Source of the DNA: an uncultured Verrucomicrobiae bacterium
Lineage (GTDB): Bacteria; Verrucomicrobiota; Verrucomicrobiia; Chthoniobacterales; UBA10450
Length of the DNA stretch: 64,000 nt
Direction of reading: 5' to 3'
Assembly (NCBI GenBank): GCA_963815455.1
Contig: CAWFGO010000003.1
Coordinates: 416,001-480,000, forward strand
The position numbers and the translations under genes were made by a program. The notes beneath the pieces were generated by a model that saw only the letters and a program-made list of their open reading frames with translations, made no database searches and was not told where the DNA came from. Below, one piece after another: positions 1 to 64,000 of this stretch (its first letter is position 1; each line of letters opens with the position of its first letter).

Positions 1-434
1 TTATCCGGGCTGAGATTTTGAAACGGCAGCACCGCGATGCTCTTTGTCGGAATCGCGTTATTGGAATCCGACTCTTCCAGCGTTGCGTTCTGCCAGGGGT
101 GCCACCACCAATAGCTCGCGAGCGGAACCGCCGCGATAAATGTTCCGGCCAGAGCGACCAGCCACAATTGCCGCCGTCTATAAACGCGCAGTCCCCTGGC
201 GTTGGGGGTGCGTCGAATCCCTTCCGCCGTGATGTCGTAAATCCATCCCAGGATCAGCGACAACGGAAAGCCCGCCGCAATGAGCACAATAAATACCTGC
301 TGAATCCATTGCCGCGCATGAAAAATTGGCAGGATCGTCCCGCCAATCTGAATCATGGCCGACGCGAAAATCCCATACGCGAATGCCACCCGATAAACCC
401 GGCGTCTCTTCAGTTCTCCCAGGAGCGATTTCAT
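1..434 (-). CDS. Membrane protein with TolB-like 'KSIAVLPF' domain (adenylate cyclase/TPR-associated family), 5' part only, truncated by window edge
   Basis: Manual translation from ATG at 434: MKSLLGELKRRRVYRVAFAYG... with TM helices, then PTKSIAVLPFQNLSPD at the window edge; absent from the ORF track because no stop lies in the window. Confidence 0.75.
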   Translation of the reverse strand, partial: MKSLLGELKRRRVYRVAFAYGIFASAMIQIGGTILPIFHARQWIQQVFIVLIAAGFPLSLILGWIYDITAEGIRRTPNARGLRVYRRRQLWLVALAGTFIAAVPLASYWWWHPWQNATLEESDSNNAIPTKSIAVLPFQNLSPD

Positions 435-516
435 GCGCGCCGCACCATAGTGCGAACCTATCCGTTTTCGCCAGTGATCCCGAAAATTTTATCCAGGATT
501 TTAGCTGACGAAGGAA

Positions 517-1164
517 CTAAGGCGCCTGCTTCTCGAGCTGATGCCGGAAATAGCCCTTCCAACTTTCGGGCAACGCCTCGACTGCGATCGCCCGGCGCAA
601 TGTTCCGACATCGTCTTTCTCAAAGGCGTAGAGCCGAGTAATGTCCGCAACCCTAATCTCTGCCTGTTCGCGCCCGATCAATTTTATCTCGTCGCCGGCG
701 TCCACCTTACCCTCGCGAGACACTGCAAAATAAAAACCGGTGCGACGGCTGGCCAGAAATCGCTTGATGATATCCGCCCGTCCAAACTTAATGCCCAGCT
801 TGTAGCAGGGCATCCGTGGTTCTGTGATCATGACTTCCGCCTCACCGATTCGAAACCTGTCCCCGATACAGACAGAATCCTCGGCCAATCCCTCGGTAGT
901 AAGATTCTCTCCAAACATTCCCGGCGGCAGATTCATTTCCGGCAACTCTGTCCGCCAAAAATCGTAATGCTCCGACGGATATGCATAAACCGCTTTGGTT
1001 GCGCCGCCGTGAACCGTCAGATCCGCTTGTCGATCTCCATCCAGATTCAACGTCCGCATCATCACGGGCCCTTTGACCGGCTCCTTGAAAATTCCCGTCG
1101 AGACAAGCCTGCCCTGCCAAGTCACCTCCCTCGGCAATCCAACATTCAGCGACACAATCTTCAT
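517..1164 (-). CDS. MOSC domain protein with 3-alpha domain (YiiM-like)
   Basis: LDGDRQADLTVHGG, FGENLT and PRMPCYKL motifs; RTGFYFAV. Confidence 0.9.
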   Translation of the reverse strand: MKIVSLNVGLPREVTWQGRLVSTGIFKEPVKGPVMMRTLNLDGDRQADLTVHGGATKAVYAYPSEHYDFWRTELPEMNLPPGMFGENLTTEGLAEDSVCIGDRFRIGEAEVMITEPRMPCYKLGIKFGRADIIKRFLASRRTGFYFAVSREGKVDAGDEIKLIGREQAEIRVADITRLYAFEKDDVGTLRRAIAVEALPESWKGYFRHQLEKQAP

Positions 1165-1260
1165 GAGCCTCCGATCATTTCAGCAATCTAATCTTCCAAC
1201 CTCATGTCGGCACTGAAAATCCGTGATATCCGCGTAATCCGCGGTTAAGCATTCTGTTGG

Positions 1261-2589
1261 ATGCCAACAAAGTTCGTCCTTATCGGAAGCGGCCTGGCCG
1301 GCGGACTGCTCGCCGCCTACCTCGGACGGCGCGAATACGATGTCGATCTTTACGAGCGTCGGGCCGATCCGCGCGAAGGCAACATTGTCGGCGGGCGCTC
1401 GATCAATCTCGCGCTCTCGACCCGCGGGATCCACGCGCTCGAACAAATCGGCATTGCCGATGAAGTCCTCAAACATGCCATCCCGATGCCGGGGCGAATG
1501 ATCCACGATAAATCCGGCGCGCTCCATTTCTCTCCGTACGATGTCGATCCAAAGAAGTGCATCAACTCGATCGGGCGCGCCGCGCTCAACACCACGGTAA
1601 TCGAAGCGGCCCAGCGTTATCCGAACGTGCGCGTGCACTTCAATCATCAGTGCACCGATGTCGATCTTGATTCGGCTACCGCCCAACTCCTCAACACCTC
1701 AACCAATCAACCTCTCAACTCTTCCGGGGACGCGATCATCGGCGTGGACGGCGCGTTCTCCGCTGTGCGTCAATCGATGCAGCGCAAGATCGACAAGTTC
1801 CATTACGACGAGAGCTATCTCGCTCACGGTTACAAGGAGCTTACCATCCCACCCGCGCCCGATGGCGGATGGCGTATGGAAAAGAATGCGCTCCACATCT
1901 GGCCGCGCAAAAGTTTCATGATGATCGCGCTGCCGAATCCCGATGGCTCGTTCACCTGTACGCTCTTTTGGGAATTCAAAGGCCCACGCAGCTTTGAAAC
2001 CACCACGTCTGATCCCGATGTTCGCCAATTCTTCGAGGAGGAATTCCCCGACGCCGTGCCGCTCATGCCAACGTTGCTGGAGGATTTTCGCGAAAATCCG
2101 ACTGGGTCGCTGGTAACGATCCGGTGCGCGCCCTGGTACTATGAAGATAAGGTCGCGCTGGTCGGAGATGCCGCTCATGCGGTCGTGCCGTTCTACGGCC
2201 AGGGAATGAACGCCGCCTTCGAAGATTGCGTCGTGCTCGACGAATGCCTGGCCGAATTTCCGCAAGATCGACAACGCGCCTTCGCCGAGTATTTCTCGCG
2301 GCGGAAAGAAAACGCCGACGCCCTGGCCGATCTGGCCGTCCAAAACTTCATCGAGATGCGCGACAAAACCGCCTCGCGCGTTTTTCGCGCGAAAAAGAAA
2401 CTCGATCACGCGCTGGAGAGTTGGTTGCCGGGCATTTATTTGCCGCTCTACACGATGGTCACATTCACAAGAATTCCCTACGCCGCAGCCGCAAAACGCG
2501 CCCGCTTCCAGGATGCGATCCTTTACGGGAGTCTTGTTCTCCTGGCAGCATTGATCGTAGGATCAACAATCGCAATCTTTACAAGATGA
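1261..2589 (+). CDS. kmo: Kynurenine 3-monooxygenase
   Basis: GSGLAG FAD motif, GRSINLALSTRG, GYKELTIP, NALHIWPR, FMMIALPN, GDAAHAVVPFYGQGMN; kynurenine genes nearby. Confidence 0.93.
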   Translation: MPTKFVLIGSGLAGGLLAAYLGRREYDVDLYERRADPREGNIVGGRSINLALSTRGIHALEQIGIADEVLKHAIPMPGRMIHDKSGALHFSPYDVDPKKCINSIGRAALNTTVIEAAQRYPNVRVHFNHQCTDVDLDSATAQLLNTSTNQPLNSSGDAIIGVDGAFSAVRQSMQRKIDKFHYDESYLAHGYKELTIPPAPDGGWRMEKNALHIWPRKSFMMIALPNPDGSFTCTLFWEFKGPRSFETTTSDPDVRQFFEEEFPDAVPLMPTLLEDFRENPTGSLVTIRCAPWYYEDKVALVGDAAHAVVPFYGQGMNAAFEDCVVLDECLAEFPQDRQRAFAEYFSRRKENADALADLAVQNFIEMRDKTASRVFRAKKKLDHALESWLPGIYLPLYTMVTFTRIPYAAAAKRARFQDAILYGSLVLLAALIVGSTIAIFTR

Positions 2590-3020
2590 GCACCAATTTT
2601 CTCGGGCGGCTCACGGCGGGTCTTTCTCTTTTCCTGCTCGTGACCGGATGTCAGAAGACCGGCAAGATTTCGCCAGAACTCCAGGCGCGGTTCGACAAGG
2701 AAGGCCTCCTCCATCGCGCCGATGATCTCACTTTTCGCCGGACTCGCCCGGCGGGTCAGCGCGATTCGGGATGGGACGAGAAGCGAGCCTCCATTATTGT
2801 TACCCGCGAAAGCGTGTTTCTTCATGTGAACGGAAAGCCGCAGGTCGAAATCACGCCGCGCTCGACCGGCTTCTACGAAGTCCGCCGCGATCACGACCGG
2901 ATCAGTCTGCGCGCCGGCAGCGGCAAATCCGCCCTCAGCTGGTCCTTTCGACCGCCCGACGATGCCGATGCGTGGGCAATGGACATCCGCGCGGTGATCA
3001 AGAACGCGAAGTCTCGTTAG
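2586..3020 (+). CDS. Hypothetical lipoprotein
   Basis: ATG overlaps kmo stop (ATGA); MSTNFLGRLTAGLSLFLLVTGC lipobox. Confidence 0.65.
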   Translation: MSTNFLGRLTAGLSLFLLVTGCQKTGKISPELQARFDKEGLLHRADDLTFRRTRPAGQRDSGWDEKRASIIVTRESVFLHVNGKPQVEITPRSTGFYEVRRDHDRISLRAGSGKSALSWSFRPPDDADAWAMDIRAVIKNAKSR

Positions 3021-3182
3021 GAATCTGCTTCCGCTCGGGGGATCGAGCAGTCCCGTGCTCGATGTTAGTTTGGCGGCGCAGCCGCATTTTGGTCGGCATC
3101 GCCCGACGGAGCGGCCGATCCACCTTTTCGCCATCGTCTGATTTCTTTACCATTGGGAGGTTCCGCGGCTAAACTGCAGCGC

Positions 3183-3701
3183 ATGGAAAACGATCTAGCC
3201 CAACTGGCCCACGACCGGTATGAGATCGCGGACGCATTGCATCGCTACTCTTTCAGTCTCGATCACGGCGATGCCGATTCGCTGGCGTCGGCATTGACCG
3301 AAGATTGCGTTTTCGATTTCCGACCCGCGAGCAAGAAGCTCGGGCTGGACTTCGGTTTGTTAACTGGGCGCGACGCCATCCTCAAAGCCGTTCTACCGTT
3401 GATCGGCCCTCTCGACACCAGTCACACCGCCAGCAATCTCCAGATCGAGATCAGTGGCGACTCAGCCACCCTGACGGCCTATGTGATGTCGCAACATTTC
3501 ATGCCCCGCGAAGGTTCGCGCCGCGGATCGGAGAACGCGCTCTTGATGAACCGTTACGATTGTGAGTTGGTCCGCGACGGCGAGAAATGGCGCTTTAAAC
3601 GCATGACCATCGACAACGCCTGGGCCCAAGGTGACCCGGAGATATTGAACGCATTAGCAACCCACCGAGCGCTAACGTCGAAACCAAGGGCACCAAAATA
3701 G
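3183..3701 (+). CDS. SnoaL-like / NTF2-family protein
   Basis: DRYEIADALHRYSFSLD, TSHTASN, RYDCELVRDGEKWRF pattern. Confidence 0.85.
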   Translation: MENDLAQLAHDRYEIADALHRYSFSLDHGDADSLASALTEDCVFDFRPASKKLGLDFGLLTGRDAILKAVLPLIGPLDTSHTASNLQIEISGDSATLTAYVMSQHFMPREGSRRGSENALLMNRYDCELVRDGEKWRFKRMTIDNAWAQGDPEILNALATHRALTSKPRAPK

Positions 3702-3898
3702 GTTCCCTCTTGAACTGCGAATGGAGCGAATGGGATGAGCGACATAGAAGGGTCCGCGCCGGACTGGCATTGGTCGCGAGGGTAGAGATGAAAAAGCGCG
3801 GGCAGCGGCTGAGTTTCAAGCCGAGACAGTCGAAATAATCGCGCCGAATTCGAGGTTGATCCCGGAAGAGTGAGATCAACGTAGCCAGACCCGTCCTG

Positions 3899-4300
3899 TT
3901 ACTTTAGCCAGGCGATCTTGATTTCGCGCTCGATCGCCTTGAACTCGGTGTCGCCGGTCACAAGTTCGCAATTGCGTTGTTTGGCCAGCGCTGCGGCAAA
4001 AGCGTCCGCCAGGCTAATTCGATGAGACGCTTTCAACCGCGCCGCAATATCTGCCAGTTCCCTGGTAACGGCATGGAAATGGATCGGCAACGAAACCAAA
4101 CTTGCCGCAACCGATTCCCAGCCCGCGGGACCGCTTCGGCGAATAACAATGTATTGGACCTCGGCATAATTGACTTCCGTCATATGCAGCGGCTCACGCC
4201 GCGATGCCGCTTTGTGAAGCAACTCCTCGATTCGGTTCGCACCCTGTTCGTCGCCGAAATATGCAAGCAGGGCGAAACTATCGAGAACGGCGCCGGCCAT
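3899..4300 (-). CDS. vapC: PIN-domain toxin (VapC)
   Basis: VLDSFALLAY, EVNYAEV, SLADAFAAALA, LVTGDTEF acidic PIN residues; overlaps antitoxin. Confidence 0.9.
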   Translation of the reverse strand: MAGAVLDSFALLAYFGDEQGANRIEELLHKAASRREPLHMTEVNYAEVQYIVIRRSGPAGWESVAASLVSLPIHFHAVTRELADIAARLKASHRISLADAFAAALAKQRNCELVTGDTEFKAIEREIKIAWLK

Positions 4301-4568
4301 ATTTTCGTTCTTCCAGCTTTTTCTCTTCCCGTTTGTATTTCGCCCACCATTGACGGAAAGGCTTCTGCCCGGGCTGTCGTTTCAGAATCCCACGCGCTCG
4401 TTTGATGGCCGCGCCCGTGATTGGTTTCAACAGAATTCCTTCCGCCGTCGTCTGGACAACTGCCCTTGTTCCATTCTCGATTTCAAACTCCCGGCGAATC
4501 CGCCGTGGAATGACCACCTGTCCTTTCACGGTGAAAGAGACCGTTTCTCGATCCTTCGTAGCCGACAT
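4278..4568 (-). CDS. vapB: AbrB/MazE-family antitoxin (VapB)
   Basis: TVKGQVVIPRRIRREFEI AbrB signature directly upstream of the PIN toxin. Confidence 0.85.
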   Translation of the reverse strand: MSATKDRETVSFTVKGQVVIPRRIRREFEIENGTRAVVQTTAEGILLKPITGAAIKRARGILKRQPGQKPFRQWWAKYKREEKKLEERKYGRRRSR

Positions 4569-4572
4569 GCCA

Positions 4573-4619
4573 ATAGTAAACCACACAGAAAATGTATGTC
4601 AATCTGTAACTCGCTTACA
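4573..4619 (-). promoter_or_regulatory. Sigma70-type promoter of vapBC with adjacent palindromic operator
   Basis: Minus strand TTGACA(4602-4597)-N18-TACTAT(4578-4573), 4 nt before ATG; palindrome TGTAA-N5-TTACA at 4605-4619. Confidence 0.6.
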
Positions 4620-4758
4620 TTTTGGTTCCTTCACACCTCAGCGATCTTTAGAAGAGCGAGATCAACCAAGCGAAGCCGGCCTCGAATTGAATTGTTTTCG
4701 CGAGACAGAGACGGTAAATTTCTTTCAACTCACAACCATCAACTCTCAACTTCTTCAT

Positions 4759-5202
4759 ATGAACGATACTTACGTTCCACTGATCACCTCCGGCGTGGCC
4801 GGGCCACTCGGCGTTCTGCATCTCCCGCGGCTCTGGCAGAAAGTCTCACTCGAAGCGGCGGGTAAACTTGCCGACGGCTATCCCGGGATGGGCCGAGGCT
4901 ACGACGCGATGACTTGCGCCGCGCTCGGGCTCGACGAACAGGCGGTGCAGGATTACATCAAACAGAGCAAGCCGACCTATCCCCAATTCGAAGCGTGGGT
5001 GAAAAAGAATGCGAAATCGCTCAATCCGCAGGCGGTCGAAAAGCATAATGCCGCGGTGCGCGGTTACATTCACGATGACGATACCCGCAAGACAATTTTG
5101 GGAGCGTGCGGCATCCCCGATGATGCGTCAGCGCCCAAAGACGCGGTGAACCTGAATAACCTGGATGATTGGTACGCTTTTCATCAGCAGGTCTTGAAGT
5201 AG
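4759..5202 (+). CDS. DUF5069-like protein
   Basis: VPLITSGVAGPLGVLHLPRLWQK ... LNNLDDW; family recognised from memory. Confidence 0.65.
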   Translation: MNDTYVPLITSGVAGPLGVLHLPRLWQKVSLEAAGKLADGYPGMGRGYDAMTCAALGLDEQAVQDYIKQSKPTYPQFEAWVKKNAKSLNPQAVEKHNAAVRGYIHDDDTRKTILGACGIPDDASAPKDAVNLNNLDDWYAFHQQVLK

Positions 5203-5406
5203 CAGAGACCGCGGATTACGCGGATGGCACGGATACAATCTCGAATTCAGAGAGCAGAGAGAATCGGCCACGGATGAACACCCGCCTCCGAATCTACGGC
5301 GCGGCGGGCGGATTTTCACGGATCCGAGAACTGGCTCCGGAAGTCAGGAAACTTGCCAAATCCATGTTTATCTGTGTCGATCCGTGGCTAAGCTTTCTGC
5401 CTCGCC

Positions 5407-6610
5407 ATGATCACGGCATTCCGCAACACAGCTGAATCGTTAGCAGCGGGCGCCAAGTCGCTGCCGCAAAAATATTTCGTTTCCCCGGAAGTTTTCGCTG
5501 AAGAACAGGCGAAGATCTTCGCCAAACAGTGGCTGTTGGTCGGGCATCAGAGCCAGATTGTGAAACCAGGCGATTACTTTCTTATTGAAGTGCCGGCTCC
5601 GCCTTCGCAGCAAGGCTACGGCGCGACAAAGGAAAGTATAATCGTAGTCAGAGATCAAAAGTCAGAGGTCAGAGGCTTTCATAATGTCTGCCGACATCGA
5701 GGCTCACGGTTGAAAGAAGACACCTGCGGTCATGCGTCCACGATTCAATGCCCTTATCATGCCTGGACCTACGGCCTCGACGGGCGATTAATCGGCGCGC
5801 CGCACATGGACGAGGTGCCGGGTTTTGTTAAGGCCGATTATTCTTTGAAGCCGGTGAAGCTCGATGTTTGGGAGGGATTTATTTTTGTGAACCTCAAGGG
5901 CGAGAGAACCGGGGTCAGCGACCCCGGCTACAGTTCGCTGGAACGTTGGTTCGCGCCGCTCAACGGAAAGTTTTCGCACTGGAACATGTCGATCCTGCGC
6001 TCGGCGAAACGGATCGAGTACGACGTGCGGGCGAATTGGAAGTTGATGTTCGAAAATTATTCGGAGTGCTATCACTGCCTGGGCGTGCATCCGCAGCTCC
6101 AGAAAGTTTCACCCTACGATTCGGCGGAAAACGATCTGACCGAAGGACCGTTCCTCGGTGGATTCATGTCCGTCACAAAAGGCGACAGCCTGACGATGAC
6201 CGGCAAAACCTGCGCGTTGCCGGTAGGCGATATCAACGCGGCCGACTTCCGTCGCGCTTTTTATTATTCCATTTTCCCGAACATGCTCCTGAGCCTGCAT
6301 CCGGAATACGTGATGGTGCACCAGCTTTGGCCGCAATCACCGGATCGCACCCTGATCGTGTGCGATTGGCTCTTTCATCCGGACGCTTTTAAGTCCGGCG
6401 AAGAGGCCGGGGTCACCGACCCCGGCTACAGCTTCAATCCGGAGGACGCAATCGAGTTTTGGGACATTACCAACAAACAGGATTGGCACGTGTGCGAGCT
6501 CAGCCAGCAGGGAATTGCCTCGCGCGCATACGAGCCGGGGCCGTATTCGTCTCGGGAATCCATTCCAGCGGCATGGGATGAGGTACTATCTGCGGCAGAT
6601 GAAGCTGTAG
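5407..6610 (+). CDS. Rieske non-heme iron oxygenase alpha subunit (choline monooxygenase/GbcA-like); +1 indel near 6583
   Basis: CRHRG...CPYHAW Rieske motif, ENYSECYHC..VH iron site, QDWHVCE; removing one G near 6583 gives ...AWDEYYLRQMKL* ending at TAG 6608-6610. Confidence 0.85.
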
Positions 6611-6833
6611 CGGCAGCATGCCGCCTGCAAACAAGGATTTCTCGGTGCGGCCGACACGACCGCCTGTCCACCGCCGCCCAACGTCGGCATCGGAAAATAA
6701 GCGCTTCTGATTGTGTTCATGTCTTGATCGAAATTTGACCCTCCCGGAGGGACATGCTCCAGCATGTCCAGGACGCGCAGAAGCGCGTCCCTCCGTCGTT
6801 GACTCGCGGGCGCGCGGCGTAGAGCATTGAGCG

Positions 6834-7619
6834 ATGCCGCCACTGACCTACGCGAACTATCTCGATCTGGAGAAGCTGCTCACTCTGCAGAAACCACGCT
6901 CCACGCCGGCCGAGCACGACGAGATGCTATTCATCATCATTCACCAGACCTACGAGCTCTGGTTCAAGCAGTTGTTGCATGAGTTTGAGAAAATAAAGCG
7001 CGATTTCTCGGCCGGCGATCTCTTCAGCGCGATTCATTCGTTCAAGCGCACCCGCACCATCATGAAAGTCCTCGTGGCGCAGATCGACATCCTGGAAACG
7101 ATGACGCCGTCGTCGTTTTCCAGCTTTCGCGACCGGCTCGAGACGGCGTCCGGATTTCAGTCGATCCAGTTTCGGGAATTGGAATTTGTGCTCGGATATA
7201 AACGGGGTTCGACGCTCAAATACGTTAAACCGGATTTTCCAGGGTACGATCGGCTTCAGCAGCGGCTCGTGGAACGGACCGTGATCGATCATTTCTACGA
7301 TTTCCTGGAGAAGCGCGGTGCGAAAATTCCGGCGGAGCTGAAAACGCGCGACATCACCCAGCCAAACGAACCGAACGAGCAGGTCCAGCGCGAAATTCTG
7401 CGCCTCTATAAAGAATCACCGGAAGTCTCGATCCTGTTCGAGCTGATGACCGATTTCGACGAAGGGCTCCAGGAATGGCGTTACCGGCATATCAAGTTGG
7501 TTGAACGCACCATCGGCGCGAAAAAAGGGACGGGCGGTTCGCCGGGTGTGCCGTTCTTAAAGGAATCGTTGTTCAAACCGATTTTTCACGATCTGTGGGC
7601 GATCCGGCATGAAATGTAG
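6834..7619 (+). CDS. kynA: Tryptophan 2,3-dioxygenase
   Basis: HDEMLFIIIHQTYELWFK, ASGFQSIQFR, WRYRH, GTGGSPG. Confidence 0.95.
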   Translation: MPPLTYANYLDLEKLLTLQKPRSTPAEHDEMLFIIIHQTYELWFKQLLHEFEKIKRDFSAGDLFSAIHSFKRTRTIMKVLVAQIDILETMTPSSFSSFRDRLETASGFQSIQFRELEFVLGYKRGSTLKYVKPDFPGYDRLQQRLVERTVIDHFYDFLEKRGAKIPAELKTRDITQPNEPNEQVQREILRLYKESPEVSILFELMTDFDEGLQEWRYRHIKLVERTIGAKKGTGGSPGVPFLKESLFKPIFHDLWAIRHEM

Positions 7620-7671
7620 CCGCGGCGCCGCGGAATGACGAAGCACGAATGTCGAAATCGACGAAACTAAA

Positions 7672-8290
7672 GTGATCTACGATATTTCGCCACGAATTGC
7701 GTCGAAACTTGCCGTTTGGCCAGGCGATACGCGCGCCGAGTCGTGAGGTCCTGATGGATCTCGCGCGCGGCGATAGCGTCACGCTTTCCACGTTGCGGGC
7801 GACGGTTCATCTCGGAGCGCACGCAGATGGGCCAAATCATTACGGGAAAGACGCGCCGGCAATCGACCAGCGCTCGCTCGACTATTATCTCGGGCCGTGT
7901 CAGGTCATCCGGATGAATGTGGAGCGGTCGACCCGCATCGCCCCGGCAAAGTTGCGGAGCGAAATTAGTCAGCCGCGAGTCCTGCTCGCGACGGGCACAT
8001 ATCCCGATCCTCAAACCTGGAACAGTGATTTCGCCGCATTGTCGGTCGAGCTGGTCGATTTTCTCCACGAACGCGGCGTGATCACGGTGGGGATCGATAC
8101 GCCAAGCGTGGACCTATTCGAATCGAAGGATTTGCCCGCGCACAAGGCGATCCTCAAGCATGACATGTCGATCCTGGAAGGGCTCGTGCTGAAAGATGTG
8201 CCCGAAGGAACTTATGAATTGATTGCGTTGCCGCTGCCACTGGTCGGGTTCGATGCCAGCCCGGTCCGGGCGATTCTAAGAACGATCTAA
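7672..8290 (+). CDS. kynB: Kynurenine formamidase (cyclase family); indel near 7730
   Basis: GTG start gives IYDISP...VWPGDT, then a frame switch to HLGAHADGPNH, GIDTPSVD, LEGLVL, DASPVRA; follows kynA. Confidence 0.88.
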
Positions 8291-8294
8291 CCAG

Positions 8295-8356
8295 GTAGGG
8301 ACGGATCTCCGAGCCGTCCGTGGAATTCGTCAGACGCCCCGGAGATGCGTCCCTAC
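8295..8356. repeat. GTAG-tagged REP-like inverted doublet between convergent kynB and ACMSD
   Basis: GTAGGGACG...CGTCCCTAC inverted termini, each arm a hairpin. Confidence 0.75.
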
Positions 8357-9432
8357 CTGAGGCCGAGAAATTCGCGAGCGGTTTCGGACAACAACTGCGA
8401 TTGCTCTGTCGCGGTCAATTTCATTGATTCGATGAGATCGCCAGCGCGTTCTTCGCCTAACGGAAACGGATAATCGGAGCCGAGCGCGACACGTTCCGGG
8501 CCGAATAGCTTGAGCAGGGCCCTTAGCGCATCGGCATCGTGCACGAGCGAATCGACGTAAAACCGCGCGGGCGTCTCCTTGTGAGCCAGATATTTTCGCG
8601 GCTCGGTTTTATTGTCGATCGCGACCAAATCGGGACGGACGTGAAAAGCGTGTTCGATTCGCCCGATCGTGAACGGGAATGCGCCGCCGCCGTGGGCGAA
8701 GGCCACGCGAAGTTTCGGAAACCGCTCGAACACTCCGCCAAAAATCATCGAACAAATGGCGAGGGACGTTTCCGCCGGCATGCCAACCAGCCAGGGCAGC
8801 CAATATTTCGGCATCCGTTCCTTGCCTATCATGTCCCAGGGATGAACGAAGATGGCGGCGTTGAGTTGCTCGGCTGTTTTCCAGACAACATCGAGCGAGG
8901 GATGATCGAGGTTCCGGCATTCGGGCCCGTGGCAATGATCGTTAGGATCGACATGGGTGCCAATCTCGACGCCGCGCAGACCGAGTTCGCGCACGCAGCG
9001 GTCCAGTTCGCGCGCAGCAAGATCGACATCCTGCAATGGGACCGTGCCGAGACCGGCAAACTGTTTCGGATGCGCCCGCACAATTTCCGCGATGTGATCG
9101 TTCAACATGCGGGCAAGATCGAACGCGTCGTGCGGTTTCGCCCAGTAACTGAACATCACCGGCACGGTCGAAAGCACCTGCATCGACACGCCTGCAGCGT
9201 CCATTTCCTCGATCCGGCGCTTCGGGTCCCAGACGTTATCGGTGATCTCGCGAAAAACCCGGTCGCCGATCATCATTCGCGCACAACACGGCTTGTGATG
9301 ATCCAGCCGGACGAACCCGGCGTAGCCGTATTTCGCATCAAGATCCGGCCATTCTTTCGGCAGGATGTGCGTGTGAAGATCGATCTTCAAGGAGAGTGGC
9401 AGGTGACGAGTGACATGTGATGAGAAAGACAA
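8353..9432 (-). CDS. nbaD: 2-amino-3-carboxymuconate-6-semialdehyde decarboxylase (ACMSD, amidohydrolase_2)
   Basis: IDLHTHILP, QVLSTVPVMFSYWA, FVHPWDM, WLVGMPAET, AHGGG, GSDYPFPLGE. Confidence 0.93.
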   Translation of the reverse strand: MSFSSHVTRHLPLSLKIDLHTHILPKEWPDLDAKYGYAGFVRLDHHKPCCARMMIGDRVFREITDNVWDPKRRIEEMDAAGVSMQVLSTVPVMFSYWAKPHDAFDLARMLNDHIAEIVRAHPKQFAGLGTVPLQDVDLAARELDRCVRELGLRGVEIGTHVDPNDHCHGPECRNLDHPSLDVVWKTAEQLNAAIFVHPWDMIGKERMPKYWLPWLVGMPAETSLAICSMIFGGVFERFPKLRVAFAHGGGAFPFTIGRIEHAFHVRPDLVAIDNKTEPRKYLAHKETPARFYVDSLVHDADALRALLKLFGPERVALGSDYPFPLGEERAGDLIESMKLTATEQSQLLSETAREFLGLR

Positions 9433-9474
9433 CGCAACGCCAGCAGAAACTCGTCACCCGTCACTTGTCACTCG

Positions 9475-10014
9475 TCACTTTCTAAATGGCTTGGTCGGCT
9501 CCGGCTTTGGGACCTTGGTTCCGCATTTCTTACAGGTTCGGCGCGCGTCATCATTCCAGAAATCCAGCATCGCCTGGCTGAAATGCTGAACGATGTCGCC
9601 GCAATCAAAATCAATGTCTTCCACGAGCGCGCCGCATTTTTCGCAGTAGAAAATTACGTGTTCGTGCTCGCCCGGCGGACGGCGGCGCTCGACCACCACG
9701 CCCAGCGTGTCGGGCGGTCGAACCGGCGCATGCGGCACATTCGGCGGGATGAAGAACGTCTCCCCTTCGCGCACCAGATGATCGACAATGCGATCGCCCT
9801 CGCGGATGCGCACTTTAATGTCCCCCTTGAGTTGGTAGAAGTATTCTTCGGAATCGACGAGGTGAAAATCGTTTCGCGCGTTCGGGCCCTTGATCACCAT
9901 CACAAAAAAATCGCGCCCGTCATATAGATAGAGATTGCTTACCGGTGGTTTGAACTTGTCTCGGTTCTCCTCAATCCAGTTTTTCAGGTCGATCGGCGGT
10001 TGCACTGTCGTCAT
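9475..10014 (-). CDS. nbaC: 3-hydroxyanthranilate 3,4-dioxygenase
   Basis: KPPVSN, GPNARNDFH, EEYFYQ, PNVPHAP, rubredoxin-like CEKC/CKKC. Confidence 0.93.
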   Translation of the reverse strand: MTTVQPPIDLKNWIEENRDKFKPPVSNLYLYDGRDFFVMVIKGPNARNDFHLVDSEEYFYQLKGDIKVRIREGDRIVDHLVREGETFFIPPNVPHAPVRPPDTLGVVVERRRPPGEHEHVIFYCEKCGALVEDIDFDCGDIVQHFSQAMLDFWNDDARRTCKKCGTKVPKPEPTKPFRK

Positions 10015-10021
10015 AACGCGC

Positions 10022-10050
10022 AGCGTATTTCCTCAGACGCGCAGCGTCAA
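10022..10050 (-). promoter_or_regulatory. Sigma70-type promoter of nbaC, probably leaderless
   Basis: TTGACG-N17-TACGCT-N7-ATG on the minus strand, no Shine-Dalgarno. Confidence 0.6.
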
Positions 10051-10052
10051 CC

Positions 10053-10125
10053 TGTAGGGGCGGTCTCTGACCGTCGCCATCTCGTACCCGCGTGCGATGG
10101 TCAGTGGTCAGAGACCGCCGCTCCA
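10053..10125. repeat. GTAG-tagged REP-like inverted doublet
   Basis: TGTAGGGGCGGTCTCTGACC...GGTCAGAGACCGCCGCTCCA; same family as 40352 and 44074. Confidence 0.75.
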
Positions 10126-10194
10126 GCCAGGACAGGATCGACATCATGTTTTATGTTGAAGCGCTCTCGCGGGCACGCATTATATCCGCCGCTC

Positions 10195-10776
10195 ATGAAA
10201 TCCGGCCGCCTAATCCAGCTCATCATTGTCGCCACAGCGGCGGCGCTTGTTTGCAGTTGCGAAGAGATGCCGCCGCAAATGCAAACACCTCTGGCTTCGG
10301 TTTTACCGATGCCGACGCCACCGTCCGGGTGGTGGAACGGTGACGGCATCCCCGGCTCGCCCCGCATCGTGGTTCATATTAGCGAGCAAAAAGCTTATTT
10401 TTTCAAAGGCAAACGGTTGGTGGGCGAATCGACGGTATCGACCGGCAAGCCCGGTTTTTCTACTCCCCCCGGGCATTATTCGGTTGTTTCCAAAAGCAAG
10501 GATCACGTCTCGAGCATCTTTGGCGATTACATCGATGACGCGGGAAATATCATCAGGTTCAACATCGACGCGCGCAAGGATCGCCGGCCGCCGGGCACAC
10601 ACTTCGATGGCGCGCGGATGCCGTATGCGATGTTTTTCCGGGGCGGCTACGCGATGCACCAGGGTTACGTCCCACCGTACGCGGCGTCGCATGGTTGCAT
10701 TCGGTTGCCCAAGGGAATGGCTGAGCCGTTTTTCAATGCCGCTCCAGTGGGCACACCAGTTATCGTAAAAGAGTAA
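10195..10776 (+). CDS. L,D-transpeptidase (YkuD) lipoprotein
   Basis: Lipobox VCSC; VSTGKPGFSTPPG; AMHQG...ASHGCIRL catalytic motif. Confidence 0.9.
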   Translation: MKSGRLIQLIIVATAAALVCSCEEMPPQMQTPLASVLPMPTPPSGWWNGDGIPGSPRIVVHISEQKAYFFKGKRLVGESTVSTGKPGFSTPPGHYSVVSKSKDHVSSIFGDYIDDAGNIIRFNIDARKDRRPPGTHFDGARMPYAMFFRGGYAMHQGYVPPYAASHGCIRLPKGMAEPFFNAAPVGTPVIVKE

Positions 10777-10807
10777 GTCGCGGGCCGACCCGCTGCTTTC
10801 GACGCGC

Positions 10808-11506
10808 TTGAAGGCACTTCTAAAAAAGCTCCCGGGCAGCGGGTTGCTCCAGGGCGGTTGGCCAGATCAGGCCCGCACCATTATTCAGACACCCGTTTTC
10901 CGGCGTCTGCTTGAAAACCAGCCGCGCGGCGTCTGCTTGAACGCCGGATGCGGCGAGGGATCGTTCGTTTCGTTTCTCGATACATTTAGAGGATTGAAGC
11001 GAATCGTCCACATGGACCTGGAAAAGCCGTTGCTTGATCGTTTTAGGTCCGATCAAAGACATGAGGTAGCGGAAGGTTCGCTTGTCGATCTTCCATTCAG
11101 CGACGCCCAATTCGATTTCGTGTTTTGCACCGAAGTGCTGGAACACGTTGCAAATGACGTCCGCGCGTTTCAGGAGATTGGCCGCGTGCTTCGCCCCGGA
11201 GGACTGGTGCTTATTTCCACGCCCACGCCGCCCGCCCCTTTCGATCCGGCGCATGTGCGAGAGGGCTACACTTTGGATGAACTTCAGAAACGACTTGCGC
11301 CCGCGACGATGGAGCTTCTCAAATCCACCTATTGTTTACATGGCGCGATGCGAATGCTGTTGAAAATCTGGCGGTGGCAATACGAACTCGCCGGTCAACA
11401 AAAGAGTTGGATGCCGCGGGCCGCGGTGCTGGCCTTCGCCTACTTCGACTGCTGGCTTCCAATTGGGAAACCGTTCGATATCGTGGTGCTAGCCCGAAAA
11501 ATCTGA
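10808..11506 (+). CDS. Class I SAM-dependent methyltransferase
   Basis: LNAGCGEG, LPFSDAQFDFVFCTEVLEHV, RVLRPGG. Confidence 0.85.
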   Translation: MKALLKKLPGSGLLQGGWPDQARTIIQTPVFRRLLENQPRGVCLNAGCGEGSFVSFLDTFRGLKRIVHMDLEKPLLDRFRSDQRHEVAEGSLVDLPFSDAQFDFVFCTEVLEHVANDVRAFQEIGRVLRPGGLVLISTPTPPAPFDPAHVREGYTLDELQKRLAPATMELLKSTYCLHGAMRMLLKIWRWQYELAGQQKSWMPRAAVLAFAYFDCWLPIGKPFDIVVLARKI

Positions 11507-11514
11507 ACTCACCG

Positions 11515-11826
11515 ATGCGCAAACGATACAAGATCTCTCTTTATGTCGTGGCGTGGATCGGCGCGTTTCTTACAACCAATCCAAATGCCAAGTATTGGGC
11601 GTTTATATGGATGTTCCCGTTAGGCCTGGCCAGCTTTTTCAAGGATAGCCTTGGTAATGTGGACGGCAAGTGGGTGCTAGGGTTTTGCATCGCGATTTAT
11701 GTTGTCCACGGTTTTTTCTACTTCCGTTGCCGGACGATGCGCTCAACACTATTGTGGCTAGGCGCGCTCGTGCTCCTGTTCGCCTTCAATGTCCCAGGAT
11801 GCCGAGCGATGATTAACACGCATTAG
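11515..11826 (+). CDS. Small hypothetical membrane protein
   Basis: About four hydrophobic segments; co-oriented 8 nt after the methyltransferase. Confidence 0.55.
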   Translation: MRKRYKISLYVVAWIGAFLTTNPNAKYWAFIWMFPLGLASFFKDSLGNVDGKWVLGFCIAIYVVHGFFYFRCRTMRSTLLWLGALVLLFAFNVPGCRAMINTH

Positions 11827-11965
11827 GCCGCCGCGCCGCGGCGGAAATCTCAAGCACCATCCAAACGCCAGGGAACCTCAACAAATCTCAGGCCGGCGGC
11901 GAAGATACGCGAAGATTTGAACACTGAGGCTTCCTTGGGATTTGGAACCTGGGGTTTGAGCTTTA

Positions 11966-12304
11966 CTAACCCGGCGGCCAGGCCAGGGCCCGTTTGCCTA
12001 GCAAATGAACATGCAGATGCGGGACGCTTTCGCCCGCGTCGGGACCGCTATTGATCACGACTCGGTACCCGCTCTTTTCCACGTCGAGTTTCCTGGCCAA
12101 GTCGCGGGCGGCCAGCAAAAGCTTTCCCAGAACCTTGCTGTCAGCCTCGGTCGCGTCGGTCAGGCGTGGAATCGTTTTCTTCGGGACGATCAACACATGC
12201 ACCGGCGCCTGGGGATTGACATCGTGAAACGCGATGGCGTCGTCATCTTCCCAGATAATTTTCGCCGGAATCTCTCGGTTAATGATTTTTTCAAAAATGG
12301 TCAT
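11966..12304 (-). CDS. hinT: Histidine triad nucleotide-binding protein
   Basis: TIFEKII, PQAPVHVL, HLHVH triad, WPPG C-terminus. Confidence 0.93.
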   Translation of the reverse strand: MTIFEKIINREIPAKIIWEDDDAIAFHDVNPQAPVHVLIVPKKTIPRLTDATEADSKVLGKLLLAARDLARKLDVEKSGYRVVINSGPDAGESVPHLHVHLLGKRALAWPPG

Positions 12305-12317
12305 GACACTTCAGGAC

Positions 12318-12878
12318 TCAACGCAAGGAACAATCAAGCCGCTCGAATTCGATTGTCGATGTTAGTTTTTCGCGCACGAAACAGACAATTTCTTCCCGCA
12401 ACGAATCGCAGGCCCGGGTCCATGTTTTGACGCCCCGCAGATGCTTCACGCACGGCTGCAGGGAACAAAGTTGCAGATTGTCCACTCCGGTATCGACCAG
12501 GCCGTTAATCCGTTTTTCGAGCAAATCAAAAAATGCCAGCTCGTACCCGGTGCCGGCTTCGTGCGCGATGTCGACGAGCGAAATGGAAATCGGCGGCGGC
12601 GCCGGCTCGAAATGCGGAATGATTTCCTTGTACCCAATCACTTTCAAAACATAACGAACAGTTTGGGAGAGCTGACTGAATGCGACGACATTCTCGTCGG
12701 TCCGGAGCCGGAGATAAAAGGCAATGCTCTCGGTTACGTGATCGCTCAGCCACCAGCTGGGATAGCCGGCCTTGTCCGCCGCGCGAGTGATCGCAGCGTG
12801 GAGCCAATCGCGATTGAACTCGAAGAGCTGCCCCGAGTCGCACCGCAAATACGGAAATTCTTCCTTAAACGCGACCAT
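12318..12878 (-). CDS. Conserved hypothetical protein, possible degenerate ATP-cone N-terminus
   Basis: Overlaps the nrdR 3' end; FEFNRDWLHAAITRAA resembles the first ATP-cone helix. Confidence 0.6.
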   Translation of the reverse strand: MVAFKEEFPYLRCDSGQLFEFNRDWLHAAITRAADKAGYPSWWLSDHVTESIAFYLRLRTDENVVAFSQLSQTVRYVLKVIGYKEIIPHFEPAPPPISISLVDIAHEAGTGYELAFFDLLEKRINGLVDTGVDNLQLCSLQPCVKHLRGVKTWTRACDSLREEIVCFVREKLTSTIEFERLDCSLR

Positions 12879-13443
12879 TTTTCTTTTTCGTTTTTCCGCC
12901 GGTCACTGTCTCGGAAGCGATTGCCGCCGGGCGCGCCTCCTCTGCTACCGTCTCGGGCGGAAACAATTCCTTTTGCAGGGCATTGGTTTTTACTCGCCGG
13001 CCCAGCTTTTGAATCGCATCGACAAATTCATCCACATCTTCGAATTGGCGATGCACGGAAGCATATCGCAGATAGGCCACTTCATCGATGTCCTTCAATT
13101 TCTCCAAAACTTTGGCGCCGATATCGGCCGAATGAACTTCGCGCCCGGTGGTTTCGAGATCATGCACAATTTCATCCACGACTTGTTCCAGGGTCAGCAG
13201 GCTGGTCGAGCGTTTCTCAAAAGCTCGGGCGATGCTGGCAGCGAGTTTGCGTCGGTCGAATGGTTCATGGGTGCGCCGGTCGCGCTTGATTACCCGCAGG
13301 GCGGAACGCTCGATTTCTTCGTAGGTGGTAAAGCGATAATCGCAGCTCAAACATTGGCGACGACGGCGGATACTGGAATTATCCCTCGACTGCCGGGAAT
13401 CGATGACCTTGTCATCACGAGACCCGCACTTGGGGCAACGCAT
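12865..13443 (-). CDS. nrdR: Transcriptional repressor NrdR
   Basis: MRCPKC...KVIDSR...IRRRRQC..C..RFTTYE, ATP cone, VAYLRYASV. Confidence 0.96.
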   Translation of the reverse strand: MRCPKCGSRDDKVIDSRQSRDNSSIRRRRQCLSCDYRFTTYEEIERSALRVIKRDRRTHEPFDRRKLAASIARAFEKRSTSLLTLEQVVDEIVHDLETTGREVHSADIGAKVLEKLKDIDEVAYLRYASVHRQFEDVDEFVDAIQKLGRRVKTNALQKELFPPETVAEEARPAAIASETVTGGKTKKKNGRV

Positions 13444-13480
13444 AGTGTTGGGCGAGTAGGTAGCACACTATTGGTTGTGG
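13433..13480. promoter_or_regulatory. Two NrdR-box-like 16-mers 32 bp apart at the nrdR start
   Basis: GGGCAACGCATAGTGT (13433) and ACACTATTGGTTGTGG (13465) versus consensus acaCwAtATaTwGtgt. Confidence 0.4.
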
Positions 13481-13534
13481 CGTCAACCATTTTTACAACC
13501 AACCCCGGAAGATCTCTTGTTACTGATTAACGCG

Positions 13535-13666
13535 GTCATCCCGAGCGCAGCGAGGGACCTCCCAGTCGAAGCGATAGCGGGCAAGCCATCCTGCAAGCGC
13601 GGCCGCATCGTCACCCGCGAGCGCTCCCCTTCTACTCGCGGGGTCCTTCGCTTCGCTCAGGATGAC
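13535..13666. repeat. GTCATCCCGAGCG-type inverted-repeat element (non-autonomous)
   Basis: GTCATCCCGAGCGCAGCGAGGGACCT...GGTCCTTCGCTTCGCTCAGGATGAC. Confidence 0.85.
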
Positions 13667-13729
13667 AAGCGCGTTACGCCGCTCTTGATTGCCGCGCGCG
13701 CGCGGAACTTTACCACCAAACTGTCGATC

Positions 13730-14554
13730 CTAACGGGTTTGCTCGGCCGGTTCCTCAGGCGGCTCTTCGCCTATTTCTTCTTCGATTTCGCGGCGCCATT
13801 CCCGCGACAGCCACGGCCGCAGGAATCCGTAAAGCAGATAGGCCAGGAAGAGGACCGCGGGCATCCATTGGTAATACATCGCGGTGAGAATGAGGATCAC
13901 GCTGATAAAAAGGAAACGCGGGATCGATTTCGTCGTGCGCCAGTTGATCGCCTTGAAACTCGGATAACGGAAGCGGCTGAACATCATGAAGGAAAGAAAA
14001 AGCATGAGCGGCGGCAGGACGAACTTCCAATTGCCAAGCTGCCGCTCGCTCTCGGCCCACCAAAGCATGAACAGCGTGAGCGACGCGATCAGACCGGCCG
14101 CGGCCGGAATAGGGAATCCCCTAAAATCTTTCTCTCCGCCGGTCTGAGTGGCGGCGATGCAATTGAATCGTGCCAATCTTAAGGCGCCGCAGGCGAGATA
14201 AACGAACGCCACGATCCAACCCGCGCGCGGAAATTCCTGGAGAACGATTCGATAAACCAGCAAGGCGGGTGCGACTCCGAAGGAGACAATATCCGCTAAC
14301 GAATCGAACTCGCGGCCAAAAGGGCTGTCATGGCCGCCGAGCCGCGCCAGCCGGCCATCGAGCAGATCGAAAATGCAGGCGCCGAGAATGAACCAGATCG
14401 CGGTATGAAAGAGATCGGCGGCCGAGTCCGGATCCGATCCTTGAAGCAGCGCGCCCTGAAGAATCTTCAATGTCGCGGCAAACCCGCAAAACAAGTTGCC
14501 CGCCGTCATCAAATTCGGCAGCAAATAAATCTTGGGCGGAGTTTGTTCGTTCAT
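13730..14554 (-). CDS. pssA: CDP-diacylglycerol--serine O-phosphatidyltransferase
   Basis: LLPNLMT, DLLDGRLAR..G..FDSLADIVSFGVAP, LRLARFN; adjacent to psd. Confidence 0.93.
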   Translation of the reverse strand: MNEQTPPKIYLLPNLMTAGNLFCGFAATLKILQGALLQGSDPDSAADLFHTAIWFILGACIFDLLDGRLARLGGHDSPFGREFDSLADIVSFGVAPALLVYRIVLQEFPRAGWIVAFVYLACGALRLARFNCIAATQTGGEKDFRGFPIPAAAGLIASLTLFMLWWAESERQLGNWKFVLPPLMLFLSFMMFSRFRYPSFKAINWRTTKSIPRFLFISVILILTAMYYQWMPAVLFLAYLLYGFLRPWLSREWRREIEEEIGEEPPEEPAEQTR

Positions 14555-15195
14555 TGACCGGGAAGCCGCGCAATGATTGTCGATCCACCAAGGACGTGAT
14601 CGCCTGCTTTCACGAGCGTTTCAGCGTTGAGCGGCAAATATACTTCCGTTCGGGAACCGAAGCGAATCATTCCAAAGCGCTCGCCCTTCTTTAGTTCGTC
14701 GCCCACGTTCGACCAGCCCACGATGCGCCGGGCGATCGCGCCGGTGATTTGGCGCACCACAATCGTGGCCCGCGGATTTTCGAAAGCCCAGGTCATGGCT
14801 TCGTTTTTCTCCGAGCAATCGGGACGGCGCGCGTCGAGACAAAGACCTTGTCGATGTTGCCGGTAAATAACGCGGCCGTCGATCGGCGCCCGGTTAGTGT
14901 GCACATCGAACACCGACAGAAAAATTCCGACGCGCCGCGTTTTGGCCTTCACCACTTCGGTTTCGTCCGTCTCAATAATTTCGGTAATGGTTCCATCGGC
15001 CGCGGCTACCACAGCACTCGGATCGGTCGGCGCGGTCCGATCCGGGTCGCGGAAAAATGCGAGCGTGCCCAGAATCAGCAGAAGAAAAAAGAGCGAGAGC
15101 CAGGCCGAAATGAGCCAACCGGCGATCATCAGGAGCGCAAGAAACCCAAGAATCCAACGAGCTTCGGCAAGTGTTTGAAAGCGCATTTTGGCCAC
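14551..15195 (-). CDS. psd: Phosphatidylserine decarboxylase proenzyme
   Basis: FFRDPDR, IFLSVFDVHTNRAP, QITGAIARRI, GMIRFGSR autocleavage motif. Confidence 0.93.
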   Translation of the reverse strand: MAKMRFQTLAEARWILGFLALLMIAGWLISAWLSLFFLLLILGTLAFFRDPDRTAPTDPSAVVAAADGTITEIIETDETEVVKAKTRRVGIFLSVFDVHTNRAPIDGRVIYRQHRQGLCLDARRPDCSEKNEAMTWAFENPRATIVVRQITGAIARRIVGWSNVGDELKKGERFGMIRFGSRTEVYLPLNAETLVKAGDHVLGGSTIIARLPGQ

Positions 15196-15274
15196 CCATT
15201 CTCGATGTCAAAGTTGGATGGTCAAGTGTCCGAAAATGGCCTCTTCAGATGGCGATCGGGATTCAGGGGATTGG

Positions 15275-17981
<2,707 letters not shown>

Positions 17982-17998
17982 TCTCTTGTCTCACCTCT

Positions 17999-18075
17999 GT
18001 CATCCCGAGCGGAGCGAGGGACCTCTCAAGCTAAGTCGGACATTCGAGAGATGTTTCGCTTCCGCTCAACATGAC
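17999..18075. repeat. GTCATCCCGAGCG-type inverted-repeat element between gyrB and gyrA
   Basis: GTCATCCCGAGCGGAGCGAGGGACCTCTC...GAGAGATGTTTCGCTTCCGCTCAACATGAC. Confidence 0.8.
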
Positions 18076-18099
18076 ACGTTGGGAGAGCGCTAACTAAAC

Positions 18100-20694
18100 A
18101 TGTATAACGAAAACGAAAAGGTAGAGCCGATCAACGTAGCCGAGGAAGTCTCGAGGTCATTCCTCGATTACTCGATGTCGGTCATCATTTCGCGTGCGCT
18201 TCCGGACGCGCGTGACGGTCTCAAACCATCGCAGCGCCGGATTCTTTATGCGATGCATGACCTGTCGCTCTTTCCGGGACGGCAGCATCGGAAGTGCGCC
18301 AAAATTTGCGGTGACACCAGCGGTAACTATCACCCGCACGGCGAGGCGGTGATTTATCCCACGCTGGTGCACATGGCCCAGCCATGGGCCATGCGTGAGC
18401 GGTTGGTCGATGGTCAGGGCAACTTCGGATCGGTCGAAGGCGATCCACCGGCGGCGATGCGATACACCGAGGCCCGCATGACCCATCTCGGCGCCGCGCT
18501 CATGACCGACATGGAGAAGGAGACGGTCGATTTCGTCCCGAACTACGACGAGACCCGCACCGAGCCTACTGTTTTCCCATCTGCATTCCCAAATCTTCTG
18601 GTTAACGGCGGAACCGGTATCGCTGTCGGCATGGCCACGAACATGCCGCCGCACAATCTGGTCGAGATCATTGATGGAATCTGCGCCCAGATCGATGATC
18701 CGGAGATCACGCTGGACAAGCTGATGAAGCACGTGAAGGGACCGGATTTTCCGACCGGTTGCGCGATTTGCGGTGTCGCGGGCGTGAAGCAATATCTCGA
18801 GACCGGCCGCGGCAGCATGAAAGTTCGCGGCAAAGCCGGCGTGGAAGAAATCAAGGGCGGCCGTGAGCAGATCGTCATCACGGAGATCCCCTACAACGTG
18901 AATCGAGCCACGCTGGTGGAACGGATCGCCGATTTGGTTAACGAGAAAATTCTGGGAGACATCAGCGCGATCCGCGATGAATCGGACGAAAACACGCGGG
19001 TGGTGATCGAGCTGAAGCGGGACGGGAACCCGAAGGTCGTCATCAACAATCTTTACAAGCACACCGCGATGGAAAGCTCATTCGCGGTCAACATGCTGGC
19101 GATCGATCATGGCCGGCCTCGGCTGCTTTCTCTGAAGGACGCGAACCAGGCCTACATCGATCATCGCCGCGAAGTGATTCTGCGCCGGACACGTTTCGAA
19201 TTGCGCAAGGCCGAGGAACGCTCCGAAACGCTGGAGGGTTATCTCATCGCACTCTCGAATCTGGATGAATTCATTCGTATCATTCGCGGGTCGGCCAATC
19301 GCGATGAAGCGCGTGTAAAATTGCTCGCCTTCGAGTTTACCCGGAAACAAGTGGAGAAAATCGGCATTCTCATTCGCAATGAAGCCCGCCTGAACGAAGG
19401 CCGCTATGCTTTCAGCGAGCACCAAGCCAATCAAATTCTCGATCTGCGTTTGTATCAATTGACCGGGCTGGAACGCGACAAGATCGAGAAGGAATACAAG
19501 GAACTGATCGAAACGATCAAAGATTTGCGCGATATTTTGGCCAAAGAGGCGCGCGTCTTCACCATCGTCAAGAAAGAGCTACGCGAAATTCGCGATAAAT
19601 ATGGTTCGCCGCGCCTGACTGAATTCATCGCCGACGAGGGCGAGATCAACATGGAAGATCTCATCGCCAACGAGGGCTGCATCATCAGCATCACTCATGG
19701 CGGCTTCATCAAGCGCACAGCGGTAAGCGCATTTCGGGCGCAGCGTCGCGGCGGCAAAGGCGTCATTGGCATGGCCACACGCGAAGGGGCGACCGAAGAA
19801 GAGGAGGGCGATTTCGTCCAGCATCTTTTCACCGCAACCACGCACGATTACCTAATGTTCTTCACCGAATCGGGCCGCGCCTATGTCGAAAAAGTTTACG
19901 AGATTCCCGAGATGGGCCGCGCGGCTAAAGGGCGTTCCATTGCAAATATTCTCGAATTGCGCCCCGACGAGAAGATTGCTGCAACCATCCGTGTGCAGTC
20001 GAAGAAATCGGGCACCGGGCCGGCCGCGGTCGATGAAACGTGGGATGAAAATCTCCACATCGTGTTCGGCACCCAATCAGGAATCATTAAGAAGTCGAAT
20101 CTTTCCGATTATCGCAACGTGCGAAAAGGCGGCATCATCGCCATTCAGATTGAGCAAGGCGATCGCTTGATCGATGCGAAGTTGACCAACGGCAACAACG
20201 AGATCGTGCTGATTACCAAAGAAGGAATGAGTCTGCGCTTTCACGAGGAACAGTTGCGCGACCAGGGACGCAACACCGTGGGCGTTTGGGGAATTCGCCC
20301 CGACAAGAAAGATCTCGTCGTCTCCATCGCCATTGTCGATCCGGACGCGATGCTGCTGGTGGCCGGTGAAAACGGCATTGGCAAACGCACGCCGTTCGAC
20401 GACTACCGCAAGCAAAAACGCGGCGGCAAAGGCATCATCACGATGAAGACCGGCGAAAAAACCGGCGCTGTCGTGGGCGCCCTAACCGTGACCGACAAAG
20501 ACGAGCTGATGTTGATCACTACCAAAGGCCAGATGGTCCGGACACGGGTGAAAGAAATTCGCGTGGTCGGCCGCAATACGATGGGCGTAAAATTAATGGA
20601 CCTTCGAGGCGCTGAGAAATTGCAGGCGATCGCGCCGGTGGTCAGTCAAGCCGAAGAAGAAGCGCAAACCGCCGACGAACCAGCGGAGAAATAA
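18100..20694 (+). CDS. gyrA: DNA gyrase subunit A
   Basis: SRALPDARDGLKP, YHPHG, AAMRYTE active tyrosine, GyrA-box QRRGGKG. Confidence 0.97.
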   Translation: MYNENEKVEPINVAEEVSRSFLDYSMSVIISRALPDARDGLKPSQRRILYAMHDLSLFPGRQHRKCAKICGDTSGNYHPHGEAVIYPTLVHMAQPWAMRERLVDGQGNFGSVEGDPPAAMRYTEARMTHLGAALMTDMEKETVDFVPNYDETRTEPTVFPSAFPNLLVNGGTGIAVGMATNMPPHNLVEIIDGICAQIDDPEITLDKLMKHVKGPDFPTGCAICGVAGVKQYLETGRGSMKVRGKAGVEEIKGGREQIVITEIPYNVNRATLVERIADLVNEKILGDISAIRDESDENTRVVIELKRDGNPKVVINNLYKHTAMESSFAVNMLAIDHGRPRLLSLKDANQAYIDHRREVILRRTRFELRKAEERSETLEGYLIALSNLDEFIRIIRGSANRDEARVKLLAFEFTRKQVEKIGILIRNEARLNEGRYAFSEHQANQILDLRLYQLTGLERDKIEKEYKELIETIKDLRDILAKEARVFTIVKKELREIRDKYGSPRLTEFIADEGEINMEDLIANEGCIISITHGGFIKRTAVSAFRAQRRGGKGVIGMATREGATEEEEGDFVQHLFTATTHDYLMFFTESGRAYVEKVYEIPEMGRAAKGRSIANILELRPDEKIAATIRVQSKKSGTGPAAVDETWDENLHIVFGTQSGIIKKSNLSDYRNVRKGGIIAIQIEQGDRLIDAKLTNGNNEIVLITKEGMSLRFHEEQLRDQGRNTVGVWGIRPDKKDLVVSIAIVDPDAMLLVAGENGIGKRTPFDDYRKQKRGGKGIITMKTGEKTGAVVGALTVTDKDELMLITTKGQMVRTRVKEIRVVGRNTMGVKLMDLRGAEKLQAIAPVVSQAEEEAQTADEPAEK

Positions 20695-20817
20695 TTTCGG
20701 CGGACGTCTGCGCTGCCTGCCACGCCATAGTGGCACGACGGCGGGTCGGTGCCCAGATATTCTGAGCGCCCGTTCGACTTCGCTCAGGACAGACAGCGCG
20801 TCGTCCCTCCAAGAGAA

Positions 20818-20991
20818 TTAGTGGTCGGTGGTTGTCTGGTGGGTCGTTGTCGTGCTGCTTGCCGGCGGTCTGGTTACCGCCGTTTCCTGAGTGGTTGTCG
20901 TCGTCGTTGAAGTTGTTTCAGCTTTGTGGGCGCAGGACGTGAACAACACCACAGCCGAAACAACCGGCAGAAGAATAATCAGTTTTTTCAT
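20818..20991 (-). CDS. Small Thr-rich lipoprotein (57 aa)
   Basis: Manual translation MKKLIILLPVVSAVVLFTSCAHKAETTSTTTTTTQETAVTRPPASSTTTTHQTTTDH*; lipobox; below the ORF-track cutoff. Confidence 0.7.
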   Translation of the reverse strand: MKKLIILLPVVSAVVLFTSCAHKAETTSTTTTTTQETAVTRPPASSTTTTHQTTTDH

Positions 20992-21070
20992 AGTTGTATT
21001 TTGTTTCCAAGATAGGTTCGTTACAAGCCCTTCTTTCAGACGTATTTAAACCCGAAGTTTTTTCGGAGCT

Positions 21071-21140
21071 TGTAGCCACGGCGCTCTGTCGCCGTGATCG
21101 CCGCGTAGGGTAAACGCCTCGGCAGAGCGAGGCGGCTACA
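21071..21140. repeat. GTAG-tagged REP-like inverted doublet
   Basis: TGTAGCCACGGCGCTCTG...CAGAGCGAGGCGGCTACA. Confidence 0.75.
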
Positions 21141-21522
21141 GCGCAACCCTGGCCCGTTGTCGCTTGATCTCGCCACGTTTGCGTTTCGATTCGAGTATCT
21201 TTCTTTTTAGAGCGCGCGGACGCGGCGATTTTCTGCGACGCGCCTTTTCACGCGCCGCAATCTCGGCCGCGCGACGCTTTTGCTGCGCTCCTTCAATGGC
21301 ATCGAGGAATCTCTCCCGGGCCAGCTTCCGGTTCTGCGCTTGCGATCGCGAATCCTGCACCGTCACGCTGATTCCGCTGGGCCCGTGCCGCAGCGTGACC
21401 GCGGTTGAAACCTTATTTACGTTCTGGCCGCCCGGCCCCCCGGATCGCGCAAACGATTCCTGCAAATCGGATTCCCTGATTCCAAGCCGCGCCATTCGCG
21501 CGCCGAATGATGCCTCAGCCAT
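21136..21522 (-). CDS. arfB: ArfB-like peptidyl-tRNA hydrolase / RF-1 domain protein
   Basis: [20 protein letters not shown] motif, RSQAQN, basic C-terminal tail. Confidence 0.8.
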
Positions 21523-21536
21523 AACTCCATCACTCC

Positions 21537-22109
21537 CTACTCCACCTTAGCCGACGCGATTTCCTCCCGTCCGTGACGAAGCACGCGCGCCATCCAGATC
21601 AGTTCGTCCAAGAATTTGTCCACACGCCGGACATAGTTTTGATCAACCAGCTTGCCCTGCTCGTCGAAAAGCTTCCGCACACTTCCGAAATTGACGTCCT
21701 CAAAGATCGTAACAAGGCCAAGCTCGCGCATCACCGGCAAAAGATTCTCAATCACACGCGCCCCGCCGAATGGACCTGCCGAAACCCCGCATATCCCAAC
21801 CGCTTTGTGAATATATTCCTTCAAATTCATGTCTAGCGCGTGTTTCAAGAGTCCGGGATAGCCGTGATTATATTCCGGCGCCACAATGACGAGGCCGTCG
21901 CAACGCGCGATTGTCGATGCAAACTTCGCGTCTTTTATTTGTTCGCCCGCATCATCGAATCGCATCGGCAAATTACGCACGTCAATGAGTTCCGTTTCCA
22001 CGCCGGGGCGATTCGTCGTTTGCTCAAGGACAAAGTTCGCCACGTGCTCGCTTTCCCGGCCCTGACGCGCGGTGCCCAGGATTATTGGAATAAAAAACGG
22101 CCGTTCCAT
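21537..22109 (-). CDS. NADPH-dependent FMN reductase
   Basis: [34 protein letters not shown]. Confidence 0.9.
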
Positions 22110-22130
22110 TTCTTAGACAAGGCTTACACT

Positions 22131-22616
22131 TTAGGGATTCGCCCTTGCGATCTTTTTGTGAATTTCTGGTGTCGCCATTAGCGAAGCCGAGCCATACCAG
22201 GGCGTCATGTCCGCGATCAATATTCCCGCCTTTATCGCCGGATCAGTTTCTACGAGCGTTTGAGCCTCGGCCACCGTTGAGACATTAAAGATAAACAGGC
22301 CGCGAAAGCCTTTGTCATTTTTTCCGAACGGTCCGGCGACGGCGAGTTTTCCTTCGTTTGCGAGCCTTCCAATGTTCGCGAGGTGCGCAGCGAAAATATC
22401 GTCCCGTTCCTTGCCTTTATAGTTCGCGTCACTTGGGCCGGTCTTAAGGATCACAAAAACGTAATTCTTCATGCCGTAGTCGTCAGCACCGAGTTGTTTT
22501 GCCAACACGGCGTCGTATTTGGAAGCTTCTGAGATTGTGCCGGCTTTTTGGTCAGCACCCGCGCCGGTCAAGCATGGAACTACAGCCAACGTCAGCAGTA
22601 ATGATCGCATCTTCAT
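22131..22616 (-). CDS. YciI-family protein with signal peptide
   Basis: Signal peptide, then GADDYGMKNYV, HLANI, LAVAGPF, TDPAIKAG. Confidence 0.8.
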   Translation of the reverse strand: MKMRSLLLTLAVVPCLTGAGADQKAGTISEASKYDAVLAKQLGADDYGMKNYVFVILKTGPSDANYKGKERDDIFAAHLANIGRLANEGKLAVAGPFGKNDKGFRGLFIFNVSTVAEAQTLVETDPAIKAGILIADMTPWYGSASLMATPEIHKKIARANP

Positions 22617-22708
22617 ATTTACGTTTTGGTTTCCTTTCGCCAACAGTGGATAATTAAAATCCGGCGAGTCCTCGCATTCGCCAGCTTCGGCAACCGCCTC
22701 TGCGAGGG

Positions 22709-22793
22709 TGCCGATGATGGGATTCGAACCCATACAGAGTTTTCACTCTAACGGATTTTAAGTCCGTTGCGTCTGCCATTTCGCCACATCGGC
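22709..22793 (-). tRNA. tRNA-Leu (anticodon TAA)
   Basis: GCCGATG/CATCGGC acceptor, ACGGA-CTTAAAA-TCCGT anticodon arm, long variable arm, GGTTCGAATCC T-arm. Confidence 0.95.
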
Positions 22794-22961
22794 GGGTCGC
22801 CGCGCCACTCTAGCCACATTTGGCTGACCAACCAAAATGAATTCGTAAGCCGCCGGTATTTCTCCTTGAGAGACAGTCCAGCGTTTGGGGCTTGACCAAA
22901 GACCGCCATCCTGTCACAAGCAGCAGCCATAGAGACTTGGCTGATCTTACGAAATGCGCTT

Positions 22962-24458
22962 ATGAGTGGGCGTCTTGTCTTCATTCTGTTCGCGCTCGCC
23001 TTTGTCGATCTTCGACAAACCAAAGCGGCGGAACAGTCGGCTGAGGATAAGCTGAAACAGGCCCAGGCCGAACTGCAGCTTGAACAGACGAAGCTCCAGC
23101 TTGAACAGACAAAAGCGTCCATTGCCGCAAGCCATGCCGCTCAGGTCAGCGCAGCTTTTCCCACGAACAAGGTTACGCCTTTGGAAGGAAAGACAACGGT
23201 CGATCAACAGTACACATTTCCTCCTCTCGTTCTGGCTTATGCCGCCTCGGAACGGATGACCTCCAAAATAGCCGCGCAAATTGCCACCATCATTGAGGAA
23301 CGTCGGGTCAACGCGCGGGCGAGACCGCGTGTTGTGATCTATCAGGCCGGCGACTCCATCCTGGGACAACGAGCAATCTATGCCCAATTAAACAATCGGT
23401 TAGACAGCATTATCGCTAGAATTGACCAGTGCGAAAAAGATTTTGAGGCGGCCAAGTCAGAAATGGCGGCCCTTTCGGATCCAAAGAAGGCAGCTGCTGA
23501 CTATTTGGAGCGAGCAAGATCGTATCTTGCTGCCGAAGCTGCGGCGGCAACTCAAGGTTTGGGTCCGGCCATGATGGCCGGAGCTGGATTTGATGAAGGC
23601 ATAACCGCAGCCAACAGCACCGTCCAATCGATCATTCAATTAATCTCGCTGTTTCGAACCGATACGACAATTGGAGGCGTGGCCATTAACATCGACGTGG
23701 ACGCGATCGCCGCTCAGTTAGGTCATAACCTGCAAAACTCGAGTCTGGCACCGGTGATCAACTACCCATCGCTGATGATGAACGTCGATTCAGCGATCCT
23801 GAAAAAGTTTGGCGAAATGAACGATCGACAAGGATTGCTGACGACGCATACGATCGAGATCGACGCATTCAGCCGCGACCTCGCTCTTGCTGAGGGAGTA
23901 ATTGAGGACCAAATCAAAAAGCAACCGCCGCGACCGGCGCCAGATGATACGGCAAAAATCACGGCATTGGCCATTAGCCTCGCTCAAGAAGATAACCAGC
24001 GGCGGACGGCCACCTTGAACGATCTGAAACAACGAAGCACTTCTCTGGAGCAGTTGGTTAGCGGAATCGATAAAGGTTTGGAGACCGTTGATGAAAAGAC
24101 CGGGATGACGCCTCTCGCTAGCATTATGAAGACGGAAGCTTTAATGGCGGCGCTGGACCAACCAAACACTTATAGCGTTCTCCTCAAGGCGGTCGCGGGT
24201 GGCGGCGCGACCCAAATCGATCGCAATCTTTTCACCGGATCAAGGCTCCGCCAACTTGGCGGCGCGGTTTTTATCACCACTCTCACAGATAACAAGGGAA
24301 CAGTCTTATTCACGGACGTGTCCACGGGTTTTCTTGGCTATTCCAAGCTGAAAAGCATGGGCGGAGCTGTTCGAAACGATGTCACGATTGACGAAGTTGC
24401 CGCCCCGAGGCACGCAGCGACAAAGACCAAGAGTTCTTTCCCAACGGGCGGAAACTAA
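22962..24458 (+). CDS. Hypothetical secreted coiled-coil protein (498 aa)
   Basis: Long uninterrupted ORF, signal peptide, LQLEQTKLQLEQTK heptads. Confidence 0.7.
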   Translation: MSGRLVFILFALAFVDLRQTKAAEQSAEDKLKQAQAELQLEQTKLQLEQTKASIAASHAAQVSAAFPTNKVTPLEGKTTVDQQYTFPPLVLAYAASERMTSKIAAQIATIIEERRVNARARPRVVIYQAGDSILGQRAIYAQLNNRLDSIIARIDQCEKDFEAAKSEMAALSDPKKAAADYLERARSYLAAEAAAATQGLGPAMMAGAGFDEGITAANSTVQSIIQLISLFRTDTTIGGVAINIDVDAIAAQLGHNLQNSSLAPVINYPSLMMNVDSAILKKFGEMNDRQGLLTTHTIEIDAFSRDLALAEGVIEDQIKKQPPRPAPDDTAKITALAISLAQEDNQRRTATLNDLKQRSTSLEQLVSGIDKGLETVDEKTGMTPLASIMKTEALMAALDQPNTYSVLLKAVAGGGATQIDRNLFTGSRLRQLGGAVFITTLTDNKGTVLFTDVSTGFLGYSKLKSMGGAVRNDVTIDEVAAPRHAATKTKSSFPTGGN

Positions 24459-24564
24459 AAGAAGCGGGTGAGCAAAGAGGGCAATCGGCTCCGGCCGCGC
24501 ACTCCATTAACGCGGGATTGGCGTTTTACCGAAACGCCCTACAATTCCTCTGGAACTCCGCGCC

Positions 24565-25173
24565 ATGACTACCGCCAACAAGATCACCGTTATCCGGATC
24601 CTTATGATCCCGGTATTCGTGACACTGGCCATCTATTATGGGCAAAGTGTCCAGCGGGGCGAGCCAGTCGAGTGGCAGCGTTTCGCGGCGATTTTTGTTT
24701 TTCTTCTCGCGGCGGTCAGCGACGGCCTTGACGGCTACGTCGCGCGACGTTACAACCAGCGCAGCACGCTCGGACTTTATCTCGATCCAATTGCGGACAA
24801 AGGCCTTCTTCTCAGCGGGATCATCACCCTGAGCATTAGCAACTGGAACGATGTCGATCCTGCATACGGACGATTTCCGCTTTGGTTCCCGATTCTCGTC
24901 ATCACCCGCGACGTGGTCATTCTCGTCGGCTCCGTGGTTTTGCATCTGCTGATCGGTGACAAGATGCGGGTGAGGCCGCGCTGGCCGGGCAAAGTCGCCA
25001 CGGTTTGCCAAATGGTCGCGATCGGCTGGGTAATGCTGCAATTCCATTTTATCCCCTTGACCTTTGTCGTCGCAGTCGCCGGATTGTTTACATTCGTGTC
25101 CGGGGTGGTTTACGTCATGGACGGCGTCCGCCAGTTGCAAGCCGAAGGACACGCGCACGCCAAGGTCGGCTGA
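24565..25173 (+). CDS. pgsA: CDP-alcohol phosphatidyltransferase (PgsA-like)
   Basis: ANKITVIR, SDGLDGYVARR..G..LDPIADK, GKVATVCQ. Confidence 0.8.
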   Translation: MTTANKITVIRILMIPVFVTLAIYYGQSVQRGEPVEWQRFAAIFVFLLAAVSDGLDGYVARRYNQRSTLGLYLDPIADKGLLLSGIITLSISNWNDVDPAYGRFPLWFPILVITRDVVILVGSVVLHLLIGDKMRVRPRWPGKVATVCQMVAIGWVMLQFHFIPLTFVVAVAGLFTFVSGVVYVMDGVRQLQAEGHAHAKVG

Positions 25174-25188
25174 GCGGGTCCTATCAAC

Positions 25189-26568
25189 GTGATGAAGGCC
25201 ACAAACGGAGTGCCGAACGTCGTAATCGTGGGACGGCCTAACGTCGGCAAGTCGGCGTTATTCAATCGGCTGGCCGGCCGCAAGATCGCGATTGTGCACG
25301 ATCAGCCGGGAATCACTCGCGATCGCATTTCGGCCCTGTGCACCCGCGGGCCCCGGCCATTCATGATCTGGGACACCGGTGGCGTTTTGGGCGCGGGAGA
25401 ATCCGAGCTGACCGGGCAAGTCCGCCGCGGAGTCGAACGGGCAATCAGCGAGGGCGACCTTTTGTTATTCATTGTCGATGCAAAACACGGGCTCTCGCCT
25501 ATCGACAAGGAATTTTCTCGCTTGCTGCGCAAATCCGGCAAGCCGGTGGTGCTGGTCGTGAATAAGATCGACAACGACAAGCACGAGTCGCTGGCGGTTG
25601 ATTTCTACGCGCTCGGCTTCGCGCATTGTCTCCCAATCAGTGCGGAGCACAACCGCGGCATTATCGAATTGATCGACACAATCGATGAAATCTTGCCCGC
25701 TTTCGGGACACGCGACAGCCGGGCTCCGGAACCCACCATCCCGCGCCCGCTCGCACTCGCGATCGTCGGCCGGCCGAATGTCGGCAAGTCCTCTTTGATC
25801 AATGCCATCGCAAAAAGCGAACACGCAATCGTGAGTGAAATACCGGGCACCACGCGTGATGCCGTCGATATCTCCTACGAGCGCGATGGCGACCACTATA
25901 TGCTGATCGACACGGCCGGAATCCGCCGGCGCGGGAAACATTCGACCTCCGTCGAGGTCTTCAGCGTGATGCGCGCGGCCCGCAGTATTCGACGGGCCGA
26001 TCTGTGCGTGTTGATTGTCGATCCTATTAGTGGCGTCACCGCCCAGGACAAGAAGATCGCCGGGCTCATCCAGGAAGCGCGCAAGGCCGCCATCGTCGTG
26101 GTTAACAAATTCGATCTGGTCAAGCCGAAACGCGATGTTCGTAAGGCGATCGATGAAATTATCACGGCAACGCGGGAGCGGCTTTTCTTTGCCGATTACG
26201 CGCCGGTTCTGGTCGCATCCGCGCTCACCGGCGAACACGTACAAAAGTTTTTCCAGATGATCAAACACGTGCGACGGGCGGCAGACGCTCGAATCGGAAC
26301 CGGCGTTTTGAACCGTCTGCTCCGGGCCGCCTTCGCGGCAAATCCGCCGCCGATGAAGCGAGGGAAGCGGCTAAAGTTATTTTACGCAGCACAAGCGGCT
26401 GGAGATGAAGATCGACAACTGCAACCGTCCGAATTTGTTCTCTTCGTGAACAATCCGCGTTTACTCATACAGAGTTACGAACGTTATTTGGAAGGGCGCA
26501 TCCGCGAAGCGCAGCCTTATCCGGGGTTACCGATCCTTTTGACGCTGCGCCCGCGCAGCGAAAGTTAG
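25189..26568 (+). CDS. der: Ribosome biogenesis GTPase Der
   Basis: Two tandem GRPNVGKS G-domains with DTGG/DTAG and NKxD. Confidence 0.96.
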   Translation: MMKATNGVPNVVIVGRPNVGKSALFNRLAGRKIAIVHDQPGITRDRISALCTRGPRPFMIWDTGGVLGAGESELTGQVRRGVERAISEGDLLLFIVDAKHGLSPIDKEFSRLLRKSGKPVVLVVNKIDNDKHESLAVDFYALGFAHCLPISAEHNRGIIELIDTIDEILPAFGTRDSRAPEPTIPRPLALAIVGRPNVGKSSLINAIAKSEHAIVSEIPGTTRDAVDISYERDGDHYMLIDTAGIRRRGKHSTSVEVFSVMRAARSIRRADLCVLIVDPISGVTAQDKKIAGLIQEARKAAIVVVNKFDLVKPKRDVRKAIDEIITATRERLFFADYAPVLVASALTGEHVQKFFQMIKHVRRAADARIGTGVLNRLLRAAFAANPPPMKRGKRLKLFYAAQAAGDEDRQLQPSEFVLFVNNPRLLIQSYERYLEGRIREAQPYPGLPILLTLRPRSES

Positions 26569-26607
26569 GATCGAACATTTAGCGAGAAAATTTGTCTCAA
26601 AACACAC

Positions 26608-27594
26608 ATGAAATCGACTCAGGAAATCACGCACGAAGTGCAACAACTGGGCCAATGGATCCCGGCGCTACGCGAACAGGTCGGGCACGTAGTCATCGGA
26701 CAGAAGTATCTGGTCGATCGGCTCTTGCTTGGTTTGCTGGCTAATGGCCACATCCTGCTCGAAGGCGTTCCCGGATTGGCCAAGACCCTGGCCGTCAAAA
26801 CCATGGCGGGCTGTATTCAGACCGGCTTTCAGCGACTGCAATTCACCCCCGATCTTTTGCCGGCCGATTTGATCGGCACTCTCATCTACAATCCGCGTAC
26901 CGGCGAGTTCACGACCAAGATGGGCCCGATTTTTTCGAACCTGATCCTGGCCGATGAAATCAATCGCGCACCTGCCAAAGTACAAAGCGCGCTACTGGAA
27001 GCGATGCAGGAACGGCAAATCACGATCGGCGAAAAAACGTATCCCCTCCCCGATCCGTTCCTGGTTCTCGCTACCCAGAACCCCATCGAACAGGAAGGAA
27101 CCTACCAGCTGCCGGAAGCTCAACTCGACCGTTTCATGCTGAAGCTAAATGTCGGTTATCCTGGGAAGCCGGAAGAGCGTCGCATCCTCGACTTGATGGC
27201 CACGTCCGCGCCGGACTTGCGGGTCAACCCGGTGATCGAACCGAAACAGATCATCGCCGCCCGCGACATCGTAAACCAGATCTACATCGACGACCGCGTA
27301 AAGGATTACATTGTCGATGTTGTCTGGGCGACCCGTGAGCCGGCGTCGTTCAATTTGCAACTGGAAGGTCTGATTCGTTACGGCGCGTCGCCTCGGGCAA
27401 CTATTTATCTCGCGCTCGGCGCGCGGGCCAATGCATTCGTTAACGGCCGCGGCTACGTCACGCCGCAGGACGTGAAGAGCATCGGCCCGGACGTTTTGCG
27501 GCATCGAATCATCGTCAGCTACGAAGCGGAAGCCGAAGCGGTAACGAGCGAGACGATCATTGAGAGGATTTTCGCGGGATTGCCGGTGCCCTAG
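26608..27594 (+). CDS. moxR: MoxR-family AAA ATPase
   Basis: GVPGLAKT, QFTPDLLPAD, LADEINRAPAKVQSALLEAM, ATQNPIEQEGTY. Confidence 0.95.
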   Translation: MKSTQEITHEVQQLGQWIPALREQVGHVVIGQKYLVDRLLLGLLANGHILLEGVPGLAKTLAVKTMAGCIQTGFQRLQFTPDLLPADLIGTLIYNPRTGEFTTKMGPIFSNLILADEINRAPAKVQSALLEAMQERQITIGEKTYPLPDPFLVLATQNPIEQEGTYQLPEAQLDRFMLKLNVGYPGKPEERRILDLMATSAPDLRVNPVIEPKQIIAARDIVNQIYIDDRVKDYIVDVVWATREPASFNLQLEGLIRYGASPRATIYLALGARANAFVNGRGYVTPQDVKSIGPDVLRHRIIVSYEAEAEAVTSETIIERIFAGLPVP

Positions 27595-27595
27595 G

Positions 27596-28045
27596 GTCAT
27601 CCCGAGCGCTCGCCGCGCCGTAGCGCAGCGGAGGCGGGAAGTCGAGGGATCCCGTGGTGCAACCGAGAAGCTAGGAATGAAAGTCGCAAAATTACTTCGT
27701 TTATATATTAACTAATGGGGATCGCCATACCGTGCTCTACATTGGCGTTACCAACGATCTCGAACGCCGCGGCAGCGAACATTCATTAGAATTCGGGAGC
27801 GCATTTGCGAGGCAATACAACGCGCACAAGCTCATCTATTTCGAAGCTCATCCCGATCCGACGAGTGCAATTGCACGCGAGAAACAACTGAAAGGCTGGA
27901 GTCGCGTTAAGAAGGAGGCATTGATTTCACAGGCAAATCCGGCCTGGAAGGATCTGTTTGACGAGATGTACGCACTTCGGCCAATCGGAGGTTCCCGGTA
28001 ATGCTACGGGATCCCTCGACTTCGCTGCGCGCGGCTCGGGATGAC
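27596..28045 (+). mobile_element. Candidate 450-bp mobile element: GIY-YIG nuclease flanked by GTCATCCCGAGC-type palindromic inverted repeats
   Basis: Perfect inverted matches 27596-27607/28034-28045 (12 bp) and 27638-27655/28006-28023 (18 bp) enclose the nuclease; interrupts the moxR-DUF58 junction. Confidence 0.7.
27677..28001 (+). CDS. Small stand-alone GIY-YIG nuclease; one extra A just after the ATG
   Basis: (MKSQ)NYFVYILTNGDRHTVLYIGVTNDLERR...KLIYFE...AIAREKQLKGWSRVKKEALI...NPAWKDL. Confidence 0.88.
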
Positions 28046-28939
28046 GAGCAGGCAGAAACCACCGCCGGCATCCTGAAAAAGATCAGAACGCTGGAACTCA
28101 AGACCCGCGGCCTGGTCGAAACCGCTTTCGCAGGCGATTACCACAGCGTCTTCAAAGGACGCGGGATGAATTTTGAAGATGTGCGCGAATATCAGCCGGG
28201 GGACGAGATTCGCGCGATCGATTGGAACGTGACCGCGCGCCTCGGCACGGCCTTCGTGAAGCAATTCACCGAAGAACGCGAGCTGACCGTGATGCTGATT
28301 GTCGATGTGAGCGCTTCGGGAAATTTCGGCAGCACCACGCAATCGAAGCGCGAGCTTGCCGCGGAAGTGGCCTGCCTGCTCGCTTTCAGCGCGATCCGAA
28401 ACAACGACAAGGTCGGCCTGCTCTTGTTTACCGATCGGGTCGAGCTTTTCATTCCGCCGAAAAAAGGACGGTCGCACACGTTGCGGGTGATTCGCGAGAT
28501 CTTGTTCTTCACGCCGCAAGGCCGCGGGACCGAGCCGGCGCTGGCGCTCGATTATCTAAACAAGATCGTTACACGGCGCGCGGTCGTGTTTTTTATTTCC
28601 GATTTTCAGGCGCCCGATTTTTCAAAAGCGCTGGCGGTGAGCGCGCGACGCCACGATTTCATCGCGGTCCATATTCACGACGAGCGGGAAAAGGTGCTGC
28701 CGAATATTGGGATCATCACACTGGAAGACGCAGAGACCGGCGAACAAATCGAAATTAACACGGCCGATCGCGCGACCCGGGCGCGATTTGCCCAGGAGGC
28801 CGAAGATCAAGAGGCCGAGCTTGCCCACACACTTCGCCGAAACCGTATCGACTCGATCGCGCTGCGGACCGGACAGGATTACTTGCCCGCGCTGCGCACA
28901 TTTTTCAAACAGCGCGAGCACCGCCTGGCAATTCGCTAA
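28001..28939 (+). CDS. DUF58 (VWA-like) protein of the MoxR/Bat operon
   Basis: SVFKGRGMNFEDVREYQPGDEIRAIDWNVTAR, EERELTV, FFISDF. Confidence 0.92.
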   Translation: MLRDPSTSLRAARDDEQAETTAGILKKIRTLELKTRGLVETAFAGDYHSVFKGRGMNFEDVREYQPGDEIRAIDWNVTARLGTAFVKQFTEERELTVMLIVDVSASGNFGSTTQSKRELAAEVACLLAFSAIRNNDKVGLLLFTDRVELFIPPKKGRSHTLRVIREILFFTPQGRGTEPALALDYLNKIVTRRAVVFFISDFQAPDFSKALAVSARRHDFIAVHIHDEREKVLPNIGIITLEDAETGEQIEINTADRATRARFAQEAEDQEAELAHTLRRNRIDSIALRTGQDYLPALRTFFKQREHRLAIR

Positions 28940-29456
28940 TGACAATGTCGATCCTATTAGCCGAAGAATTTCATGACATTGCGCCCCCTGTCGATTATTC
29001 GCTCATTCCGCCCTGGGTGGTCTTCGTCGGAGTTTTTATAGCGTTCACGATCATAGGGTTACTCATTTGGCTGTTCCTGCGGTCGCGGAAGACTGCGGCT
29101 GCCAATCAAATCGCCGCGGGAACGCGCCCTGGAGCAGCTCGAGCGTATGAAAAACGAGGTGGAAAAAACGCGGCCTTATCGATTCAGCATTCGGGTTTCG
29201 GACGTTCTGCGCCGGTACGTGACCGAGCAATTCAATCTGCCGGTTACGCGCCAGACGTCTGTGGAATTTCTCGATCGCGCTGGCCCAATCCGCGTCGTTT
29301 TCCGAGGACGAAAAGGAGTTGCTCGAAGATTTTCTAAACCGGTGCGACTTGATCAAGTTCGCGCGCTACGACGCGACCACATCGGACAGCCGGTTGCTTT
29401 TGGAGGAAGCGATGCGCTTCGTGAAGGGAGGTCAGCTTGCAACTGCACCTGCTTGA
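28939..29456 (+). CDS. Bat-operon membrane protein (DUF4381-like), two indels
   Basis: FHDIAPP plus TM helix; frame switches near 29100 and 29280 give SDVLRRYV...QTSVEFL...FLNRCDLIKFA. Confidence 0.7.
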
Positions 29457-30498
29457 TTGGTGGCCGGCGAACAGCGCGCTGACCTTCGCTCGCCCGTGGC
29501 TGCTCTTATTGCTGCTGGCAATTCCGCTGCTGGCCTGGTTGCGCGGCAAACGCGGGCCGGCAGCGGCGCTTGACCTTTTCCTCGACCGCCACCCTTCACG
29601 CGATCGGTAAACGAAGTCAGGCCCGGGCGGGAAAAATTCTGCGGACATTGTTACTGGCAACGCTGGCGATTTTCGTCATTGCGCTGGCGCGTCCGCAGCT
29701 CGGCAAAAGTCTCACCCAGGTCGAAGCCAGCGGGATCGACATCATGCTCGTGCTCGATGTTTCGGGATCGATGCTGACGAAGGATTTCACGATCGGCGGC
29801 GAGCTGGCGACGCGAGTGGATGCGATCCGCGAAGTGACGCGCAAATTCATCGAAGGCCGGCCCAACGATCGCATCGGAATCATTGCCTTCGCCGGGCGCC
29901 CCTATGTCGTAAGCCCGATGACGCTGGATCACGATTGGCTTGTGCAAAATCTGGACCGGGTGCGCATCGGATTGGTCGAAGACGGCACCGCCATTGGTTC
30001 GGCGATGGCGGCGGCAGCGAATCGTTTGAACGACAAACAATCAAAGAGCCGCGTCATCGTGCTGCTTAACCGATGGTGAAAACAATGCCGGCAAAATCCC
30101 GCCCAACACGGCGGCGGAAGCGGTAAAGGCGTTAAAGATTCATTTTTATGCGATTGGCGCCGGGACCAACGGCCTGGCCCTGGCGCCGGTATTTACGCCG
30201 CGCGGTCCGCTGACCGATCCGTTCGGCAACCTTGTTTACGAAAGACAGCGCGGTTCAATTCAACGAGACCGGCTTGAAAGAAGTCGCGAAGATCGCCGAT
30301 GGAAAATTTTTCCGCGCGACCGATACCAAATCGCTCGAACAAATTTATGACGACATCGACAAGATGGAAAAAACGACCATCAACGTGAAGAAATATCAGG
30401 AGTATCGCGACTTGTTTCCGCTCTGTCTCATGAGCGGTCTCGGCTTACTGGTTGCGCAGATTTTGTTGTCGCAAACGATTTGGAAGAAATTGCCGTGA
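29437..30498 (+). CDS. batA: BatA VWA-domain protein, about three indels
   Basis: TFARPWLL, ALARPQ, MIDAS DVSGSM, DRIGIIAFAG, GTAIG, TDGENN after frame correction, FFRATD. Confidence 0.85.
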
Positions 30499-30509
30499 AT
30501 CGCCTCATT

Positions 30510-30601
30510 GTCATTCCGAGCGAAGCGAAGCGAAGTCGAGGAATCCCGCGACCGAACCGAAGGACTATTCTACGGGATCCCTCGACTTCGCTCGGGATGA
30601 C
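30510..30601. repeat. GTCAT(T/C)CCGAGCG-type inverted-repeat element (non-autonomous)
   Basis: GTCATTCCGAGCGAAGCGAAGCGAAGTCGAGGAATCCCG...CGGGATCCCTCGACTTCGCTCGGGATGAC. Confidence 0.9.
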
Positions 30602-30613
30602 CGGAATTACATT

Positions 30614-32754
30614 ATGAGCTTTGGCGCACCACAATGGTTCTGGGGATTGCTTCTGATCCCTGTGCTGATCGCGTTGTTCGTTCGCGCGGAACATCGCGCA
30701 GCCGAGCGTTTGCGGGAATTCGTTTCCGCGCGTTTGCTTCCGCAGCTTGCCGGCACGGTGAATCGCCCGCGGCGCGTGCTGCGGTTCGCTCTGCAGCTTC
30801 TCGGTCTGGCGTTCGTCGTCTTGAGCCTGGCTCAGCCGCGATGGGGCTACACTTTTGAAGATGTAAAACGCAAAGGCCTCGACCTGCTGATCGCGGTGGA
30901 TACATCGCGCAGCATGCTGTCGAACGATGTTGCGCCAAACCGCCTCGAACGCGTCAAACTGGCCGCCCATGATTTGATCGACGAACTGCAGGGCGATCGC
31001 GTGGGGTTGATTGCTTTTGCCGGTCGCGCCTTTTTGCAAGCGCCGCTTACGATCGATTACGGTGCGGCCACGGAATCGATCAACGATCTCGATACAAAAA
31101 CGATTCCGGAAGGCGGGACAAACATTTCCGAAGCGATCACGCTGGCCACCACGACCTTCGGCAAAAGCGCGATGGGAAATCGGGCGCTGATCATTTTTAC
31201 CGATGGCGAGGAGTTGAGTGGCGATGCCGTTAAAAGCGCGAAGGCCGCCGCCGACGCCGGAGTGCGCATTTTCACCGTGGGCGTGGGCACGCCGCAAGGC
31301 TCGCTCATTCCGCTCGCCAGCGACGATGGCGGGTCCGCATTCGTAAAGGATTCCGCGGGCCAGGTCGTGAAGTCGAAGCTGGACGAAAAAGTTTTGGATG
31401 AGATCGCGAAAGCCGCCGGCGGATTTTATCTGCACCTGGAAAACGGTCCGCGCACGATGCAACAATTTACTCGGACGGGCTGGCAAAAATGACGGCGGCC
31501 GAGATCGACGCGCGTTTGTCGAGAAAACCGATCGAACGCTACGAATGGCCTCTCGGAGCGGCGCTTGCCGCTCTCGCCTTGTCGATCCTAATTGGCGAAC
31601 GCAAACGCGTGCGCGCGCCGGCTCCGATTTCCGCGCCAGTCAGAATCGCCGCAGCGGCAACCATGATCGCAGCGTTTTCCCAGTTCGCTTCCGGCGCGGC
31701 CCCGGGCCTCGACGCTTATGAGAACGGCAAGTTCAACGACGCTTACAATGCCTTTCAAGAAACGTTAAAAACGCATCCTCAATCGCATGCCAAGGATGAG
31801 TTGCAATTCGACTCCGGCGCTGCCGCTTACAAGATGAAAGATTACGGCAAGGCGCTCGAGTTGTTCAGCCAGGCGTTGCTTTCGCCCGATGCCGGTTTGC
31901 AGAGCAAGAGCCATTACAATCTCGGGAACACGCTTTACCAGCGCGGCGAAGAACAGAAAGCGGAACAGAAGAAACTGGGCGACTGGACGAACGCCCTCGC
32001 CCATTACAACGAGACACTCAAGATCGAACCGAACAACAAGGAGGCGAAAGACAATTACGACTACGTAAAAAAGAAGATCGACGAGCTCAAAAACAAAAAG
32101 AAGGAGCAGCCGACGCCTACGCCTTCCCCGCAGGAAAATAAGCAGAACCAACAGAATCAGCAGTCGCAAGACCAGCAGCAAAAAGGGGATCAGGGCCAGC
32201 AACAACAGCAAGACCAGCAGCAGTCCCAGAATCAACAATCTCAAAAAGAGAAAGAACAAAACCAGGAGAAGCAGCCACAATCGAAGAGCGAGCCGGAAAA
32301 ATCCGAACAGTCCAAGCCCAGCGAAACCTCATCGCCGACTCCTTCTCCGGGCGAGCAGAAGCAGGATCAGAAGGAAAAGGGCGAAGGTGAGCAGCCTTCT
32401 CCGACACCCGGGCCGGGGTCACCGACCCCGGCTACAACTCCGACGCCGGGCGAAAACGAAAATGGAAGTCCGTCGCCTTCGCCAAACACCGGGGAAGGCT
32501 CGGGCGAAAAGACAACACCATCTCCTGCTCCGTCCGGGTCGCCCCAGAAAAAACTGGCAGGTGAATTGAAGGAGGCCGGTGAGGAGAAGCCGAAGGCGGA
32601 CCAGACTGCGGAAGTTGGCGAAGCCGAACCAGAGAAGGAAGGCCAGATGAGCGAGAGTCAAGCGCTGGCCTTGCTCCAGTCGATGAAGGACGAGGAGGCG
32701 CGGGTCCGGCTTGATGAACGCAAGGCTGCGCGCCATGTCTATAAGGATTGGTAA
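30614..32754 (+). CDS. batB: BatB (VWA)-BatC (TPR) protein with Q/P-rich linker; indel near 31465
   Basis: LAQPRWG, DTSRSML, TDGEE; second frame has TPR HYNLGNTLY and terminal KDW. Confidence 0.82.
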
Positions 32755-32786
32755 TCGAATGTTTGATGTTAGATGTTTGAGGTAAG

Positions 32787-34640
32787 ATGGGACGCACGCT
32801 TGTAACAATTACGCTTGCCGGAATTTTTGCGGTCAGCTCTGCCCACGCGGAATCGCCGAGCGTTACGGCGGTGTTGAGCAATTCGGAAGCGGGAGTGGGC
32901 GAAACGGTCCAGTTGCAGATCCGGGTCACGGGGGGCCGCAGTGCGGAAGCGCCCGAGGAGATCGCGGTCGACGGTTTGGAGATTCACCGCACCGGCACCT
33001 CGCAGCATTTGGAGATGAACAATTTCAACGTCACCTCTAGCGTGATCTACAGTTACACGATCTTGCCGTTGAAAACGGGAACGCTCAAGATCCCGCCCCA
33101 AACGATCCGCATCGCCGGGAAATCCCTTCAGACTCCGGAGCTGACGCTGCATGTCGTTGATTCGCCAGGCTCGGCCGCGCGCCCAAATCCAGGCGCGACC
33201 GGTGAACCGCAAAGAACCTCCGCCGGCAAGCTCGCGTTTGCCGAGCTCATTGTGCCTAAGAAAAGCGCTTTTGTCGGGGAGATTGTGCCGGTCCAAATCC
33301 GGCTCGGATTCGACCCGCGCTCGCGGCCGCGGTTGATCGATGGCCCGGAGATAACCGCCCAGGGATTCACGGCGCAAAAACTCCAGCAAACGGGAGAACG
33401 AATGGAAACGATCGATGGCAGGGCCTACACGGTCGTCGGGTTCAAAACGGCTATTGCAGCGGCCCGGGCCGGAAAATTCGAGATCGGTCCGGTGAAAGCG
33501 CGAGCGCAAATCTCCGTGCCGCGGCAATCGAGTTCGCAGCCGCGTCGGCGCTCACCATTCGACATGTTCGATCAAAACGATCCGTTCTCCAATCCGTTTT
33601 TTGACGATCCGTTCGGTCAGATGAACGAGCGCCGAGAAGTCGATGTTAAAAGCGAAGCGATGAGTTTTGAAGTGAAACCATTGCCGCCCAATGCGCCGCC
33701 CCAGTTTTCCGGCGCGGTTGGAAATTTCACGATGACAACCGATGCCAAGCCGACGAACCTGCAAGTAGGCGATCCGATTACGGTAACATCGACAATCACC
33801 GGGCGCGGAAACTTCGATCGCGTCAACGCGCCGGTCCTCGAAAACGACCGCGGCTGGCACAAGTACCCGTCGTCATCGAAGTTCAGTCAGGACGATGATG
33901 TTGGCATCAGCGGAGCGAAGAGTTTTGAAACGGTCATTTCGCCGAACGAAAAGAAGCCGAACATCCCGCCGTTCGTTTTCGCATATTTCGATCCGGCGAA
34001 AGAAAATTATGTGACGCTGCGCAGCGATACGGTGCCAATCAACGTGGAAGGAGGAGCCACTGCGGCCGCCGGATCGGCTCAGCCGGGGTCATCGCCCCCG
34101 GCTACAGCATCGATCCCGGCTACCATGACCGAGACGAAGCCGACGGATATTTTGTATCAGTTGACTGAACAACCGAAAACCGTGCAATCGTTTGTGCCGT
34201 TCTACGCCCGACGCGTTTTTTGGGCGGCACAGCTGGTTCCGTTAATCGGGCTACTGGGATTTGCCGGATGGAAAATTCGCCAGTCCAAGGTTGGTAATCG
34301 TGAACGACAGAGGATCGCGGCCTTGGAGCACGAGGCGGGAGATTTGATGCGCAAACTGCGCCGGGCCGATGTTTCACCGCAGGATTACTATGCCGAGGCT
34401 TCGCGAATGGTGAGGGTCAAGGCCGCGCTCGCGTCCGGCAGCCGAATCGATCCGAACTCTGTGGATCTGGAAACGGCGGCGGCCGCGTTTCGGTTGGACC
34501 AGCAATCGCAAGAGCAGCTCCGGCGATTGTTCGACCGAAGCGACGAATTGCAATACAGCGGCGCTCAAAACGGCGCCGAGACAATCTCGCGAGAAAACCG
34601 CCGCGAAGTGCTGGAGCTTATCGAAAATCTGCGAACGTGA
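32787..34640 (+). CDS. batD: BatD-family protein
   Basis: Signal peptide, VKPLP...FSGAVGNF, VGDPITV, YFDP; operon position. Confidence 0.88.
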   Translation: MGRTLVTITLAGIFAVSSAHAESPSVTAVLSNSEAGVGETVQLQIRVTGGRSAEAPEEIAVDGLEIHRTGTSQHLEMNNFNVTSSVIYSYTILPLKTGTLKIPPQTIRIAGKSLQTPELTLHVVDSPGSAARPNPGATGEPQRTSAGKLAFAELIVPKKSAFVGEIVPVQIRLGFDPRSRPRLIDGPEITAQGFTAQKLQQTGERMETIDGRAYTVVGFKTAIAAARAGKFEIGPVKARAQISVPRQSSSQPRRRSPFDMFDQNDPFSNPFFDDPFGQMNERREVDVKSEAMSFEVKPLPPNAPPQFSGAVGNFTMTTDAKPTNLQVGDPITVTSTITGRGNFDRVNAPVLENDRGWHKYPSSSKFSQDDDVGISGAKSFETVISPNEKKPNIPPFVFAYFDPAKENYVTLRSDTVPINVEGGATAAAGSAQPGSSPPATASIPATMTETKPTDILYQLTEQPKTVQSFVPFYARRVFWAAQLVPLIGLLGFAGWKIRQSKVGNRERQRIAALEHEAGDLMRKLRRADVSPQDYYAEASRMVRVKAALASGSRIDPNSVDLETAAAAFRLDQQSQEQLRRLFDRSDELQYSGAQNGAETISRENRREVLELIENLRT

Positions 34641-35384
34641 CGCTGCGAAATTTCATTGTTCATTTTTGGTGCGCGACGATTTGCATCGTTGGCGTTTCGT
34701 CCCTCTCTGCTCAAACCGACGCGCAATTTGCCAAAGCGACTCAGGAGTATTCGCAAGGGCATTACAAGGAGGCGATCAGCGGTTATGAAGAACTGGTTCG
34801 CGCCGGCCAATGGAGTGCGACTCTGTTTTATGATCTCGGCAATGCTTACTTTCGAGCCGGAGATTTCGGGCGATGCGATCCTGAACTACGAGCGAGCGCT
34901 CGCGCTGGATCGACATCATCCGGAAAGCGCAGCCAACCTGGGCATCGCACGCGACGAGGCGCGAGCACTTGAGATACAGCCGGGCTGGCTGGAGCGCCAC
35001 CTGCAATTCGCCAGCCTGAATCAATATAGCGTTGTTGCGGCCACGGCGTTCTGGGTAGGAATTTTTTGCGTCGCCGGATTGATCTTTGCCCGCCGCCGGG
35101 CGGCGGGAACGGTTGCGTTGTCGGTCCTTGGATTCGCCATTTTTGCCGTATCACTTTTTGCGATTTACAAGATCGACAACCAAAACAGAGGGCTGGCAAT
35201 TGTGACGGGCAACGACGTGACCGCACGCCTGGCCACAGCGGACAACGCGGCGAGTATTCTGGCGTTGCCGGCCGGCAGCGAGATCAGGATCTTGAGCAGA
35301 CGGGGCGACTGGATTTACGCGACGCTGCCAAACGATCAACGCGGCTGGATCCCGGCCGCGGACGCCGAGAAAGTGCGATTGTAG
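34637..35384 (+). CDS. batE: BatE-like TPR/SH3 protein; indel near 34868
   Basis: YDLGNAYFR, AILNYERAL, TM pair, C-terminal SH3-like GWIP. Confidence 0.82.
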
Positions 35385-35496
35385 TCTAAATACCTCGGCC
35401 TCACGTTTTTCGTGCGGGCGCGGCGACCCCAAAGCCCGCGTCAGGCGCAAAAAGGGCTGTGTCGGCACGGTTTCCGCTACAGGGAAGTCCTGCACC

Positions 35497-36582
35497 ATGG
35501 GCAAACGCGCGGATTCTGTCATCGGCATCGACTTGGGCAAGCACGTCTTTAAGGGCGTAACGCTCAAAAGAAAGGGCGATTCCCGCCTTGTGCTGACGAG
35601 TTTTGCCTCGCACGAGGTGCCCGAAACGTTCGCCACCGCCGATGACCTCGCACAGGAACTAAAACATTTGTTGCACGATCTCGGCAATGGCGCCAAGGCC
35701 TGCGTCGTAGCGATCTCCGATCCCACGGCGTTGTTACGCATCGTCGAACAACCCGAGACCCCGATCGATCTGCTTCGAACCGCCCTGCGGTTAAACGGCA
35801 TGGCCGTGCTCAATCAGGAGTGCCGGGAATTCGTGCTGGATGTCGCGCCCGTCAATCTAAACGGCAGCGATGAAATCAATCCTGCCGAAAAAGGCGCGGG
35901 CTCAGGATCGACATCGACAATGGTCCAGGGCGGCGTCGTAACGCAAACCAAATACCTGGTAGGCGGGATGCCGCGCCAGTTGGTAAAGCAAATCTCCGAA
36001 GCGTTCGCCAAGACCCGTCTCTCCGCGGAAATCTTCCAGGTCGGCCCGGTTTGTTCGTTCAACGCATTCGAGTTTGCTTATCCGGAAATATTTAACAACG
36101 ACGCCTTTCTGCTTCTCGATATGGGTCATTTGCAAAGCACGGTGCTGATCGGGAGCAAGGGTGAACTGGTACTGGCACGCAGTATCGATTACGGTGGAAA
36201 AATCCTCACCCACGCGCTCACCGCCGATGGAGCGCTGGAAAAAGCTGCGGCCTGGGCGCTGATTCAACAGGGGGACGAGGCAATGACGGAAATCTGCCGG
36301 GGTTCGCTCTCGCGGCTCGGCATGGAGGTGCGCAATTCCATCGGCTTTTTCGAGGGCCAGCGGGAGGAGAGCATCAATCGCATTTTTGTGTCGGGCGGCC
36401 TCGCCCACTCGGAAGCAGTGTTGCAAATGCTCAGCGATGAGCTTGGCCTGGCCTGCGAAGTTTGGGACCCGTTAGAGACATGCGAAGTGGCGGTGTCCGC
36501 GGCAAAACGCCAGAGCCTGCCGGACGAATTTGTTTCACTGAATGTCGCTTGCGGCGCGGCCTTTGAATATCTCAGGAACTAA
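35497..36582 (+). CDS. pilM: PilM-like actin-fold pilus assembly protein
   Basis: IGIDLG, LLDMGH, IFVSGG, VACGAA; followed by pilN/O-like genes. Confidence 0.8.
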   Translation: MGKRADSVIGIDLGKHVFKGVTLKRKGDSRLVLTSFASHEVPETFATADDLAQELKHLLHDLGNGAKACVVAISDPTALLRIVEQPETPIDLLRTALRLNGMAVLNQECREFVLDVAPVNLNGSDEINPAEKGAGSGSTSTMVQGGVVTQTKYLVGGMPRQLVKQISEAFAKTRLSAEIFQVGPVCSFNAFEFAYPEIFNNDAFLLLDMGHLQSTVLIGSKGELVLARSIDYGGKILTHALTADGALEKAAAWALIQQGDEAMTEICRGSLSRLGMEVRNSIGFFEGQREESINRIFVSGGLAHSEAVLQMLSDELGLACEVWDPLETCEVAVSAAKRQSLPDEFVSLNVACGAAFEYLRN

Positions 36583-36588
36583 CAGACG

Positions 36589-37242
36589 ATGGCACTTCAT
36601 CTCAACCTCCTCCACGAGGAGATTCTGGAACAAAGACAGCGCCAGCGCGATCCGCTAAAGATCGGGATGATGGTGCTGGTGGGGATTGGCTCGCTGCTCG
36701 TCCTCTACTATCTGTGGAACGTCTTTCGAACCCTTGAGATCAAGAGCCAGTTGTCCACTCTCAATCGCGACTGGGCCAAGGTCGAACCGAGTGTGACCGC
36801 CGCCCAAAAACGTGTGGCCGACCTCAATGAAGCGATCAAGACAACGCGCGCACTGGACGACTACATCGACAATCGATTTTTCTGGGGCCCGTTCTTGCAG
36901 AAGGTTGCCGAATGCGTCGCGCCCAACACACAGCTGACCGGAATGACGGGCGCTGTCTTGGAAGATAACAAAGGCGTCAACGTTTCCATCGAAGGCGTGG
37001 CCGCCGGCCGCGAGCCGCGATCCGTGGCTGAGGATCTGCGCCAGATGTTGCTGGAACAGCTCAAGAAGGCTTACAGCGATGTCAAAGTCGAGTTCAAGTC
37101 GCTCGAGGACGTCGACCAGATCGTGATCGTGAGCGGGACTCACATGGCGATGGCCCACTACACCCTCAACATTACCTTCCAGCCTCACGCCGCGTCCAAA
37201 GCCGTGCCCGCTTCTACCCCGGGCCGGAATCGCAAAAAATGA
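36589..37242 (+). CDS. PilN-like protein
   Basis: HLNLL N-terminal motif, TM helix, coiled coil. Confidence 0.7.
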   Translation: MALHLNLLHEEILEQRQRQRDPLKIGMMVLVGIGSLLVLYYLWNVFRTLEIKSQLSTLNRDWAKVEPSVTAAQKRVADLNEAIKTTRALDDYIDNRFFWGPFLQKVAECVAPNTQLTGMTGAVLEDNKGVNVSIEGVAAGREPRSVAEDLRQMLLEQLKKAYSDVKVEFKSLEDVDQIVIVSGTHMAMAHYTLNITFQPHAASKAVPASTPGRNRKK

Positions 37243-37812
37243 ACAAGATTAATTTGAACAAGGATCAGATCCAGAAGGTCGTGCTCAGCGCGATGGGCCT
37301 CGTGGTCTTGCTCTATGTTTACTTCAACTTTTTCCTCGGCCCGCTGGCCAACAGCCGCAACGCCGCGTTGGCCACGATCAAGGAGCAACAAGCGAAGCTG
37401 GACGGCTCCCAGGACGAAATCGCCAAGGCCGCCAAGCTCGAACACACGGCCAAAAACGCCACGGCGCGTTTTGCCGCGCTCAAGGCCCTCAATCCTGAAG
37501 GTGCGCCAATCGCCTGGTTTCCGCCTCGGGTGAAAACATTCTTTGCCAATCAGCAGATCGATAAAGCGGTGGCGCGTCTCGACAACAGCAGCGGATTCAA
37601 GCCAAACGAACTCTCCGGCTGGACGCGATATAACTGGCTAGTCGAATTGCCCCAGACCGATTACGGCGCGCTTGGCAAAGCCATCGCCGAACTGGAAAAT
37701 ACCGAGCCGCTGCTGGCGATCACGAAAATGGGCATTCACGTTCTGCCGGAACAGCCCCAGTTCCAGAAGGTCGATCTCGCCGGTGGAAAACATGATCACG
37801 GAGAAAAAATGA
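37239..37812 (+). CDS. PilO-like protein; indel near 37782
   Basis: TM plus coiled coil, YGALGKAIAELE; frame correction gives ...DLAVENMITEKK* with ATGA overlap to the next gene. Confidence 0.6.
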
Positions 37813-38216
37813 GAGAGTCCGCGTTTCTTCTCATCGCCGTCCTCATCGTTGTCAGCAATTCGTTTGCGGACGAGCCGGCGCCGATCGAGATAAAAAGCAA
37901 ATCATCCTTCAAGCTGGATGGTGGCCGCAATCCGTTTTGGCCTATCGGCTGGAAACCCTCGGGACTAACGGCCAGCACCGACGCGGCGGGCACGGCATCG
38001 GACATTCCCGAGAGCGCTTTCTTGTTAAGTTCCATCGCGATCGAAAAGGGAGCGCGCTTTGCAATCATCAACGGCAAGATCATGCAGGAAGGCCAGCAGT
38101 TCGCATTGCAGATGGGCACTTCGACTTATCAGCTCACCTTGAAAAAGATCGCGGATGGCAAGGTAATCCTCGGCCGGCGCGACCAGGAAATCGTCATCCA
38201 GCTTCGGCGGAAATAA
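37809..38216 (+). CDS. PilP/GspB-like periplasmic protein
   Basis: Signal peptide MRESAFLLIAVL, RNPFWP, LSSI, AIINGK. Confidence 0.6.
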   Translation: MRESAFLLIAVLIVVSNSFADEPAPIEIKSKSSFKLDGGRNPFWPIGWKPSGLTASTDAAGTASDIPESAFLLSSIAIEKGARFAIINGKIMQEGQQFALQMGTSTYQLTLKKIADGKVILGRRDQEIVIQLRRK

Positions 38217-38259
38217 CCGCGAACACATCGCGGCGCGAGGCGCGCCGCCATTCGGGAGA

Positions 38260-40306
38260 CTAGCCGACCGGCGCCCCCAGTTGCCCGATTGGAACGAACT
38301 TACTTTCGTGCAGCTCGACCGGCTTCGTCCCGCGAATCAGCTGCCACCATTGTCTGGCCGAGCCGATCACAATCAGCAAAACCAATACCAGGAAAAACGC
38401 TGCCACCATCGCGTCGACCCGCCAGACCGCGGCCTGCCGAACGAGTCCGGCCGCCTGGTTCAGATCGACAATCGTACCCGCCCGCTCTACAAGCGACTGC
38501 GCGCCGCTCAAGAAACCCAGCCTCGGTTCCGGCGAAAAAATCTTTAGATAGCCGGCCGAAAACGTCACCGCGCACATAAACGCAAGCGGCAGCAGCGTGA
38601 TGAACAAATATCGCGTCTTTTGCATTTTGATCAGGATGGTCGTGCACAGGCAGAGCGCGACCACCGAAAGCAACTGATTGGCCAATCCGAACAGCGGCCA
38701 CAGCGTGTTGATGCCGCCCAGCGGATCGATCACGCCTTGATATAAAAACCAGCCCCAGCCCGCGACCAAGAGCGCGCTCGTAGCACAATTCGCCGTCCAC
38801 GACCGCGTATTGCCGAGCGCAGGCCACACGTTGCCTAGCAAATCTTGAAGCAGAAAACGTCCGACCCGGGTTCCGGCGTCAATCGTCGTCAGAATAAACA
38901 GCGCTTCAAACATGATGGCGAAGTGGTACCACAGCGCCATCGCGGTCGGTCCCGCGGAAACGCGAGCAAACATGTGCGCCATTCCCACCGCAAACGTCGG
39001 CGCACCTCCGGCGCGATTGAACATGGTGTCTTCGCCGAGGCTGTGCGCCAAATTGCTCATCTGCTGCTCCGTCACCGGAAAACCGGCTGCGCTCACCGTG
39101 GCCACGACCTCGGCCGGCGCGCCTTTCGAATTGATCGCGAAATACTCCCCCGGCACGAGCACGCAGGCCGCAATCATTGCCATCAACGCCACCATCATTT
39201 CCGTGACCATTGCGCCGTAACCAATGTCGCGAATGCGCGATTCGCGGCCGAGCATTTTTGGCGTTGTTCCCGACGCGATCAGTGAATGGAAACCGGAAAC
39301 GGCTCCGCAGGCGATTGTGATGCAGACAAAAGGAAAAACAGGCCCGGCGAAAACCAGACCGGTGCCGTCAATGAATTTCGTGAGCGCGGGCATTTGCAGA
39401 GTCGGATGAATCAACATCACCGCTACGGCCAGCGCCGCCACCGTGCCCAGTTTCAAGAAAGTGCTCAGATAATCGCGCGGCGTAAGCAGCATCCAGACTG
39501 GGAGGATCGACGCCGCGAGTCCATAGATCATGATTGCCCAGGCCAGCCAGCGCGCATCGTGGCGGAACAAGCTTTCGATCGCCGGGAATTGCCCGAGAAA
39601 TTGTCCGCCCCAGACCCCAAACGCCAGGCCGAGCAATCCAAAAATCGTGATCACGGTCACGCTCACTTTTCCGCTGCGCAATCCCGCGCCCATGATCAGC
39701 GCGACTGGAATTGTCGTCGCGATGGTAAACACGCCCCACGGACTTTTTGCCAGCGCCTGGACGACCACGAGCGCCAGCACCGCCAACAGAATGGTCATGA
39801 TCGCCAGCACGCTTATCAAGCGCCAGCACGCCAACCCCGGGCCCGATTTCTTCCTTCACCATTTGGCCAAGCGTTTTCCCGCCCCGCCGGACCGAAGCGA
39901 AAAGAACGATCATGTCGTGGACAGCGCCGCCGAGCGTCGCGCCAATCAAAATCCAGAGCGTGCCCGGCAAGAAACCAAACTGCGCGGCAAGCACGGGGCC
40001 CACAAGCGGACCCGGTCCGGCAATCGCGGCAAAATGATGGCCAAAAACCATCCAGCGATTCGTCGGCACAAAATCCTTGCCATCGTTCCGACCACTGCCG
40101 GCGTGGCTCGCTCGTCATTAAGCACGAGAATTTTCGTCGCCAGCCATTTGCTGTAGAACCGATAACTGATCGAGCCCGCGCAAAGTCCGGCCACAATAAT
40201 CCAAAGCGCGCTGATTTGCTCGCCCCGGGAAAACGCCAGGACGGCCAAGCGCGCCAAGTCCCAAGAGCGTGACCGCAATCCAAAGCAGCTTTTTCCAGAG
40301 GCTCAT
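38260..40306 (-). CDS. cstA: Carbon starvation protein A / peptide transporter; about three indels
   Basis: FGHHFAAIAGPGPLVGP, PRDYLS, IACGAVSGFHSL, HFAIMFEALFILTT, WPLFGLANQLL. Confidence 0.92.
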
Positions 40307-40351
40307 GCGCTGATCATGATCCGCAATCGGGAAGCGATTTGCAATCCGCGT

Positions 40352-40411
40352 TGTAGCGGCGCTCTCCGAGCGTCGGACGAATTAATGCGACGGTCGGAGA
40401 CCGCCGCTACA
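40352..40411. repeat. GTAG-tagged REP-like inverted doublet after valS
   Basis: TGTAGCGGCGCTCTCCGAGCGTCG...CGACGGTCGGAGACCGCCGCTACA. Confidence 0.8.
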
Positions 40412-40412
40412 A

Positions 40413-43058
40413 TCATAAACTCCCCCGCGCTTGTTTCAGCTTCGCCAATTGCTCGACTGAAATTCTTCTGCCGTTGTCGATGTTCTTCGACTACCGCTGC
40501 CGGTGCTCGATCGACAAACGATTTGTTTTTCAACTTATCTTCTACCGTTTTCAGCTCCGCTTCGACTCTCGCGATTTCTTTGTCAAGCCGGTCGCGCTCG
40601 GCCGCTTTGTCCACGCCGCTAATCGTCAGGAAAATTTCACCCAACGAGGTCACCGCCATCGGCAGCCCTGGTTCTGCCTTGTGTTGTCGATCCAACTTCA
40701 CGTCTTCGGCATTGAGTAAACGAGCGAGCGTCGGCATCTCGTCTGGCGATCTCCTTTGCATCCGCGCGCAAAATAAATTGGGCCTTCTTATTCGACGGAA
40801 TCTTAGCTTCCGCCCGCAGATTGCGCCCGGCCTGGACCGTTTCATAAATCGCAGCGACAAGTTTACGCTTTTGCCCAAGATCGACATCGTCTAAGGCGAT
40901 CTTCTTTGGCGGCGCGGCGAACTGAATCGATCCCGTTCCCAGGCCTAGCAACGACCAAAGCTCCTCGGTAATGTGCGGCATAAACGGATGAAGCAAGCCG
41001 CGACATTGCCGACAACACGAAATCCATCACCGCCAGCACGGAATTCTTCCTCGCTTCGTCTCCGCTGAAGATGTCCGTCTTCGCCGCTTCCACGAACCAG
41101 TCGCAGTAATCACTCCAAATAAATTCGTAAAGCCTTTGCGCGACGGTGTTGAATTGATATTCGCGATAGGCCGTCTCGATCGCGTCGATCGTTTCATTCA
41201 ATCGCGCCAGAACTTCCACCGCGTAAATTGACAACTGTTTGTTATCGATCTTTGGTTCGGCCGCGCTCGAGCCCGTGCATCTGCCGAAATCGCGCCACGT
41301 TCCAAAGCTTCGTCGCAAAATTCCGCCCCTCTTCGATCTGTTTTTCGTCGAACCGAATGTCCTGCCCGCTCGGCGCGATCCGCATCAGGCCGAAGCGCAA
41401 TCCATCGGCGCCGTACTTGTCGATCAACTCCAGCGGATCGGGCGAGTTACCCAATGACTTCGACATTTTTCGCCCCTGCTGATCACGGATCAGGCCGGTA
41501 AAGAAAACATCGTGGAACGGAATGTTATCTTCGATGCGCTCCGATTTTCCCGGCTTGAACTCGAGCCCGGCGATGATCATGCGGGCCACCCAGAAGAAAA
41601 TGATGTCCGGCGCCGTCACCAGCACGCTCGTCGGATAAAATTTTTTCCGCGTCTCTTTGTCCATCGTCTCATACGCCCAAAGCCACGATGAAAACCAGGT
41701 ATCGAGCGTGTCGTCGTCTTGGATCCAATTTCCCGGATCGGCCGGTGGTTCCAGGCCGACATAAATTTGGGATTCTGGAACCTGGGATTTGGGATTTCGC
41801 ATACCAGGCAGGTATGCGATGTCCCCACCAGACCTGCCGGCTGATGCACCAGTCCTGAATGTTCTCCAGCCATTGGGCGTAAACTTTTTCCCAATGCGCT
41901 GGAAAGAAACGAATCAGGTGATCGCGCACAACGGCAAGCGCCTCCTCCGTTTTCGGATAGCGCAGAAACCATTGCTCGCTCAGACGCGGCTCAATCGGCA
42001 CGTCGCTGCGATCGCTGAAACCGACATTGTTTTCATACGGCTCCGTTTTCGAGAGCATCCCCTGCTCTTTCAATAACTCCGCGGCTTTCTTGCGCGCTTC
42101 GAATCGGTCGAGGCCATGCAACTCCGGAACCGCCGGACAATTTATTTTCCCGTCCGGCCGTGAGAACATCGACAACGGGCAGGTTATGACGCTGGCCAAT
42201 CTCAAAATCGACCGTGTCATGCGCGGGCGTGACCTTTAAAACGCCGGTCCCGAATTTCGGATCGATCGCTTCATCGGTAATGATTGGGATCTTTTCACGC
42301 GCCAGCGGACGCCAGGCGTGTTTGCCGACAAGATCGACATAGCGCTTGTCGCCAGGGTGAAACGCCATCCCGACGTCAGCCATGATCGTTTCCGGTCGCG
42401 TGGTCGCGACTTCCAGAAAACGTCCCGGTTCCTCGACAATCTCGTAACGGACATAGTAGAGATTTCCCTTCTGCGGCTTGGAAATGACTTCCTCATCCGA
42501 GACGGCCGTTTGCGCGGCCGGATCCCAATTAATCATGCGCTTGCCGCGATAGATCAGCCCTTTGTCGTAAAGATCGACAAAAACTTTTTGGACAGCGCGG
42601 ACGTAATCGTCATCCAGCGTGTAGCGCTGGCGCGACCAATCGCACGAACAGCCAAGCCGCTTGAGCTGTTCGATGATGATGCCGCCATGTTTGTCCTGCC
42701 ACTCCAGAATACGACGCAGAAATTCTTCCCGGCCGAGATCGTGCCGCGTTTTCTTCTCCGTCTTGCGCAAATATTTTTCGACCGCCGTTTGAGTGCCGAT
42801 GCCGGCATGGTCCATTCCCGGCAACCAAAGAACCTCAAAGCCCTGCATTCGCGCGCGGCGAGCGAGGATATCCTGGATCGTGTTATTCAGCACATGCCCG
42901 AGGGTAAGCATTCCGGTGATGTTTGGCGGCGGAATGACAATCGAGAACGCCGGCTTCGACGAGGCCGGATTGGCCTCGAAATCACGATTGTCGATCCAAC
43001 GCCGGTACCATTTCGGTTCGACCGATTTCGGATCGTAGGTTTTTGAAAGCTCAGCCAT
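40413..43058 (-). CDS. valS: Valine--tRNA ligase; about six indels
   Basis: [45 protein letters not shown] and C-terminal coiled coil spread over successive frames. Confidence 0.95.
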
Positions 43059-43258
43059 CGCGTTGAATCATCCGAAGCCCCGGCACGTTTGCAACCGGAT
43101 GTCAGGCAGCCTTGCCTGACTCGGCTGGCAGGCTGCCCGCCTGCCGGGATTCGACAGGCAAGCTGCCTGTCGGCCGAGCCAGCCTGGCAGGCGATCTTCC
43201 TTCGCTTCGTCATAACGCGCTTGCGACACGTTGGGACAGCCGCCACCTTTCCCGCTGC

Positions 43259-44078
43259 ATGAGCGACTCGCGCCCCATCGGCGTCTTCGATTCCGGAATT
43301 GGCGGGCTAACCGTCGTCAAGGCGCTGCGCGAGCTGTTGCCGAACGAGAACATTTTTTATCTGGGCGATACCGCCCGAGTCCCGTACGGAAATAAAAGTG
43401 CGGAGACGGTTGAGCGATACAGCCTCGAGCTGGCGGAGATGTTGATGCAGGAAGACGCCAAACTCATCGTCGTCGCCTGCAACACAGTTTCGTCGGTTGC
43501 GATTCCGAAGTTGAGGACCTCGGTTACAGTTCCGGTTATCGGGGTGATCGAGCCCGGGGCGCAGGCCGCCATTGCGACAACCCGGAACCGCCATGTTGGC
43601 GTAATCGGAACGCGCGCGACCATTCGCAGCGGCGCCTACGAAAACGCGTTGCGCGCACTCAATACTCACGTTCGTGTCAGCAGCTGCGCCTGCCCGCTGC
43701 TCGTGCCCTTGATCGAAGAGGGAATGCTGGATGACGAACTGACCGACCAGACGATCAGCGCGTTACCTCGAACCGATGATCGCCGATGGGATAGATACCC
43801 TTGTTCTCGGCTGCACTCATTATCCATTGCTTGCCGGCGCGATCGAGCGCGTCATTGGCCCCAAGGTGAAAATCGTCGATTCCGCGCGTAACTGCGCGGC
43901 TGCGGTCAAAGAATTATTAGATCGACAATCGCTCAGCGCCTCGGCCGATCAGGCCGGCGATCTGCAGGTAGCATTGACCGATGCGCCGGATCATTTTCTG
44001 CGCGTCGCCCGGGAAGCGTTGCAATTGGAAATCGGCGACGTGCAACTCCGTGAAGTCTTGCATCCGGCAAAGCTGTAG
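43259..44078 (+). CDS. murI: Glutamate racemase; indel near 43760
   Basis: IGVFDSGIGGLTV, PYGNK, VACNT, LGCTHYP. Confidence 0.95.
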
Positions 44079-44210
44079 CGGCGGTCTCTGACCGTCGAAG
44101 CTTTTCGGAATTGTAGGCCGTCTCTGCGAGACGGCGATTCAACGGAAAGGCGTCTGACACAAACGCCCTACAATCTCTGATCCTGTCGGCGGTCAGAGAC
44201 CGCCGCTACA
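44074..44210. repeat. Nested GTAG-tagged doublets (inner 44112-44172)
   Basis: Outer TGTAGCGGCGGTCTCTGACCG...CGGTCAGAGACCGCCGCTACA; inner TGTAGGCCGTCT...AAACGCCCTACA. Confidence 0.85.
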
Positions 44211-44553
44211 ATCTTGCCCTGCTCGCCTTCGGCAAACTCTCGACCACCAGCTCGTAAGAGTGATCCATCATCTTGCGAACTTCGGCATCGGGAATTCCAC
44301 CGTCGATCTCGACCGTGTTCCAATGCTTCTTGTTCATGTGATAACCGGGCCGAACTTGCTCGTAACGATCGCGCAATTCGAGCGCCAAATCCGGATCGCA
44401 TTTTAGATTCGCTGTCGCCGGAACTTCATCCAGCGACGCGAGCGCAAATATTTTGCCACCGACCTTGAAAACGAGAACGTCTTCGCCGAACGGCGTACCC
44501 TCGGTTGCGCCGGGTTTGTTCAGGCAATATTCACGAAATTGCTCGAGATCCAT
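44206..44553 (-). CDS. MmcQ/YjbR-family protein
   Basis: PFGEDVLVFKVGGKIFA, LKCDP, PGYHMNKKHWNTV. Confidence 0.92.
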   Translation of the reverse strand: MDLEQFREYCLNKPGATEGTPFGEDVLVFKVGGKIFALASLDEVPATANLKCDPDLALELRDRYEQVRPGYHMNKKHWNTVEIDGGIPDAEVRKMMDHSYELVVESLPKASRARL

Positions 44554-44564
44554 GTGAGAACACC

Positions 44565-44658
44565 GTCATCCCGAGCGAAGCGCAGCGGAGTCGAGGGATC
44601 CCGTGGAAGGGTCTCAAGGTTTCGCAACGGGATCCCTACGACTTGCGCTCGGGATGAC
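44565..44658. repeat. GTCATCCCGAGCG-type inverted-repeat element (non-autonomous)
   Basis: CGTCATCCCGAGCGAAGCGCAGCGGAGTCGAGGGATCCCGT...ACGGGATCCCTACGACTTGCGCTCGGGATGAC. Confidence 0.9.
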
Positions 44659-46050
44659 TATCTAATTGCGCTCAACAATCGTTCACGCAAATCCTTAATC
44701 GCGACCCGGTCCTGTTTCATCGAGTCCCGATCGCGCAGCGTAACGGTGTCGCGCAAAGTGGCATCTCGTTCACCGAGCGTTTCGAAATCTACCGTCACAC
44801 AAAACGGCGTGCCGGCTTCATCCTGGCGACGATAACGGCGCCCGATCGCGCCGCTCTCATCATAAAAAACGTACATGTGCGGCCGGAGAAGATCGACAAT
44901 CTCTTTTGCTTTGGCCACCAACGGCTCCTTGTTTTTTAAGAGCGGAAAGACCGCGCACTTGATCGGCGCCAGGCGCGGATGGAATCGCAGAACAATGCGC
45001 GTCTCCATTTTGCCTTTTTCGTCGGGCGCTTCGTCTTCTGAATAGGCCTCACAAATCATCGCCAGCACCGGTCCGATCGACTCCGGCGCTCGGCTCGATT
45101 ACGTGCGGAATGAATTTCTGCTTCGTTTCCTCATCGAAATATTCCAGCGATTTGCCGCTGGCCTTCTGGTGTTGAGTCAAATCGTAGTCGGTGCGATAAG
45201 CGACGCCTTCGAGCTCCTGCCGGCCGAAAGGAAAATCGTATTCGATGTCGTAGGTGCCCTTGGAATAAAACGCGCGCTCGGCATCCGGCACAGTGAGCAC
45301 GTGCAATTTGTCGCGCGCGATTCCGATGTTCTCGTAAAACTTCAGACGCTCTTCTTTCCAGTATTCGAGCAGTTCCATCCCCTGCTCCGGTCGGCAAAAG
45401 TATTCCAGCTCCATCTGCTCGAACTCACGCGAGCGAAAAGTGAAATTACGCGGATTAATCTCATTCCGAAACGCTTTCCCGATCTGCGCGATGCCAAACG
45501 GCAATTTCTTGCGCGAAGTATCGAGCACGTTTTTGAACTGCACGAAAATCGCCTGCGCCGTCTCCGGCCGAAGATAAGTCACGCTCGATTCGTCCTCGGT
45601 CGCGCCTACGAACGTCTTGAACATCAAATTGAACGCGCGCGGTTCGGTTAAATCCTTGCCGCCGCAGGTCGGGCATTGCTTCTCGCCCTTCTTGTTTGTG
45701 ATCTGATCGGCACGCAATCGTGCCTTACAAGATCGACAATCGACCATCGGATCGCTGAACGTTTCTTCGTGGCCGCTCGCCTTCCAGACCGCCCGATTCA
45801 TCAGGATCGAGCCGTCCATGCCGACCACGTCGTCGCGCTCCTGCACCATGATGCGCCACCAGTAATTCTTTAGATTGCGCTTCAATTCGACCCCGAGCGG
45901 GCCGTAATCCCAGCAGCCATTCAAGCCGCCGTAAATCTCGCTCGATTGAAAAATGAACCCGCGCCGCTTGCACAAGCTGACGATCTTCTCCATGCTTGCC
46001 GCGCCGTAGCTCGGCGAAGGCGGGCGCTGGGCGTCGGGCTTGTCGTTCAT
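44658..46050 (-). CDS. glyQS: Glycine--tRNA ligase (homodimeric type); indel near 45070
   Basis: [44 protein letters not shown]. Confidence 0.95.
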
Positions 46051-46166
46051 ATGGGAGCCAAATGTCCGCAGATTTCGCAGATTTACGCAGATTTTTCGAA
46101 CCAGGAATCCTCAGTCTTTTTCAATCTGCGAAATCTGCGTAAATCTGCGGATAGAACCTCCGGGGG

Positions 46167-46619
46167 CTAAGTCTGCGCTTCGACGGTGACCTCGGTCTTG
46201 ACCGAGTTGGCGATGAAACATTGATCGTGCGCGCCGTGGTTAATCTCCTCGATCTCCTGCGCAGTCGGCTGTTTGTCGCCGGAAAATTTGAGCCGCTGCT
46301 TTAAGGTCACGCGTGTGATGGCCATTTTACCCTCGGCATTTTTTTCCATGTGCCCGACCGCTTCATCGGAATATTCGTCCAGCACGAATTTCTTCTTACA
46401 GGCGATGGCCAGGAAGGTGAGCATATGACAAGCGGAGATCGAAGCGACAAACGCTTCCTCCGGATCGACTTGCTTGGGGTCGCCGAGATAGGCCGGCGCG
46501 GCCGAGGCCGTCATCTCGTGGCCGCCGTCGAACTTCCAGGTGTGATTGCGCGGATATTTCTGATACTCGAACGGCGCATCACCGCGTTTCCAGGTAAGAG
46601 ATATTTTATGTTCGGACAT
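46167..46619 (-). CDS. OsmC-family protein
   Basis: DPEEAFVASISACHMLTFL, AHDQCFIANSV. Confidence 0.9.
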   Translation of the reverse strand: MSEHKISLTWKRGDAPFEYQKYPRNHTWKFDGGHEMTASAAPAYLGDPKQVDPEEAFVASISACHMLTFLAIACKKKFVLDEYSDEAVGHMEKNAEGKMAITRVTLKQRLKFSGDKQPTAQEIEEINHGAHDQCFIANSVKTEVTVEAQT

Positions 46620-46730
46620 TCTTTTACATAGAACGACGTGCGTTGTAGGGCAAGCGCCTTGACTAGTCACTCGTCACTGGTCACTTACTTGTCACGCCGT
46701 AGCCTCGGCGAAGGCGGATCACTGCCCATC

Positions 46731-46802
46731 GCGCGATTAGCTCAGTGGTAGAGCGCTTGCTTCACACGCAAGAAGTCGCAGGTTCGAACCCTGCATCGCG
46801 CA
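46731..46802 (+). tRNA. tRNA-Val (anticodon CAC)
   Basis: GCGCGAT/ATCGCGC acceptor, CTTGC-TTCACAC-GCAAG anticodon arm, GCAGG-TTCGAAC-CCTGC T-arm; CCA not encoded. Confidence 0.95.
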
Positions 46803-46968
46803 CGCCCTTCCCCCGCTCGGAATTTGAAGCGCGCTCTAATTACAGAGCGGTCGCCGCGGCGACAAGTCGCTGGTTCGATCCCTGCATCGCGCACGCCCTT
46901 CCCCCGCTCGGAATTTGAAGCGCGCTCTAATTACGGAGCGGTCGCCGCGGCGACAAATCGCAGGTTCG
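46773..46968 (+). repeat. 91-bp tandem repeat (two copies plus start of a third) including the tRNA-Val 3' end
   Basis: Units start at 46773, 46864 and 46955; near identical. Confidence 0.9.
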
Positions 46969-46976
46969 GTGACGGT

Positions 46977-48290
46977 TTATTCCAAACCCGCAGCCCCTGC
47001 CAGTGCGTCCGGTTTTTGTTGCTTTGCCAGTTCGACCTGTCGACGTCCGAGCCACAGACTGAGCATGCACCAGATGGCCGCGAGCGGAACAGCCACCAGA
47101 CTGATCCTCGGGAGCTCCAGACCCAGCGCATGCAATCCGCCGTACGACCATGCGCCTATCTGATCACCGGTGCGGTATCCCAGAGTATCCGTCACGCTCT
47201 TGACCTTGTATTTGTCTTCGCGGCGCAAAACGGTAAACAAAATCTCGCGGGACGGACGCATCAGCGCGTAGGCGGCGACCCGGCGGGCAACTTGAAAGAT
47301 AGCGAGCAGGCCCAGACTTGGCGCAACGCTCATGGCCACAAAGCCGATCATGCTGAGGAAGGGCAGTGCAACCAGGGTGAGCCCGACCCCGAACGATTTT
47401 AGCAAACGTCCCGTGAGAAAAATCTGAATAATCACGGTCATGCTGTTGACCCAGATTTCAATGTTCGCCAGAAAGACGGTGCGTTCGTTACTGCCCTTGA
47501 AAGCCTCGCGCGCGAGATCGGACTGTTGAAAATAGGCCCAGGTCGAAGTGATCGTATAGAGAAGCATGGAGCCGGCCAGTCCCATAAGATAGGGCGAGCG
47601 GCCAATATGCGTGATCCCCGACCAAATCGATCCGCCGATCGGCTCTTCCGGGGCGGGATCGGCCTGACTCCGGCCAGCAAAGCCATGGGGAAAGAAGCGC
47701 ACCAGACAGACGGCGATGGCGAAGATTACCGCAGAGATGGCCAGAAGATTTGCTGGCCCGATCTCGCGGACAAGATTCTTGGTGATGTAAGCTCCCAAAA
47801 TCGCGCCGAGCGATCCGCCCACAGCGATGAAACCATAGAGCCGCTTGCCCTGCTCGACGGTAAACAGGTCGGTCATGAACGCCCAGAAGATCGCGGTATT
47901 GAACAGATTGAAAACGCTGACCCAAACGTAGAGCGCGCGGCCGATCCAGACCTGCTGCGCGGGTGGACAAGTCCGCATCAGAGCGAAAAAGAGGACAAGA
48001 TTCAGGATGAAAAATGCGTAGGCGATTGGAATGAATTTTCTCCGGGACATTCGCGCCACGATCGCGGCGAAGAGAGCATTGGCGATCAACATGAACACCA
48101 GTGTGGCGGTGAACATCCACGGCAATGTCTCCAGGCGATTGCCGGCGGCGATGCTATCCCGAATCGGGCGCATGACGTAGTAGCCGGCGAGAATGAGAAA
48201 ATGAAAAGCGAAGCCGAGCCAAAGCGCGCGGACTTCATCGGGGCGGACATCCACCGCGCGGCGTTGCAAACTAGCGAGGAACGTTCGCAT
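46977..48290 (-). CDS. MFS transporter, Npt1/ATP:ADP antiporter-like family
   Basis: GYYVMRPIRD, WVSVFNLF, FWAFMTDLF, GKRLYG, RPSREILF, KYKVK. Confidence 0.85.
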   Translation of the reverse strand: MRTFLASLQRRAVDVRPDEVRALWLGFAFHFLILAGYYVMRPIRDSIAAGNRLETLPWMFTATLVFMLIANALFAAIVARMSRRKFIPIAYAFFILNLVLFFALMRTCPPAQQVWIGRALYVWVSVFNLFNTAIFWAFMTDLFTVEQGKRLYGFIAVGGSLGAILGAYITKNLVREIGPANLLAISAVIFAIAVCLVRFFPHGFAGRSQADPAPEEPIGGSIWSGITHIGRSPYLMGLAGSMLLYTITSTWAYFQQSDLAREAFKGSNERTVFLANIEIWVNSMTVIIQIFLTGRLLKSFGVGLTLVALPFLSMIGFVAMSVAPSLGLLAIFQVARRVAAYALMRPSREILFTVLRREDKYKVKSVTDTLGYRTGDQIGAWSYGGLHALGLELPRISLVAVPLAAIWCMLSLWLGRRQVELAKQQKPDALAGAAGLE

Positions 48291-48327
48291 GGTCGCGGTG
48301 GAGGGCGGCGGTCCGGGTGATTGGCCG

Positions 48328-49455
48328 TTATTCTACCGCGATCACGACTTTTCCCCTGGCGTGGCCTTGTTCCAAATACCGGATCGCGTCAGGGACTTCG
48401 CTCAGTTTGTAACGACGATCGATGACCGGGGTCACTTTCCCAGCCGCCATTAGATCTGCCAGTTGCTTCATGTCTTTCTGCGTCGGATCGGACATCATCA
48501 TGCTCATCTTCTGACTCACGAACGGGGACAACAGCATCGCTTTGAGAGGACGAGACAATGGCCCCAGTAATCCCTGGTCGGCGGTTCCGCCGCCACCGAT
48601 CATGATATATTCGCCGGTGGGAACCAGGGCGCGTCTCATGCTTAACAACGGTTGGTTCCCCACATTGTCGAGAATCACGTCATAACGCGGCCCACCCTTG
48701 GTGAAATCCTCCTTGGTGTAATCAATAACGTGATCGGCGCCGAGCGATCGGACCATGTCGAGGTTCCTCGTGCTACACACACCGGTCACCTCTGCACCGA
48801 ACGATTTCGCGATCTGCACCGCGAACGTGCCCACGCCCCCCGATGCGCCATTGATCAGAATTTTTCGTCCGGGCTGAGCTTTGGCCTTGTCGCGGAGCGC
48901 CTGCAATGCGGTCAACCCAGCGATCTGGACAACTCCCGCCTGCTCGAATGTGATGTTAGCCGGTTTCAGGACGACCCCTTTTTCGGAAACAGCGACATAC
49001 TCTGCGAAAGCGCCGGTCTTCCCGCCCCACACTTCATCGCCGGGCTTGAATTGCGTCACGTTCTTGCCGACCGCTTCTATCGTCCCGGCGAAGTCGACGC
49101 CGAGTCGTACGACTTTGGGTTTACGCAAGCCCACGCCCAGCCGCATGATGTAAGGCGTGCCGCGGATGAAATGCCAGTCATACGGATTGACCGAAGCCGC
49201 ATGAACTTTTACCAGGACCTGGTTATCATTAGGCACAGGCTTGGCGATATCCATCAGCTTGAGGACATCGGGTGGACCATACTCGCAGTAGACGATCGCC
49301 TTCATCGTGTCGCCCTCGGTCGCGGCGAGGTGATCACAGTCGTTGGTCGACCTCCAGTAGGCGATAACGAGGAAAACGACTCCCACGAATAGAACGAGTG
49401 AGATTGCCAGCGCAGTCCACTTCACAATGCCTTTCAAGATGCGTGTTATTTTCAT
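48328..49455 (-). CDS. NAD(P)-dependent MDR-family oxidoreductase with N-terminal TM helix
   Basis: YGPPDVL, ASVNPYD, INGASGGVG, GHARGKVV. Confidence 0.9.
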   Translation of the reverse strand: MKITRILKGIVKWTALAISLVLFVGVVFLVIAYWRSTNDCDHLAATEGDTMKAIVYCEYGPPDVLKLMDIAKPVPNDNQVLVKVHAASVNPYDWHFIRGTPYIMRLGVGLRKPKVVRLGVDFAGTIEAVGKNVTQFKPGDEVWGGKTGAFAEYVAVSEKGVVLKPANITFEQAGVVQIAGLTALQALRDKAKAQPGRKILINGASGGVGTFAVQIAKSFGAEVTGVCSTRNLDMVRSLGADHVIDYTKEDFTKGGPRYDVILDNVGNQPLLSMRRALVPTGEYIMIGGGGTADQGLLGPLSRPLKAMLLSPFVSQKMSMMMSDPTQKDMKQLADLMAAGKVTPVIDRRYKLSEVPDAIRYLEQGHARGKVVIAVE

Positions 49456-49473
49456 AAGTTTGGCAAATTCGAT

Positions 49474-50235
49474 TCATGTCTGATCACTGACCGCTGGCCT
49501 CTGGTCTCTGATTTGTATTCCCTTAAACAGAAGCCAAAAACTCACTATCATTTCAAAAATGGCCATCGGCGAATCGAACCAGTACGCGTTCACTGTCTTG
49601 CCGAAGTTTGGGAAGATAAGAAAAGCAAAAGCACAGATTACGCACCAGGCCGACGAGATTACGCCAAGGAGAGCTAATCCTTTCGGAATGTAATTCGACT
49701 TAAGCCACAACCATGCACAAACGGTTGCGGCCAATCCAAAAAATGGCAAACCCACGTAGTAGTCGTCGAAATTTGCGGCGAGATGCAGCCGCCCCAAGGC
49801 TTGCAATCGATCGGGCTCGAAGACTTCCAGGTAAGTTGCACCATGCACGACCCGCAGAACGCTCAGCAGATTGAGCGTAGTGAGAAGCCACAACAGGGCG
49901 AAGACGAAACGAAAGAGTGCTCCAATCAAGGCAAGGCCTTGATTGATCGGCTTAAAAATCACGTAGAGCGCTGCGAGGAGAACGAAAACGGTTGCGCTGT
50001 AGGCCAGAAAACAAACAACGATGATCCGGAATTGTGTTTCGTGCGCCACGATGTTTCGAGCGGTTTCCGGCGCGTTGCCCGGAACGATAAGAGGATTGAG
50101 CAGCGCATAGTTAGCGAAGACCACGATTACCGCCGCGAACAGGCCGCTGATTCCCGCTACTTTTGCCGCCGTGCGTTGTGCATTGTTCGCCACGGCGAAT
50201 CCGTCCTTTGGCGGATCGATGGTAATATTCGTCAT
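49474..50235 (-). CDS. DUF4386-family membrane protein
   Basis: AAKVAG, TARNI, multiple TM helices, FEMIVSFWLLFKG. Confidence 0.75.
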   Translation of the reverse strand: MTNITIDPPKDGFAVANNAQRTAAKVAGISGLFAAVIVVFANYALLNPLIVPGNAPETARNIVAHETQFRIIVVCFLAYSATVFVLLAALYVIFKPINQGLALIGALFRFVFALLWLLTTLNLLSVLRVVHGATYLEVFEPDRLQALGRLHLAANFDDYYVGLPFFGLAATVCAWLWLKSNYIPKGLALLGVISSAWCVICAFAFLIFPNFGKTVNAYWFDSPMAIFEMIVSFWLLFKGIQIRDQRPAVSDQT

Positions 50236-50266
50236 TCGTTTTTCTCCGCGTGGTCAGCTTTTCTTT

Positions 50267-51391
50267 CTATTCCACAGTAATTACGACTTTTCCGCGAGCA
50301 TGTCCTTGTTCCAAATATCGAATGGCGTCAGCCGTCTCACTCAATTTGTAGGTCCGGTCGATGACCGGTGTCACTTTTCCCGATTGCATGAGTTCGGCCA
50401 GGATCATCATGTCCTTTTTGTTGAATTGGGCAATGTAGGCGATGAACTTCTGGCTAACGAACCGTGAGCGCACGTACGCACTGAGCGCACCAGCCAGACG
50501 CATCCCCATGCCGTCGTGCCATCCCGCGCCGCCGAACCCGGCCATGACACAGATGCCATTTGGATTCAGAATCCGCCGGCGCTCCGAAAACGAATGGTTC
50601 CCGACAAGATCATAGATCAAATCGTAACGTTGATCCGATTTGGTGAAATCCTCTTTGGTGTAGTCAATCACGTGATCGGCGCCGATCGATCGGACAAGAT
50701 CGACATTTCGCGTGCTGCAGACGCCGGTCACGTCGGTCCCGAACGATTTCGCAATCTGGACCGCGAACGTGCCAACGCCGCCGGACGCGCCGTTGATCAG
50801 GACCTTTTGTCCGGCCTGAATTTTTCCCTTGTCCCGAAGACCTTGCAGCGCCGTGATTGCCGCCACGGGGATAGAAGCGGCTTGCTCAAACGTCATGTTC
50901 GCTGGTTTAAACACAACGGCTCGATCCGCCATGACACACACATACTCTGCCAATGCGCCATTTTTCCCGCCGAACACTTCGTCGCCGGGCTTGAACTGTC
51001 CCGCCGCGGCGGGATTCTTGCCAACTGCTTCCACCGTTCCGGCATAGTCGACACCCAGGCGGGTATCTTTTGGTTTTCGCAAGCCAGTCAACGGGCGGAG
51101 CAGAAGCGGGCCTCGGATGCCGAGGTCGAGTGGGTTTACTGAAACCGCATGCACTCGGACCAGAAGTTGGTCTTCATTCGGAACCGGTTTTTCGATTTGT
51201 TCAACCTTGAGAACATCAGGGCCCCCATATTCACAATGGATAATAGCTCTCATGGGATTGATCGGAGGCCCGGCGTTGCGAAAGCAATCGTTAGTCGATC
51301 TCCAGTAAGCAATGAACCCGACTAGGAACGCCAACATTAGTGCGAACAAAATCGCGCGGATACTCCACTTTACGATACGCCTTAGGGTCAT
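50267..51391 (-). CDS. NAD(P)-dependent MDR-family oxidoreductase, paralog of 48328-49455
   Basis: Same motifs including IAYWRSTNDC, INGASGGVG, GHARGKVV. Confidence 0.9.
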   Translation of the reverse strand: MTLRRIVKWSIRAILFALMLAFLVGFIAYWRSTNDCFRNAGPPINPMRAIIHCEYGGPDVLKVEQIEKPVPNEDQLLVRVHAVSVNPLDLGIRGPLLLRPLTGLRKPKDTRLGVDYAGTVEAVGKNPAAAGQFKPGDEVFGGKNGALAEYVCVMADRAVVFKPANMTFEQAASIPVAAITALQGLRDKGKIQAGQKVLINGASGGVGTFAVQIAKSFGTDVTGVCSTRNVDLVRSIGADHVIDYTKEDFTKSDQRYDLIYDLVGNHSFSERRRILNPNGICVMAGFGGAGWHDGMGMRLAGALSAYVRSRFVSQKFIAYIAQFNKKDMMILAELMQSGKVTPVIDRTYKLSETADAIRYLEQGHARGKVVITVE

Positions 51392-51413
51392 AATGCCTAA
51401 CTAAACACAAGAA

Positions 51414-52334
51414 TCACAGCGGTCCGCGATAACGGCGCAGCCGGACCGCTGCCGCAAGAAGTGCCGCGGCGACGATGAGCCCGATCCAAAGTCCAGGGCT
51501 GCTCAAGTATCTTCCCGGAGTAAGTTGTGAAAGCGAATCGATCGTGGGGTGAGTGCCACCGTGGAACCCGAACGCGTGCGGCGCAAAACCTATCAACCGG
51601 TGGCCCAACATCTTCCCGACATAGGTGGTGCCAAATGCAATCTTCTCGAGGATTTGGATCGCAATGAACGGCAACACCGCCCAGAGAAATGTCGCGCGAC
51701 GGGCCCAGCCCGAGACAAGAATCAGCCAGCCGTAGATTGGCGCATGCCAGAGCGCGAGCACGATCAAACCGTAGAGCAGCACAATCCAGTTCTGAACCAC
51801 CGGGAAATGTTCCCAGGTCGAGGCCGGACTCATCCCATGGACCAGAAGGACCACGCTGGTGTGCAGCAGCATGATAAGGTGAACGCAAACGATGACGACG
51901 AAGGCAACCAGCGGCAAAATTACAAGCGGTATGGTCACTTTTGATAGCACGTTGGTGAGATCCGACACCGGCAACGATTTCCAGAACAGGATGCTGCGAT
52001 CGCGACGTTCGCTGTGGAGCGCATCGAGACAGTAGAACACGCCGATGATGAACACGGTGAAGAGCATCATCATTGCCGCCATGTCGTATGGCGCCTCAAT
52101 ACGGACTCGTTGCAGGGCCGGGGCGAGCAACAACCCCTCGCGCCGGCGTTCCGCCAGACCAATCGTGCTGATGGCGAACCCAAATATTTGGACGGCGCCA
52201 ACAATCAGCGGCGCAATATATATGGAGCGGTTCTCCCACAGCTCCCGCCAGACCGACCAGTAGAAGGGTCGGGTCGGCGTGGTGGCATCCGCATCTTGCC
52301 GATGAGTTGGAGCAATATTCGAGTCCGTAGTCAT
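51414..52334 (-). CDS. ABC-2 type transporter permease
   Basis: RELWENRS, ERRDRSILFWKSLPVSD; six or more TM helices. Confidence 0.85.
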   Translation of the reverse strand: MTTDSNIAPTHRQDADATTPTRPFYWSVWRELWENRSIYIAPLIVGAVQIFGFAISTIGLAERRREGLLLAPALQRVRIEAPYDMAAMMMLFTVFIIGVFYCLDALHSERRDRSILFWKSLPVSDLTNVLSKVTIPLVILPLVAFVVIVCVHLIMLLHTSVVLLVHGMSPASTWEHFPVVQNWIVLLYGLIVLALWHAPIYGWLILVSGWARRATFLWAVLPFIAIQILEKIAFGTTYVGKMLGHRLIGFAPHAFGFHGGTHPTIDSLSQLTPGRYLSSPGLWIGLIVAAALLAAAVRLRRYRGPL

Positions 52335-53203
52335 TTGGCACCTCCGGTGTTTGATTGCGGATTGCTCATAGTCGCCACGAACAGATCAGCAATGCTCGGC
52401 CGGCGCACTTCACCCAGCGCGGCCAGCTGACCGCGATCGACATTCTCGAATAGCATCACGCTCCGTCCGAAAACCGGCCGTTCATAAATCGGCTTGAGCG
52501 ACCGCGCCCCAGCGACATGATCCGGGTGCACCATCACTTCGACATAGCGCGAATCGAATTGCTCCATGCTGCATTCGAGCACGATCTTTCCGCGATCGAT
52601 GAACATGAGATCGGTCAGGACGTCCTGGATCTCTTCCACTTGATGGGTCGTCACCACGATGGTGCGGCTCTTGTCGAAGTAATCGTTCAGCAGCGAATCG
52701 TAGAACTGTTTCCGATACAGGATGTCCAATCCGAGCGTCGGTTCGTCCAGCACCAGCAATTTCGCGTCGATCGCCATGACCACCGCGAGATGCAGCTGGG
52801 CCACCATGCCTTTCGACAATTGCCTAACCTTGCTGGTGCGCTTGATCGTGGTCCTCCCCAAAAAACCTTCTGCTTTCGCTCGATCGAATCGCGGATGCAC
52901 ACCGGCGACGTAATCGAGCAACTGCGAAACTCGGATCCAACGCGGCAACACCGCGACATCGGCAATAAATGAGACGTTGCGCATCAGCTCTTCGCGCGAG
53001 TTCCACGGGTCGCGTCCGAGCACGGACAACTGTCCGTCGTATGACGTAAGACCAAGAATCGCGTTGAGCGCGGTGGTCTTGCCCGCGCCATTAGGCCCGA
53101 TCATCCCGAGAATCCGACCCTCTTCGACGCGAAGATCGACACCGTCCAAGGCGACAGTGGTGCCGAAAGTTTTGCGAAGACCGTGTGCTTCTATACAGGC
53201 CAT
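52331..53203 (-). CDS. ABC transporter ATP-binding protein
   Basis: GPNGAGKTT, LSKGM, LLVLDEP. Confidence 0.93.
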   Translation of the reverse strand: MACIEAHGLRKTFGTTVALDGVDLRVEEGRILGMIGPNGAGKTTALNAILGLTSYDGQLSVLGRDPWNSREELMRNVSFIADVAVLPRWIRVSQLLDYVAGVHPRFDRAKAEGFLGRTTIKRTSKVRQLSKGMVAQLHLAVVMAIDAKLLVLDEPTLGLDILYRKQFYDSLLNDYFDKSRTIVVTTHQVEEIQDVLTDLMFIDRGKIVLECSMEQFDSRYVEVMVHPDHVAGARSLKPIYERPVFGRSVMLFENVDRGQLAALGEVRRPSIADLFVATMSNPQSNTGGAK

Positions 53204-53207
53204 GGTT

Positions 53208-53633
53208 TTACTTTCCTTCCTTGGGATTTTTGTGGCCGGGGGCGTTGACCCCGGTTCCTGAAGATCGAGCAGAGCTGCGCTTCGCGGCCGCTTTCAGCAA
53301 TTCCTCCGGCGTTAGGCCAAGCCGTTGAATATGTTCGTGAACTCTTGGCCAATGCTCGTCCAGAAATTTCTGGCGCTCGGCTTTTAGCAACAGATCGCGC
53401 GCGCCCGCATTGACGAACATGCCGAGTCCCCGCTTCGATTCGACCAGCTGTTCGTCCACCAATTCCTGGTAGGCCTTGAGAACGGTCAGTGGATTGACCC
53501 GGGATTCGGCCGCAACCGTGCGCACCGACGGCAACGGATCGCCCTCCTTGAGCACGCCGTCGAGAATCATATGCACGACACGATCTCGAAGCTGTCGATA
53601 AATCGGCTGACCGTTGTTCCATTCACTGTCCAT
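53208..53633 (-). CDS. GntR-family regulator, YtrA subfamily
   Basis: PIYRQL, LPSVR, VNPLTV.KAY, RGLGMFV; short C-domain; upstream of ABC genes. Confidence 0.92.
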   Translation of the reverse strand: MDSEWNNGQPIYRQLRDRVVHMILDGVLKEGDPLPSVRTVAAESRVNPLTVLKAYQELVDEQLVESKRGLGMFVNAGARDLLLKAERQKFLDEHWPRVHEHIQRLGLTPEELLKAAAKRSSARSSGTGVNAPGHKNPKEGK

Positions 53634-53943
53634 TCTTTGTTCCGAGTAATCCTTGAAAGAGGATGAGGAGGTCCGAGGCGGAAAGGCGGTCCGAGCTCTC
53701 CCCGGCCAGTGTTCGACCGGATTGGCAGTTGTCTTGTAGCGGCGCTCTATGACCGTCGACCTCGTCGATCTGCGTGTAGAGGCGGGCGTGTCGCTCGCAA
53801 TCTATTCTGGTTCTCGCGGCCGACCCGGCCGGCTCTGCACCTTCTGCGGCAGCCGAATCGAGGCGAAAAGGTTCTGACCCGGCTGCGCCCAAGCAAGATC
53901 CTCCGGCGTCGACTTGGGCTCTCTGCTCATTTCCTCTCATATA

Positions 53944-53965
53944 GTGTTATAGTTAACTATAACAC
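53944..53965. promoter_or_regulatory. Perfect 22-bp palindrome, probable YtrA operator
   Basis: GTGTTATAGTTAACTATAACAC in an AT-rich patch upstream of the GntR-ABC operon; TTGCCA -35 nearby on the minus strand. Confidence 0.75.
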
Positions 53966-54224
53966 AAAGGCACTGGCAAGGACTTTTTTAGACTTTTTTT
54001 GGCTGTCGTTCAGCGGGCGGTTTTCCGCAAGAGATGGATCGAGCTCTCCGAGCTCGATGTTAATTTTACCAACGGTGCGAGCCGCATTGGCATTCTAGGA
54101 GAGCGCGTTCCACCCATACCGACCATCGGTCTACCGGGACCGCTCCGAATCGTGCCCCGGTGACGCAAGCAGCGAGAAGAGGTAGCCGCCTCTCAACGAG
54201 GCGGCCGTCCCCTTTTCGGATTGG

Positions 54225-54668
54225 TTATTTCTTCAGCTTTATATCGACCCCGGAAGCACCGATCGTCAGATCGACGCCCTTCGAAGTCGCGCTAACGAAC
54301 ACCGTCACACCGTTCTGATTCTTCATGGTCACGCCCGAGCGACCGCCAGCCAGGGTGATATCGGCATTGGCCGAGGTGTAGTTACCCGAGAAATCCTCGA
54401 GCTTCTTCAGGCCATAAACTTCGCCCGTAGCCGTGACCTTGGTGATCCCGACTTTGCCTAACGATAATCCGCTCACGGAAACCGGATAATCCTTGCCCTT
54501 GTAGGTAAGAGTGCCCTTGCCCCAGCTGATACCGACGCCGGCGGCGACCGCTTTGCTACTGAGGCGCAAAGTTGCGTCCGGTCGCATCGCTTTTCCTGCC
54601 GCCTGGGCGAAACCCGCCATCAGGCAGAAGGCAACCGACAGAATCCCAATTCGTTGAATGATTTTCAT
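54225..54668 (-). CDS. Secreted beta-rich protein (DUF1134-like)
   Basis: Signal peptide, GVGISWGKGTLTY, GEVYGL, DFSGNY, MKNQNGV. Confidence 0.7.
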   Translation of the reverse strand: MKIIQRIGILSVAFCLMAGFAQAAGKAMRPDATLRLSSKAVAAGVGISWGKGTLTYKGKDYPVSVSGLSLGKVGITKVTATGEVYGLKKLEDFSGNYTSANADITLAGGRSGVTMKNQNGVTVFVSATSKGVDLTIGASGVDIKLKK

Positions 54669-54901
54669 AATGTTTGTTCTCTCTCGTTTTATGTCTCGCG
54701 GTTTTGCCGCGTTACATCGTTGGTGTGAACAGGTTGAACCTCCGGGTCAAGACCTTTCGCTCGCGACCGGCAACCGCACGCCTCAAAGACACAAAAATTT
54801 CTCACCGCGCATTGCACCGCGGCACACCCCGCTTTTTCATCCGCGATATCCGGGGTTGTCTGTCCTAGCTACAAAAAGCGGTTTCCAGTTACATTCGTCC
54901 G

Positions 54902-55685
54902 ATGCGTTTTCGACCTTTGATCACTGCTCTCGGACTGAACGCCGTTCCGGCGTTGGGCTGGTTCGTGGGCGACTGGTCGGCCGGGACAACCCTGGTGCTC
55001 TACTGGCTCGAAACGCTTATCGGCACATTGCTCCTCAGCCGTCCGGATCATCATTCATCGGCGAATCCACCCCAGCAAAGGACATTGGGATTATCACGCG
55101 CCGCAAGGTCAGTCAGCGCAGACAACCACAAGCAGTGGCCGCTCTACTTATCTCGCGGCGTTCCTCGTTCCGGCCCTGGTCTTCACCTTTGCCCATGGAA
55201 TTTTTCTCGGCGTGCTCGGCTTCATCGCGATCAAGAATAGCGTGAGCCCTAACGAAGCCAGGGTCAACGTCCACGATTTGCTTGCGGGTCTCATCGGAGT
55301 CGGCCTGTTCCAAGTGGCCGATTTCATCTTCGATCTCACCTGGATAAGAAACCGGCCGTTCGCCTGGATTGAGAAACTCGGCCAGATAACCCTCGCTCGC
55401 GTCGTCGTCGTTCACCTAACGATCATTGGCGGCATGGCGGCTGTCATGTTCACCGGCGCGAATAGAAACTTCTTCGGCGTCTTCATCTTCCTGAAAACGA
55501 TGCTCCAGTGCAGCATCGTCCTCCCGCAATACCAACCCAAAACGCCGCCAGCCTGGCTCTCCGGCATCATGGACCGCATCGGATCGCCGAAGTACAAGAA
55601 CGAAAGCTTTGCCCAGTTCTGGAAACAAACCGACGACCACGAAGAAGCCCGAATTGCTCGCAACGAAAAGGCGATGGAGAAGTGA
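54902..55685 (+). CDS. DUF6498-like membrane protein; indels around 55035-55160
   Basis: NAVPALG...W...LVLYWLE in the first frame; RVVVVHLTIIGG, LKT in the last frame. Confidence 0.65.
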
Positions 55686-55733
55686 CGAGAAGCTGATGTG
55701 ACGCGGCTCGGCTGGTGCGCTATGCTTCCTCGC

Positions 55734-56318
55734 ATGAAGTTGATCCGACTCGCCTTGGTTCTCTTTGTTTCCGGCGTTCTCGCAACGCAGACGGTGAGCG
55801 CGGCTGAGCCTGCCGCTCCGGAAGACACCGAGCTGGCGGTGGGAAAAAAAGCGCCGTTGTTTACTCTCAAGGATCAAGCGAACCGCGACGCCTCGCTTGA
55901 ATCGCTGCTCAAGAAGGGCCCGGTGGCGCTGGTCTTTTTTCGGTCGGCGGATTGGTGACCATTTTGCCAGAAGCAGTTGGTCCAACTGCAAGCCAGCTTG
56001 AAGGAACTGGAAGCGACCGGCGGCCAGGTCGTGGCCATTAGTTACGATTCCATGGATGTTCTCAGCCGGTTCGCCACGAAACATTCGATCACCTACCCTT
56101 TGCTCTCCGATGCCGGCAGCAAAACCATCGAGGCCTACGGAATTCTCAACCGGGAAGCACAGGGTCGTGCCAAAGGAATCCCTTACCCAGGCACGTTCGT
56201 CGTCGGAACCGACGGGGTCATTCGCGCGAAATTCTTTTTGGAAGGCTACAAGGAGCGTATCGATCCCGGGTCGATTCGCGAGGCGGTGCAGAAGGCGAAC
56301 GCGGAAAGTAGAAAGTAG
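55734..56318 (+). CDS. Exported AhpC/TSA thioredoxin-fold protein with in-frame TGA, probable selenoprotein (UPFC)
   Basis: ORFs 55698-55958 and 55977-56318 are in the same frame: APLFTLKD...VFFRSADW-TGA-PFCQKQL...AISYD...LLSD...PYPGTFVV. Confidence 0.85.
55973..55989 (+). promoter_or_regulatory. Bacterial SECIS-like hairpin
   Basis: GCAGTTG-GTC-CAACTGC, starting after a 14-nt spacer following the TGA; apical G-U. Confidence 0.7.
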
Positions 56319-56376
56319 CAATAACTCATGACTAATCGCTTGCTCGCTCTCAGCCGCTCCGCGATAAAATGACGCG

Positions 56377-57840
56377 ATGGCCACCGGCATTCAGTGCGTT
56401 CCAATGATCATCGATGGCAAACCGGTTTCAACCGCCCGCACCTTTCCCGTTATCAATCCCGCCACCGGCGTCTCCTTTGCCGACGTTGCTGCCGGAGATA
56501 AATCTCATCTCGATGCCGCAGTAGCGGCGGCTCGCGCTGCCTTTCCAAACTGGAGCGCGACCGCCAATGCCGAGCGCCAGCGTCTGCTACACGCCATCGG
56601 CGACGCGTTGCAGACGAACATGGCCGAGCTGATGGAATTGGTGACGAAAGAAACCGGCAAGCCGTTAAAAGGATTGAATGGCGTTGGTGCCGGGATGGAG
56701 GTCGGTGGCGCGATCGCGTGGACACACGCCACGGCCGATCTGACACTGCCGGTGGACCTCATTCAGGATAACGATGAGGCGCGCATCGAGGTGCACCGCA
56801 AACCTCTTGGCGTAGTCGGCTCCATTCCGCCTTGGAACTGGCCGCTCATGATCGGGATCTGGCATGTCATTCCCGCGCTGCGCGCCGGCAACACCGTTGT
56901 CATCAAACCATCCTCGTTAACACCGGTGGCGACCGCGAAGTTCGTCGAGCTGGCTAACGAAATTCTGCCCCCGGGTGTGTTGAGCGTGATCACCACGCCG
57001 TCCGATTCCGGGGTCGGACCGGCGATGGCCAGGCACGCCGGTATCGACAAGATGGTTTTTACCGGCTCGACCGCTACCGGAAAAAAGATCATGCAAGACG
57101 CGGCCGGCAATCTCAAACGTCTGACTCTGGAACTTGGGGGCAACGACGCCGGCATCGTGCTGCCGGATATCGATCCCAAAACAATCGCGCCAAAACTGTT
57201 TGGAGTGGCCTTCCATAATAATGGGCAAACCTGCGCGTGTCTGAAACGGTTGTATGTCCATGAAAGCATCTACGACTCCCTCTGCGTCGAGCTTGCAAAA
57301 ATCGCGAAAAAGGCGGTTGTCGGCGATGGTTTAAACGCGGAAACCGAACTGGGTCCTCTGCAGAACAAGGCTCAACTCGCCTACGTCGAGGAATTGGCCG
57401 AGGACGCCCGCGCCCACGGCGCGCGGATTCTTTCCGGCGGCGGGGCCAGACAAGGCGACGGCTATTTCTTTGAGCCGACAGTCGTGGCCGACGTGACCGA
57501 CGGGGTTCGGCTCGTGGACGAAGAGCAGTTCGGTCCCATCCTGCCCATCATCAAATATTCCGATATTGAGGACGCAATTCGCCGTGCCAATGCCAGCCCG
57601 AATGGACTCGGCGGTTCTATTTGGTCTAACGACATAAAAAAGGCCGCGGAGCTGGCCAGTCGCCTGGAGTGTGGCACGGCCTGGGTAAACGAGCATGGGG
57701 CCATTCAGCCAAACGCGCCGTTCGGTGGAGTCAAACAATCAGGGATCGGAGTCGAGTTCGGAGAATATGGCCTGGAGGAAAATACCTCGATCCAGACGTT
57801 GAAGATCATGAAGGTACGTCCGGGTTCTTTCGCAGCCTAA
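56377..57840 (+). CDS. Aldehyde dehydrogenase
   Basis: PWNWP, KPS, FTGS, LELGGND, GQTC, EEQFGP, PFGGVKQSG. Confidence 0.95.
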   Translation: MATGIQCVPMIIDGKPVSTARTFPVINPATGVSFADVAAGDKSHLDAAVAAARAAFPNWSATANAERQRLLHAIGDALQTNMAELMELVTKETGKPLKGLNGVGAGMEVGGAIAWTHATADLTLPVDLIQDNDEARIEVHRKPLGVVGSIPPWNWPLMIGIWHVIPALRAGNTVVIKPSSLTPVATAKFVELANEILPPGVLSVITTPSDSGVGPAMARHAGIDKMVFTGSTATGKKIMQDAAGNLKRLTLELGGNDAGIVLPDIDPKTIAPKLFGVAFHNNGQTCACLKRLYVHESIYDSLCVELAKIAKKAVVGDGLNAETELGPLQNKAQLAYVEELAEDARAHGARILSGGGARQGDGYFFEPTVVADVTDGVRLVDEEQFGPILPIIKYSDIEDAIRRANASPNGLGGSIWSNDIKKAAELASRLECGTAWVNEHGAIQPNAPFGGVKQSGIGVEFGEYGLEENTSIQTLKIMKVRPGSFAA

Positions 57841-58111
57841 CGATAATCGGCATTGTGTGGGGGATGCTTCACGCGGCTTCGGAACCGAGCGTCACCCGTT
57901 AGGCGACGGCAGGCTGCGTAAAATACCATTCGCGTTAATCTGTGTTTTGCCGCGCGGTAGCCGCAGCGAAGGCGGGTGTTTCGCGGGTGCTTTTTCATGC
58001 TGCGGCTGACACATCCGCCACTGCATCTATTATTGAACAATTCGGGCTACGCATGCGTCTCTCTTGCGGAGGGCTGCAAGATCGATGGGTAGGAGAAATG
58101 TAACGGGAAAA

Positions 58112-59407
58112 ATGCTTCGGATCGGGGGTTTCTTTTTTCTCTTTTTCTCGGTTTCGCGCGGATTCGGCGCAGAGGATACCCCGGATACAGTGGCGAAATA
58201 TCTGGCGGGATTGATGGTTCCGGCTGCTTCGGCCGACGCACCGCAACAGCTATCAGGTCCCGATCCCCAATCTGCCCAAGTTCGTCCGGCACTCCCCACC
58301 GCTACGTCGAGTCCTATTGCGATACGGGTTCGCAGGCCCGGATCACTAATTGCCGTTCGCCGATATCTACCCGCGCCAACCGATCGCGGGTCCGCAACCC
58401 CTCGACCTGCGTCTTCAACCAGCCGGTCAACCGCTCAACCCGCCAACAATCCGTGGCTGACGCACTCGACCGAGTTGGACCAAGCCTGGAAACGGACCGA
58501 ACAGCAGCAGCTCGCAAATATTGCGACCTGGGCGCCGCAAGTTTTGGACGGAGCTTATCAAGCGGACACCACGGTGTTCTATATGTTTAGCGGGCCGGAT
58601 TTTCTTTACGCGCACGCGTTTTTCCCGAATGCGCGCACCTACATCTTTTGCGGGAACGAACCCGTCGGCACGCCGCCCGACTTGGACAAGATTGCACCGC
58701 AAGCGCTGCCCTACGCGCTGGCCAACATCAGGAAATCGCTGGAGTCGGTGCTGAACTGGAGCTTCTTCATCACCAAAGAGATGAAGACCGATCTGACTCG
58801 CACCGATCTGAGCGGGACGGTTCCTCTTCTTTACGTCTTTCTTGCCCGGATGCGTTGCGCGATTGAATCGGTTACGCCGGTGACGATCGACCGCGAAGGA
58901 AATCTGAGCGAGGGAAATGCGAGCGAACAAACCCCCGGGATCCGGATTGTGTTTACGAACGGTTCGCCGTCGCCACAAACGCTCTATTACTTCTGCAGCG
59001 ATCTGTCGGATGACGGCGTGAAGTCGAACCCGGCGTTTCTACGTTTTTGTGAGAAACAAGGACGGGGAGTGAGTTTGCTTAAAGCCGCTTCCTATCTCAT
59101 GCACGAGCCGGGATTCTCGAAAGTGCGCGAGTTTCTGCTGGAGCACAGTAGTCTCATTCTGCAGGACGATTCCGGCATTCCGCTGCGGTTTCTGGCGGAA
59201 AAGGGATGGAACGTCCGCTATTGCGGTCAATACGTCGGTCCGATCGAGATCTTTAAGCAGCACTGGCAACCGGATCTGGCCGATAATTACGCGCGCCAGG
59301 TACCATCGCCGTTGTCGTTCGGGTTTGGCTATCAATGGCAACCGGATCGGTCCGATGTGATGATCGCCACGCCGCCGGGAATAAGGGAAGTGGCGAGCGG
59401 CGAGTGA
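58112..59407 (+). CDS. Hypothetical secreted protein, paralog of 63185-64000
   Basis: Signal-like N-terminus, P/S/T-rich linker, YMFSGPDFLY, KAASYLMH, QDDSGIP motifs shared with the paralog. Confidence 0.75.
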   Translation: MLRIGGFFFLFFSVSRGFGAEDTPDTVAKYLAGLMVPAASADAPQQLSGPDPQSAQVRPALPTATSSPIAIRVRRPGSLIAVRRYLPAPTDRGSATPRPASSTSRSTAQPANNPWLTHSTELDQAWKRTEQQQLANIATWAPQVLDGAYQADTTVFYMFSGPDFLYAHAFFPNARTYIFCGNEPVGTPPDLDKIAPQALPYALANIRKSLESVLNWSFFITKEMKTDLTRTDLSGTVPLLYVFLARMRCAIESVTPVTIDREGNLSEGNASEQTPGIRIVFTNGSPSPQTLYYFCSDLSDDGVKSNPAFLRFCEKQGRGVSLLKAASYLMHEPGFSKVREFLLEHSSLILQDDSGIPLRFLAEKGWNVRYCGQYVGPIEIFKQHWQPDLADNYARQVPSPLSFGFGYQWQPDRSDVMIATPPGIREVASGE

Positions 59408-59490
59408 CGCGATTGGTTGATGGTTGAGATGTTGTTGGCGCGGCGGGCGAAGTTTCTCGACGAATTGGATTTGCCCGGCAGAGTGGAGTC

Positions 59491-60543
59491 ATGAGCGATG
59501 GAAATCCGCCTGATCCGTCGGCAATCCTGCAAACTGCGTTTGGTTTTTGGTCCTCCAAGGTTTTGCTCAGCGCGGTCGAGCTGGGCGTCTTTACGGCGCT
59601 CAAGGACCGGAAACTGACCGGAGCCGAACTGGCCAAAGAGGTCGGGGTACATCCGCGCGCGATCAGTGATTTTTTTGACGCGCTCGTAGCGATGAAGTTC
59701 TTGGAGCGCGAAGGCAAATCGGAAAGCCATTCGGCCGGTGAATCGACCGCCCGATATTTCAACACGCCGGCCGCTGCGTTGTATCTCGACCGGAATTCTT
59801 CGCGGTATGTCGGCGGTATTCTGGAGATGCTCAATGCGCGGCTCTTCAAGTTCTGGAACGATCTGCCGGAAGCATTGCGCACGGGCAAACCGCAGAACGA
59901 GATCAAACACGCCGGCAGGGGAATATTTGAAGTGCTTTATGCCGATCCGGCCGGCCTGGAACAATTCCTGGGCGGAATGACCGGGTTATCGCGTCTGAAT
60001 TTCGAGGCCTTTGCCAACAAGTTTGATTTCAGTGGGTACAAGACTTTATGCGACGTGGGTGGCGCGACGGGGTTGTTGTGCACGGAAGTAGCAAAACGGC
60101 ATCCGCACATGCGGTGTGTGTCCTTCGATCTGCCGGTAGTTGAACCGATCGCCAGGAGAAGCATCGCCGCAGCCGGCCTGACGGATCGTGTTTCCACGGC
60201 CGGTGGCGATTTCTTTGCCGATCCCCTGCCCAAGGCGGACGTGATCACCATGGGAATGATCCTGCACGACTGGAACCTGGAGCGGAAAATGCGTCTGATC
60301 CGCGCAGCTTACGACGCGTTGCCGGCGGGCGGTGCCTTCGTTGCCATTGAAGCGTTGATCGACAACGCCAGAAGGGAAAATGTTTTCGGTCTTCTGATGT
60401 CGCTCAACATGTTGATCGAGTTCGGCGAGGCGTTCGACTATTCCGCAAAAGATTTCGAGGGATGGTGCCGGGAGGTGGGATTTGGACGGTTTGAGACGAT
60501 TCATCTATTTGGACCATCCAGCGCAGCGATCGCCTACAAATAG
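59491..60543 (+). CDS. O-methyltransferase with dimerisation domain (Methyltransf_2)
   Basis: AVELGVF, DVGGATG, FDLP, GDFF, ILHDW. Confidence 0.92.
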   Translation: MSDGNPPDPSAILQTAFGFWSSKVLLSAVELGVFTALKDRKLTGAELAKEVGVHPRAISDFFDALVAMKFLEREGKSESHSAGESTARYFNTPAAALYLDRNSSRYVGGILEMLNARLFKFWNDLPEALRTGKPQNEIKHAGRGIFEVLYADPAGLEQFLGGMTGLSRLNFEAFANKFDFSGYKTLCDVGGATGLLCTEVAKRHPHMRCVSFDLPVVEPIARRSIAAAGLTDRVSTAGGDFFADPLPKADVITMGMILHDWNLERKMRLIRAAYDALPAGGAFVAIEALIDNARRENVFGLLMSLNMLIEFGEAFDYSAKDFEGWCREVGFGRFETIHLFGPSSAAIAYK

Positions 60544-60549
60544 GATTCG

Positions 60550-63079
60550 TTATTCCGTTCGGAGCGCCACCATGGGATTGATGCGCGTGGCTCGTCGCGC
60601 GGGCAGCCAGGTGGCGAATAGCGTCGCTGCGGCGAGAACAGTCAGCGCGCCGGCGAAAGCCGGCGGATCGAACGCGCCGACTTCGAACAAAATGCCGCTA
60701 AGTATCTTTCCGGCCGCGGCGGAGAGAAGAAGACCGAGACCGATCCCGGAACAGAGCATTATGGTGCTCTCGCCCATGATTAATCGAAACACCATTCCGG
60801 GTTGGGCGCCGAGGGCCATGCGAATCCCGATCTCGCGGGTGCGTCGCGCAACCGAATAGGCTTTCACACCGTAAAGACCCACCGCGGCCAGAGCGAGCGC
60901 AAGCCCTCCAAAGATGGAGAACATGGCGGCGCCGGCACGAACCAGCCAGAGATCGAGATTCGAATCGAGAAACTGGGCAAATGTTTGCAGGGTGATGATC
61001 GGAATCGATGGATCGACATCGTGTACGGTGCGACGCAACAGATCGGCGGTGGCGGTTTCGTTTTCGGGAGCGAGCGAACGGAACCTGACGAAAAAATGAA
61101 ACGTCACTTTGGAATCCGCGCGCGAAGGGCAGATAAATGGCGCCGTCGGGCTCTTCGTTGGCGAAAAGATCGTGCCGCGTTACCGGCACAATGCCGACGA
61201 TCTCGATCGTCTCGTCCTGTTTTTCCTTTTCTCCGGCGTATTGAACGCGCTGCCCGAGCGCGTCACCATTTGGCCAAAGTTTTTTTGCCAGCTTTTCATC
61301 GATGATGGCCACCTTCGGTCCGGGGCTTGTCGCTTCCGCGTCGGTGAATGCGCGCCCGCGGAGCACAGGCAATCCAACGGTTGAAAAATAATCCGCGCCC
61401 ACGCTGTTCCAGGCCGATTTGAAAGCGAGACCTTCAGCCGCGGTTGCGGGCCGGGCATCCGGGCCGGGATTAACCCCGGCGCGCTGAACGTTCTTGTCCG
61501 ACGAAATGATTCCGAGCGGAACTGTCGCACTAATGCTCGCGTGTTCCACGCCCGGCAGCGCGGCCAGCCGCGCATTCAGAGTTTGATAAAGTTCCCGGGC
61601 GCGTTGGGGTTCGTAACCGGCCAGGCTGGCATCGACTTCGAGAAGAAAACTCGCGCCCGGTCTGAGCCCGGTGTCGATCGACGCCGCTTTGCCGGCGCCG
61701 CGAACGAACAAGGCGGCCGCGGTCAGCAAGGCGAGCGAAAATGCAATTTGGACGACGACGAGCGGGTTTCGCGGAAGAAATTTCCAGCGACGATGTACGG
61801 CATCTTCGCCGGCGTGTGCTTTCAGGTCGGTCACGACCGCGGTGCGAGAAATTTTCAAGGCTGGCCCGAGCGCGAACATGAGCGTGCCAAGTAGACAAAA
61901 CCCAAATGTCGCAGCCAATATTGCGGGATCGGCACCGGTCGACCACACCACATCGAGCGGCATCAGCCGGCGCATCGAGGCTACGAGCAAACTCGACGAC
62001 CAGAGTCCAAGAACGAGTCCGCCGGCGCCTCCCAGCAAAGCCAGGAGAAGACCTTCGCTGAGAAGCTGGCGAACAATGCGGCCTCGGCTGCCGCCCAGGG
62101 CGAGGCGGATTGCGATTTCCTTCCGGCGCGCCGCGCCGCGCGCGAGCAACATGTTGGCAAGATTGAGACAGGCCACGAGCAGGACAACCACCGCCATGCC
62201 GAGAAGGAGCGGTGCGATTGCTTGCATTCCTTTGTCGGTTGCCGGGCTGTTGCCCACGCTGTTACGCGGTACCGGGGTCGCCATGAACGTCTGGTCCTGT
62301 TGCTCCACCGGATAGGCTTTTTCCAAATTGGCGGCCAGCGTTTCGAGGGCAGGCTTCGCCGAGGCGGCGGTCATTCCCGGTTTCAACCGGCCGATGATAC
62401 GCAGCTGCGTTCCGCTGCGATCGTTCAGGGTAGTCTTTTCCCTTGTCCCAAAATCGTTAGCGACCAGATCGTAATCGCTCATCGGCAACCAGACTTCCGG
62501 GGACAGAATTTGCATCGTGCCGGCAAAACCTTTGGGCGCGATCCCGACGATGGTGAACTGCCGGCCGTTGATCGTTAATTGTGAGCCGAGCATCGCCGAA
62601 TCGAGGCCGTGCCTTTGCCAGTAACTGTAACTGACGATGGCGACCGGAGCGTTACGGCCGGGCGGCTCCTCTTCGGGAAGAAATGCTCGGCCCCGCGCGA
62701 GCGGAACACCGAGGACAGAGAAGTAATTTGAAGTGACGACTGCCGCGAACGCGCGACGGGTATCGCCTTTCTGGCCGAGACCGACCAACGCCAGATTGAA
62801 ACTCAGCGCGTCGGTCAGGACCGTGTTTTGTTCGCGGATATCGAGATAAGTCGGGTAAGAAAAACCGCGAAACTTCTTTGGGTCTTTCTTGTTCTGGGAA
62901 AAGAGCTGCACCATTTCGTGCGGCCGGGCGTAAGCCGGTGGAGCGAAAAAGAGTCTATTGACCAGGCTGAACACGGCGGTATTCGCACCGATTCCAAATG
63001 CGAGGACGAGCATGGCGGCGATGGTGAAGCCCGGCGCTTTCACGAGTTGCCGGAATGCGAATCGAAAATCCTGGATCAT
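60550..63079 (-). CDS. Duplicated MacB/FtsX-type ABC permease (ADOP-like); indel near 61095
   Basis: QDFRFAFRQL..PGFT, GIGANTAVFS, LLVACLNLAN, RRTREIGIRMALGA, PARRA..INPMVALR. Confidence 0.92.
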
Positions 63080-63184
63080 GTGATGTCTCTCCTACTCATG
63101 AGATGCATCCAAGTCGCCAAATGGATTCAGAATCTACAGACTGGGACGCAACCGTTTTGGTACGGAGTCTGCGACTGCCACCGG

Positions 63185-64000
63185 TCACCTGCGCCTTGCG
63201 ATCATGAGGAGTCCGCGCTCTGCTTGCCACCAGTAGCCGAAGGCGAAACCGAGCTCGGGCGGAGGATTTTTTCGGTAAATCTCGGCCAGTTCTTTTTGAT
63301 CGTATTTCCCGAACTTTTCGCCATGCGGAAAGAAGCGCCCGTAGAATTCGAGAGCCCAGCCTTTGCGAAAGGCCCGCAGCGGAATTCCGGAGTCGTCTTG
63401 GACAATGACGCTGCTGTGTTCGAGGAGAAAATTGCGGACCCCGGCGAATCCTTCGCCGTGCATGAGGTAGGAAGCAGCCTTCACCAGACTAAGCCCCGGT
63501 CCGCGCGCCGCGCACCATCGCAAAAAAGCGCTGTTGCCGCCCGAGAGGTTGGTTTTGAAGTAATACAAGGTCTGTGATCGACCACTACGGCTAAATGTGA
63601 TCTTGACGCCTTCGGCGGGACTCCGGACGTAGGTAGTATCAATCACGGTGCAACCGAGCCGGGCCAGGAATACGTACAGAATCGGAAGCGTTCCGCCGAG
63701 ATTGCTGCGCCCAAGGCTCGCTTTCATTTCCTCGGTCACAAAATAGTGGGTAATCAGCAAGGTGCTCATCGAGTTGCGCAAAGCCGCCAGATCGTTCCCC
63801 AACGTGGCCGGATTCATGCGAGAGAGGTCTGGCACCTGGCCGACCGGCTCCAGACCGGCAAGGATGTAAGTGTTTGCGTTTGGAAAAAAGGTGTAGGCGT
63901 ACAGAAAATCCGGACCGCTGAACATGTAGTACATGGTGTTCGAGCTGCGATAGGAGGCACCGGCATGCGCCTTCATCCAGGAAGCGATCGGTTCCAGTTG
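63185..64000 (-). CDS. Hypothetical protein, 3' part, paralog of 58112-59407
   Basis: YMFSGPDFLY, GLEPVG, KAASYLMH, QDDSGIP, FGYWW; open to the window edge. Confidence 0.75.
   Translation of the reverse strand, partial: QLEPIASWMKAHAGASYRSSNTMYYMFSGPDFLYAYTFFPNANTYILAGLEPVGQVPDLSRMNPATLGNDLAALRNSMSTLLITHYFVTEEMKASLGRSNLGGTLPILYVFLARLGCTVIDTTYVRSPAEGVKITFSRSGRSQTLYYFKTNLSGGNSAFLRWCAARGPGLSLVKAASYLMHGEGFAGVRNFLLEHSSVIVQDDSGIPLRAFRKGWALEFYGRFFPHGEKFGKYDQKELAEIYRKNPPPELGFAFGYWWQAERGLLMIARRR

Follow-up and report, generated by a model that had tools for sequence, protein, structure and literature searches.

Among the described systems, the closest one is formed by the small cd10448 GIY-YIG proteins of Chenal et al. 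2025 (PMC11893778), which are flanked by CGTC-headed hairpins. According to the accessible part of that article, four homologues bind single-stranded DNA and cut it just upstream of the hairpin, and a lowering of transformation by SsnA is the only role shown in vivo. A domesticated mobile element was proposed there and likened to RAYT/REP, with mobility as a hypothesis, and the SRM was present on both sides in only 42% of the homologues. CGTC-tagged repeats were treated earlier by Di Nocera et al. 2013 (PMC3733652), in the available parts of the text without a dedicated transposase and with the Neisseria repeat dRS3 as CGTC-1; a broad range of transposases was proposed for their mobilisation. 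The features of REPIN-RAYT systems used for comparison were taken from the available portion of Bertels and Rainey (10.1101/2021.07.10.451892).

The locus described here lies in a stretch of 64,000 nucleotides (the window) from a genome of 3.6 Mb in 7 contigs (G000). A sequence-only reading had singled it out as a candidate new mobile system based on a largely uncharacterised type of small GIY-YIG protein. Both points are superseded, since Chenal et al. 2025 showed the binding and cutting of the flanking CGTC-type hairpin as single-stranded DNA, and the hairpins flanking ssn genes as well as the mobile-element idea are already contained in that work. The arrangement of a gene within hairpins being in print, the surprise is limited. 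Based on the comparisons below, we lean towards an old and mostly sedentary Ssn cassette, whose enzyme probably drives a slow spread or upkeep of gene-less doublets, as RAYT does for REPINs.

The cassette and its nuclease

The cassette is located at the moxR-DUF58 junction (Table 1), and the genes downstream follow in the order DUF58/VWA, then the VWA, BatA- and BatD-domain genes of the Bat operon. Between 28939 and 35381 of the window, four conserved genes of this operon show at least six single-base frame breaks compared to three relatives. The arm positions given by the sequence-only reading were reproduced, with an outer match of 12/12 (27596-27607 vs 28034-28045) and an inner one of 18/18 (27638-27655 vs 28006-28023), the latter extending to an inverted match of 42 nt at 76% when lengthened. 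The unit indeed starts 1 nt after the moxR stop, which ends at 27594 with the arm match running from 27596, and no target duplication was observed at the ends of the window's unit, as had been claimed. The proposed (C)GTC tag holds true for the right arm with CGTC, whereas the left tag reads GGTC. Likewise, the unit stands at the junction of the moxR-DUF58 pair, but does not simply split it, as the right arm sits within the DUF58 reading frame.

Table 1. Coordinates of the cassette, its neighbouring genes and related repeats in the window.
Feature	Position	Strand
moxR AAA+ ATPase (AAA_3), upstream flank of the cassette	26608..27594	+
Left arm as a whole (monomer and tail)	27595..27664	+
Left arm, GGTC-tagged hairpin monomer with enlarged loop	27595-27654	+
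Left-arm 10-nt tail, common to gene-less doublets	27655-27664	+
Ssn-family single-domain GIY-YIG nuclease gene (by sequence), 107 codons, extra base after ATG	27677..28001	+
Right arm, CGTC-tagged monomer and tail, tag outward	27997..28046	-
DUF58/VWA gene	28001..28939	+
Type II-tail gene-less doublet, similar to the arms close to the second Ssn gene of the genome	13535..13666
Type II monomer and degenerate partner arm	17999..18075
Type I gene-less doublet, 24-nt spacer, between two VWA genes of the Bat operon	30510..30601
Type I gene-less doublet, 24-nt spacer	44565..44658

The right arm overlaps the nuclease stop, and its + strand is translated as the N-terminus of DUF58. Since the only in-frame ATG upstream of the conserved DUF58 core, at 28001, also overlaps the nuclease stop, the first ~15 DUF58 codons are provided by the right arm. 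The DUF58 frame is open into the right arm at 28/28 junction loci compared (some loci represented twice), with a start that is mostly an ATG or GTG overlapping the nuclease stop. One relative that has lost the nuclease gene still uses the right arm as DUF58 start.

Directly after the ATG of the nuclease gene (27677-27679), an additional base places the start out of frame. For this extra A, a read error had been considered beside a real inactivation. An in-frame ATG was present in each of the 54 other junction copies for which upstream sequence was available (21 + 33), so that the base is unique among 55 junction copies, and four conserved genes within 7 kb are also broken into two or three frames compared to intact orthologues. 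Since the extra base is restricted to this assembly and the neighbouring genes point to an indel-prone assembly, it likely represents an assembly error, and the nuclease copy is likely intact in the living cell.

The frame from 27681 to 28001 comprises 106 aa and matches the Pfam GIY-YIG domain at residues 4-77 with an E of 1e-14, in agreement with the GIY-YIG gene of about 107 codons read before. PF01541 is the only Pfam domain in the 107-codon product, which lies within the Ssn size limit of 150 aa. An unannotated 94-aa protein of N. gonorrhoeae, obtained by a search of a plasmid collection (32 records), was used as a stand-in for SsnA based on its length, the residues Y6, Y17 and E64 and its NTS flanks; 16 NTS matches with at most two mismatches were found within 2.66 kb of its gene. 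Compared to this stand-in, the window protein showed 39/87 identities (45%). With the stand-in as query, tblastn matched the locus with an E of 1.7e-18 over 87/94 residues (92% of the query), which is within the published rule for Ssn homologues (E < 1e-10, > 75% of the query). The catalytic residues Y6, Y17 and E64 of SsnA align to Y9, Y21 and E68 and are kept in 103, 104 and 105 of 105 homologues, respectively. A match to the SRM is no condition for the protein family, since only 42% of the published homologues match on both sides. Judged by its sequence, the gene is thus a member of the Ssn family of single-strand nucleases. With a median dN/dS of ~0.1 among the 22 junction genes, for which 46 of 231 pairs were unsaturated, it is under purifying selection.

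The closest named homologues originate from Verrucomicrobiota, including Ca. Udaeobacter, and the host therefore probably belongs to this phylum. A search of the PDB by sequence returned no Ssn structure and 1zg2 (UPF0213) as the closest solved one (E 1.5e-6), a protein of the same fold family but of a distant clade, and a search of NCBIfam with the nuclease gave no match. A weakly similar small GIY-YIG gene on contig C1 of the same genome showed no such arms in its 160-nt flanks. The genome also contains a second Ssn gene of another clade (G000:C2:522226-522560), to which tblastn of the stand-in gave an E of 2.6e-13. This second gene is located in a type II repeat cluster, and its frame is likewise broken by one base close to the 3' end.

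For the flanks of homologues elsewhere, a structural arm rule was applied, comprising a GTCWY head, a 4-bp complement downstream and a YCY tail; it replaced a relaxed SRM pattern that missed most arms. Bracketing by arms with their tags outward was determined for 18/22 junction loci of the family, 6/7 other family loci and 35/66 distant homologues, while control stretches 900-1800 nt away showed any match in 23/194 and matches on both sides in 0/194. At least one hairpin within 300 nt was present in 58/66 distant homologues with full flanks, a count from which 8 distant loci were left out for short flanks. The inverted arms around homologous genes, which the sequence-only reading had suggested to look for, are thus observed.

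Taken together, the locus shares with the Ssn/NTS-SRM systems a single-domain GIY-YIG protein of ~100 aa with its catalytic residues, flanking (C/T)GTCAT-headed hairpins with a short tail, and genomes with many dispersed copies. The arms differ from those of these systems by a GA/AG stem mismatch, inserts in the loop that vary, and a tail of 10 nt. Instead of large clusters, they form doublets arranged tail to tail with a fixed spacer. Furthermore, the gene has a fixed place in the Bat operon, where one arm serves as coding sequence, and several Ssn clades that differ in arm subtype occur side by side in a single bacterial family.

History of the moxR-DUF58 junction

An Ssn-like match was found in 76/121 family genomes, and the best 22 were all located at the moxR-DUF58 junction. 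The junction was readable at 113/115 loci, of which 22 comprise the whole gene, 1 a partial gene, 5 relics, 9 gene-less doublets of another subtype and 15 genes for a four-helix bundle (23S_rRNA_IVP), with the relic and doublet classes assigned by eye; the remaining 61 showed none of these. All 5 relics keep arms, and two of them also gene scraps. An empty junction, the presence of which in relatives had been put forward as a check, was observed in a relative of the same genus. Since many genomes are incomplete, absence of the gene denotes here that it was not found in those searched. The 23S_rRNA_IVP genes, present in 15/113 and never together with the nuclease, mark the junction as a hot spot of small genes with flanking repeats. 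They are bracketed by short inverted GTGA-type repeats (L009, L012, L018 and 12 more junctions). In four genomes, an opposite-strand ORF of ~95 aa without Pfam match was observed at the junction (L192:927-1214; G122, G086, G138).

Extending the search to all 355 family genomes resulted in 61 matches at an E of 1e-30. Among the additionally found genomes, 35/37 were examined (two flagged as unpublished were excluded), of which 33 carried the gene at the junction, one showed a match of another clade and one (G169) an off-site copy. In total, 55 genomes contain the gene at one junction, and 3 off-site copies were found. G169 holds a complete off-site cassette with both arms between genes that we take, from their translations, to be gmk and coaBC. 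In G362, a second copy is located 7.5 kb downstream in the Bat operon and shows 74% nucleotide identity to the first one. A broken copy in G099 lies between Mur ligase and secretin genes and groups with the junction clade (SH-aLRT 94). Identities of 72-83% were determined between the off-site copies and the nearest relatives compared, and no near-identical dispersed gene copies were present among the compared copies. From an insertion sequence or MITE the locus differs in this respect as well as in the missing target duplication at the ends of the window's unit. Of the genomes flagged as unpublished, G003 belongs to the 22 carriers and G008 to the relics, while G015, G218 and G220 appear in tallies only; the conclusions are independent of them.

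The host-locus tree was calculated from moxR and DUF58, the two genes of the locus itself, for 109 genomes, with 4 omitted as too short. On this tree, the carriers are scattered across the family and 25 state changes are needed. This patchy distribution could be explained by an active autonomous, IS-like element that recently jumped to the junction, and the three off-site copies, the empty junction in the same-genus relative and the rejection of the host topology for the nuclease tree (AU p 0.0009) point in the same direction. Nevertheless, such an element is very improbable and largely refuted. The gene occupies the same junction in 55 genomes, and the third codon positions of the 22 compared nuclease copies are close to saturation throughout, with a mean distance of 0.56 and a minimum of 0.31 compared to a mean of 0.51 for the host genes. 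Nuclease and host trees have 5/19 splits in common, while at most 3 were obtained in 2000 shuffles. Moreover, the deletion relics show loss, and the off-site copies are too dissimilar from their nearest relatives for a recent jump. The mobile unit suggested by the sequence-only reading is therefore not a recent insert but an old resident of this junction with only 3 off-site copies. The history of the locus is best read as an early insertion followed by many losses, some allelic exchange and rare moves. By these comparisons, the gene is old and mostly sedentary, partly follows the host phylogeny and is often lost, which resembles a RAYT rather than an active transposon.

Arm repeats and their pairing with the nuclease clade

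By one pattern, 300 monomers were found in G000, the majority of which are paired with their tags outward within 75-150 bp. A stricter arm pattern gave 251 matches, compared to 0 for the reversed pattern. The monomers are 25-59 nt long with internal mismatches in the stem, a single one folds weakly (-5 kcal/mol), and the base preceding GTC is T in 191, C in 69, G in 26 and A in 14 of the 300. The sequence-only reading had listed four gene-less loci with the same arms in the window. This holds for the two type I doublets of Table 1, whereas the other two loci belong to another subtype.

Altogether, G000 contains 38 type I doublets as units of ~80-110 bp, with spacers of 23-26 nt that are all different. 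Since the halves of the spacers resemble the inner ends of the cassette, a doublet can be regarded as a cassette with the gene swapped for a few central bases. Among the 38 doublets no co-variation between the spacer halves was observed, and together with the diversity of the spacers this gives no sign of a recent burst.

The published SRM pattern showed 0 matches in the window and 20 in the genome, compared to 19-30 in 5 shuffles. The arms miss this pattern due to an A at both 'B' positions of the stem and to their longer loops. They are therefore an SRM-like variant and not SRM proper, and due to this deviation and the weak fold of the monomer, their recognition could differ from that of SsnA. 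No such repeats were found within 500-600 nt of any of the 16 Y1_Tnp/RAYT-type genes of the genome, and a RAYT/Y1 transposase was rejected as partner enzyme since no Y1_Tnp gene lies near the arms. A targeting of start codons by the arms fits single cases (G144, G362), but was rejected as a general rule, since the outward ATG of 298 arms in G000 opens a frame of 100 or more codons in 45 (15%), compared to 23% for random ATGAC sites. Besides its 16 Y1_Tnp/RAYT-type genes, G000 also contains abundant palindromic families with GTAG-like ends (16-mer, up to 38 copies); some matches are located within open frames of unusual length (900-1500 aa).

Across the 121 family genomes, all 22 junction carriers contain type I repeats, with counts of 18-215 (median 87), and the 6 relic or partial genomes showed 5-69. 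For the 93 genomes without gene or relic, the median was 0, with 58 genomes at 0 and 9 at 10 or more (G099 104, G081 62, G005 59 and six with 11-16). It has to be considered that the threshold of 18 copies was set after seeing the data and that up to 2 counts of a carrier stem from its own arms. Non-carriers are not generally poor in repeats: 14 of them have at least 80 repeats of the wider family, 13 of which have 0-2 type I copies, while the 14th is G099 with its off-site copy of the junction clade. In independent pairs on the host-locus tree, 11.2/12 were concordant and 0 opposed for type I (median p 0.001). The remaining repeats outside type I gave 5.2 vs 0.6 (median p 0.125). A separate count of the second subtype covered part of that subtype and was kept out of the statistics. 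The median density of wider-family repeats per Mb was 42 in the junction carriers (22), 15 in genomes with other Ssn genes only (54) and 5 where none was found (45), values for which kin are not independent. In 19/21 nearest-neighbour pairs, the total repeat density was higher in the carrier. Across the family, this nuclease clade and the type I arms match closely, and the sequence-only reading was right in that nuclease and repeats belong together in a layout resembling RAYT/REPIN. The type I hairpin is abundant almost only in gene-carrying genomes, and from this distribution the enzyme likely helps to spread or keep the repeats.

The main exception to the pairing is G005 (L251), which is 97% complete and contains 59 type I copies, an empty junction and, as far as found, only an Ssn gene of another clade. 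For G081, with its 62 type I copies, the junction was not found. The case of G005 would be in line with a reversed causation, in which slippage during replication, gene conversion or an unrelated transposase spreads the repeats, and an abundance of repeats leads to the retention of the nuclease as a means of clearing hairpins. The broad range of transposases proposed as mobilisers in the accessible text of Di Nocera et al. 2013 (PMC3733652) would fit as well. However, a reversed causation leaves unexplained why the gene is located between arms at every locus, and genomes with 80-255 related repeats of other subtypes lack the junction clade. We therefore regard it as improbable, although it would accommodate that the nick of a GIY-YIG enzyme alone cannot integrate DNA.

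Doublets present in one genome were absent from its congeners at several sites. The tsaD gene of G072 contains an in-frame insertion of a type I doublet (L215:450-545), which was also present in G089, and the site is empty in three congeners (2/5 filled). Side-by-side comparisons were made for 8 sites, and for 7 of these the doublet was missing in one or more relatives. In these 7 filled/empty comparisons, made at 70-85% identity where old duplications may be masked by divergence, no target duplication or exact cut site was readable.

Compared to CGTC-tagged REPs, as far as the available text of Di Nocera et al. 2013 describes them, the repeats share the CGTC/TGTC tag, the stem opening with AT, the short unpaired tail, the predominance of doublets and some intragenic copies. 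They differ from families 1-4 (8-9 bp stem, 4-5 nt loop, compared by text description only) in their stem mismatches and long loops. Furthermore, a nuclease clade co-occurs with one subtype here, compared to no dedicated transposase there. With REPIN-RAYT, based on the available portion of Bertels and Rainey, doublets of ~100 bp with conserved arms and variable spacer in many copies are shared, as are an old and diverse repeat population and an enzyme gene flanked by its own repeats, which appears to be mostly single-copy, sedentary and in part vertically inherited. The differences are a GIY-YIG hydrolase instead of an HUH tyrosine transposase, a CGTC instead of a GTAG tag, and a gene that moved few times with a tree only partly congruent to that of the host locus.

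A possible mechanism and its meaning

The support for a repeat-spreading role of the nuclease is correlative, and the comparative data favour its participation in the spread or upkeep of the repeats. By analogy to SsnA, the nuclease would bind the monomer hairpin as single-stranded DNA and cut a few bases 5' of the tag, just outside the arm. Because the tags face outward, a single cut per strand would result, at the end of the element that is 5' on this strand. GIY-YIG domains make a hydrolytic nick with no covalent intermediate, and the same chemistry would be expected here. To our knowledge, they do not join strands, and a nick alone cannot integrate DNA. Since the nick is hydrolytic and no strand joining is known, any copying would need host repair or recombination for its completion, and the protein would act as an initiator rather than as a full transposase.

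In its general form, this leads to the assumption that the dedicated propagators missing so far for CGTC-tagged REPs are the Ssn nucleases. Every clade would copy the arm subtype belonging to it in the form of REPIN-like doublets, and from time to time the complete cassette, via nicking of single-stranded DNA and host repair. We give this assumption an even chance.

An alternative that we consider rather unlikely is a domesticated host tool, which for example limits the recombination of incoming single-stranded DNA as in Neisseria, while the repeats are targets made otherwise and kept by selection as long as the enzyme is present. The role of SsnA in transformation in the accessible part of Chenal et al. 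2025 would be in line with this, as would a conserved, single-copy gene under purifying selection with a stop/start overlap in an operon. The lower number of repeats in relic genomes compared to carriers also fits, although a decay after loss would give the same picture. Against this stand doublets that match the cassette ends minus the gene, the whole cassette at three other loci and doublets at new sites including the inside of tsaD, and no other candidate enzyme was associated with the arms in this genome. The host tool and the propagating nuclease are not mutually exclusive.

A literature search covering few subscription journals gave no published link between Ssn and repeat spread beyond the Ssn paper, and neither the clade-to-subtype match nor the repeat variant was found in print. 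New here is an arm subtype outside the published pattern, which forms gene-less doublets; the consensus figure of Di Nocera et al. 2013, as distinct from its text, still bears on the novelty of the arms. The published repeat pattern misses this widespread arm type.

Through the match of clade and subtype, the question of 2013 on the mover of CGTC-tagged palindromes and the mobility hypothesis of 2025, both as worded in the accessible parts of these articles, become concretely testable. The locus offers a pair of enzyme and repeat subtype with natural controls, namely repeat-rich non-carriers as well as relics and cassettes at other sites. A family that is of interest for biotechnology gains a new pair of enzyme and target. 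If the propagating nuclease is true, the Ssn cassette would represent a transposase-free counterpart of RAYT/REPIN.
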